A DNA stretch of 46,212 nucleotides, taken from NCBI GenBank assembly GCA_026391915.1, contig JAPLCZ010000295.1:1-46212 (forward strand). The letters are read 5' to 3'. Both the position numbers and the translations under genes were made by a program. Position 1 is the stretch's first letter. Each line of letters starts with the position of its first letter. Below are positions 1-46,212 of this stretch, in pieces. Under the pieces are notes generated by a model. That model ran no database searches and was not told the origin of the DNA. It saw only the letters and a list, made by a program, of their open reading frames with translations. The DNA is from Bacteroidota bacterium. GTDB lineage: Bacteria > Bacteroidota > Bacteroidia > CAILMK01.

Positions 1-2
1 AA

Positions 3-1574
3 GAAACCCCTTTTGAGCTAATGACAGAAGTGCCGTTTTTGGGCAAACCATTGCGGGTTTCTATTACTCCTGAAACCAAAACCATCACCATATTTTACCA
101 CACCAGCCCAGATGCGGCGGCGGTGCAATGGCTCTCCCCCAACCAAACCGCAGGGGGCAAACAGCCGTTTATGTTTACCCAATCTCAGGCAATTTTAGCA
201 CGCACTTGGTTGCCCTGCCAGGATGGGCCTGGCATACGCTTTACCTATGATGCCACGGTGCAGGTGCCTGCCGATTTAATGGCGCTGATGAGTGCTACCA
301 ATCCGCAACAAAAGTCTGCGGATGGGGTGTATAGTTTTAAGCAAGTTCAGGCAATTCCATCCTACCTCATGGCACTTGCCGTGGGGGATATTGAGTTCAA
401 AAGTATTGATGCCAGAACGGGGGTGTATGCAGAGCCCGTAACGCTAGAAAAAGCTGCTTATGAATTTGCCGAAATGGGACAAATGGTAGCCGCAGCAGAG
501 AAGCTTTATGGCCCATACCGCTGGGGCAGGTATGATGTAATTGTGTTGCCGCCGTCCTTCCCGTTTGGGGGCATGGAGAACCCCGAACTCACCTTTGCTA
601 CACCCACTATTTTGGCAGGGGATAGGAGCCTCACCAGCCTTGTTGCGCATGAGTTGGCGCATAGCTGGAGTGGGAATTTGGTAACCAATGCTACTTGGAA
701 TGACTTCTGGCTTAATGAGGGCTTCACCGTGTATTTTGAGAGGCGGATTATGGAGTCTCTTTACGGGAAATCGTATGCTGAAATGCTTACGCTTTTGGGC
801 TACCAAGATTTGATGGAAACCATGGAAGACCTTGGACGCGATACAGCAGCAACCCACTTAAAACTTAACCTCATTGGCAAAGACCCTGATGATGGTATGA
901 ACAGCATTGCTTATGAAAAAGGGTATTTTTTAATAGTTAATATTGAAGAAAAATATGGCAGAGAAAGGCTGGATGCTTTCCTGAATAAATACTTTGCTTC
1001 TCATGCTTTCCATAGCATGACTACAGAAGATTTCCTTACCTATCTTGATGCCGAATTGCTACACGGCGATGCCAACTTTATGGCAGAAATAAAAGGCTGG
1101 ATTTATAAGCCGGGTATTCCATCTTCCATCAAAAAAGTTTCTTCAGAAAGGTTTGAAAAAGTGAATGCACAGGTTGCAGATTTTGCGGGTGGCAAGGCGG
1201 CAGCAACCCTCAATACCAAAGATTGGAGTAGCCATGAGTGGTTGCACTTTATCCGCCATTTGCCACAACCCATGAGCCTAGAAAAAATGCATGAGTTAGA
1301 TGAAGCATTTCATTTTACAACCTCCGGCAATTGCGAACTTTTAGATGCTTGGTTTGAGCACGCTATCCATAACAAATATGCCGTGGCATACCCTGCCATG
1401 AAGAAATTTTTGAACTCAGTAGGGCGCAGGAAATTCCTTTTACCTCTCTATAAAGAGATGCTAAAAACTCCCGAAGGCAAAGCCATGGCAATGGAAATTT
1501 ATAAAGACTCAAGACCAAATTACCACAGCGTAGCCGTACAAACTTTGGATGAAATGGTGGGGTGGGGGAAGTAG
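3..1574 (+). CDS. M1 family zinc aminopeptidase (leukotriene A4 hydrolase-like), 5'-truncated by the window edge
   Basis: GGMEN exopeptidase motif and HELAH-x18-E zinc motif. The frame is open from position 3, upstream of the ATG at 21. Confidence 0.92.
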   Translation, partial: ETPFELMTEVPFLGKPLRVSITPETKTITIFYHTSPDAAAVQWLSPNQTAGGKQPFMFTQSQAILARTWLPCQDGPGIRFTYDATVQVPADLMALMSATNPQQKSADGVYSFKQVQAIPSYLMALAVGDIEFKSIDARTGVYAEPVTLEKAAYEFAEMGQMVAAAEKLYGPYRWGRYDVIVLPPSFPFGGMENPELTFATPTILAGDRSLTSLVAHELAHSWSGNLVTNATWNDFWLNEGFTVYFERRIMESLYGKSYAEMLTLLGYQDLMETMEDLGRDTAATHLKLNLIGKDPDDGMNSIAYEKGYFLIVNIEEKYGRERLDAFLNKYFASHAFHSMTTEDFLTYLDAELLHGDANFMAEIKGWIYKPGIPSSIKKVSSERFEKVNAQVADFAGGKAAATLNTKDWSSHEWLHFIRHLPQPMSLEKMHELDEAFHFTTSGNCELLDAWFEHAIHNKYAVAYPAMKKFLNSVGRRKFLLPLYKEMLKTPEGKAMAMEIYKDSRPNYHSVAVQTLDEMVGWGK

Positions 1575-1654
1575 AAAATGTAGTGATTTTAAGATGTGAA
1601 GATGTGAAAATCTTAGCCCCCTTTGTGGTTAAAACCCAATACAATTATCTTTAA

Positions 1655-1662
1655 TATCTTTG
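1655..1662 (+). promoter_or_regulatory. Bacteroidota sigma-A -7 element (TATCTTTG)
   Basis: Matches TAnnTTTG, ending 13 nt before the ATG at 1676. Confidence 0.6.
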
Positions 1663-1675
1663 CATAAAGAAAAAA

Positions 1676-1936
1676 ATGATAGCTCCAAAAGTAACACAAG
1701 TAAAAGCCCTAGATAATTATCTTTTATGGGTAGAATTTGCGGATGGCAAACAAGGTAAAATTGACCTTTCCAATCTAAAAGGAAAAGGAGTTTTTGCGTA
1801 TTGGGATGATTATGAAAAGTTCAAAAATGTTTATATAGATTCTGAGACTATGGCCATTGCATGGAGTGAAGAACTTGATATTTGCCCTACAACAATCTAT
1901 AAAGAAATTAACGGAACAATAGCCCCGAATGCCTAA
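1676..1936 (+). CDS. DUF2442 family protein (putative antitoxin)
   Basis: V..VKAL..Y.L.VEF.DG ... AIAW....DICP..IY pattern. Confidence 0.8.
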   Translation: MIAPKVTQVKALDNYLLWVEFADGKQGKIDLSNLKGKGVFAYWDDYEKFKNVYIDSETMAIAWSEELDICPTTIYKEINGTIAPNA

Positions 1937-1961
1937 AGTAAGTGTCTTTTATAATTTGTAA
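1929..1961 (+). pseudogene. 10-codon remnant of a DUF4160 gene start (MPKVSVFYNL*)
   Basis: ATGCCTAAAGTAAGTGTCTTTTAT resembles the start of 1974..2237 (ATGCCAGAAGTAAGTAGATTTTAC, MPEVSRFY) and overlaps the upstream stop codon. Confidence 0.5.
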
Positions 1962-1973
1962 ATTTGTAACCCA

Positions 1974-2237
1974 ATGCCAGAAGTAAGTAGATTTTACGGT
2001 ATTATAATAAGGATGTTTTTTCAAGACCATGTACCTCCTCATTTTCATGCTACGTATGCCGAATACAACGCACTGATTTCTATTGAAACAGGTGAAATAA
2101 TTGAAGGCGAATTACCGCGTAGAGCATACCGATTGGTGCAGGATTGGGCTGAACTTCATAAAAAGGAATTGAAGGAAAATTACCTTGAATCCTTAAAAAA
2201 GGATGGTGTGATTTCTAGAATTGAACCTTTAATATAA
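1974..2237 (+). CDS. DUF4160 family protein (putative TA toxin)
   Basis: MP.VSRFYGI.I.M...DH.PPHFHA.Y signature. TAAATTTG -7 element at 1959-1966. Confidence 0.88.
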   Translation: MPEVSRFYGIIIRMFFQDHVPPHFHATYAEYNALISIETGEIIEGELPRRAYRLVQDWAELHKKELKENYLESLKKDGVISRIEPLI

Positions 2238-2244
2238 TTTTAGA

Positions 2245-2520
2245 ATGTTACATAAAATCACTTCAATTCATAAAATTATACCTTATAAAATTCTGGTAAC
2301 TTTTGATGGCGTTGAATTGCGTGAAATTGATTTTGAGAATGTGGTTAAGGACTTTACTGTTTTACAAAATCTTGAAATTTTTATGAATGCAACATTGGAT
2401 GATTATCCAACAATTAAATGGGATAATCTGGCAAAAATGAAAAATTTAGATGGGAAGATAATTGATGCACCTCTAGACTTTTGTCCTGATTCACTATACT
2501 TAATAAGCTCTTCGGTCTAA
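2245..2520 (+). CDS. DUF2442-like protein (putative antitoxin)
   Basis: Y.I.V.FD...R.IDF ... TI.W ... DFCPD.LY pattern, 7 nt downstream of DUF4160. Confidence 0.7.
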   Translation: MLHKITSIHKIIPYKILVTFDGVELREIDFENVVKDFTVLQNLEIFMNATLDDYPTIKWDNLAKMKNLDGKIIDAPLDFCPDSLYLISSSV

Positions 2521-2577
2521 TTAATTACTAGGTGTACTTTACAAATTTCTAAATGAAATAGCCGGTAATAAAACTTA

Positions 2578-3609
2578 ATGTATAAACTCCTTCGCCGCAT
2601 ATTATTCCTGATTCCGCCTGAGGAAGTGCATCACCTCACGATGTTTCTTTTGCGGTGGATGCTTAAAATTCCGTTTGCTAACAGGCTGTTTAATCCTTAC
2701 CCAAAAGATGCTGCATATTTAGGGAAAACAGTAGCCGGAATTCATTTCCCCAACCCTATTGGTATGGCGGCAGGATTTGATAAAAATGCTTTGTATTTTA
2801 ATGAACTCTCTGCGCTTGGTTTTGGATTTATTGAGATAGGGACTGTTACCCCTTTAGCCCAAAGTGGCAACCCAAAGCCACGCCTATTTCGTTTGCCAAA
2901 AGATGAGGCTTTGATTAACAGAATGGGTTTTAATAATGATGGTGTGGATGCCATTGCAGCAAGATTAAAGAACAGGAACCTGAACATAATTATTGGCGGT
3001 AATATTGGTAAAAATAAAAATACCCCCAACGAAAATGCAGCAGTTGATTATCTGATTTGCTTTGAAAAACTTTTCCCCTATGTGGATTATTTTGTAGTGA
3101 ATATAAGCTCACCTAACACCCCAAATCTGCGTGAGTTGCAGGACAAAGATGCGCTGCTAAACCTCACCTCAAAAGTGATGGAGAAAAATAAATCCTATCC
3201 AAATCCTAAACCTGTTTTCTTAAAAATTGCCCCTGATATTTCCTACACACAGTTGGATGAAATTTTGGAAATCATTACTCATAATGGATTCGCTGGAATC
3301 ATTGCAACCAATACTACTATTAGCAGAGAGGGATTAAAAACCTCAAAAGCAGAAGTTGAAAACCTCGGCGCCGGTGGGCTCAGTGGTACCCCCCTCCGCA
3401 ATAAAAGCAATGAGTTTATTACCTACATAAAATCAAAAGTAAAACCCGATTTTGCTATCATTGCCTCTGGTGGAATAATGACAGAAACCGATGCCATAGA
3501 ACGCCTGAATGCAGGCGCTGATTTAGTACAATTTTACACAGGTTTTATTTATGAAGGGCCTTGGGTAGTTGGGAGAGTGAAGAGGGAGATTGGTTATTCC
3601 TCCTTCTGA
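2578..3609 (+). CDS. pyrD: Quinone-dependent dihydroorotate dehydrogenase (class 2)
   Basis: AAGFDKN, GNPKPRLFRL, NISSPNTP, KIAPD and GGLSG motifs. Confidence 0.97.
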   Translation: MYKLLRRILFLIPPEEVHHLTMFLLRWMLKIPFANRLFNPYPKDAAYLGKTVAGIHFPNPIGMAAGFDKNALYFNELSALGFGFIEIGTVTPLAQSGNPKPRLFRLPKDEALINRMGFNNDGVDAIAARLKNRNLNIIIGGNIGKNKNTPNENAAVDYLICFEKLFPYVDYFVVNISSPNTPNLRELQDKDALLNLTSKVMEKNKSYPNPKPVFLKIAPDISYTQLDEILEIITHNGFAGIIATNTTISREGLKTSKAEVENLGAGGLSGTPLRNKSNEFITYIKSKVKPDFAIIASGGIMTETDAIERLNAGADLVQFYTGFIYEGPWVVGRVKREIGYSSF

Positions 3610-4226
3610 TGGACCTTGAAATTTTTGGTGGTAAAAAACGGCATCAGATTCCATAGTATGAAAATTATAAAACTAAGCTTGGTGTTATAAAAAGCAAGTG
3701 CTGCTATGCTTGCCAGCACTAATGCAAGTATAGGCAACATCTTTATTATTTTTTTGACTTCTGCAAAATCTGTATCCTCATGTAGTAAGTTTTTACGCAG
3801 GCAATAGCTCATATAAAAATATGCACATATAATTAGCATCATACTCAGTCCACCAAATACCACAAAGCTCATCGGGTTATCAGGATATTCTCCAATAAGG
3901 CTGCAACAAAAAGGGAACAGCGAAATAATAATAAGATACACCACCATCCATACCAAATAATGAATGTCCATCCGCACTACCATTCTCTGCATTTGGAAAG
4001 ATGAAATCCAATTGCCACCCACCAATAAAGCACTCAGTAAAAAGGCTGAAAACTTTGGAAGTACGTGCTTCAATTCAGCAAGCATTGCATTGGGAGAAGT
4101 GCAATTTTTTACTTCTGGTAGCCTGAGTTCCAGAACCAATAAAGTTAGTGCAATGGCAAACACCGCATCATTAAACATGGTGATGCGTTCCAAATCTTTG
4201 TGGTTGTAGGCGGTTTTATTACTCAT
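3594..4226 (-). CDS. TMEM175/DUF1211 family potassium channel-like membrane protein
   Basis: ER...FNDAVFAIALTLLVLE N-terminal signature and about 6 hydrophobic segments. TATTTTTG -7 element at 4245-4252 (minus strand). Confidence 0.85.
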   Translation of the reverse strand: MSNKTAYNHKDLERITMFNDAVFAIALTLLVLELRLPEVKNCTSPNAMLAELKHVLPKFSAFLLSALLVGGNWISSFQMQRMVVRMDIHYLVWMVVYLIIISLFPFCCSLIGEYPDNPMSFVVFGGLSMMLIICAYFYMSYCLRKNLLHEDTDFAEVKKIIKMLPILALVLASIAALAFYNTKLSFIIFILWNLMPFFTTKNFKVHQKEE

Positions 4227-4385
4227 ACATTAAAATTATTTTGGCAAAAATAGACATAACATATTTGGCAATCAGCTTTACTGATTTAATAAGTAGGAAC
4301 CCAATATTAAACTTGAAACATAGAACTTGAAACTCACCTGCTCCACCTAATTTTGCCACTCAATTTCAACCACAAAAAACAAAAC

Positions 4386-4949
4386 ATGCAACGCATAATT
4401 GGCTATTTTCTCAGAGGGCTTTTGGTCATCCTTCCATTAGGTATTACGGTGATGATTATTTTCCGAAGTATTGCCTGGATTGATTCATTGCTTCAACTAA
4501 AAATACCTGGGCTTGGGTTGCTGATTGTGATTGGAGGAATCTTTATTACAGGGATTGTTTTCTCAGGTTTTATTGGCAAACATTTATTGGCTCTGCTTGA
4601 CCAAGCACTCTCAAAAACACCTTTGGTGAGCCTGATTTATTCTTCTATAAAAGATTTGATAGATTCCTTTATTGGAGATAAAAGAAAGTTTACAGAACCA
4701 GTGCTAATCAGCATTTATAGTGATGGAGTACAAGCCATGGGTTTTGTTACAAGAAGGGATTTAACCGAGTTGGGACTGAAAGATAAATCTGCCGTTTATC
4801 TGCCGTATTCTTATGCCATCAGTGGGCATGTGTTGATTGTTGATAATAGTAAAATAACACCCCTACATGCCAACCCATCCGAGGTAATGAAGTTCCTTGT
4901 TTCGGCTGGGATAACAGGTTTTGCAGAGGTGGAGGAAGAAAAGAAATAA
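4386..4949 (+). CDS. DUF502 family membrane protein
   Basis: FLRGLL..LP..IT, P.V..IYSSIKDL and V.LP.SY..SG motifs. ATG 4386 is preferred over TTG 4353, which overlaps the TAATTTTG promoter element at 4348-4355. Confidence 0.88.
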   Translation: MQRIIGYFLRGLLVILPLGITVMIIFRSIAWIDSLLQLKIPGLGLLIVIGGIFITGIVFSGFIGKHLLALLDQALSKTPLVSLIYSSIKDLIDSFIGDKRKFTEPVLISIYSDGVQAMGFVTRRDLTELGLKDKSAVYLPYSYAISGHVLIVDNSKITPLHANPSEVMKFLVSAGITGFAEVEEEKK

Positions 4950-4957
4950 TTTGTAAT

Positions 4958-5020
4958 GAGTTCCATCACTGCGTTCAGGATGACAAGCAAGTTGCAGTCA
5001 TGCTGAGGCACGAAGCATCT
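4958..5020. repeat. REP-like palindrome doublet (GTCATCCTGAAC.../GTCATGCTGAGG...)
   Basis: Two oppositely oriented GTCA-headed hairpin units. A near-identical reverse-complement copy lies at 41397-41460. Confidence 0.85.
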
Positions 5021-5059
5021 AACTCAAAACAAATATTAGTAATTAAGAATTAATAAAAA

Positions 5060-5872
5060 ATGGAACTAAGAAAATTAATAGAGGAAGCATGGGAAAACCG
5101 TGATTTGCTAAAGGAATCTGCCCACAAACAAGCAGTAGTTGATGTGATAGACAATCTTGATAAAGGATTGGTGAGAGTTGCCGAACCTATTGCCGATGGT
5201 TGGCAAGTAAATGAGTGGGTGAAGAAAGCAGTATTAATGTTTTTCCCCCTCCGCCAAATGGATGTAATGCATGCAGGCCCCATGGAATTTTATGACAAAA
5301 TCCCTCTCAAAAAAAACTACGAAAGTTTAGGAGTGAGAGTGGTTCCTCATGCTGTAGCGCGCTATGGTTCGTTCCTCGCAAAAGGTGTAATCCTCATGCC
5401 TAGCTATGTAAATATTGGTGCTTATGTGGATGCCAATACCATGGTGGATACATGGGCAACTGTAGGCTCCTGCGCACAGATTGGCAAGAATGTTCACCTG
5501 AGTGGCGGGGTAGGGATTGGCGGTGTACTTGAACCCGTTCAGGCTGCGCCAGTAATTATTGAAGATGGTTGTTTCATTGGCTCAAGATGCATAGTGGTGG
5601 AAGGTGTTAGAGTAGGGAAGGAAGCAGTTCTTGGGGCAAATGTTGTTATCACAGCATCCACCAAAATTATTGACGTTTCGGGCAGTGAACCCGTGGAATA
5701 TAAAAGCATAGTGCCGGAGAGGAGTGTGGTAATCCCGGGTACTTACGCAAAGAAATTTCCGGCAGGCGAATACCATGTCCCCTGTGCATTAATTATTGGT
5801 AAACGCAAAGAAAGCACTGACCTTAAAACTTCTCTTAATGATACCTTGCGGGAGTATAATCTTTCCGTATAA
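5060..5872 (+). CDS. dapD: 2,3,4,5-tetrahydropyridine-2,6-dicarboxylate N-succinyltransferase
   Basis: WxVNEWVKKAVL, MPSYVNIGAYVD and HLSGGVGIGGVLEP motifs. Confidence 0.97.
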   Translation: MELRKLIEEAWENRDLLKESAHKQAVVDVIDNLDKGLVRVAEPIADGWQVNEWVKKAVLMFFPLRQMDVMHAGPMEFYDKIPLKKNYESLGVRVVPHAVARYGSFLAKGVILMPSYVNIGAYVDANTMVDTWATVGSCAQIGKNVHLSGGVGIGGVLEPVQAAPVIIEDGCFIGSRCIVVEGVRVGKEAVLGANVVITASTKIIDVSGSEPVEYKSIVPERSVVIPGTYAKKFPAGEYHVPCALIIGKRKESTDLKTSLNDTLREYNLSV

Positions 5873-5898
5873 TTGTACCTTAATCCCACAAATCAGTC

Positions 5899-6639
5899 AT
5901 GGAAAAATCTTATAAATTTATTACCGCAGGCATCATTGGTTTTGCAGTAATCATGTGCTCAATCTTTCTCTCTAATGCATGGACAAAAACCCATCACTCC
6001 AGCAATAGCATTTTTGTAACGGGGATGGCATCACGAAACTTTACCTCTGATTTAATTAGTTGGGGCGCAGGTTTCAGCCGCAATGCATCCACCATAAAGG
6101 AGGCGTATAATCTCTTAAAATCAGACCGCGAAAAACTAAAGGCTTACCTACTAGAAAAGGGAATTAAAGAAAGTGATATTGTGTTTGATGCGGTGAGGAC
6201 GGATGATGTGTTTGATATCATCCGCAATAAAGATGGAATGGAAATTAACCGCACTTTGAGGGGCTATACTTTAACCCAACATCTCACCATTGAATCCAAA
6301 GATGTGGATAGGGTAGAAAAACTTAGCAGGGATGTAACAGAGTTGATTGATAAAGACATTCAGTTGAATAGTGAACAGCCTCTTTTCTTTTATACCAAAC
6401 TCGCAAGCCTTAAAATTGAAATGCTTGCCGAAGCCACCAAAGATGCCAAAACTCGCGCTGATAAAATTGCCCAAAACGCAGGAGGCTCTACCGGAAGTTT
6501 GAAGGTGGCAAATATGGGTGTGTTCCAAATTACAGGGCAAAACTCAGCTGAGGAATACAGCTATGGCGGTGCTTTTAATACCGCAGATAAAAAGAAAACC
6601 GCCAGCATCACAGTGAAGTTGGAGTTTGATGTAAGATAG
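5899..6639 (+). CDS. SIMPL (DUF541) domain protein
   Basis: N-terminal TM/signal segment, I.VTG.A, A..DAK.RA..IA and GVFQIT motifs. Confidence 0.85.
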   Translation: MEKSYKFITAGIIGFAVIMCSIFLSNAWTKTHHSSNSIFVTGMASRNFTSDLISWGAGFSRNASTIKEAYNLLKSDREKLKAYLLEKGIKESDIVFDAVRTDDVFDIIRNKDGMEINRTLRGYTLTQHLTIESKDVDRVEKLSRDVTELIDKDIQLNSEQPLFFYTKLASLKIEMLAEATKDAKTRADKIAQNAGGSTGSLKVANMGVFQITGQNSAEEYSYGGAFNTADKKKTASITVKLEFDVR

Positions 6640-6645
6640 ATTTTC

Positions 6646-7344
6646 ATGAATCAACAATCGCAACACAAACGGTTTTCCATTAGCAGCAGGCTTCGTAGTT
6701 TTAAATATGCATTTAATGGAATCAAATGGATGTTGCAAACGCAGCACAATAGCTGGATTCATCTCACCCTTTCTATTGCTGTAATTTTCTTCGGATTCCA
6801 TTTTAAAATTTCTACTACAGAGTGGTGCTTTTTAGTCCTTGCCATTGGTTTGGGTTTTACTGCAGAAGCTTACTCCTCTCCCATTGGTATGCTAAAAATA
6901 AAAGCTGATGATGATGCCATCACCGAAGTTTATTTTGTGGATGAAAAAATCTCTCCTCCAAATTTTAAAATTACCAAAACCACCAACCCACAAATTGTTG
7001 CTACCGTAAAACAACTGGATGAATACTTCCATAAAGAACGGACTAAATTTGATTTGCAACTAAGCCCAAATGGTACAGATTTCCAAAAAGAAGTTTGGGG
7101 AAAATTGAAGGATATTAAGTTTGGAAAAACCACCTCCTACCTTGCCATTGCTAAACAATTAGGAGATGAAAATAAAAACCGTGCAGTGGGTATGGCAAAT
7201 GGTAAAAACCAAATTGCTATTATCATCCCATGCCATAGAGTTATTGGTGCTGATGGTAGTTTAGTTGGCTATTCCGGAGGCTTGCAACGCAAGAAATGGC
7301 TACTACAACATGAGGCGGAATTTGCGCAAGGAGAGTTGTTTTAA
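6646..7344 (+). CDS. ogt: Fusion of the N-terminal half of a DgkA/UdpK family kinase to a methylated-DNA--protein-cysteine methyltransferase (Ogt)
   Basis: Residues 1-75 give SFKYAF.GI...QHN..IH...EW..L...G....AEA (DgkA-like). From YSSPIG onward it is Ogt-like, with GT.FQ..VW, RAVG.AN..N and the PCHRV active site. Confidence 0.8.
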   Translation: MNQQSQHKRFSISSRLRSFKYAFNGIKWMLQTQHNSWIHLTLSIAVIFFGFHFKISTTEWCFLVLAIGLGFTAEAYSSPIGMLKIKADDDAITEVYFVDEKISPPNFKITKTTNPQIVATVKQLDEYFHKERTKFDLQLSPNGTDFQKEVWGKLKDIKFGKTTSYLAIAKQLGDENKNRAVGMANGKNQIAIIIPCHRVIGADGSLVGYSGGLQRKKWLLQHEAEFAQGELF

Positions 7345-7354
7345 AACTGCAAAA

Positions 7355-8941
7355 CTATCCCTTACTTTGGATTTTAATTTTTTGCCCAACCCAAATTGAA
7401 CGCCCACCTTTTAGGTTGTTCCATTGTTTAATTTCTTCAATAGAAACCCCTGGATATTTTTGGGCAATACTCCATAATGTATCACCCTTTTGCACAACGT
7501 AAACTTTTATTTGTGGAGCCTTTTCCTGGGTTTGGATTTTGTTTTCCTGTTGTGGTGTTTTAGCAATAGTAGTTTTATTCTCTACTTGGGCAGGTGCAAC
7601 ATAAGAATCAGAAATACGAATTTTCTGAGCCAGTGTCATATTGTTTATCTTCAGGTAATAATTATATTTTTCCATAGGCACATAAACTGCAAGGCGCTTC
7701 CCAATTAGGAGTTTATAATTTCGCATATTATTCCAACGCATAAGGTTATAAACACTCACATCAAACCAATCAGCAATACTCGGTAGGTTGTCCCCTGATT
7801 TTACGGTGTAATATAGTCCCCCAATTTTGGGTGGTGGTGCCACATAAGTTGGGGTGGCAACGCGAGTAGTTTCCGGTGTATGCTTAATGTATGTAGAGGC
7901 CTGATATCTATAAATTGAATCTTGATATTGTGCAAAAATAGAAGTGTATTTAACCGGGAGTTTCAAAATATAATTATTACTTCTAGCGGGTATTTTATCC
8001 TTTATATAATGTGGATTTAAATACCTAATAAGCTCCATGGGCGCACCAGTAACCATACTAATAGTTGAAAAATCCAAATCCTGATTTACCAAAATAGTAT
8101 CTACCAAAGTTGGCAGGTTTACAGATTGCGGATAAAGATTATGTTCTTTATGATATTGGAACAAATAAGTTACAGCAATAAACGCAGGTACATAGCCTCT
8201 GGTTTCGGCAGGGAGGTAATTATATATTTCCCAAAAAGTTTTTTTGCCTCCACTTCTTCTTATGGCTTTATTCACATTACCGGGCCCACAATTATAAGCA
8301 GCTAGCGCCAGAAACCAATCCCCAAAAGCATTGTATAAATCCTTTACATATTGCGCTGCAGCAAGGGTTGATTTTTGTGGGTCACGCCTTTCATCAACAT
8401 AAGAGTTGATGGTCATACCATACATCCTACCAGTAGAATACATAAACTGCCAAGGCCCCACCGCAGCTGCAGGAGAAACTGCTTGCGGTATTAAAGCACT
8501 CTCAACTACAGACAAAAATTTCAATTCCTGAGGCATGTCATTGGCAGCAAGTATCTCCTCATACATGGGGAAATAATACTCACTTAATCCTAAGATTTTT
8601 TCTGATAAATCACGCCTGCGAACAAGGTATAAATCAATAAAAGCTTTCACTTGGGCATTGTAGGTATAAGGGAAAGGGCTACTAAGCGATGCAATCCTTT
8701 TTGCATATACAGAATCCGAATATTGGGGTACATCATCGGGTTTAAAACCAAAGGTATTTACATAAGAGCTATTGCGGTTTTTAATGGTATTTTTCATATA
8801 CCACAAATGCACAAGGCTATCAAAATTCCCCATCATCACCTTGCTCTCCTTCAGCACATTTTCATCTGCACCATTGCCCTGTGCAATAGCCTGCATTGCA
8901 ATAAAAACACTTGCTAAAAATGTGAAGATAAGTTTATTCAT
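7355..8941 (-). CDS. mltD: Membrane-bound lytic murein transglycosylase D (SLT plus 2 LysM)
   Basis: VES catalytic Glu, G.WQF, DER.DP, AAYN.G and ETR.YV motifs, two LysM repeats, signal peptide. Confidence 0.92.
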   Translation of the reverse strand: MNKLIFTFLASVFIAMQAIAQGNGADENVLKESKVMMGNFDSLVHLWYMKNTIKNRNSSYVNTFGFKPDDVPQYSDSVYAKRIASLSSPFPYTYNAQVKAFIDLYLVRRRDLSEKILGLSEYYFPMYEEILAANDMPQELKFLSVVESALIPQAVSPAAAVGPWQFMYSTGRMYGMTINSYVDERRDPQKSTLAAAQYVKDLYNAFGDWFLALAAYNCGPGNVNKAIRRSGGKKTFWEIYNYLPAETRGYVPAFIAVTYLFQYHKEHNLYPQSVNLPTLVDTILVNQDLDFSTISMVTGAPMELIRYLNPHYIKDKIPARSNNYILKLPVKYTSIFAQYQDSIYRYQASTYIKHTPETTRVATPTYVAPPPKIGGLYYTVKSGDNLPSIADWFDVSVYNLMRWNNMRNYKLLIGKRLAVYVPMEKYNYYLKINNMTLAQKIRISDSYVAPAQVENKTTIAKTPQQENKIQTQEKAPQIKVYVVQKGDTLWSIAQKYPGVSIEEIKQWNNLKGGRSIWVGQKIKIQSKG

Positions 8942-9066
8942 TTTCTATTATACTGAAAACAATCTAACGCAAATTGATAGGTGATATTTTGTTTGGTGGC
9001 AAATATAAATTTTTAATACAAATAAATAGTTATCACATTTTCACTGATTCAAAAATCTATCCTAAA

Positions 9067-9501
9067 TTATTTAAACTTATGAGTCTTGAAAATAGAAATA
9101 ATTTTCTTTTCATCTGTGGGATTTGAAGTATATAATCTATTCATGTGGATACTGTCTCTTTTATCAATGTATGCTGTTAGATATGTCCTTCCATACCTTT
9201 TTTTCTTTACAATTTTAGCATCGCAATTATCAATCTTCAACTCTTCAAAGGAAATAGTATTAGCATCTTTTTGTACATCATCAATCCCTTTAAATCCCAT
9301 TCTCCCACAATCAAAAGAAATAGTATCCCACCAATTTTGATAATAGCCAACATAAGTATCAACTCCTTCAAGATTTTTTAGATGCCAACCACTTGGCAAA
9401 TCAAGAGAAAAAACCTCATTTTTATCTTCTGATTTATTGCCATCCTTGGTGCAAGAAACACTAAAAGCAATCACAAATAAAATGGAAACTAATGTTCTCA
9501 T
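9067..9501 (-). CDS. Hypothetical lipoprotein
   Basis: Short signal peptide ending in SVSC lipobox-like Cys. AT-rich. Confidence 0.65.
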   Translation of the reverse strand: MRTLVSILFVIAFSVSCTKDGNKSEDKNEVFSLDLPSGWHLKNLEGVDTYVGYYQNWWDTISFDCGRMGFKGIDDVQKDANTISFEELKIDNCDAKIVKKKRYGRTYLTAYIDKRDSIHMNRLYTSNPTDEKKIISIFKTHKFK

Positions 9502-9519
9502 ATAGTATAAATCGGAGTA

Positions 9520-10341
9520 CTATTTCTCCCTTCCCTCAATCTCATTTTTGTAATCCCGCACCGCTTTAAAGATGGAGAGAGCAAGGGTCTCCTGTCCGGC
9601 CTCCGAACTCAGGAATTTCCTCTCAGTAGGGTTGCTGAGGAAGCCGGTTTCTATCAGGGTGCTGGGCATGGCGGTTTTCCAAAGCACCAGAAAACCAGCT
9701 TGCTTTACCCCACGGCTATAGCGTCCTGCATTTTTGCCCATAATGTTTTCCACCTTACCCGCAAAGCGGATGCTTTGGTCCATGTGCGCATCTTGGTATA
9801 AAGAAAAAATGATGTGCCCTTCAGGGGATTTGGGGTCAAAGCCATCGTATTTTTTGTTGTAATTATCTTCTAAAAGTATAACGCCATTTTCGCGTTTGGC
9901 AACCTCCAAGTTGCTTTCCGTTTTATGCAAACCCATGGTGTAGGTTTCTGTGCCACTGATGTTGGTTGTGGGGTTAGAGTTTACATGGATGGAAATAAAA
10001 ATATCCGATTTGTTTTTATTGGCAAGGTCGGCGCGTTCCCACAGCTCCACAAAGCTATCATCAGTGCGTGTGTATATTACTTTTACGTCATCCAGATTAT
10101 CCTTTATAGCTTTGCCGAGTTTTAACGCAATGCCCAAAGTAATATCCTTCTCTCTTTTTCCTGCAAACTGGCAACCGGGGTCATACCCGCCATGCCCCGC
10201 ATCAATAGTGATAATGTGTACCCCACTTTTGCGCTTTTTGTTCGTCTTGTCTGTAGTGAAGGAAGTAAACACCACTACAATTGCCATCAATACCCCTAGG
10301 CGCATGGTTTTTGAAACCGCAGCGGTAGGTATTTTATCCAT
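9520..10341 (-). CDS. N-acetylmuramoyl-L-alanine amidase (Amidase_3)
   Basis: IDAGHGG.D.G, EK, FISIH.N and L.ETGF.SN motifs. The start is uncertain (10368, 10341 or 10305); the ORF-track start 10584 overlaps lptD. Confidence 0.92.
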   Translation of the reverse strand: MDKIPTAAVSKTMRLGVLMAIVVVFTSFTTDKTNKKRKSGVHIITIDAGHGGYDPGCQFAGKREKDITLGIALKLGKAIKDNLDDVKVIYTRTDDSFVELWERADLANKNKSDIFISIHVNSNPTTNISGTETYTMGLHKTESNLEVAKRENGVILLEDNYNKKYDGFDPKSPEGHIIFSLYQDAHMDQSIRFAGKVENIMGKNAGRYSRGVKQAGFLVLWKTAMPSTLIETGFLSNPTERKFLSSEAGQETLALSIFKAVRDYKNEIEGREK

Positions 10342-10378
10342 CAAATTCATCACTGCAAAATAACGCATAGTTTTAAGA

Positions 10379-12985
10379 ATGTTTCCTAAGCCAGTTGTCA
10401 AAAGCTTTTTGCGGTTAGTATCTTTTACTTTATTGTTGATAATAGTAGGTTTGGTGAAAGGATTTTCGCAAGGCGAAACTAAAAAAGCAGTTACCAAAGA
10501 TTCTACCAAAAAGACTGTGGATACTATTGCCATTAGCAAATCAGGCTTGCAGGCAGAGGTAAAATACAGCGCTAAGGACTCCATTATTTATGCTATTGAG
10601 GAGAAGAAAGTTTACCTCTATGGCGCTGCAAAAATCCATTATCAGGATATTGATATGCTTGCCGATTATGTAGTGATAAACTGGGCAACCAATGAGCTAA
10701 CCGCAGAGGGGAGGAAGGACTCAACGGGTAAAATAAAAGGCACGCCTGTTTTTACAGAGAAGGGGCAATCCTACAAAGCCAATAAGATGGCATATAACTT
10801 CAAATCTAAAAAAGGTAAGGTGATGGATTTGCACACCGCAGAGGGGGAAGGATTCATCATTGTAACCAAGGGGAAATACTTTAAAGAAGAAGACTCGGGG
10901 GAGAATATTATCTACGCCAGAGATGCTAAATACACCACCTGCAACCTTGATAGCCCACATTTTTACATTCAGGCAGCTAAACTTAAACTCATCCCTAAGG
11001 ATAAAATAATCACGGGCTCTGCCATTATGTATATACAAGATGTGCCTATGCCTTTGCTGCTGCCGTTTGGGTTCTTCCCTGCAAAAAGCAGGAGGAGTTC
11101 GGGGCTCATTATTCCCGCTTATGGTGAGGATGCCAATAGGGGTGGTTTCTTCTTGCGCAACGGCGGTTATTATTTCGGGTTGAATGATTATTACGACCTT
11201 AAACTCACGGGAGATATTTACGCCAATGGCGGATGGGGTGCTAATGCCACTACTAATTACGCAAAGATGTATAGGTTCAGGGGGAGTTTGAGTCTCTCCT
11301 ACTCCAACCAAATTATTGGGCTAGAGGATGTACTAAGTACAGATAGCAGGGCAGTGCAAAAATCGCAATTATACAATATAAGCTGGAGCCATAGTCAGGA
11401 TGGTAAAGCTCACCCGGGGAGTAGTTTCTCTGCCAGTGTAAATGCAGGGAGTTCAAAATATCAGCGCAATAATTCATTGGATTATACCAAGAGGTTGGAG
11501 AGCAGTATGAACTCAAATATCTCCTACAACAAAACTTTTATAGGTACTCCTTTCTCTTTGAACTCAGCCCTGAGTCATAGCCAGAATACACAAACAGGAG
11601 ATGTGTCCCTCACCTTGCCGCAGGTGAATCTGAATATGCAACGTATCTTCCCTTTCCAAACAAAGAATTCTCTCAACAATAATACATGGTTTAAAAAGAT
11701 TGGCTTTAGCTGGAACTCATCTTTCCAAAATACTGTGAATGCAAAAGAGAATAAACTTTTTGTGGATGGCAAACCCAATGACTCTGTAATTAAAGAAATG
11801 CGCAATGGTGTTAAGCATAGTTTGCCTATCAGCACCAATATCCAAATACTGAAATACTTTAACCTGAGCCCGGGTTTTAACTATAATGGTTATCTTTATT
11901 TCCGCAGAGATATTCAAAATTGGGATGCTGCAAACAAGAAGATTATCTACACCCCTCAACGCGGGATTTTCTACGCAAATGATTACTCCACTTCTGCCAA
12001 CCTTAGCACGGTGGCTTATGGTACTTACCGCATTAATACAGGGAATTTTATGGCAGTGCGCCACACTGTTACCCCCAATGTAAACTTCCGTTATACTCCT
12101 GATTTCAGCACTACACAATATAATTATTACAACACGGTGCAGTACGATACTTTGGGGCATACCAGGAAGTATTCTTATTACGAAAAAGGAATTTATGGAG
12201 GGCCGGGGCAGGGCAAATTTGGCGGGATAGATTTTAGCCTAGGCAATGTACTTGAGCTAAAGATGAAGAGTGCTAAGGATACCGTAACCCATACCAAAAA
12301 GGTTAAGTTACTTGATGGGTTTAACATCAGCAGCAGTTATAATTTCTTGAAGGATACGCTGAAGTTTTCTAACTTTAATATTAGCGCTTACACCACATTG
12401 TTTAATAATATAAACGTAAATGCCAATTGCAATATTGACCCCTACAAAGCCAATAATATTAATGGACAGGATTACAATAAATTTATCCTTGAGGATAAAC
12501 AAAGCCTTGGGAGGATTACCTCCGCCAGCCTAACCACAAGTGCTGGCTTAAACCCCGCTGCTAACAAAAAGGAGAAGGAGATGTCAAAATATATTGACCC
12601 CCGCATCCGCTACTTTTACCCGGGCACTTATGTGGATTATACCATCCCTTGGAATTTAAGTTTGAACTATAGCCTTAACTACAATAGTTCGTTTTCATTT
12701 ATTGATAAAAAGAATATTGGCGCTATCAACCAAACTGTAAGTATGAGTGGGGCAGTGCAACTAACTCCCTATTGGAAGATTGATTTCCGTGGGGGTTATG
12801 ACATTAAAAATAAATCCTTTACTGCCCCCGAAGTTAAAGTTTACCGTGACCTCCATTGTTGGGAGATGCGCTTTACTTGGGTGCCCTTTGGAGCCTTTAA
12901 AAGCTACCTATTTACCGTACAAATCAAAGCACCAAGCCTGCATGATTTGAAGTATGATAAAAAGAAGGACAATAGAACGTATTAG
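10379..12985 (+). CDS. lptD: Putative LPS-assembly outer-membrane protein LptD (Bacteroidota type)
   Basis: Y.A.DS, LYG.A.I.Y, YTTC...PHF, G..L..GGYY and C-terminal RDLHCW motifs. Aromatic-rich beta-barrel. Confidence 0.88.
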   Translation: MFPKPVVKSFLRLVSFTLLLIIVGLVKGFSQGETKKAVTKDSTKKTVDTIAISKSGLQAEVKYSAKDSIIYAIEEKKVYLYGAAKIHYQDIDMLADYVVINWATNELTAEGRKDSTGKIKGTPVFTEKGQSYKANKMAYNFKSKKGKVMDLHTAEGEGFIIVTKGKYFKEEDSGENIIYARDAKYTTCNLDSPHFYIQAAKLKLIPKDKIITGSAIMYIQDVPMPLLLPFGFFPAKSRRSSGLIIPAYGEDANRGGFFLRNGGYYFGLNDYYDLKLTGDIYANGGWGANATTNYAKMYRFRGSLSLSYSNQIIGLEDVLSTDSRAVQKSQLYNISWSHSQDGKAHPGSSFSASVNAGSSKYQRNNSLDYTKRLESSMNSNISYNKTFIGTPFSLNSALSHSQNTQTGDVSLTLPQVNLNMQRIFPFQTKNSLNNNTWFKKIGFSWNSSFQNTVNAKENKLFVDGKPNDSVIKEMRNGVKHSLPISTNIQILKYFNLSPGFNYNGYLYFRRDIQNWDAANKKIIYTPQRGIFYANDYSTSANLSTVAYGTYRINTGNFMAVRHTVTPNVNFRYTPDFSTTQYNYYNTVQYDTLGHTRKYSYYEKGIYGGPGQGKFGGIDFSLGNVLELKMKSAKDTVTHTKKVKLLDGFNISSSYNFLKDTLKFSNFNISAYTTLFNNINVNANCNIDPYKANNINGQDYNKFILEDKQSLGRITSASLTTSAGLNPAANKKEKEMSKYIDPRIRYFYPGTYVDYTIPWNLSLNYSLNYNSSFSFIDKKNIGAINQTVSMSGAVQLTPYWKIDFRGGYDIKNKSFTAPEVKVYRDLHCWEMRFTWVPFGAFKSYLFTVQIKAPSLHDLKYDKKKDNRTY

Positions 12986-12992
12986 GAATTGA

Positions 12993-13019
12993 ATTGACAA
13001 CTTTTTTAAAGTTGTCAAT
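12993..13019. repeat. Perfect 12-bp inverted repeat ATTGACAACTTT-TTT-AAAGTTGTCAAT (terminator or REP-like)
   Basis: Lies directly after the lptD stop and before the mlaD -7 element TAACTTTG (13030-13037). Confidence 0.7.
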
Positions 13020-13062
13020 CTTGCACCGCTAACTTTGCACAATAGTTTTTATAAATAACAAA

Positions 13063-14055
13063 GTGAAATTATCCAATGAGTTTAAGGTAGGTGTATTGGC
13101 GGTTTGCGCCCTTTTCATCCTAATAGTAGGCGTTAATTATTTAAAGGGCAATGAGATTTTTGCCCGCAATATCACTCTTTATGCAGAATATCCCAACGTG
13201 GATGGGCTTGCCCCCTCCAATGCTGTTACCCTTTTTGGTTTGCAGGTAGGGCAGGTAGATAAACTCATCCTTATTGACCATAACAAAAATAAAATCTTGG
13301 TAAAATTCCACATCAAACACGGTATAGAATTACCTAAGAATTCTGTGGCAAGAATCATGAGTTCAGGTTTACTTGGTGGCAAAGAATTGCTTTTAGCCCA
13401 AGGTGCAGGTTCGGAATTTGTGCAGAATGATGATACCCTCAGAGGCGAATTAGAACTTAGCCTTACTGCATCTATAAACAGTGTAGTTTCCCCCGTAAAA
13501 GCTAAAATAGAAAAGCTCATTACCAGTATTGATACCATAGTTGTTTCCCTCAATCAGGTATTTGATAACAATACAAAATCAAACCTAAGGAGTAGTGTTT
13601 CTTCTGTAAAGCAATCCTTAGAAAACATTAAAGCAACTACTGAAACTTTAAACACCTTCACCAAAAATGAAACGGCAAGGTTGCACTCTATTGTTACCAA
13701 CATAGAGTCCATTGCCAATAACATAAAAAACAACAACGCCGCCATCACTAAAATCATGAATAACCTTTCCGATTTTAGTGACTCTTTAAAAGCCTCCAAC
13801 ATAAAATCCACCATGCTGCAAGTGAATTCTTCCATTACTGAAATTAATTCTGTACTGGCAAAAGTAGAGAAAGGAGAAGGTAGCCTTGGCATGTTGCTGC
13901 ATGATGAAAACCTCTACAAAAATCTTAAAAACGCAAGTGGCAGCTTGGATGCATTGATTATTGATATGAAAGCACACCCAAGCCGCTATGTGCATTTCTC
14001 AGTATTTGGCAAAAAAGACAAAGGCGAAAAGAAGACCTTGGAGGTGCCTAAGTAA
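13063..14055 (+). CDS. MlaD/MCE family protein
   Basis: E.KVG, GL...N.V...G..VG.V and GLLG.K motifs, long helical region, G.GSLG.L..D..LY and P.RYVHFS tail. Confidence 0.92.
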   Translation: MKLSNEFKVGVLAVCALFILIVGVNYLKGNEIFARNITLYAEYPNVDGLAPSNAVTLFGLQVGQVDKLILIDHNKNKILVKFHIKHGIELPKNSVARIMSSGLLGGKELLLAQGAGSEFVQNDDTLRGELELSLTASINSVVSPVKAKIEKLITSIDTIVVSLNQVFDNNTKSNLRSSVSSVKQSLENIKATTETLNTFTKNETARLHSIVTNIESIANNIKNNNAAITKIMNNLSDFSDSLKASNIKSTMLQVNSSITEINSVLAKVEKGEGSLGMLLHDENLYKNLKNASGSLDALIIDMKAHPSRYVHFSVFGKKDKGEKKTLEVPK

Positions 14056-14125
14056 AATAGCCAAATTTTATTTGTAATTTTAAGTAAAAAGCCGCACCTT
14101 TGCCCTCTCAAACCAAATTTTAATC

Positions 14126-14368
14126 ATGTCACGTATTTGTCAATTAACAGGTTTAAAGCCAATCACAGGGCACAGGGTTTCTCACTCTAATGTGAAAACC
14201 AACCGTTGGTTTTTCCCTAATCTTCAGGAGAAAAATTATTACATCCCTGAGCTAGACCAATGGGTTCATATCAAGCTTTCCACCTCTGCTATGCGCACTA
14301 TTAATAAAAAGGGATTGCTTACTTACATCCGCGAAATAGAAAAAAAAGAAGGCATTAAACTTATATAA
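14126..14368 (+). CDS. rpmB: 50S ribosomal protein L28
   Basis: MSRICQLTG...G..VSHS..KT.R.F.PNL. Confidence 0.97.
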
Positions 14369-14371
14369 ATC

Positions 14372-14554
14372 ATGGCAAAGAAAGGCGCAAGAATACAAGT
14401 GATATTAGAGTGTACTGAGCACAAAGAAAGTGGCAGACCCGGCACAAGCCGCTACATCACTACCAAAAATAAAAAGAACACTACTGAGAGGCTAGAGATT
14501 AAAAAATACAATCCTATCCTCCGCAAAATGACTGTTCATAAAGAAATTAAATAA
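14372..14554 (+). CDS. rpmG: 50S ribosomal protein L33
   Basis: [11 protein letters not shown]...[21 protein letters not shown]. Confidence 0.97.
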
Positions 14555-14585
14555 TTTTAATCACCTAATATAAACTTATAAAGCA

Positions 14586-14738
14586 ATGGCAAAGAAGGTA
14601 GTTGCAACACTAAGAAAAGCGAAAGACCAAGTGAAATTAATTCGCGCTGTTAAATCGGCTAAATCAGGTCATTATTCATTCCGCGAAGAGATGGTACCCA
14701 AAGACCAGATTGAAGAGGTACTAAAAAAGAAATTGTAA
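14586..14738 (+). CDS. DUF4295 family small protein (50 aa, not in the ORF track)
   Basis: Manual translation MAKKVVATLRKAKDQVKLIRAVKSAKSGHYSFREEMVPKDQIEEVLKKKL, at the usual Bacteroidota position between rpmG and ftsY. Confidence 0.88.
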   Translation: MAKKVVATLRKAKDQVKLIRAVKSAKSGHYSFREEMVPKDQIEEVLKKKL

Positions 14739-14762
14739 TTTTTTTTAATGTTTGTATAACAT

Positions 14763-14796
14763 AAGCTTCCTTCCATTAACAGAGGGGAGCTTTTTT
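14763..14796 (+). terminator. Intrinsic terminator after the ribosomal protein cluster
   Basis: AAGCTTCCTT...GAGGGGAGCTT stem (with G-U pairs) followed by a T-tract. Confidence 0.6.
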
Positions 14797-14812
14797 ATTT
14801 AATACCAATACT

Positions 14813-15796
14813 GTGGGCGTTTTTGATTTTTTTAAAAAGAATAAGAAAACAGAGGAAGCAAGCCCTTCCGCTGAACACACTGCCTATGAGCAGGGTTTAG
14901 AGAAAACTAAAACCAATTTCTTCTCTAAACTGGGAAAAGCCTTAGTGGGTAAATCTACTGTAGATGCTGATTTTCTGGATGAGTTGGAAGAAATATTAGT
15001 AGGCGCTGATGTTGGGATTGATACCACCGTTAAAATTATCAACCGTCTGGAGGTACGCATAGCCCGTGATAAATACCTTAATTCAAACGAACTGAATAGT
15101 ATTTTGCAGGAGGAGATTATTGCCCTGCTTGATGAAAACGGCAATAATAATATTGGTGATTTTAACCTCACTGGCAAACCAAGCCCCTATGTAATTATGG
15201 TGGTTGGGGTAAATGGTGTGGGCAAAACCACCACTATTGGCAAGCTTGCGCATCAGTTTACTAAGCACGGCAAATCTGTAATGCTGGGCGCCGCAGATAC
15301 TTTTAGGGCAGCAGCCGTTGACCAACTTACCATCTGGAGTGAACGTGTTGGCGTGCCCATAATCTCACGCGGCATGGGTGCTGACCCTGCTTCGGTGGCT
15401 TATGATGCGGTGCAATCTGCACAGGCAAAGGGTGCTGATGTTGTGATTATTGATACGGCAGGCAGGCTTCATAATAAGATAGGGTTGATGAATGAGCTCT
15501 CTAAAATACGGGCTGTGATGAGCAAGGTAATACCTGATGCGCCACACGAAGTATTGCTGGTTTTGGATGCCTCTACAGGGCAAAATGCTATTGAGCAAGC
15601 CAAACAATTTACCGCTGCCACACAGGTAAATGCCCTTGCCCTGACCAAGCTAGACGGCACTGCCAAAGGTGGTGTGGTGATAGGCATTAGTGATATATTT
15701 AAAATCCCGGTAAAATATATTGGCCTTGGCGAAAAGATGGAAGACCTAAAACTCTTTAACCAAAAGGAGTTTATTGAAACGCTGTTTGAGGGATAA
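14813..15796 (+). CDS. ftsY: Signal recognition particle receptor FtsY
   Basis: GVNGVGKTTT, DTFRAAA, DTAGR and TKLDGTAKGG motifs. Confidence 0.98.
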   Translation: MGVFDFFKKNKKTEEASPSAEHTAYEQGLEKTKTNFFSKLGKALVGKSTVDADFLDELEEILVGADVGIDTTVKIINRLEVRIARDKYLNSNELNSILQEEIIALLDENGNNNIGDFNLTGKPSPYVIMVVGVNGVGKTTTIGKLAHQFTKHGKSVMLGAADTFRAAAVDQLTIWSERVGVPIISRGMGADPASVAYDAVQSAQAKGADVVIIDTAGRLHNKIGLMNELSKIRAVMSKVIPDAPHEVLLVLDASTGQNAIEQAKQFTAATQVNALALTKLDGTAKGGVVIGISDIFKIPVKYIGLGEKMEDLKLFNQKEFIETLFEG

Positions 15797-15957
15797 GGAG
15801 GTAGTTATTTTCTGTGATACGATTTAGGAGAAATCTTATTATCTCCCCTTTTCCACATTTCCACATGCTGTAATCCATAGGGTTTGGCATTGCCGCCAAA
15901 GTGAGGGCGTAATTTTGGCAGATAAAATAATATCTAACAATACTGCGTTATTACAGC

Positions 15958-18900
15958 ATGAATAAAATAATCCCATTTATCAATAAAAAATATAGGCTTA
16001 GGCAGTTGAAGTTTCTACTGCTTTTTGCGCTACTCCTCCCCTACTCCACTTATGCGCAGCGCACCCAAGATGATGTGCATTCTATTGCCCTCTACAAAAA
16101 AGGGAAAGAGCTTTTTGATGCAAAGCAATTTGCTTCTGCACAAAAGGTTTTTATGGAGTTCAGCAAGCTAAGTGATGACTATAATCTGCGTGGTGAGGCG
16201 GGATATTATATTGCCCTCAGTAGCCTTGAACTCACGCAGGCAGATGCGGAATTAACCCTTACACAGTATGCAGATAAATACCGTGAACACCCACGGGCAC
16301 GCACTATTTTGTATTATTTGGGGAGGTTCCAATACCGCAACAGGGAGTTTGCAAAAGCCATTGCCACATTAGAGAATGTGGATGCCTATGACCTCACAGG
16401 CGCAGAGAGAAGTGAGCATGCTTTTATGCTTGGCTATAGTTATTACAAAACTAATAATCTGCAAAAGGCATCTACTTATTTTGGCAAGATAAAAGACAAT
16501 GCTGATGACAACGGATACACCGCTGCCTACTATGTTGGCTACATTGCTTACCAAAAAAAGAAGTACAGCGAAACGCTGAAAGAGTTTACCAAAATAAAAA
16601 ATGTAGCAAAATTTAAAGCTACTGTTCCCGGGTATATTTCTCAGATTTATTTGATGCAGGGTGATTATGATAAAACCATAGAGTTTGGCAAACAGGCGCT
16701 GGAAAATGCAGAAAGCAAAGGCGCTAATGAGGTGAGTCTCTTTTTGGCAGAGGCCTATTTTTTAAAGAAAGATTGCCCCAACGCCAGCCAATACTATAAC
16801 CAATATGTGGAGGCAGGTGGGGCTTTGCCTGACCATCACCTTTATCAATTAGGCTATTGTTTGTATCAGCAAGAAAAATATAAAGAGGCGCTGGATGCGT
16901 TTTCTGCCATCAATATTAAGGATGATAGCCTTGGGCAAAACATTGCTTTTCATCTTGCCAATTGCTACCAAAAAACGGGTAATGAAAACAAAGCCCGCAG
17001 CAGTTATGAGTTTTGCATGAAGAGGAGTTTCAATAAAAATATTAAAGAGATTTCACTTTTCAATTTTGCAAAACTGAGCTACAAACTCAACTTTGATAAG
17101 GAGGCAATAGAGAGTTTTAAAACCTTTATAAAAACTTACCCGGGTACTAAAAGCACTGCTGAGGCAAAGACTCTTTTAAGCCAGATTTTATTAGCGGCCA
17201 ATAACCCTAAAGAGGCAATGGATGTGTTGGAAACTATCCCAGACCGCAACGAAAAACTGGATGAGGCTTACCAAAAAGTTTGCTACTTGTATGGGATGGA
17301 ATTATATTCTTCTAAAATGCAGGAGGAGGCAATTCCATATCTAAAAAAGAGTCTTGAATTCCCTTATGACCGCCGCATAAAAGCGCTATGTAATTTCTGG
17401 ATTGGGGAGTATGGTTATAAGCTGGCTAGGTATGATGACGCCATCACCCGCTTTAAGAATTTTTTGTTTGTGAGTGAATCCTCAGAGACGCCTTTTGCTA
17501 ATATTGCCAACTATAATATTGCTTATTCCTACTTTAAAAAAGAGGATTATAAATATGCTTTAATTTATTTTAAGAAGTTTATAAAGGCTGAGAAAAGGGA
17601 TGATAATTCCCCTCGCCTAACCGATGCGCAACTGCGCGCAGGGGATTGTAATTTCATTAGAAAAGATTATAAAGATGCGCTGAATAATTACCAGGTTGTG
17701 ATTGATGACAACGCCAACGAAGGTGATTATGCCATGTATCAAAAAGGAATTATCCAAGGGCTTTTAAGGATGCCAACAGATAAGATTGCAACCATGAGGA
17801 GCCTCGCTAAAAAATACCCAAGCTCTGCTTATCTGGATGATGCATTATTTACCGTTGGTGAGGAGTTGAAGAAAAAAGGTGACTATGCTGATGCCATACA
17901 AGCATTCAATTATCTCAACCAAAATTATCCTAAAAATCCATACTACAGATTGGCAATGCTTAATGTAGGGTTGATTTATTTTAATCAGGAAAAAGATGAT
18001 AAGGCAGTGGCAGTTTGCAGAACTATCATTCAAAAATACCCCTATTCTGATGAAGCAAAACAGGCACTTAAAACTATTGAAAACTCTTACATAGAACGCG
18101 GCATGACGGACAGCTTGCAAGAGTTTTATAAGGTGCTGCCTAACTCCAGCCTCACCCAAAGTAAGGTGGATTCTTCACTGTATTCTTCTGCTTATAACAA
18201 CGTAAGAAGCAATGATTGCGATGCTGCTATTAAGTCTTTAAAAATATATCTGGATAAATTCCCCAATGGGTATTCTGCGGTGGAGGCAAGCTATTATATG
18301 GCAGAGTGTGGGGTAAAAACTAAGGATACCAATACGGCATTCCGTGGGTATAATTATGTAATTGCAAAAAGCCCAAACCAATATGTTGAAAGGGCATTGG
18401 TGAAATCTGCAGAGATGCTTTTCCTGCGCAAAGATTACCAAACAGCAAACAGCCGTTACCAACAATTAGAGGACTTAGCTACCCTAAAACAAAACTCATT
18501 GCTGGCGCTTAATGGGCAGTTACGTTCTTATTATTTTTTAAAGAATTATGAGAAGAGTATTGAGCTCTCTAACAAAATACTGAACACCGGTTTTGCTGAT
18601 GAAGAGAGTAAACTTGGGGCGCAATTTATTGCGGCAAAAAGCCATCTGGAACTTAACCAACTTGCGCAGGCATTAGCACTATTTACACAGGTGCAGAAGG
18701 CAAGCAAAAACCAAATTGGTGCAGAGGCTTTGTATGAATGTGCACACATAAATTATATGCAAGAGAAGTACACTGAGGCAGAAGATATGGTGATGAAAAT
18801 AAAGGATAACTACAGCAGCTATGATGATTGGAGGGCGAAGGGTTTTATACTGTTGGCAGATATTTACACCAAGAAAGGCGATGTATTTAACGCCAAAAAT

Positions 18901-19020
18901 ATCCTGCAAAGTATCATAGATAATTATGATGATGAAGGCCTGAAAGCCATAGCGAAACAAAAGCTAGAGGTATTGAAATCCACAGAAAAAAAGACAGACA
19001 AAAAAGAGGAGGAAGAATAA
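15958..19020 (+). CDS. Large exported tetratricopeptide-repeat protein
   Basis: Signal peptide (..STYA|Q) followed by continuous TPR-like repeats over about 1000 aa. Confidence 0.9.
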   Translation: MNKIIPFINKKYRLRQLKFLLLFALLLPYSTYAQRTQDDVHSIALYKKGKELFDAKQFASAQKVFMEFSKLSDDYNLRGEAGYYIALSSLELTQADAELTLTQYADKYREHPRARTILYYLGRFQYRNREFAKAIATLENVDAYDLTGAERSEHAFMLGYSYYKTNNLQKASTYFGKIKDNADDNGYTAAYYVGYIAYQKKKYSETLKEFTKIKNVAKFKATVPGYISQIYLMQGDYDKTIEFGKQALENAESKGANEVSLFLAEAYFLKKDCPNASQYYNQYVEAGGALPDHHLYQLGYCLYQQEKYKEALDAFSAINIKDDSLGQNIAFHLANCYQKTGNENKARSSYEFCMKRSFNKNIKEISLFNFAKLSYKLNFDKEAIESFKTFIKTYPGTKSTAEAKTLLSQILLAANNPKEAMDVLETIPDRNEKLDEAYQKVCYLYGMELYSSKMQEEAIPYLKKSLEFPYDRRIKALCNFWIGEYGYKLARYDDAITRFKNFLFVSESSETPFANIANYNIAYSYFKKEDYKYALIYFKKFIKAEKRDDNSPRLTDAQLRAGDCNFIRKDYKDALNNYQVVIDDNANEGDYAMYQKGIIQGLLRMPTDKIATMRSLAKKYPSSAYLDDALFTVGEELKKKGDYADAIQAFNYLNQNYPKNPYYRLAMLNVGLIYFNQEKDDKAVAVCRTIIQKYPYSDEAKQALKTIENSYIERGMTDSLQEFYKVLPNSSLTQSKVDSSLYSSAYNNVRSNDCDAAIKSLKIYLDKFPNGYSAVEASYYMAECGVKTKDTNTAFRGYNYVIAKSPNQYVERALVKSAEMLFLRKDYQTANSRYQQLEDLATLKQNSLLALNGQLRSYYFLKNYEKSIELSNKILNTGFADEESKLGAQFIAAKSHLELNQLAQALALFTQVQKASKNQIGAEALYECAHINYMQEKYTEAEDMVMKIKDNYSSYDDWRAKGFILLADIYTKKGDVFNAKNILQSIIDNYDDEGLKAIAKQKLEVLKSTEKKTDKKEEEE

Positions 19021-19021
19021 T

Positions 19022-20570
19022 ATGAAAAGCCATAAAGATTGATGCCTTGCCCATAGCAGAAAAGAATGATGCAAAACGTCCTGAATTCAAATATGCAACA
19101 CCGTCTTTTTTGTTTGCACAAACGCCTTATCAAAGTAATTTAAAGCCGGTAAATATCAAACAAACTTATACCCTTGCACCTATTAAAAAAGGCTTTGCAA
19201 AAATTGGGTTTGGTAACTATAGCAACATACTTGGGGAGGTTTACATTAATAGTGGCAGGGATAAAGAATTACTTTACACAGCACATGCAAAATACAATTA
19301 TGGCAAGGCAGCAACTATCACCAAGGACTCCTCAGCTATGACGGATGTTGTGGCAGATGTAATGGCAAAAAAGATACTTGGGCACAATACTATTATTGGT
19401 GGTGTAGACTACAATGGAAACATCTTCCACTATTATGGCAAGCCAAACGAAAAGGCATTAACTGGTAGCAGCAACTACCAAAATTTCTCCGACTTTAGCA
19501 TTCACACAGGGTTGGAACATGGGCTAAAGGATACAGGGAAATTAAAAGTATTGGCAGACATTAACTATAACAATTTCCAAGATTTTTACCATACGCAAGA
19601 ACATAACATCACCCTGAATGCAAAGATTATTGAGCCTATAAAATCTGCTGATTTAATCTTTGAGGGCGTGTATGATTTTATCTATTATTCCTATTTTACT
19701 AAGCGGGATTATGCAGATGTAAATAAGAAAAAATCCAACCGTGGCATTACTCAAATTAATGCACGCTACCAAACACAATTAGGAATTGTTAGGGGAAGCA
19801 TTGGTTTTAAAACCACCACCGAATCCGACTCCACAAGCAGCAAGTTTTGGTTTTACCCAGATTTGCATTTAGATGTTGATATCACTGAGAAATATCTAAC
19901 TGCATTTGCAAATGTGACCGGTGGTGTGCAGAAAAATACTTTCAGGAGTTTGGCGAAAGAAAATCCGTTTCTTCAATCCAATCTTGTCCCCAAAAACACC
20001 AATGCATTTATTGCAGATGTAGGGTTGAAAGGTAGTACCTCAAGCGGGTTGGTATATATGGGTTCATTGGCCTATAACATGGTTAACAATATGTATTTCT
20101 TCGCTAATGATACCGTGGAAAGCCGCCGTTTTGTATTGCAGTATTATGCGCCAATTACCACGGTGCTAAAAGTACATGGCGAGTTGGGCTATGCCCCAAA
20201 AAACATCTATAGCCTAACCTTTGGGGGCAATTATTACAACTACTCTTTTCAGGATAACACCATTGAAGAACCTTTCTACAAACCTCCATTTGATGTTTAT
20301 GTAGCAGGCAGATACTACCTCAAAGAAAAACTTACCATTGGCTCAGAGGTGTTTGCTTTTGGTAGCAGATATGCCAAAACTATTGGCTCATCCAATATCA
20401 TTACTCTAAAACCCGCGCTTGATTTTAACCTATGGACAGACTATAATTACAATGATAGATTTGTCTTTTTCCTTGAGTTGAAAAACCTCCTTGGTACACA
20501 ATATAGCCTCTGGAATTATTACCCAGTAAGAGGATTCCAAGCAGTGGCAGGGGTTAAGGTGAGTTTTTAG
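19022..20570 (+). CDS. Outer-membrane beta-barrel (TonB-dependent-receptor-like partner of the TPR gene); N-terminus apparently deleted or frameshifted
   Basis: G.GNY motif, beta-strand pattern and NLL...Y..W..YP..G.Q...G...F C-terminus. The ATG at 19022 is out of frame with the long ORF (19026-20570) and no signal peptide is encoded. Confidence 0.7.
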
Positions 20571-20583
20571 AATCACTCAAAAT

Positions 20584-20623
20584 GAAATAAAAAAGGCAAC
20601 CCATGAGTTGCCTTTTTTATTTC
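20584..20623. terminator. Bidirectional intrinsic terminator
   Basis: GAAATAAAAAAGGCAAC-CCATGA-GTTGCCTTTTTTATTTC, a perfect 17-bp inverted repeat between convergent genes. Confidence 0.9.
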
Positions 20624-20645
20624 CTATAAACCGAAAAATTCTTCC

Positions 20646-21983
20646 CTACTGAATCTTGAAAGTATTCATAAAGGCAGTGGTGAAATCACCTGCAATAAAC
20701 TTTTTGTCATTCATAATTTGAATGTGTAGCGGGAGGGTAGTCTTCACACCTTCAATAATAAATTCATCCAAAGCACGGCGCATTTTTACAATGGCTTCCT
20801 CACGGGTGCGGGCTACCACAATAAGTTTTGCAATCATGCTGTCATAATTTGGAGGGATGGTATAGCCAGCATATACATGTGTATCCACCCTTACACCATG
20901 CCCACCGGGTTTGTGCAAGCTGGTAATTTTACCCGGGCTTGGGCGGAAATCGTTATAGGGGTCTTCTGCATTTATGCGGCCCTCAATAGCCCACTTCTCA
21001 GGGTAATAATTTTTTCCTGAGATAGGGATACCGGCAGCCACCAATATTTGTTCTTTGATTAAATCATAATTAATTACCTCTTCAGTAATAGGATGCTCTA
21101 CTTGTATTCGGGTATTCATCTCCATAAAATAGAATTTACGGTATTTATCAACCAAAAATTCTATAGTTCCAACGCCTTCATAATTTACAGAAGATGCTGC
21201 GGCAATAGCTGCTGCACCCATTTCATCCCTAAGTTCGGGTGTCATAAAGGGGGAAGGTGCTTCCTCCAATAATTTTTTGTGGCGGCGTTGAATAGAGCAG
21301 TCTCTCTCTGAGAGGTGACAAACAGTACCAAACTGGTCACCAACTATTTGTATTTCTATATGGCGAGGTTCTTCAATATACTTCTCCATATAGAGTTCAT
21401 CATTGCCAAAAGAAGCAGTGGCTTCTTGCTTGGCAGAGTCATATGCTTTCTGGATTTCTGCTTCTTCCCAAACCACACGCATTCCTTTTCCTCCGCCTCC
21501 GGCAGAGGCTTTTATGATTACAGGGTAGCCAATTTTAGTAGCGGTTTTCTTAGCATCTTTTACATCAGTCAATATACCATCAGAGCCGGGTACTACAGGT
21601 ACTCCTGCTTTCTTCATGGTTTCTTTAGCAGCGGCTTTATTCCCCATGGAATTGATTTGTTCCGGCGTAGCACCAATGAACTTAATCCCATGCAGTTTGC
21701 ACAACTCACTAAACTTTGCATTCTCTGATAAAAACCCATAACCAGGGTGAATAGCATCAGCATTAGTAATCTCTGCGGCGGCAATAATGCTTGCCATATT
21801 AAGGTATGATTTTGCACTTGGTGGCGGGCCAATACAAACAGCTTCATCTGCAAAGCGCACATGCAAACTTTCAGCATCCGCGGTGCTATAAACAGCTACG
21901 GTTTTTATTCCCATTTCTCGGCAAGTCCTCTGAATTCTCAGGGCTATCTCTCCGCGGTTGGCTATTAATATCTTTTTAAACAT
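20646..21983 (-). CDS. accC: Acetyl-CoA carboxylase biotin carboxylase subunit
   Basis: [24 protein letters not shown] and [10 protein letters not shown] motifs. Confidence 0.98.
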
Positions 21984-22008
21984 GGAAATTTAATTTGAAA
22001 ATTATACG

Positions 22009-22083
22009 ATTTGAAGATTTGAAAATTGATGCCTCATTGAAGTTTATAAATTTTCAAATTAGCACATTTTCAAATCTTCAAAT
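22009..22083. repeat. 18-bp perfect inverted repeat built from 8-mer units (ATTTGAAGATTTGAAAAT ... ATTTTCAAATCTTCAAAT)
   Basis: Arms at 22009-22026 and 22066-22083 in the accB-accC spacer. Confidence 0.75.
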
Positions 22084-22577
22084 TAAGAAGGTTCTACTAA
22101 GAAAAGGGGTTGGTCATACTCCACTGGTGAGGTATCATCAGCAAGTATTTTAACAATAGTACCACTGATTTCTGCCTCTATCTCATTAAAGAGTTTCATG
22201 GCTTCTATCACGCAAAGTACTTGCCCTTTTACAATCTTATCACCTACCTGCACAAACGGTGGTTTATCAGGGCTTGGCTTGCGGTAAAGCGTACCAATCA
22301 TAGGTGATTTGATGATAACTTCAGTACTGGCAACTGGTGCAGCAGCAGGTGTTTCTGTGGCAATTACAATCTGCGGGGCAGGTGCCGCAGCAGGTGCACT
22401 TTGTTGTTGCGGCATCATCATACCTTGTGGCATCATGTACTGCTGAGGAAAGAATTTCTTCTCATCCTCATTGGTGGTTTTGATGGTGATTTTAAAATCT
22501 CCCTGTTCTAATTTTACCTCGGAAACTCCAGACTTTGATACAAAGCGAATGAGTTCCTGAATTTGTTTTAGATCCAT
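22083..22577 (-). CDS. accB: Biotin carboxyl carrier protein
   Basis: EAMKL biotinylation motif, Pro/Ala linker, SPM.GT.YR.P.P. Confidence 0.97.
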   Translation of the reverse strand: MDLKQIQELIRFVSKSGVSEVKLEQGDFKITIKTTNEDEKKFFPQQYMMPQGMMMPQQQSAPAAAPAPQIVIATETPAAAPVASTEVIIKSPMIGTLYRKPSPDKPPFVQVGDKIVKGQVLCVIEAMKLFNEIEAEISGTIVKILADDTSPVEYDQPLFLVEPS

Positions 22578-22578
22578 A

Positions 22579-23148
22579 TTATTTGGTTTTTACACGTTCT
22601 ACATAAGAACGGGTTCTTGTGTCAACTTTTATTAAATCATTAGTATTTACAAACAAAGGTACATTGATGATAGCACCCGTATCCAATGTTGCAGGTTTAA
22701 GGGTATTGGTAGCGGTATCACCACGCAAACCTTGCTCTGAGTACACCACTTCTAAGGTTACAAAGGGTGGAAGATTGCATTGCAATGGACTTTCATTTTC
22801 TGCATGAAAAAGGATTTCCACCCCTTGCCCTTCTTTCAATAAATCACTGTTATCAATCATTGTTTCAGGGATGGTTACCTGCTCAAAATTATCGCTATTC
22901 ATAAACACATAGCCAGCTTCTTCTTTGTAAAGATATTGATGTTCACGGGTCTCTACACGCACTGAATTAATTTTTACGCCAGCGTTAAAAGTATTGTCAA
23001 TTACCCTACCTGTGGTAATGTTTTTAAGTTTGGTGCGCACAAAGGCGGGGCCTTTACCCGGCTTCACATGTTGGAAGTCAACAATGGTAAATAAATCACC
23101 ATTATACTCCAAACATAAACCCATCTTAAAATCTGCTGTAGTAGCCAT
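22579..23148 (-). CDS. efp: Elongation factor P
   Basis: HVKPGKG.AFVR and GDTA...KPA motifs. Confidence 0.97.
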
Positions 23149-23169
23149 ATTTTGTTTTGTTATTGTCTT

Positions 23170-24180
23170 TTATTGGTTGATGGAAACGCCATCATACGCC
23201 CATTTTAGGTAGAGTGCGCCCCAAGTAAATCCGCCACCAAAGGCAGAGATAACAAGGTTATCACCTTTCTTTAATTGCTTCTCCCACTCTTGCAAAAGTA
23301 ATGGGATAGTACCATTGGTTGTGTTACCAAACTTCTGAATATTCATCATCACCTTTTCCGGTGATAAACCCATGCGGTTAGCAGTGGCATCAATGATTCT
23401 TTTATTGGCCTGATGTGCCACTAGCCACTGAATGTCATCCCCAGTTAAATTATTCCTTTGCATGATTTCATAGGATACATCAGCCATATTGGTAACAGCA
23501 AATTTAAAAACTGTTTGCCCCTCTTGATGTACATAATGTTCACGCTTTTGTACCGTATCTAATGTTGGTGGATAGGCAGAGCCTCCAGCCTTTTGATAAA
23601 GATATTGCCTGCCTGCTCCGTCAGATTTTAAGATGGAATCTTGCAAGCCCAAACCTTCAGTATTTGGTTCTAATAGCACAGCACCAGCACCATCTCCGAA
23701 GATAATGCAGGTTTGCCTATCAGTATAATCAATGATGGAAGACATCTTATCTCCACCAATTACTAATACTTTTTTGTGAGTGCCTGTTTCTATAAATTTG
23801 GATGCCGTGGCAAGGGAATAAATAAAGCCTGAACATGCTGCTTCAATGTCAAATCCCCATGCGTTTTTCATTCCTACTTTATCACAAATGATATTAGCCG
23901 TTGCAGGGAAAATCATGTCTGGTGTTACTGTAGCGCAAATCACCAATTCTATTTCAAGGGGGTCAGTATTTGTTTTTTTAAGAACATCCCAAACGGCTTG
24001 CTCTGCCATTACTGACGTGCCATTGCCTTCGCCTTTCAATATTCTGCGTTCTGTAATTCCTGTGCGAGATGTTATCCACTCATCGGTGGTTTCCACAAGA
24101 TTTTCTAATTCCTGATTATTGAGGATGTATTCGGGTACGTATCCCCCGACACCGGTAATGGCAGCCCGGATTTTTTCCAT
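23170..24180 (-). CDS. fabH: Beta-ketoacyl-ACP synthase III
   Basis: AACSGF, FGDGAGA, HQAN.RII and GNT motifs (Cys-His-Asn triad). Confidence 0.97.
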
Positions 24181-24188
24181 TTTAGTTT

Positions 24189-25130
24189 TTATAATTCAAA
24201 AGCCTGTTTGATTTTCTCTACAAGCTTAGATTCTACAATTTGTTGGGCAAGGGTAATCATTTTTGCGAAGGTAGCAGGGGTTGATACACCATGCGCAATC
24301 ATCACAGGTTTGTTTACACCAAGCACGGGAGAGCCACCATGGTTTTCATGGTCAAACTGCTCAGAGTATTCATCATGAAGACCGCGGTCTTTCATGATTT
24401 TTACAATGGTTTCACCTGTTTTTAAAACTATATTTCCGGTGAAGCCATCGGTTACTACTACATCACATTTATCATTAAATAAATCATAGCCTTCTATGTT
24501 TCCAGCAAAATTTATTTTGTCAGAGCCAGCCAATAATGGGTAAGCAGCTTGTGCTACAAGGTTTCCTTTTTCAGGCTCAGAGCCAATGTTAAGCAAGCCC
24601 ACTTTTGGGTTATCAATTCCTAAAACTGCCTTGGCATAAATAGACCCTAATAAGCCAAATTGAAAAAGCACATCATGGCGGCAATCTGCATTAGCACCAA
24701 TATCCAAAAGCACTCCCGGAGAGCCTTTTTCTTTGGGTATTAAGGACATAATTGCTGGGCGGATAACGCCTTCAATAGCTTTTACAGTATAGAGTGCGCC
24801 TACATAAACAGCCCCTGTATTACCAGCACTTACAAAGATATCAATCATCCCTGCTTTAAGCATTTTTAACCCAACCAATATACTGGAGTCGGGCTTTTGA
24901 GTCATTGCCTTAGTAGGCGATTCTCCCATTTCCACTACCTGCGAAGTATGGACGATTTCATACTTATCAAGCGGGAACTTATGCTTCTCTACAAAAGGAA
25001 CAATGTCTTCATTGTTGCCAATCAATACAAGCTTTACAGATTTAGGCAGATTGTTTATGGCCAAGGCAACACCCTCCAAAGGGTATTGTGGTGCATAATC
25101 ACCACCCATAATATCTAAGCCTATCCGCAT
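24189..25130 (-). CDS. plsX: Phosphate acyltransferase PlsX
   Basis: D.MGGD.AP, SAGNTGA, D.GAN.D and DGFTGN motifs. Confidence 0.96.
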
Positions 25131-25152
25131 GTTTCTTTAGTAAGACTTTGGG

Positions 25153-25338
25153 TTAAGCTGTTTGTGCTACTTCGTACACTTGTTTGTGGCGGTATTGGCC
25201 GCAAGAACTACAAATACGGTGATATAAGTTTGGCGTGCCGCAGTTAGGGCAAAGCATTAGCGTTGGCATAATAGCATTATCATGCGTTCTTCTTTTATCC
25301 CTTCTTTGCTTGGAGTGTCTTCGTTTAGGATGTGGCAT
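25153..25338 (-). CDS. rpmF: 50S ribosomal protein L32
   Basis: MPHPKRRHSK.RRDKRRTH with CPNC/CSSC zinc motifs. Confidence 0.97.
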   Translation of the reverse strand: MPHPKRRHSKQRRDKRRTHDNAIMPTLMLCPNCGTPNLYHRICSSCGQYRHKQVYEVAQTA

Positions 25339-25344
25339 TTTACT

Positions 25345-25881
25345 TTATTTATTTTTTATGTTTTTTAATTTATTTAATCCTTCCCATCGTGGGTCTGTTT
25401 CGTTTTCGTTGGTGTGTGGTTTTAAATCATTGAGTTTAGCAATCATGAGTGGGTTGCATTCTTTGCCTTCCATATCGCATGTAATATGGAGAGGAATTGA
25501 AAGGGTGATAAACTCATAGATAAGGGGGCTTAAATCCAATTGGTAGGCCTCATCATCCAGTATTAAAAGTTCATCATCACCGGAGTCTTGCTCTTCTTCA
25601 TTCCCTATTTTTATGATGAGCCGGTTTTGGCTCTCAAAGGGGTAGTCAATAGCATCAAGACAACGGTTGCATTCGGCTTCCAGCTTCCCATTAATAGAGA
25701 AATCAAGAATTATAAATGCTTCACTTTGCTTCTCAATATTTAAAAGAACATCAGCACTGCCATGGGCAATTAATGAATTCTCAAAGCCATCAAAAAACGC
25801 CTCATCCACCTCATAATTATAGGTATGATGCCCCGCTTTTAAACTTCCAAAATTTAATATGTATCCACGCAGTCCTTTCAC
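25345..25881 (-). CDS. yceD: DUF177/YceD family protein
   Basis: C.RCL and DPRW..L motifs upstream of rpmF. GTG start 25881 chosen because the -7 element TAATTTTG lies at 25903-25910 (minus strand). Confidence 0.88.
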   Translation of the reverse strand: MKGLRGYILNFGSLKAGHHTYNYEVDEAFFDGFENSLIAHGSADVLLNIEKQSEAFIILDFSINGKLEAECNRCLDAIDYPFESQNRLIIKIGNEEEQDSGDDELLILDDEAYQLDLSPLIYEFITLSIPLHITCDMEGKECNPLMIAKLNDLKPHTNENETDPRWEGLNKLKNIKNK

Positions 25882-25968
25882 AGCGTTAACTGAAATAGTG
25901 GGCAAAATTAAGCACTGTAACCCGAAATAGCAAACGGGGTTTTGGTATGATGTAAATTGGAAAAGATT

Positions 25969-26135
25969 CACCTCAGGCTGAACTTGTTTCAGCATCTTCT
26001 GCTCTTTCAAAAATATTTCTTGGAAGCTCTTGAGGGTAGATTATAACTGAGGTGTGAAAGGCTATTATGTTATGCGTTAAAACGCATGTTTAAATAATCC
26101 GCGTTACAACCTTTAGCTCATGACCGCAGGGAATA
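25969..26135. repeat. Cluster of palindromes and degenerate REP-like units at the left edge of the accessory block
   Basis: CACCTCAG/CTGAGGTG inverted repeat (25969-25976/26047-26054), REP-like TCAGGCTGAACTTGTTTCAGCATCT (25973-25997), and ATGCGTT-AA-AACGCAT (26072-26087). Confidence 0.5.
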
Positions 26136-26153
26136 AACGTGGACTATTAGAAA

Positions 26154-26477
26154 TTATAAAGAAAGAACGTATACTTTTCCCTTTTCAAAATCATTCATTT
26201 GATTTTCAAAAATTGGGACAAAACTAAGAAGGCTTTCCAACTTACTGTTGTGTGAATCAAAAATAACTATGGCAATTTTATAATCCTTCATATTGTTTTG
26301 AAATTGCAAATTCTTATCTATTGTCAATAACACATCAAATCCTTCTGCAATAGCCCTCGTCATTAAGTTGCCATTTTTCATACCTACCCAATCCATATTA
26401 GCAACTGTATAAACCGTATGATTTACCAAATGCTTCTTAAGCGTTTTGGTAATACACTCATCAAGTAATATTTTCAT
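26154..26477 (-). CDS. DUF5615 PIN-like toxin (VapC45-like)
   Basis: MKILLDEC, W.G.KNG.L and FDVLLT.DKN motifs. Overlaps the antitoxin stop. Confidence 0.85.
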   Translation of the reverse strand: MKILLDECITKTLKKHLVNHTVYTVANMDWVGMKNGNLMTRAIAEGFDVLLTIDKNLQFQNNMKDYKIAIVIFDSHNSKLESLLSFVPIFENQMNDFEKGKVYVLSL

Positions 26478-26694
26478 TGAGGATATTAGTACTGGTATTA
26501 ATTAGTTTTTCAGAAATCTCTAATATTCTTATTACCTGCTCTCTTTTAACGCCTTCAAAATCATTTAAAAAAGTCTCAATAGTTTCTCCTGTTTCAAGAT
26601 AGTCAAATAGATTTTTTATTGGTACTCTTGTACCAAAGAATACAGGAGTGCCTCCAAGTATTTCTTTATCAACATTTATAATTTTTACACTCAT
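26461..26694 (-). CDS. DUF433 family antitoxin
   Basis: D.EILGGTPVF.GTRVP...LFDYL..G..I..FL.DF signature. Confidence 0.92.
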   Translation of the reverse strand: MSVKIINVDKEILGGTPVFFGTRVPIKNLFDYLETGETIETFLNDFEGVKREQVIRILEISEKLINTSTNILNENIT

Positions 26695-26713
26695 TTTTTT
26701 TAATTTATTTACA

Positions 26714-26756
26714 CAAAGATAGGTTGATAAAAGAACAATACAAATCTAAGATTTGT
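26714..26756 (-). promoter_or_regulatory. TA promoter (-33 TTTG, 19-nt spacer, -7 TATCTTTG) overlapped by the palindrome ACAAATCT-A-AGATTTGT
   Basis: -7 at 26714-26721, -33 at 26741-26744, palindrome at 26740-26756. Confidence 0.6.
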
Positions 26757-26810
26757 TAACACTGTGACTTAGTCAGAGACTAAGCCAAGCGGGGTCAATT
26801 ATTTCAGGCA

Positions 26811-27023
26811 TTAGTTATTGTTTTCTTTTTTCAACCTCTCCACTTCCTCTTTATAATGCGCTGTTTGGGTTTGTTCTTCTCCTTTTTCTGCTAACTCTTG
26901 GGAGTAATAAAGTTCTGGTTGTTCATGCACTATACCGTGGTATTTATACATGAGTTTAGCATAGGCATTAAATGCTTTTATAAATTCGGCTTTTGCTTTA
27001 TTAAAGAGATTTAGGTTGTTCAT
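26811..27023 (-). CDS. Hypothetical 70-aa helical protein at the end of the R-M/SIR2 operon
   Basis: ATG 23 nt after the SIR2 stop with upstream AAGGAG. No recognisable motif. Confidence 0.5.
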   Translation of the reverse strand: MNNLNLFNKAKAEFIKAFNAYAKLMYKYHGIVHEQPELYYSQELAEKGEEQTQTAHYKEEVERLKKENNN

Positions 27024-27046
27024 TGAAAAATGCTCCTTCTTTTACT

Positions 27047-28177
27047 TTATGAGTTTAATCCCTCCATTACAAATTCTTCAACTCCTTCATAAGTAATATC
27101 TATATTCTTGTTACTAAAGAAGGTTTGAAATCTATAGCCTGCATAAAAATGTTCAACACCTTTTTGGGGTAAATCATATTTTGATAGGATTACTCTTATT
27201 TTAACTTCCTTTTTTAACATTCTTGAAAGCAATTGTCGAAGTTCAAAATCTGCTTGAGGTAATGAATATCCTATAAAAACTACTCTGTCTGCTTCTGAGA
27301 GTTCAATCCCTGCATTTTGCCAAATTAGTTTGATTTGAAAATTATTTAGGTCCTTCAAAAAAGTTGGCATTATAAGGTTAGTTCTTAGCTTTATACTTTC
27401 TTTTTGATGCCCTGAAAAATTACGTTCACAGTGTTTGCAGTGATGTGTTTTTATTAAATAAACTCCTTGAAAATTCTCATAAAAGTTAGTGTACAGCCTT
27501 TGGCACCTTGGGCAGGTCAACCAGTTCATTGAACCATGAAGTTTTAACAACTTAACATTGAATTTGCCTTTACCAAGTGCATAAAGCCCAGGCTTAATCC
27601 TTGGGTCATCTTTTAATGAACTAACATAACAGCAATAATCAACCACACCAGCAAATTCTTCTTTTGGTTTCTTAATTTTATTTAAGCCTCTCTGTAATTC
27701 ATTGTCTAGTATAATATCCCAATTGGTAGAGATAACCGCAATATTGTCAAGTTCAGGATTCTGAGCTCTATCTTGGGTTTCACTTATTAAGTGTTTTACA
27801 AATTTTTTAATGTATGCAGCATGTGGTGTTTTTATGCTTTGACTAATAGCAGTAGAAATCAAAATGTAAATATCTTCACGAATAGCCATAAGTTGCCTAG
27901 GTTCTACATCTCTAAATGAAACATCTTCTATAATACATCTATCAATCGGAGTAAATATGTCCTCTAATGAGATATTAGGTAGAGATGCCTTGGTGGTAAA
28001 AAGATTTGCTAAACTGAACTCAGTAAACCTTTCTAGAAGGGCTTCAATTTTTTTAAGCTGGTTATCATTAAGGTTGGCAACTAATGGGAGTGCTAAGATT
28101 TTACTAATAATTTCACCTTGCATGGGTGCACCACAAGGTTTTGAAAATCCAGCACCCAAAATATAAACTGTTTTCAT
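27047..28177 (-). CDS. SIR2-like (sirtuin-fold, SIR2_2-type) protein with Zn ribbon; candidate NADase effector
   Basis: VYILGAGFS, STNWD, KLHGSMNW, CPRC...CKHC and IGYS.P.AD motifs. Start at ATG 28177 (MKTVYIL). Confidence 0.85.
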   Translation of the reverse strand: MKTVYILGAGFSKPCGAPMQGEIISKILALPLVANLNDNQLKKIEALLERFTEFSLANLFTTKASLPNISLEDIFTPIDRCIIEDVSFRDVEPRQLMAIREDIYILISTAISQSIKTPHAAYIKKFVKHLISETQDRAQNPELDNIAVISTNWDIILDNELQRGLNKIKKPKEEFAGVVDYCCYVSSLKDDPRIKPGLYALGKGKFNVKLLKLHGSMNWLTCPRCQRLYTNFYENFQGVYLIKTHHCKHCERNFSGHQKESIKLRTNLIMPTFLKDLNNFQIKLIWQNAGIELSEADRVVFIGYSLPQADFELRQLLSRMLKKEVKIRVILSKYDLPQKGVEHFYAGYRFQTFFSNKNIDITYEGVEEFVMEGLNS

Positions 28178-28205
28178 TATTCCATGTTCATTTTTAACAT
28201 AGTTT

Positions 28206-29441
28206 CTACCCCACCTTGACCTGCCCATTCATAAGCATTGGCAATAGCCAATCACGCAGTTCGGAGAGTTTTTGATTTTCGATTTCATTATTCATCTTCT
28301 TAGAAAAAATTGGTGCAATAATTTTTTCTAAGACTTTAGTTAATTCCTTTGGTGGTATTGCAATTCTGCTTTGTTGCAAATGTTCTTGGGTGATATGACC
28401 CATCGTAGTTTTTCTATTTTCAGCCATCATCTTGAAGTGTTGCAAATAATTCAAAAGTTGATAGTAATAAAATGACTTTGGATAATCATTAGATGTTACT
28501 TTAAAAATGTGCTGATTTAAAGCGCCTTTTCCACCAGTCCATATTTTCACTTCTAATGAAGCAGACCATGAAAATAAAACATCTCCATTTTCTATAATCG
28601 CTTTTTCTGGAATATTTGGGCGAACTAATTCCGAATTTGAAGTAAACCCTTCATTCATTTCACGAATCTTAATGACTCTTAGAAATTCGTCTCCAGTTGG
28701 TCTAAATTTTTGACACGGCAAACCATTTGCATAATCAGCAATATCAAGCAAGGTTCCAACACTCCAACCTTCTAAATCCGGAATCTCCCTTTTCAACTCT
28801 TCATTCCAAACCATTTTACCACCACTTGTTTTGTAGTGCTTGCCTTTTGCGTTAGGAAAATCAAACTGCACAAACCAATAATCATACAGTGTTTTTGCCA
28901 TTGCTTCTAACTCGGCATTGATGCGGTTGTTGAGTTCGATTTTGGAATCTAATGCGGCAAGGACGGAGGCGATTTTTTGTTGGGTTTCCTTATTTGTGTG
29001 AATAGGCAACTCAAGTAAATCAAAATCAGTTTTATTTAAAAGTGGCAACGCTGTACTACCTGTTGATGCGTTTCTTAAAAGCTTGTAATTATTTTTGATT
29101 GAATAATAAACGTAATCTTGATAGTAATTTTTGCTCGGTATTATTGAATTTATTTGTTGATTAGTAATACAGCTTGTTTTATTCATTGACGCTTTACCCA
29201 TTGCTGAACCAATACAAGTTATCATTATACTTTTGGGTGGTAAAAGTTTGTTCGAAAGCTTAGAAACTCCTTCTTCAGAGAGATATCTTTCGGTAGTGTT
29301 CATCATTTTACTATCGAAAGAATCAGAAGGAGTAACAAACATATATTCTGAACCAAAATCTTCTGGGTTATTTGAAGATGGAGTTTTACCAGTAACTGTA
29401 TGGCCAATATCAGTAATCTTTATTTTCGCTATTTCATTCAT
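28206..29441 (-). CDS. hsdS: Type I R-M specificity subunit (two TRDs)
   Basis: TGKTPS, NQQIN, central QQKIA..L..LD.KIELN..IN..LE.MAK.LY..WF spacer, and C-terminal L..LRD.LLP.LM.G. Confidence 0.95.
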   Translation of the reverse strand: MNEIAKIKITDIGHTVTGKTPSSNNPEDFGSEYMFVTPSDSFDSKMMNTTERYLSEEGVSKLSNKLLPPKSIMITCIGSAMGKASMNKTSCITNQQINSIIPSKNYYQDYVYYSIKNNYKLLRNASTGSTALPLLNKTDFDLLELPIHTNKETQQKIASVLAALDSKIELNNRINAELEAMAKTLYDYWFVQFDFPNAKGKHYKTSGGKMVWNEELKREIPDLEGWSVGTLLDIADYANGLPCQKFRPTGDEFLRVIKIREMNEGFTSNSELVRPNIPEKAIIENGDVLFSWSASLEVKIWTGGKGALNQHIFKVTSNDYPKSFYYYQLLNYLQHFKMMAENRKTTMGHITQEHLQQSRIAIPPKELTKVLEKIIAPIFSKKMNNEIENQKLSELRDWLLPMLMNGQVKVG

Positions 29442-31200
29442 ACTTCAATCCATTTAATTGTTTCTGAATTTCTTTTTCCAAGGTTTTCGATTCGGCAAAA
29501 AGACTGTCTAAATTGCTTTTAAACCCATTCATTTTGCCTTCAAATTCCGCAGGGCTAATGTCGGTGTATTCAATTTTTACTTCAAAATATTGCCCTGCAC
29601 TTAAGCTGTAGTTTTTTTCTTTTATCTGCTCATAAGAAACCACCACCGTAAAATCTTCAACGGCTTCATGTTTGTTAAAGGTGTTGATAATGCTTTGCTC
29701 TTCGGCATCTGAAAGCAAGGTTTTTTGGTTCTTTCCTTCCTTTACGGTTGTTCCCAGTTTAGATGCATCCATCAAAACAATATCGCCTTTGGTATTGGCT
29801 TTATCCAAAAACAGAATAGATACGTTTGTGCCAGTAGTTGCAAAAATATTGCTTGGCATGCTCACCACACCCCTTAGCATTTTTTGTTCTACTAATCGTT
29901 CTCTTATCTTTTTCTCAATACCGCTTTGTGCCGTAATAAAACCTGTGGGCACAACAATAGCCGCCCTGCCTTTTGCAGTAAGTGAATACATAATGTGTTG
30001 GATAAACAAAGGATAAATAGCCATTTTATCTTTGTCCTTTTTAGGTATATTGGGGAAGCCTGCAAAAAACCTTTCGTTGTTTTGTTTAGTATCTAAATCT
30101 GCTATATAGTCGCTAAAGTCTAGCTTAAAAGGTGGGTTAGAAACTATGTAATCAAAGGTAATCAGCTTTTTATCTGCTGTTTCATGGTAGGGCTTCAAAA
30201 TGGTATTGCCTTGTATGATGTTTTGTATGGAGTGTACAAGGTTGTTTAAGATTAAATTCAACCGCAACATACTACTACTCTTCTGCGAAATATCCTGAGA
30301 ATAAATGGTACATCTGTCTTCGCCAATGGCATGCGCCAAATTCATTAGCAAAGTACCTGAACCTGCCGAGGGGTCGTAACAGGTTACGTTGCTCACGGGC
30401 TTATCTACTAAAATAGAAGCCATGATTTTTGAAACAGCATGTGGTGTATAATACTCTGCATATTTGCCACCGCCATCTTTGTTGTAATCTTTTATGAGGT
30501 ATTCAAAAATGGTAGAGAAGAAATCAAATTTCTGATTAAAGATTTTCTCAAAACTGAAATTGACCAATTGGTTAATAATGGCTTTGCAGAAATTATCCCT
30601 TTCGCTACTATCAGTAATATAATTGCTTATTTCATCAAACAACACAATCTTAGCACCTGTGCCAGTTTTTACAGAGAAAATATCATTATTGAAAATGGCA
30701 ATATCCCGTAAGGTATCATCAAATAATTTTGCAAATTCTTCTTTATCCTGCCTGTTATATAGGTTGGAGAGATAATGTTCTCTTTTGAGTTTGGCGCTAT
30801 CTGGGTTCATCCGTAGCAGCAACATTTCGTATTGCTTATCACTGTATTGGGCAATTTCCTTTTCCCAACTTTCTGCCGTTGCCAGTTTAGGTTCTAATTG
30901 TTTTACTTCGTACCCAAATTTATCATTCATGAATTTATACAGAAACACCTGGGTAATGATTTTGAATTCATTGCCATCGTTCCCTAATCCATAAGAGGTA
31001 CAAACACCTTTCAGGTTATCAATCAGCTCTTTTGTTTGTGCCGTAAAATCTTGTGTTACCATTTTCTTGTTCTCTTGTAAAATTTTGATAGGATTAAAAT
31101 CTGCTTCTGTTTCCATCAACATATTGTCTGTAATATTGTGTTTCAATAGAATTGATTTTACTCTCTCTAATTCTTCATGTTTCTTTTTTTCTTGATTCAT
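29434..31200 (-). CDS. hsdM: Type I R-M N6-adenine methyltransferase
   Basis: EYYTP, DPSAGSG (motif I) and NPPF (motif IV). A likely alternative start is at 31062. Confidence 0.95.
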   Translation of the reverse strand: MNQEKKKHEELERVKSILLKHNITDNMLMETEADFNPIKILQENKKMVTQDFTAQTKELIDNLKGVCTSYGLGNDGNEFKIITQVFLYKFMNDKFGYEVKQLEPKLATAESWEKEIAQYSDKQYEMLLLRMNPDSAKLKREHYLSNLYNRQDKEEFAKLFDDTLRDIAIFNNDIFSVKTGTGAKIVLFDEISNYITDSSERDNFCKAIINQLVNFSFEKIFNQKFDFFSTIFEYLIKDYNKDGGGKYAEYYTPHAVSKIMASILVDKPVSNVTCYDPSAGSGTLLMNLAHAIGEDRCTIYSQDISQKSSSMLRLNLILNNLVHSIQNIIQGNTILKPYHETADKKLITFDYIVSNPPFKLDFSDYIADLDTKQNNERFFAGFPNIPKKDKDKMAIYPLFIQHIMYSLTAKGRAAIVVPTGFITAQSGIEKKIRERLVEQKMLRGVVSMPSNIFATTGTNVSILFLDKANTKGDIVLMDASKLGTTVKEGKNQKTLLSDAEEQSIINTFNKHEAVEDFTVVVSYEQIKEKNYSLSAGQYFEVKIEYTDISPAEFEGKMNGFKSNLDSLFAESKTLEKEIQKQLNGLKYE

Positions 31201-31242
31201 ATATTTTTTAATTAACTACCTTCATATAAAATTAATTCTTTT

Positions 31243-34200
31243 TTATGCTGCATACTTTCCTTGATATTCGTTCATATATTCTTTTATCAAACAGCTATTA
31301 ATGTACCTAGCGGAATCAGGGTCTAGTTCAATTTTGTTTTTACCAAAACCCTCTATCACCATTTTCATCAAAAGCCCTTGAAAGAAGCTCTCATTATCCA
31401 GCATTTTGGTATTAATTAGCACCTTATCGTCCACTTGTATTTTAATGTCCATCAGCGTATCACAAATTGCACTCTCCCGTTTAGAGATGTTGCCTTTCTC
31501 CATAATACGTTTATGCATTCTGGCATATTTGGTATCATTCTCATATTTTGCTTTCAGCAAATTATTCTTGCGGTTGAGCTCTGTTATCTCGTCGTAAATT
31601 TTTTGCAATGCCTCAATATTGTTTTTCATTTCATCTTGTGTTATTTCATCAAGATTTTTTTTGTCAAACAATCTTTTTAGTTCATCATATAAACTAACAA
31701 ATTCAGGGTCATTCTGGTCAAAGTTGCCGCCTAAAGCCTCACGGGTTTTGCGAAGCATATCTTTTAACTCATCAGCTATTACCATTTCTTCTTCCGAAAT
31801 TTTACGGAACATAAACAGTACGTTTTCCAATGCTACATTTAGTAAATTGGTAGTATCCACATTGTTTTCAATATTAGCTTTCAGGTTCAGCAAATCCAAA
31901 TGGCGGGCAGCTTCATTATAAAGTTGATTCAGTTTTTTGAAATCAATTTTATCAAGCATATCAAAATAACCATACAACCGTATGAGGTTGTAAAGGTTTT
32001 TTGCACTCTCCAATGCCTTTTTAATATCCAATACCGTTTTGCGGTCTTCAATCTGGCTTATCTGCTGAGAGAATATTTCTGCGTTATTGGTATCATATTG
32101 CCAGAGTTTTTCTTTAATCTCTTTTATCTCCAGTTCAATCTCTTCTTTTGATTTAAAGAGGTTGGAGTAATGCTGCATTTCATCACCCAATTCGCCTTGC
32201 AATTCATCAAAATAGGCTTTATTAGTTTTATCAAACTCTCTGCTGATGTCGGCAAAGTCTACCACGTAGCCATATCTAAATTTTTTATATGGGCGGTTTA
32301 CACGGGTTAGTGTTTGCAGCAAGTTGTGATCTTTGATTAAACGACCTATGTATAATTTTTTCAAGCGTTTAGCATCAAACCCCGTTTGTAACATTCCATA
32401 CACAAAAAGGAAATCAATTTTGCCGTCTTTGAAACTTTCTATATCCTCTTTTCGGTTATCTTTTGAACCGACATCATGCAGGATTAAAGTAGCTGTAAGA
32501 TTTTTACTTTGACCTTTAATGTAATTACCATATTCAACAGCAGGCTCAGCAGCCATTGCATATGGTTGTACTTCTTCAATTACTTTTTGGGTTGGGTTAT
32601 ATTTGTTGATGAAAATCTCAAATAGTTTCCGTGCTTGGTCTGCACTATCACAAATCACCATTGCCCCAATGGTATGTTCGCCAAAGCGGATACGGCTTTT
32701 TACAAAGTCTTCAACAATGTAATCAAGCATTGGTTCAACAAATTTAGCATGAGCATAGATGATGCGTTTATCCGCATCCCCTTTTAGTATCTCTACTTCT
32801 TTAAGGGCTTCTTGCAATTGAATTTTATAACTGGTTTCTATGTCTTCCCTAATAAGTTTCAGGGTATAGCCATCAGCAATGGAGGCATTGTAATAGTATT
32901 TATGAATGTAGTCACCAAACGTAGCACGAGAAGTTCTGTCTTTGCTAATTAAAGGCGTACCCGTTAAACCAATCAAAATTGCGTTTCTATCAGAATTGAA
33001 AAGGTTAGCTAAAAAACTACCATCTGGACTATAGCTTCGGTGTACTTCATCCAGAAAATAAATCCGTTGTGTACTAATATCGTAATCATTGGTTTTAAGC
33101 ACATCCGTATCCTCTTTAAACTTCTGAATATTTACAACAGTAATTTCTCTTTTCCCTTGCAAGTTGTGTATTGCTTGCTTTTGCTTGAAATTTTTCAACA
33201 GTTCATCTTTTGAACTGACAGTATGCACCACCAAACCTCGGCTTTTAAATTCGTGGTGTGCCTGAATCATTAAGTCTATACGGTCAACGATAAAGTAAAA
33301 TTTTGGGACAATATTTTTCCGCTGAAAATAATCTGTTAGGTATTGCACATTATAATAAGCCAAAGCTGTTTTTCCGCTGCCTTGCGTATGCCAAATAATG
33401 CCTTTCTTTATTCCTTCGTCCAGCTTCTTTTCAATGGCTTTGGTAGCAAACAACTGTGGATACCGCATAATGTGTTTTTCCAATCCATTTGTTTCTTGCA
33501 CATAAGCAATACTGTATTTTAAAATCATAGCAAATCGTTCTTTACTAAAAAGCGAAGTAAGGATACGATTGGTAGGGGAATTGGGTTCTTTATTAGTAAT
33601 AAATTCAGGTGAATGTTTAATGGCTGAAAGATTATTGTCTTTCAAAACCAAATTCTCCAAATCATCATCTTCTGTTTTTAAGAGAGCTGCCAAATCAAAT
33701 TTTTCCTCCTCTCTAAAGCAGTTAAAATTTGCAGATGAATAAGAGGTGGAAGAGTAAAACGCCCCTTGTATGGGTTCAATAGATTCAATATCATATTCCA
33801 TGTTATTGGAGAAAACCAACACTTGAGAAATATTGATAAACTTGCGGAACTTCTTATTTTTGAATCTAACATTGATGCGGTCTCTTTCCTGCAAAACCCC
33901 TTCTTGGTTATTCGGTTTTTTTACTTCAATAAATGCCAGTGGCATTCCATTAATCAAAAGCGTTATATCTGGTCTAAATTCATCATCCCCGTTTTTGTAG
34001 GTAAGTTCCGTTACCACATTTAAGGTATTATTGCTGAAATCTTTGAAGTCAATAAGCTTTATGCCAGAGGTAGCTGTAAGCATATTGTAAAATGCTTCAC
34101 CCAAATCTTCATTGTCTAATGCAAGGCATATATTTTCATAAGCTCTTTTAATATCCCCATCTTCAATATCTGGGTTAAGCCGTTTGATACTTTCATTAAA

Positions 34201-34326
34201 AATATCGGTAAATATATTTGTAGTGATATCCCATTTCGCCTTTGACAACGAAACATAGCTATACCCTAACCTGCACAGGTGCAGGATTGCTGGAAGCTTT
34301 ACTCTTGTATTTTCGTTGAAACTCAT
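31243..34326 (-). CDS. hsdR: Type I R-M restriction subunit
   Basis: PD.TL.ING.P..FIEVK nuclease, HTQGSGKT Walker A, DEVH, TGFD and Q...RVNR motifs. Start 34326 (MSFNE); the ORF-track extension runs through a palindromic repeat. Confidence 0.95.
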   Translation of the reverse strand: MSFNENTRVKLPAILHLCRLGYSYVSLSKAKWDITTNIFTDIFNESIKRLNPDIEDGDIKRAYENICLALDNEDLGEAFYNMLTATSGIKLIDFKDFSNNTLNVVTELTYKNGDDEFRPDITLLINGMPLAFIEVKKPNNQEGVLQERDRINVRFKNKKFRKFINISQVLVFSNNMEYDIESIEPIQGAFYSSTSYSSANFNCFREEEKFDLAALLKTEDDDLENLVLKDNNLSAIKHSPEFITNKEPNSPTNRILTSLFSKERFAMILKYSIAYVQETNGLEKHIMRYPQLFATKAIEKKLDEGIKKGIIWHTQGSGKTALAYYNVQYLTDYFQRKNIVPKFYFIVDRIDLMIQAHHEFKSRGLVVHTVSSKDELLKNFKQKQAIHNLQGKREITVVNIQKFKEDTDVLKTNDYDISTQRIYFLDEVHRSYSPDGSFLANLFNSDRNAILIGLTGTPLISKDRTSRATFGDYIHKYYYNASIADGYTLKLIREDIETSYKIQLQEALKEVEILKGDADKRIIYAHAKFVEPMLDYIVEDFVKSRIRFGEHTIGAMVICDSADQARKLFEIFINKYNPTQKVIEEVQPYAMAAEPAVEYGNYIKGQSKNLTATLILHDVGSKDNRKEDIESFKDGKIDFLFVYGMLQTGFDAKRLKKLYIGRLIKDHNLLQTLTRVNRPYKKFRYGYVVDFADISREFDKTNKAYFDELQGELGDEMQHYSNLFKSKEEIELEIKEIKEKLWQYDTNNAEIFSQQISQIEDRKTVLDIKKALESAKNLYNLIRLYGYFDMLDKIDFKKLNQLYNEAARHLDLLNLKANIENNVDTTNLLNVALENVLFMFRKISEEEMVIADELKDMLRKTREALGGNFDQNDPEFVSLYDELKRLFDKKNLDEITQDEMKNNIEALQKIYDEITELNRKNNLLKAKYENDTKYARMHKRIMEKGNISKRESAICDTLMDIKIQVDDKVLINTKMLDNESFFQGLLMKMVIEGFGKNKIELDPDSARYINSCLIKEYMNEYQGKYAA

Positions 34327-34387
34327 CCTTTTTCTCAGCAGCCAAATTAGCGTTAAAAAGGGAATAAAAGGAAAAGCTATATTTAAT

Positions 34388-34420
34388 CCTCCCCCTGCAC
34401 CCCCTCCAATGAGGGGGACA
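34388..34420. repeat. C/G-rich palindromic repeat (CCCCCTC-CAAT-GAGGGGG)
   Basis: Hairpin with a C-rich tail, architecturally similar to 41354-41384 and 44022-44154. Confidence 0.6.
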
Positions 34421-34582
34421 TCACTCCGATGTTGGTTTCTGCTAAATGGGTTGAGGGTAGGCATCAGGGAAATCATTTAATCATGTGAACAAACGAAGTG
34501 ACTCATGAACTCCTTAATAAAATAAAATACGCGTAAATAATCATGGTTCAGACGTTTTTAAGGTTCAGACAAAAGGAAAGAG

Positions 34583-34605
34583 GCTTCGACAAACTCAGCC
34601 TGACA
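34583..34605 (-). repeat. REP-like unit (TGTCAGGCTGAGTTTGTCGAAGC)
   Basis: GTCA-headed unit similar to those at 4958-5020 and 41397-41460. Confidence 0.65.
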
Positions 34606-34775
34606 ACCGCACTTTTTCCCGTGACAACCGCGCCATTTCCCCCCTAACCCCCTCACCCCACCCTCCACTACAAAAAAAATATTTCAGATTTTTGAACAGA
34701 AATCCAAAGATTAACCATATCTTAGCTGTAGAATTTTTTATATCTATTTTATATCATGTTTTATTTATTCAATTT

Positions 34776-35165
34776 ATGTATTCCTATTCAAAACTTCAGT
34801 GCGGCTGTTTCAGTAAAGCATGCCAAGGCTTTCCTGATTACAAAGGTTTTCTAAACTCTTTTGCAACTGCTTTCCGTAATAGCTGCACTGATTTTTTAAA
34901 ATCCTGTAGCTTTTTAGATGGTGTCCGCAACTACTTAGATAATGTTCGCCCTGCTCTCAACAATCGTTGCACTTACTTGGCTAATGGTTGCACTACTTTA
35001 GATGGATATTGCACTTCTCTCAACAGTTGTTGCACTTCTTTGTTTCAGAAAAATATTTACTTAGATAGTTGTTGCACTTCTCTCAATAATCATTGCACTT
35101 ACTTAGATGATTCCCGCACCACTCTCAAAAGGGGTTGCACTTACTTAGATAATCATCCCCCCTAA
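34776..35165 (+). CDS. Putative 129-aa Cys/Leu heptad-repeat protein
   Basis: ATG 34776 is in frame with ORF 34692..35165. 17 uninterrupted heptads. Coding status is unproven. Confidence 0.5.
   Translation: MYSYSKLQCGCFSKACQGFPDYKGFLNSFATAFRNSCTDFLKSCSFLDGVRNYLDNVRPALNNRCTYLANGCTTLDGYCTSLNSCCTSLFQKNIYLDSCCTSLNNHCTYLDDSRTTLKRGCTYLDNHPP
34800..35156 (+). repeat. Degenerate tandem array of 17 x 21-bp units (consensus about TGCACTTMYYTMRAYRRTNRT)
   Basis: Example units TGCACTTACTTAGATAATCAT, TGCACTTCTCTCAATAATCAT and TGCACTTACTTGGCTAATGGT. No indel across the 357 bp. Confidence 0.85.
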
Positions 35166-35257
35166 AATATTATGCGGCCAAAAGGAAATTTCCATCAGCC
35201 AAAACCTTAAACAATATTATTATTCAATTTTATTTATAAATTTTAAAAAATACCGAA

Positions 35258-36235
35258 ATGACAAATTCAAAAAAAATAAAAAGAAAGTTCAGCAAGCCGG
35301 ACTCCGAAATGGAAACACAGGCTGATAGCTTTGAACAACAATTAGTAGATGATTTAAATGATTTTACTACCTTCCGCCCCAGTTTTAATGTGGGGTATGT
35401 AACTGCCTTCCACGGCGAAATAGTAATTGCCCGTGCTGCTACCCCTCCAGAAATAGGCAGGGCACAATTAACTGCTATCACGCAGCAGGTGGACGAAAAA
35501 ACTGCCGCCTGTGTATTGCTGTTTGCTGATTTAATGTACTCAGTAAAAGAGACTTTTCCTAAGCAACCCGGCATGTGGAAGAGTTTTGGAAGCGGTTTAT
35601 TAACCAAAGCAAGGAAAAGCGGTGGCAAAATGGTGAGCCTTTTAACGGTAGCGCATGATGCTGCTGATGAAAATAGTGCAGCATTAATTGCTAAAGATTA
35701 TACACAGTTAAAGATTGATGCTTTAGGGACAGAGGCTACTGCCCTTGATGTACTTTGCAAGGCGCAGGAAAAGAAGAAAGCTGATAACCGCGCTGATGAA
35801 GAGGATTATGTAAATAAACTCAATTCTGTTTGGGGCATAATGACGGTAATTAGCAAAGCTGCCAAGAGGATTTACAAAGATTCTCCGGCGCACTACCGCA
35901 ATTATTTATTATACCCTGATAGCACCAGCCACGTACAAAACTTTAGTTTGGATATTCCTGCTGGTGGGTTTGTGTCCTTAGCACTTAACCACCCATTGCA
36001 CATTGATACGCTATTGCATATGGTAAATGATGGCGTTACCTTATTACGTATTTGCCGAAGCGAGATAGCGGCAGCTTGTGGCAATATACCGCCTAATGAG
36101 CAGGGCATTCCGCTAAATCCGGGGCAACTTCTGGATATGAATGCTGGAGGCCTTGGCGTAGGTGAATTCTTAATTGTAACTAACCTTGACCCCGCTTTAA
36201 ATGGGCACATAACCATGGTGGTTACTTGGGTGTAG
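35258..36235 (+). CDS. Uncharacterised 325-aa protein (about 220-aa helical N-terminus plus about 100-aa beta-rich C-terminus, no signal peptide)
   Basis: Long ORF with an A-rich translation start context and a downstream terminator. No family I can name with confidence. Confidence 0.8.
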   Translation: MTNSKKIKRKFSKPDSEMETQADSFEQQLVDDLNDFTTFRPSFNVGYVTAFHGEIVIARAATPPEIGRAQLTAITQQVDEKTAACVLLFADLMYSVKETFPKQPGMWKSFGSGLLTKARKSGGKMVSLLTVAHDAADENSAALIAKDYTQLKIDALGTEATALDVLCKAQEKKKADNRADEEDYVNKLNSVWGIMTVISKAAKRIYKDSPAHYRNYLLYPDSTSHVQNFSLDIPAGGFVSLALNHPLHIDTLLHMVNDGVTLLRICRSEIAAACGNIPPNEQGIPLNPGQLLDMNAGGLGVGEFLIVTNLDPALNGHITMVVTWV

Positions 36236-36307
36236 GGGGGGAAGAGTTGTCAGTTTACAGTTATCAGTTGTCAGAAAAAAGCTGAGACCTATTACATTAA
36301 AGTGGGG

Positions 36308-36337
36308 AAAAAGACGGTGTAGCAGCCGTCTTTTTTT
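36308..36337. terminator. Bidirectional intrinsic terminator
   Basis: AAAAAGACGG-TGTAGCAG-CCGTCTTTTTTT between convergent genes. Confidence 0.85.
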
Positions 36338-36356
36338 GTGCTGCAAGGTCTCATAA

Positions 36357-37466
36357 TTATATAATCACAAAATTCTTAATCAACTCCTCTCTAAAGGTTT
36401 TACCAATTGGTATTTTTTTGTCATTCACGGTGAGCTCTTGATAATCAATACTACTGATTAGATCTTTGTTTACTATATAGCTCCTGTGTGTTCTTACAAA
36501 TTTGCTTGATGGCATAATTTCCATCATTTCTTTCATGGTGATATGGGAGACGTAAGTCTTTTTTGAGGTACAAATTTTTACATAGTTACCCAGACTTTCA
36601 AACCAATAAATATCTTCTATAAGCACTCTATAGAGGGTGTTTTTTTCGCGAACAAAAAAGTATTTATCAGTATCCCCAAAGCTTTCTTCCTTCTTGATAA
36701 TTTTATTAAATCTGCTTGGGGTGTCATCTTCCAAATCAGGTCGTAAGGTTAATACATATCCATCAATACCTTTATCCTCAAAAACTGAAAGCTTACCAGT
36801 AACTCTAACTTTATTTCCACTTTTATTAATGATGAAAATATTGTCGCTTAAGGTTTCATCCAACTTAATACTTTCTGCCTCTGGCAGGCTTTGTATAATA
36901 TCCCAACCTGGCCCATCTTCAATTTCTAAAACATCATTTACTGGCGTGCCTTGATTTTCATCTACTGGCCAGCCTGTAATATCTTCTGCATTAGGATTAC
37001 AAAATTGTATTTCACCTGCTTTGTTGATGATAAAAACGGCATCTTCCAGCGCATCAATCACTGCACTGTAACGCGTAAGGTTATCTGAAAGAATTTTGTT
37101 TTTTTCATGATTGGCAATAGCTAAAGTGATACTTGCCTTGATGTTATCTGGGCGGTAAGGTTTTACAATATAGCCATACTGCTCAGTACTTTGTGCCTTA
37201 TTAATAGTATCGGCATCGGTTCGGGCAGTGACAAAAATTACAGGGATATCAAATCTGAGGCTCATAACATTAGCAACCTCAATCCCATCCTTTTCTCCTT
37301 CCAGATTAATATCTGAAAAAGCTAACTCTGGATTTCCCTCCTCTGCTAGTTTAATGGCTTGGTCATAACTTGCTGCATGCCCCACTACCTCATGTCCTAG
37401 TTTATGCAGAACCTTGGATAAGGTGGCTGCTGACATTGGTTCATCTTCAACAATAAGTATCTTCAT
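36357..37466 (-). CDS. Response regulator, REC-PAS-LytTR architecture
   Basis: ILIVEDE, SDINL (phospho-Asp), VTA and KP in the receiver; DAVF.....G.I.F.N..AE..TG PAS; ES.GNY and F.R.HRSYIVN LytTR. Confidence 0.9.
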   Translation of the reverse strand: MKILIVEDEPMSAATLSKVLHKLGHEVVGHAASYDQAIKLAEEGNPELAFSDINLEGEKDGIEVANVMSLRFDIPVIFVTARTDADTINKAQSTEQYGYIVKPYRPDNIKASITLAIANHEKNKILSDNLTRYSAVIDALEDAVFIINKAGEIQFCNPNAEDITGWPVDENQGTPVNDVLEIEDGPGWDIIQSLPEAESIKLDETLSDNIFIINKSGNKVRVTGKLSVFEDKGIDGYVLTLRPDLEDDTPSRFNKIIKKEESFGDTDKYFFVREKNTLYRVLIEDIYWFESLGNYVKICTSKKTYVSHITMKEMMEIMPSSKFVRTHRSYIVNKDLISSIDYQELTVNDKKIPIGKTFREELIKNFVII

Positions 37467-37478
37467 TTTTGATTTTGT

Positions 37479-38621
37479 TTAGAAAGTAAAAGTATATTCA
37501 ATTGCAGCATCGGGGGTATGGCTTTTATAATCAAAAGACAACCCTGAGTTGCCTGTTATTGTTAGTATCCCCATGCCAATAAGTTTCGCAAAATCGCTAT
37601 TAATAACATCCTCCGCAACATTAAATATCCCCATCAGTTGATTAGTAGTGATTGTAGAATTATTACACACCTGCCAAATTATTTCCTCCTGCCTTGTGTT
37701 TAAATTTTCCAGCTTTTCACGATGGATAGGAAAGCCAACATCCATCCAGAAATTAAAATTATTGAGTTGCTGTGGGGTGGCATCTTTCATCCCAGCTTTC
37801 TCTTTAAGTTTATTGAAATATAACTCCTCAATAATTTTTACATTAGTTAACATCCCCTGCAGGCTAATTGTAATATAGGAAGTAAGATTTGCCCTCATGC
37901 GGGTTTCAAAATCCTGTGATTCAAAATTACTGATGTTATACGCCATCATCCTTTTGCTGTGCCACACATATTTTTCAAGCTTTAATAGACTGTTGAACCC
38001 ATAGCCCTCTGCCTCCAGAATATTGTAACAAACCGATGAAGCTATCAATTCATTTTCGGTATAAAAAGGCTTTATAGCGCGAATGAAATAGTAAACCATC
38101 CATGCTTTGATTAATGGATGCAATTTATGATTATCCGTAAGTTGGTTGAAGGCTGCCGCATAATCATTCGGGTTAGGCAGGCTATCATCTTCAACTCTAT
38201 TAATTCCAAAAAGCCCAGATGTTTTTTCTCTGAATTTGGCAGCATCAGCCTCCTCGGGTAATTTAGCAACGGCAACTTTATGAAGTTTTTTCAGGTAATT
38301 AAAATTAATCCTTTCGTTTGCTTTTTCTTCTGGAAACTGTAAAATCCTAAACACATTGGCAGCTTTTTGTTGCACTGTATTTTTAGGTTTTCCAAATCCG
38401 TTAATCACCATAACAATTTCCTGTTCATCCTCACTACTAGCCTCTGGTGGCATATAATGCATCATTCTGCTGAGGCCGGCGCGGCGGCGTTCTTCCTCAA
38501 ATAAAGAATGAGAAAGCTTGTAGTAGCCTGCAAAATCGTTTACAGTTTCCAACTCAGCAATCAGGTTTTTAATATCCTCTGTTAGCTCAAAATCTAATGC
38601 TGTAACTCTTCCTTCTGCCAT
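37479..38621 (-). CDS. Fic-fold protein with a degenerate active site and a C-terminal wHTH
   Basis: LKKLHK, HPLIKA....Y....IKPFYTENELIAS in place of HPFxDGNGRxxR. Tail LN.RQ..I...T...DF..L...G.L. Start at ATG 38621. Confidence 0.7.
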   Translation of the reverse strand: MAEGRVTALDFELTEDIKNLIAELETVNDFAGYYKLSHSLFEEERRRAGLSRMMHYMPPEASSEDEQEIVMVINGFGKPKNTVQQKAANVFRILQFPEEKANERINFNYLKKLHKVAVAKLPEEADAAKFREKTSGLFGINRVEDDSLPNPNDYAAAFNQLTDNHKLHPLIKAWMVYYFIRAIKPFYTENELIASSVCYNILEAEGYGFNSLLKLEKYVWHSKRMMAYNISNFESQDFETRMRANLTSYITISLQGMLTNVKIIEELYFNKLKEKAGMKDATPQQLNNFNFWMDVGFPIHREKLENLNTRQEEIIWQVCNNSTITTNQLMGIFNVAEDVINSDFAKLIGMGILTITGNSGLSFDYKSHTPDAAIEYTFTF

Positions 38622-38703
38622 GGGTTGATAAAAATCATTTAAATAAATGAGCACAAATATTATGATTCTACTGAGATTTGTGAACTATTATTTATACACA
38701 TTA

Positions 38704-39192
38704 ATGATTACAGAAGATAAAGTTTGGGAAGCGTTGGCAGAGGTGATGGACCCTGAGATACCCGTAATCTCTGTATTAGATTTGGGAATCATCCCTGAAA
38801 TAAAAGTTAATGGCGAAAATTTAGTGGTGATAATGACCCCGACTTTTAGTGGATGCCCTGCCTTGCATTTTATGCAGAATGACATCAAGAAAAAAGTAGC
38901 TGCAAAACTTGGGATAGATGAAACCTTGATTGATGTACAAATAGACCGGAGCCGCAAATGGACTACTAACTTAATCTCAGAAAAAGGTAGAGAATTACTC
39001 AAAAATTTTGGACTTACGCCGCCTCATAAAATAAAAAACAATCTTGATGTTGCAGACATTGCAGATGCAGCATGCCCGCATTGTGGGAGCACAAACACCA
39101 GCATGCGTAGCGCGTTTGGCAGCACCCTATGCCGTGCTATGCATTATTGTTATGATTGCAAACAGGCTTTTGAGCAATTTAAAGCGTTGTAG
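38704..39192 (+). CDS. paaD: 1,2-phenylacetyl-CoA epoxidase subunit PaaD (PaaJ)
   Basis: V.DPEIP.ISV.DLGI, TPTFSGCPA, CP.CGS..T and FGST.C...YC..C...FE.FK motifs. Confidence 0.92.
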   Translation: MITEDKVWEALAEVMDPEIPVISVLDLGIIPEIKVNGENLVVIMTPTFSGCPALHFMQNDIKKKVAAKLGIDETLIDVQIDRSRKWTTNLISEKGRELLKNFGLTPPHKIKNNLDVADIADAACPHCGSTNTSMRSAFGSTLCRAMHYCYDCKQAFEQFKAL

Positions 39193-39265
39193 TTTGCGCT
39201 ACAAATTCCGCCAATAAATCGGAAAGGTTTACAAATCATATCTTAATCAATACTACTTTTGCTTC

Positions 39266-40621
39266 ATGAAAAATTTTCTTTTAGCAGCAACTCTGTTTTT
39301 AGTAATTATTGCCCCACTAACTTCAAAAGCTCAAGAGGTGGAGGATATCCAAAATGGGAATAATACCAGCCTTTGTATAAGTAATGAGGAGTACAATGCC
39401 ATTGAGAAAAGGCAAGCAGAGAACATCATAAAATATAATATCAAACTGCCCCTTAATAAAACCACCGCTACACAGGTTACCTATAACTGGCCATTGAGAG
39501 CCGCTAAAGGTTTTAAAGATAGTGGCTTTTATGCCATCTATGCTTATGTTGACCAAGACGCCACCTCTGGAATCAAAGATTGGAACTGTGGCACAAACAC
39601 TTATAACGGCCATAAAGGAACTGACATTGGACTTTTTCCGTATAGATTTTACATGATGGATAATAAGCAGGTGGAGATTATTGCAGCCGCAGATGGAATT
39701 ATTATGGATAAAATTGATAGCCTTTTTGATAAAAATTGCGCTGCCAATGGACTCACTGCAAACTATGTAATGTTAATGCATTCGGATAGCTCAAGAACAC
39801 TTTATGCCCATATGAAAAAGTATTCACTCACCACAAAGAAAATTGGAGATAAAGTAAAACAAGGAGAATTTTTAGGCACAGTTGGTAGCAGTGGAAGTTC
39901 TACAGGGCCACACCTCCATTTTGAAGTTTGGAAGGGTGACAAACAAAGTACATATAACGACCCTTGGGCAGGCAGCTGTAATAAAATAAATGCTACCACT
40001 TGGTGGGCAAAACAAAAAAGTTATACTGAGCCCGCAATTATCGTTGCCTCTGTACATACTGCAGCACCTGTGGTACCTGCCTGCCCAGGTACTGAAACCC
40101 CAAACGAAGACAGCTGTTTTAAGGCAGGAGGCACTGCACTTTTCCAGATTGCATACCGAAATGAAACCAAAGGGCTTACTGCTAATATGCGAATTGTTAA
40201 CCCTGATGGAAGCACATTTAATAGCTGGACACGCACTAGTGCTGCAGACAATAAATCCATAAGAACTTATGTTTCCAATACCCTACCCTCCAAGGCGGGT
40301 ACTTATACTTTTGAGGCAAAATATAATGGCATAACTACCAATAAGAAATTTAAAATTAACTGCTCCCCTACCACTGGTATTGAATCTTATCAGGGCAATT
40401 TAGATTTCAGAATTTACCCTAATCCATCCAACGGGAACCTGACAATTAATTCTAATCCACATTGTATTGGTCAACGAATTATTATCTATAATTCTGTTGG
40501 TGAAATTGTATCAGAGAATAGTTTAACAAATGAAACTACATCTCTGAATTTGCAACTGCCCAACGGACTTTACTTTTATAAGAGTGGAGAAAGTATAGGC
40601 AAAATTCTAATTCAGAATTAA
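39266..40621 (+). CDS. Secreted M23 family peptidase with a T9SS type A sorting domain
   Basis: Signal peptide, GHKGTD (HxxxD), YAH, GPHLHFE (HxH), and C-terminal IYPNPS...IYN..G...G.YF. TACTTTTG -7 element at 39254-39261. Confidence 0.9.
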   Translation: MKNFLLAATLFLVIIAPLTSKAQEVEDIQNGNNTSLCISNEEYNAIEKRQAENIIKYNIKLPLNKTTATQVTYNWPLRAAKGFKDSGFYAIYAYVDQDATSGIKDWNCGTNTYNGHKGTDIGLFPYRFYMMDNKQVEIIAAADGIIMDKIDSLFDKNCAANGLTANYVMLMHSDSSRTLYAHMKKYSLTTKKIGDKVKQGEFLGTVGSSGSSTGPHLHFEVWKGDKQSTYNDPWAGSCNKINATTWWAKQKSYTEPAIIVASVHTAAPVVPACPGTETPNEDSCFKAGGTALFQIAYRNETKGLTANMRIVNPDGSTFNSWTRTSAADNKSIRTYVSNTLPSKAGTYTFEAKYNGITTNKKFKINCSPTTGIESYQGNLDFRIYPNPSNGNLTINSNPHCIGQRIIIYNSVGEIVSENSLTNETTSLNLQLPNGLYFYKSGESIGKILIQN

Positions 40622-40659
40622 TAAGTTGAAGCCCCTGCAATGCTTTTTAGCAGCGAACT

Positions 40660-42135
40660 TTGAACTTTAAACTTCAAACTTTGCCCGCCCCACAACTCGC
40701 CCTACTTAAAAAACTTTTTAGCCCGGATGCCGCTTTGGTTATTCTGGATATTGGTGCTTGTGATGGGGCGGATTCTGTAATGTATAAAAGGGAATTTACC
40801 CATGCTACCATCCATGCTTTTGAACCATTGCCACGCAATAAAATTTTATTGGAAGAGGGTTTTACTAAAAATGGGTTCAAAGATTTGAATGCACATTTCT
40901 TTGCTTTGGGGAAAGATAATGGGATGGCTGATTTCTATGTTTCTTCGGGTGCGCCGCCAGAGAAACCCTATGGCGAAAATTGGGATTATGGCAACAAAAG
41001 CAGTTCATTTTATGCACCAGATAAAGTGAGTAAAACGCACCCTTGGTTGAAGTTTGAAACCAAGATTAAAGTAGAGGTACAGCGGTTGGATTCTTTTGTT
41101 GCAGCACATAAAATTGAGGCAATAGATTTTATTCATTTGGATGTGCAAGGTGCTGAGTTGGATGTGCTAATTGGTGCAGGTGATTTCCTTAAAAATATAA
41201 AAGCAATTTGGCTGGAGGTGGAGAATATTACCCTCTACAAAAACCAACCTTTGCGTGCAGAGGTGGAGAAATTTATGTTGACAAATGGCTTCAACAAAAT
41301 TCATGAAGAGAATAGGAAAAATGATGGGGATGAGTTTTGGGTGAATAATTTAGCCTCACCCCAACCCCTCTCCAAAGGAGAGGGACAAGAAAAAAGAGAT
41401 GCTTCGTACCTCAGCATGACAGGTGTGAGGGGTGTCATCCTGAACGGAGTGAAGGAACTCTTATTGAAACTCCGCTCCATCCTTCAACCCCCACCCCCCC
41501 TACCCTCTTCTTACGCACAACATGGAGAAGATTTAATTATTCAAAAAATCTTTTCCGAACTCAAAATTACACAACCTTTTTATCTTGATATTGGGGCACA
41601 TCATCCTAAAAATGGAAGCAATACTTTTTTGTTTTATAGGGAGGGCGCAAGCGGAATAACTGTGGAGCCGGATGAAGATTTTTATCTGAAACATAAAAAA
41701 GAACGCCCCAAAGATTTGCAGCTAAATATGGCTGTTGGGGTACAGGATGCTAGGTTTTTGTTATATGCACTTTCTCCATCAACGCTGAGTACTACCAATA
41801 CTGAGGAAGCAGAAAGGTTGCAAAAAGAAGGCTTGGCTACACTCCGCCACAGCAAAGAAGTGGAGGTAATTGGTATCAATAAATTATTGGAAAAATATGT
41901 GGGCGAAAAGCCCTTGCATCTGCTAAGTATTGATGCGGAAAGTATGGATGATGCCATTGTGCGTGGAATAGATTTCAACCGCTTTAAACCAACGGTAATT
42001 TGTGTGGAAACTATCTCTTATTCGGAGACTGGAGACGGAGTAAAAAACGAATCACTGATAAAATATATTACAGGAATAGGCTACCAAATCCACGCGGATA
42101 CTGGTGTTAACACTATTTTTGTGCGCAGAGAATAA
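40660..42135 (+). CDS. Tandem double FkbM-family methyltransferase
   Basis: Domain 1 has LDIGA.DG, AFEP and HLDVQGAE. Domain 2 has SYAQ.GED, LDIGA.HP..GSNT, VEP and SIDAE. The linker is encoded by palindromic repeats. Confidence 0.88.
   Translation: MNFKLQTLPAPQLALLKKLFSPDAALVILDIGACDGADSVMYKREFTHATIHAFEPLPRNKILLEEGFTKNGFKDLNAHFFALGKDNGMADFYVSSGAPPEKPYGENWDYGNKSSSFYAPDKVSKTHPWLKFETKIKVEVQRLDSFVAAHKIEAIDFIHLDVQGAELDVLIGAGDFLKNIKAIWLEVENITLYKNQPLRAEVEKFMLTNGFNKIHEENRKNDGDEFWVNNLASPQPLSKGEGQEKRDASYLSMTGVRGVILNGVKELLLKLRSILQPPPPLPSSYAQHGEDLIIQKIFSELKITQPFYLDIGAHHPKNGSNTFLFYREGASGITVEPDEDFYLKHKKERPKDLQLNMAVGVQDARFLLYALSPSTLSTTNTEEAERLQKEGLATLRHSKEVEVIGINKLLEKYVGEKPLHLLSIDAESMDDAIVRGIDFNRFKPTVICVETISYSETGDGVKNESLIKYITGIGYQIHADTGVNTIFVRRE
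41354..41384 (+). repeat. Palindromic repeat CCTCACCCCAACCCCTCTCC-AAA-GGAGAGGG inside a CDS
   Basis: Same family as the intergenic units at 44022-44154. Confidence 0.85.
41397..41460. repeat. REP-like doublet inside a CDS; inverted copy of 4958-5020
   Basis: AGATGCTTCGTACCTCAGCATGAC (1 mismatch in 24) and GTCATCCTGAACGGAGTGAAGGAACTC (2 mismatches in 27) against the reverse complement of the 4958-5020 units. Confidence 0.88.
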
Positions 42136-42137
42136 CC

Positions 42138-43409
42138 ATGCAAAACGCCGCCATCCGAATTTCCAACCTCAGCAAATCTTATTTTATAGGAGAGAAAATT
42201 AGCAGTGATGCCACTTTGGTTTCTGCTTTTGGCAGATGGCTGAAAAGAGTTTCCACCTCAGAGAAAAAGAAATTGATTTGGGCACTTAAAGATGTTTCAT
42301 TAGAGATAAAAGAAGGAAGCATTACAGGGATTATTGGGCGCAATGGCGCAGGAAAAAGTACCCTCTTAAAAATTTTATCAAGAGTAACAGAACCCAGTAC
42401 CGGCAGGATAGAAATGCATGGAAGAGTTGCGGGTTTGCTGGAGGTAGGCACAGGTTTTCATCCTGAGTTGACGGGTAGAGAAAACATTTACCTCAACGCT
42501 ACTTTGTTGGGTATGCGCAAACATGAAGTAGATAAAAAACTGGAGGAAATTATTGCCTTTAGTGGGGTGGAGGAATTCATTGATACGCCCATTAAAAAAT
42601 ACAGCAGCGGGATGAAAGTGAGGCTGGCTTTTTCTGTGGCTGCTTACCTTGAACCTGAGATTTTAATAGTGGATGAAGTGCTGGCAGTGGGTGATGCCGC
42701 CTTCCAACAAAAATCTATGGGCAAGATAAATGATGTGGCAAAAAGTGGAAGAACAGTTTTGCTGGTGAGCCATAATATGGCATCCATCCGTAGCCTGTGC
42801 ACAGAGACTATTTTTTTGGAAGAAGGCAGGGTAAAAATGCAGGGAGAAACCAATGAGGTAGTGCGCACTTATCTGCAAGAAAACATCTCTGATAAGCCCC
42901 ACCTTTTCGGAGAGGAATTGACTGTAAAAACAGAACGTCATCTGGAAGAAAAAACGCCTTCTGTTTTCCTGAATCATGTCAGGATTTGTGACGCGAATTT
43001 TAACAACAGAAACGAGTTTTATTCTGATGAAGAAATACTGATTGAGGTGGGTTGCAAATTCACTTCTGCCATTAAAGATTTGAGGATTGTTGTCACGATT
43101 TCTGATGAAGAAAATAACGCAGTATTGATTAGCCAAACTTCGGATTCTGAGGGCTTTGTTACGGCGAATAATCATGTGGCAGCGGGTGAGTATATCAGCC
43201 GTTGCAGCATACCCGCAAATAGTTTTGGCAATAGTTATTTTTATGTTTCGGTGGATGTAATTAACCCCTATAGCGACCACCTCATCCTAACTCGTGCCCT
43301 GAGTTTCAAAGTGATTTTTAAGGGCTATAATAACATACAATTGGGTAGCTTTGGTGAGGCATATATGCGCCCTCAGTTGGGGTGGGAGTTTATAGAAAAT
43401 AAAGGTTAA
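42138..43409 (+). CDS. wzt: Polysaccharide-export ABC transporter ATP-binding subunit with a C-terminal Wzt_C domain
   Basis: GRNGAGKST, LEVGTGFHPELTGREN, YSSGM, VDEVLAVGD and VSH motifs, plus a beta-rich C-terminal extension. Confidence 0.92.
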   Translation: MQNAAIRISNLSKSYFIGEKISSDATLVSAFGRWLKRVSTSEKKKLIWALKDVSLEIKEGSITGIIGRNGAGKSTLLKILSRVTEPSTGRIEMHGRVAGLLEVGTGFHPELTGRENIYLNATLLGMRKHEVDKKLEEIIAFSGVEEFIDTPIKKYSSGMKVRLAFSVAAYLEPEILIVDEVLAVGDAAFQQKSMGKINDVAKSGRTVLLVSHNMASIRSLCTETIFLEEGRVKMQGETNEVVRTYLQENISDKPHLFGEELTVKTERHLEEKTPSVFLNHVRICDANFNNRNEFYSDEEILIEVGCKFTSAIKDLRIVVTISDEENNAVLISQTSDSEGFVTANNHVAAGEYISRCSIPANSFGNSYFYVSVDVINPYSDHLILTRALSFKVIFKGYNNIQLGSFGEAYMRPQLGWEFIENKG

Positions 43410-43412
43410 TAT

Positions 43413-43975
43413 CTATCTCAATATCCCATAATTAATATTAGCTGTTATGCCTGCAATTGTAACTGCTTTATTGGTTGTTAAAAAACCTGTAGCCCCTATT
43501 CCCCATCTATCAAAAGGAACAAAAAGGAATTGGGATTGGGCTACAAAGCCCACACTTTCATAGGCGGATTTTTGATTGAATTTATGTGTGGTTCCCAAGA
43601 ACCCTTGCGTAAAACTCATCCCGATTTCGGATGAAAGTATTACACGCTTTTTTTGCAATGCATATCCCGCCGTAAAGCAACCAACATTAAATATTTCAAG
43701 CTTGCCTGATATATCCAATTGTTCTCCATGCTTTATTGATGCACCAGTAATAAAACCCTTTTCTGAGAGAAATGAACTTGTAAAAGAAACAGTTCTCATA
43801 GGATTAACACCAGGGTAATAAGCATCAAAAAGATGAGAATTTCCATATCCAAAAGCTACCCAAATTTTGGAGCTATCCTTTTGAATTTGTTTACCATTCT
43901 CCTGACCAAAAGAAAGGTTTGACAATAGAATGAAAAGTGCAAAAAGGGGAAGAGGTTTATGGATAACAAATATAT
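43413..43975 (-). CDS. Hypothetical exported beta-barrel-like protein; start codon uncertain
   Basis: Signal-peptide-like KPLPLFALFILLSNLSFG|Q and alternating beta-strand pattern. -7 TATCTTTG at 43994-44001, with no in-frame ATG/GTG/TTG between it and the signal peptide. Confidence 0.55.
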
Positions 43976-44021
43976 TTATTGATATGACGAATGCAAAGAT
44001 AAATGGTGAGTAGTCAAGAGA

Positions 44022-44154
44022 CCTCACCCCAACCCCAGACCTCATCCGTCCTTCGGACACCTTCTCCAAAGGAGAAGGAAAAAGCTCCTAAGCTACCTTC
44101 GCTGTAAATTAGCAGGCGGTAAAGTCCTCTCCTTTGGAGAGGATTTAGGTGAGG
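44022..44154. repeat. Composite inverted pair of CCTCACC...TCTCC-AAA-GGAGA palindromic repeats
   Basis: CCTCACCCCAACCCC (44022-44036), then CCTCATCCGTCCTTCGGACACCTTCTCCAAAGGAGAAGG, then the inverted unit CCTCTCCTTTGGAGAGGATTTAGGTGAGG (44126-44154). Confidence 0.8.
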
Positions 44155-44185
44155 TTTTAATTTTCTTTAGCTTCGCATAACTTTT

Positions 44186-45277
44186 ATGCGCATTTTCTAC
44201 GCCTCACACCAGCAGGGGAATCATAATCCCAACTCCAAAACATGGTATAATAATCTGTACCTGCCGCTTTGTGATATTGCGAAAGAGGTAGTGCCTTTTG
44301 ATTTTGATTTAACAGAATTTGCCCTGCACCAAGATGAAACTATTCCGCAAAATGCTGAGTGGCTAAAACTCAACAGACCTATGTTGGAAGAACAACTCCT
44401 CACGCAAATCAAAAAAGAAAATCAGCGGAAAAAGATTGATGTATTCTTTAGCTATTTTGCCAGTAGTTATTGTAGCAAATCCGTGATTGAAGAAATAAAA
44501 AGCCTTGGCATCCTCACAGTAAATTGGTTCTGTAATGCCTCCTACCAATTTCATTTAATAAAAGACTTAGCACCTGCCTTTGACTACTGCCTTGTACCCG
44601 AAAAATTCAGATTATTAGATTACCAAAACGCTGGGGCAAACCCCATTTATTGCCAGGAGGCAGCCAACCCAAACGTATGCAAAAACCTAAACCTATCTCA
44701 AGATATTGATGCCTCTTTTGTAGGCACGCGCTACGCAGATAGATACCTTTACCTACGTCAATTATTTAATGTAGGCGTAGCGGTGCAGGTGTATGGGCAA
44801 AACTGGCAGCGCACTAAAAAAGACAGTTTTAAAGGACTCATCCGCACTGCCTATGAGTTAGTTTCCGTGAGCAAAAATCTACCTGAAAATGCAATGCATC
44901 CCTTTGCGGATGATGCCGAAATGCTACAGATTTTTAACCGCAGCAAAATCAACCTTGGTTTTTCTGTTTGTGGAGATACTCACACTGCCAAAACCACAAT
45001 ACGGCAGGTGCGCCTCCGTGATTTTGAAGTGCCCATGAGCGCAGGTTTTTATATGAGTGAAACCAACCCTGAGTTGGCGGATTTCTTTGAACCCGAAAAA
45101 GAAATTGTGTTTTTTAGCAATGCCGAGGAGTTGGCAGATAAAGCAAAATTCTATTTAAAGCATGAAACCCTCCGCAACCAAATAAGGATGGCGGCACACA
45201 AAAGAGCCCTCAATGAACATAGTTGGCAAAAAAGGTTGAAGGGGGTGTTTGGGGAGATGGGGGAGTTAAAAGTTTAA
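44186..45277 (+). CDS. CgeB-like glycosyltransferase (GT-B, Glyco_trans_1_2 type)
   Basis: FVG..Y..R, YG..W, SKINL, R.FE.P..GF, F..EKEI..F and EH.W..R motifs. Confidence 0.85.
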   Translation: MRIFYASHQQGNHNPNSKTWYNNLYLPLCDIAKEVVPFDFDLTEFALHQDETIPQNAEWLKLNRPMLEEQLLTQIKKENQRKKIDVFFSYFASSYCSKSVIEEIKSLGILTVNWFCNASYQFHLIKDLAPAFDYCLVPEKFRLLDYQNAGANPIYCQEAANPNVCKNLNLSQDIDASFVGTRYADRYLYLRQLFNVGVAVQVYGQNWQRTKKDSFKGLIRTAYELVSVSKNLPENAMHPFADDAEMLQIFNRSKINLGFSVCGDTHTAKTTIRQVRLRDFEVPMSAGFYMSETNPELADFFEPEKEIVFFSNAEELADKAKFYLKHETLRNQIRMAAHKRALNEHSWQKRLKGVFGEMGELKV

Positions 45278-45347
45278 AGTTTCAGGTTTAATGTTATGGG
45301 AGAAGTCAGTTTCATTTATCTTTGCTTGACGTCTTGAAAAAAATATA

Positions 45348-45968
45348 ATGAGATACATTTTTAAAATTATTTTACTCATTCTTTCAATAGCTATTTTGCA
45401 ACAAAGCAGCTGCAAGAAAAAGGAAACACCAACTTACTATATTGATAAAACCTTTGCAAAATATGTGGATTTTCCAGTAGGTAGTTGGTGGGTATATAAA
45501 GATACTATTTCTGGTAAAGTAGATTCTGTAAAAATGATATATTCTGTTAGAATTTTTATTGGTGAAGCTAATCCTTTGGCAAATTATGAAAAACTTGGTA
45601 CGCAGTATATCATCTTCAATGAAACAACTAAGGACACAATAATTGGTAACACTTATGCCAATGCTCCAAACAAGTATATCCACAACGAATCTATTGAAAA
45701 ATATGCTATTATGGGATTGCCAAGGCTTTATTACCCTTTTACAATTGGCAATAACAGCGGCTATCAATATGGTCCCTCAATAGCTAGTGTAGATAGTATT
45801 GAGACATTAAATGGGATAAAATATAAAAATGTAGTTACCACACATTATGATTCATCTGGATATGGCAACGCACTGGAATCCGTTAAATATGCTGAAGGAG
45901 TAGGTGTTATTTACAGAAAATTTTTTAATGGGAAAACTTCCATTTTAATAAATTATAAAATCAAATAG
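45348..45968 (+). CDS. Hypothetical lipoprotein
   Basis: Signal peptide ending SSCKK, F..GSWWVY.D and YAEGVG.I motifs. TATCTTTG -7 element at 45317-45324. Confidence 0.75.
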   Translation: MRYIFKIILLILSIAILQQSSCKKKETPTYYIDKTFAKYVDFPVGSWWVYKDTISGKVDSVKMIYSVRIFIGEANPLANYEKLGTQYIIFNETTKDTIIGNTYANAPNKYIHNESIEKYAIMGLPRLYYPFTIGNNSGYQYGPSIASVDSIETLNGIKYKNVVTTHYDSSGYGNALESVKYAEGVGVIYRKFFNGKTSILINYKIK

Positions 45969-45999
45969 AAACGCCTATTTCAAATACCTTTCTTCAAAG

Positions 46000-46212
46000 A
46001 GCAAGCAGTTGCCAGTGCGGTTGCCAAACACAATTCCATTGCGAGGTGCGTTGGGCTGAATAGAACCCCGAAGGGCATGAATTCCTTAATAAATAATTAT
46101 ACTCATGAATAAAGCGGGGGTGCGCAAAGGCTTGTGGGCGGAAGCCTGCCCGAATGGTACAGGCGGGCATTTTCTATTCTTGAATTTTTGGTTACTTTTT
46201 GTTCAAGCAAAA
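46000..46212. repeat. Structured intergenic repeat-like element cut by the window end
   Basis: Hairpin GCCTGCCCG-AATGGTA-CAGGCGGGC (46144-46168), a terminal GTTACTTTTTG-TTCAAG-CAAAA half-palindrome, and a segment shared with 34504-34521. Confidence 0.5.

Follow-up and report, generated by a model that had tools for sequence, protein, structure and literature searches.

A row of 21-bp units lying on the promoter side of a gene for a 325-residue protein in a Bacteroidota genome is non-coding DNA, and is one member of a class of about 70 arrays with the same sharp period in that genome. The reading we prefer, tentatively and with confidence a shade below even, is that it forms a row of phased protein-binding sites controlling the downstream gene, in the manner of an operator or of plasmid iterons. 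A phased, non-coding DNA-binding array, with 21 bp equal to two turns of the helix, was one of two possibilities raised by the first-pass annotation of this DNA and fits all of the data.

The window, i.e. the whole stretch of 46,212 nucleotides that was analysed, is chromosomal Bacteroidota DNA carrying T9SS sorting domains and fatty-acid and EF-P genes. The array occupies part of the 780 bp that separate the start of a type I restriction R-subunit gene (31243..34476, minus strand) from the 325-aa ORF (35258..36235, plus strand), among the following features:

34601..34641, no strand assigned: a separate two-unit 21-bp direct repeat (TGACAACCGC...) of another unit sequence, 160 bp upstream of the array
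34776..35165, plus strand: a 129-aa open frame over the array, judged fortuitous (no family, homologue or codon-period conservation)
34800..35156, no strand assigned: the 21-bp periodic array of 17 units (self-match, consensus match, column conservation)
35166..35257, plus strand: the 92-bp gap between array and start codon, presumed to be the core-promoter region (-7 box search)
35258..36235, plus strand: the gene for the 325-aa protein, of the family here called A1 (ORF, profile search, structure model)
36245..36274, no strand assigned: a heptamer tandem repeat (CAGTTnn type) directly 3' of the stop codon of the 325-aa gene, belonging to a separate, known repeat class
36308..36335, plus strand: a perfect 10-bp inverted repeat with a run of T after it, resembling an intrinsic terminator and closing a single-gene unit
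36357..37466, minus strand: a Response_reg-PAS-LytTR gene, 3' of the 325-aa gene

Next on the minus strand after the Response_reg-PAS-LytTR gene comes a Fic-like gene (37479-38654; a weak SoFic match), and a SIR2-like gene with a complete type I restriction-modification set (hsdS, hsdM and hsdR) occupies 27047-34476; together these genes make the neighbourhood look like a defence island. The TGACAACCGC repeat and C-rich tracts flank the array (34601-34641, 34636-34660, 35157-35165 and 36228-36243). The sequence CCCCCCTAA is present twice, before the array (34638) and at its end (35157), and TAGGGGGGG, complementary to CCCCCCTAA, lies 3' of the stop codon of the 325-aa gene, so that array and gene are bracketed by a 16-nt, 81% inverted repeat.

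The repeat proper begins at 34800, position 34776 being the ATG of the overlying ORF, and the 21-nt periodicity first noted by eye is borne out, with 17 units at 34800-35156 of which 14 are clear (34863-35156). Self-match of 34800..35165 reaches 0.42, 0.49 and 0.52 at lags of 21, 42 and 63, against 0.20-0.33 at every remaining lag up to 69. Lags 7 and 14 are no exception, with background values of 0.21 and 0.23, so there is no 7-nt unit. Compared with a consensus drawn from the 3' units, the 14 clear units agree at 11-17 of their 21 positions, set against a window background with a mean of 5.8 and a probability of 0.004 for 12 or more. Agreement in the first three units (34800-34862) is only 9-10 of 21, and the earlier remark that the array becomes more uniform towards its 3' end therefore holds. 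The periodicity is far beyond chance, though degenerate; Tandem Repeats Finder flags only the last 97 bases (35057-35153), as period 42. Two unit subtypes, with TTAGAT and CTCAAY cores, alternate along the array, and the conserved blocks of the unit, TGCACT and TTAGAT/CTCAAY, are spaced about 9-10 bp apart, columns 19, 20, 8, 12 and 13 being the most variable. Taken alone, the window array gives no significant conservation signal at 10.5 bp (k=2 share 0.02-0.14). DNA contigs of four runs cover the array in fragments only; among them, pieces from a second study are identical to the window over 34941-35091 and 35058-35208, with no indels. That this is not a CRISPR was rightly said at the outset: the units are contiguous, 21 bp from start to start, and have no spacers.

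Retranslation of the plus-strand frame 34776..35165 gives a protein and 17 heptads exactly as originally written, free of stops and indels. Cys heads 11 of the 17 heptads, and the fourth residue is always Leu (13 of 17) or Phe (4 of 17). These regularities, and the 129 open codons headed by an ATG, favour the other possibility raised by the first-pass annotation, i.e. that the array encodes a coiled coil of 129 aa, built of Cys(a)/Leu(d) heptads and engaged in metal binding or redox sensing, an account to which we now give almost no credence. The frame stays open because one stop-free unit is repeated. A gene-strand open frame is indeed found in 33 of 60 arrays at homologous positions, but repetition alone would yield 27.4 under a column-permutation null, and the other 27, beside homologous genes in this and other genomes, have no such frame. 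On the opposite strand a frame is open in 22 of the 60 (25.8 expected), and 23 have stops in all six frames (25.1 expected). Within this genome, at least one stop-free frame exists in 53 of 72 arrays, as compared with 45.6 expected when unit columns are permuted; 19 of the 72 have stops in all six frames, and the array most like that of the window (C212) has 3-12 stops in every frame. The motif ACTTAGA, common to the window and its nearest paralogous locus (C1), reads Y-L-D here and T-L-R there. Conservation is equally indifferent to codons: the codon-period (k=7) share of the window array is 0.03 (P=0.80), third codon positions (columns 3, 6, 15, 18 and 21) are conserved like the rest, and the codon-period component over 80 arrays has z=-0.9. 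The 129-aa ORF belongs to no Pfam or PADLOC family and had no homologue at E<=0.01 in a word-indexed protein search of lengths 70-226 aa only, in a collection from which its own sequence is absent. The first-pass annotation had named stops or frame changes in homologous arrays as evidence against the protein; both are found beside homologues of 35258..36235, frame conservation is not, and the thiol-cored coiled coil thus appears, on these comparisons, to be largely refuted.

Arrays were called across the whole 3.29-Mb genome (325 contigs) by our own lag-self-match score, at a minimum of four units. Seventy-two have a period of 21 (13,483 nt in total), 15 a period of 42 and 2 a period of 63; the same scan found 51 at period 7, 2 at 14, 2 at 22, and none at 20, 28 or 35. 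The consensus units of the 72 are almost all different, with GC contents of 15-54%. A few unit types recur at two or three loci, that of the window being found also at C212:278-548 and that of C182:4163-4327 also at C204:39638-39901. Searched for as copies of other genomic sequence, only 18 of the 72 consensuses have 16-24-nt matches outside arrays, mostly marginal ones.

Placement of the arrays relative to genes was assessed with plain ORFs of at least 120 aa, in a genome that is a fragmented bin with many arrays at contig ends. Sixty-five of the 72 arrays overlap no such ORF, and the 43 with ORFs on both sides comprise 15 divergent, 26 co-directional and 2 convergent arrangements, the last two at one locus. 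Nine of 18 paralogous loci have an exact TAnnTTTG, which we take to be the Bacteroidetes -7 consensus, downstream of the array and at -16 to -60 relative to the ATG; one of the 18 has it in the 150 nt preceding the array. From these -7 boxes between array and start codon, and from the scarcity of convergent placements, it follows that the arrays lie mostly upstream of the core promoter. The window's own gap (35166..35257) holds no exact TAnnTTTG, only TAAATTT at -21.

Association with particular gene families extends across genomes. With an association defined as a 21-bp array at most 1 kb upstream of the gene, and foreign genomes scanned at the loci only, the A1 family gave the following counts:

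Assessable A1 genes of this genome: array in 14 of 22
A1 loci of two genomes of the same class: array in 13 of 20
A1 loci of metagenomes and MAGs with at least 240 nt upstream: array in 9 of 10
A1 loci of a phylum sample (13 further genomes): array in 22 of 27, with a downstream control of 1 of 27

The longest array at the phylum-sample loci has 33 units. The periodicity that the first-pass annotation proposed to look for upstream of homologues of 35258..36235 is therefore present in other genomes, and its alternative of a local minisatellite is ruled out because 21-bp arrays stand beside homologues elsewhere. The A3 family, unrelated to A1 by sequence, has an array at 7 of 8 assessable genes here and at 8 of 14 loci in five other genomes (downstream control 0 of 14). 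Two more of the 14 foreign loci have a period of 22 or 43, and at A3 loci L140, L150 and L147 of other genomes periods of 22, 43 or 14 occur instead of or besides 21, so that the period is not absolutely fixed outside this genome. A third family, A4, has an array at 4 of 5 genes here, and A1, A3 and A4 are mutually unrelated by profile comparison (hhalign probability <1%). An A1, A3 or A4 gene is found no more than 800 nt downstream of the array in only 23 of the 72 cases; in 21 the contig ends nearby and shows no family gene, and the remaining 28 stand beside other genes, T9SS cargo genes among them. At orthologous loci of a neighbouring gene (80-90% identical) in 11 relatives there is no array, the best lag-21 score over the whole locus being at most 13 against 74 here. 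Arrays are thus absent at housekeeping-gene orthologues, and therefore travel with accessory genes.

Arrays also show constraint at the level of single columns. Over 80 arrays of at least six units, column conservation has excess power at periods of 21 (z=5.0) and 10.5 (z=6.3) and none at 3, the conserved columns forming about two blocks one helical turn apart with saturated columns between them; examples are TGGRAA-N5-TGACRT-N4 and the palindrome TTCAG-N4-CTGAA. At locus L110 of a complete genome (G205), 430-73 nt upstream of a family gene, about 4 units are followed by about 12 in the opposite orientation, and both sub-arrays share the 12-nt core CAACACGGCCAC. Unit similarity is 0.58 where downstream proteins are at least 70% identical (n=4), 0.415 at 50-70% (n=19; reverse-strand control 0.351) and 0.364 at 40-50%, the background being 0.346 +/- 0.045; units thus co-diverge with the downstream protein. 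Periods of 21, 42 and 63, all multiples of 10.5, a place upstream of the promoter, conserved blocks, cores in two orientations and co-divergence are what would be expected of phased protein-binding sites. It is worth noting however, as a point against our preferred reading, that block-wise conservation could partly reflect duplication history.

The same genome contains further repeats and mobile sequences. Heptamer arrays occupy 218 sites genome-wide, those of the window being at 36245-36274, 40655-40681 and 45264-45295. Their types are few and common (CAGTTGT, AGTTTAA, AATGAAT, GAGTTAT, ACAGCGG) and resemble the published TAACTGA type, and some adjoin 21-bp arrays (C15, C45, C153, C277). A mechanism common to both was considered and rejected: 21-bp arrays elsewhere occur without heptamers (2 of 27 loci), periods of 14, 28 and 35 are nearly absent, and the 21-bp arrays have no residual 7-nt periodicity. 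The heptamer arrays are a class separate from the 21-bp arrays. Intergenic heptamer repeats of TAACTGA type are known from Beggiatoaceae, cyanobacteria and five Bacteroidetes (PMC4679880). They are like the 21-bp arrays in being abundant, lineage-restricted, intergenic, tandem and upstream of genes, and unlike them in having a few common unit types within a few nucleotides of start codons, where the 21-bp units are nearly unique and lie upstream of the promoter. The final ~140 nt of an insertion sequence present in many copies recur about 23 times at contig ends (e.g. C212:1-141, C1:1-142, C257:1-140, C19:7858-7999, C243:16212-16350 and C44:4571-4609). Of 23 such ends, ten are no more than about 200 nt from a 21-bp array and four adjoin one, as compared with 34 of 2000 random 700-nt windows; it seems that the element prefers arrays as targets or that insertion there is tolerated. 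The C-terminal peptide of the element presumably resembles IS256-type transposases; PF00872, the family of IS256-type transposases, was not found in the bin. GC-rich hairpin repeats (...CCTCTCC-AAAG-GGAGAGG...) with ...GACCTCACCCC... flanks recur intergenically, including in array-gene gaps at C204:31472 and C19:5978, and are probably a REP-like dispersed element.

The main rival to binding sites is a phase-preserving, largely sequence-blind minisatellite process, in which a lineage-specific mechanism generates two-turn duplications near promoters, only steps that keep the helical phase are tolerated, and the letters are read by no factor, leaving arrays that are functionless or merely structural. 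We regard this as unlikely, whilst taking it seriously. In its favour, the unit sequences look arbitrary, with their wide range of GC and no excess of palindromy (10.4 versus 10.1 of 21) or, relative to shuffled units, of A-tracts; the arrays are lineage-specific, as the 11 relatives illustrate; the genome is rich in heptamer repeats; the permitted periods are exact integer multiples of 10.5; and an insertion sequence frequently sits beside arrays (10 of 23 ends), as expected of dispensable DNA. Against it, a process blind to sequence does not account for conserved columns blocked at a 10.5-bp spacing with saturated neighbouring columns, nor for unit similarity still present when the proteins are only about 59% identical, a divergence at which neutral sequence ought to have been randomised. 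The association with gene families across at least 13 genomes, with clean downstream controls, and the same core in both orientations of one array also argue for sites that are read. A purely structural role finds no help in predicted curvature, which in a wedge model with approximate parameters is no greater for arrays than for column-permuted arrays (0.910 versus 0.907), the window array itself being predicted straight (0.96).

If the letters are read, they might be read in RNA rather than DNA: the array could form part of a leader or a transcript by itself, and the RNA could act as a sponge with many sites or give rise to RNAs of 21 nt. A unit of 21 nt recalls the sizes of small RNAs, and at the 9 of 18 loci, including the window, without a -7 box between array and ATG, a promoter upstream of the array is possible. 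We nevertheless consider such an element improbable. The two strands of 38 oriented arrays do not differ consistently in composition (AT skew +0.03, with 20 of the 38 positive; GC skew -0.09), and folding of either strand is no better than that of shuffles (z=-0.84 and +1.11), which together point to duplex DNA rather than RNA. Sub-arrays in both orientations speak the same way, and Rfam gave no match over the window at gathering thresholds. The idea of Argonaute guides was likewise rejected, there being no Piwi or Argonaute gene in five carrier genomes.

Among proteins that might read the duplex, the product of the neighbouring LytTR response regulator gene (36357..37466, minus strand) suggests itself. 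LytTR sites are described as 9-bp direct repeats 10-13 bp apart, i.e. about two turns, and like the arrays they lie upstream of promoters (PMC11347149); a 21-bp period fits the 19-22 bp of such operators. The regulator gene lies 1.2 kb from the window array, and two of the four LytTR genes of the genome are within about 1.3 kb of a 21-bp array (the window and C182:4163-4327). That the array is this regulator's operator is nonetheless very improbable, and the regulator is a weak candidate binder: it is convergent with the 325-aa gene and does not adjoin the array, and arrays accompany A1 and A3 genes in other genomes. Known operators have 2-3 repeats of one 8-9-bp motif (PMC11347149), whereas the arrays have 5-33 units with two different blocks, at least 14 in the window's own. 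One cognate regulator would moreover be expected for each operator type; in this genome, where LytTR genes were sought, 72 arrays with different unit types stand against only four of them.

Returning to phased binding sites, the mechanism we propose is as follows. Immediately before the promoter of the 325-aa gene, the window array would present about 14-17 recognition sites, repeated every two turns of the helix. Two short conserved blocks would lie about one turn apart in each unit, so that all sites would face the same side of the helix, and a sequence-specific protein or cooperative oligomer would bind along that one face. Bound protein would then control transcription of the downstream single-gene unit. 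The array may have arisen by tandem duplication of 21 or 42 bp at a time, a process that may also keep its units alike, with unit sequence changing together with the downstream gene. Protein binding, the identity of the binder and the regulatory effect are steps that we infer from position, phasing and constraint. The most economical candidate for the binder, purely by conjecture, might be the product of the downstream gene itself, in which case array and gene would be a cassette that regulates itself through an address of its own. At least three unrelated families, as well as other neighbours, have arrays before them, and therefore a strict rule that each product binds its own array is not general.

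In an AlphaFold model with a pLDDT of 94 the 325-aa protein folds into two domains, a helical bundle at the N terminus (about residues 15-214) and a beta-sandwich or jelly-roll at the C terminus (225-324); no signal peptide is evident by eye, and it has no Pfam family. Foldseek and VIA return generic helical-bundle and jelly-roll matches. For the N-terminal domain the fold search finds a generic four-helix bundle, the best match being LemA with a Z of 10.8, a value not above noise when the model is helical. No Rep or winged-helix fold is among the matches listed, and the predicted fold gives no hint of DNA binding. Searched against Pfam, NCBIfam, PHROGs and PADLOC, the N-terminal domain has nothing beyond a sub-threshold match to a 'PQLLE family' (E 7e-6, 25.8 bits against a cut-off of 80), and a profile search of the PDB reaches only the C-terminal, carboxypeptidase-regulatory-like part of relatives. 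Atlas matches are hypothetical Bacteroidota clusters only, a single-protein query found no close orthologues in metagenome contigs, and a related-locus search in genome contigs gave only two loci. Paralogues are plentiful: the protein has 15 matches at E<=1 in its own genome, the nearest (locus C1) being 54% identical over the full-length protein, and most have an upstream 21-nt array, each with a different unit sequence. The A1 profile finds 2270 representative proteins at E<=0.001 (50% identity clustering). Carriage of A1 is patchy, at 0 of 7 genomes of the same taxonomic family, 0 of 17 of the same order, 9-11 copies in each of two genomes of the same class, and 13 of 400 sampled genomes of the phylum.

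Plasmid replication and partition offer the closest points of comparison. Iterons are 22 bp long in the gamma origin of R6K and 19 bp in P1 and F. Like iterons with their Rep gene, the arrays are tandem direct repeats of about 17-22 bp with two-turn spacing, placed immediately before a gene some 300 codons long; the unit is private to the module and co-diverges with the gene, and sub-arrays are sometimes inverted. Unlike iterons, they come as dozens of modules on one chromosome and also precede unrelated families, and the adjoining protein, a predicted helical bundle and beta-sandwich without a Pfam family, is not of Rep_3 or winged-helix type. Partition repeats of type Ib/II (parC of R1 and of pSK41) are short tandem repeats that precede the operon for the protein binding them, which coats one face of the DNA cooperatively and regulates its own operon. 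Here, by contrast, there is no partition ATPase or actin-like partner, and the arrays are chromosomal, many per genome, and have longer units. A literature search, with subscription journals outside its reach, found no description of such 21-bp arrays or of the 'PQLLE' family, nor of this regulatory architecture or the array-associated protein families.

A bolder version of our reading is that array and gene are self-contained cassettes, in which each member of several fast-evolving Bacteroidota families (a helical N-terminal and a beta-sandwich C-terminal domain, with no known DNA-binding motif) reads a private 21-bp code and polymerises along one face of 100-700 bp of DNA upstream of the promoter, which would amount to a new class of DNA-binding protein with iteron-like autoregulation in dozens of copies per chromosome; we think this distinctly unlikely as a whole, though not fanciful. 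Two practical consequences concern the handling of such genomes: many of their contig breaks are explained by the arrays, and annotators should beware of the long open frames over them, which repetition produces as an artefact. Should the binding-site reading hold, a few percent of Bacteroidota genomes (13 of the 400 sampled) carry dozens of long, private, phased arrays before accessory genes. If true, the modules would form a natural library in which each DNA address is paired orthogonally with its partner, and would provide an experimental handle on the function of at least two unannotated protein families, of which A1 alone has 2270 representatives.
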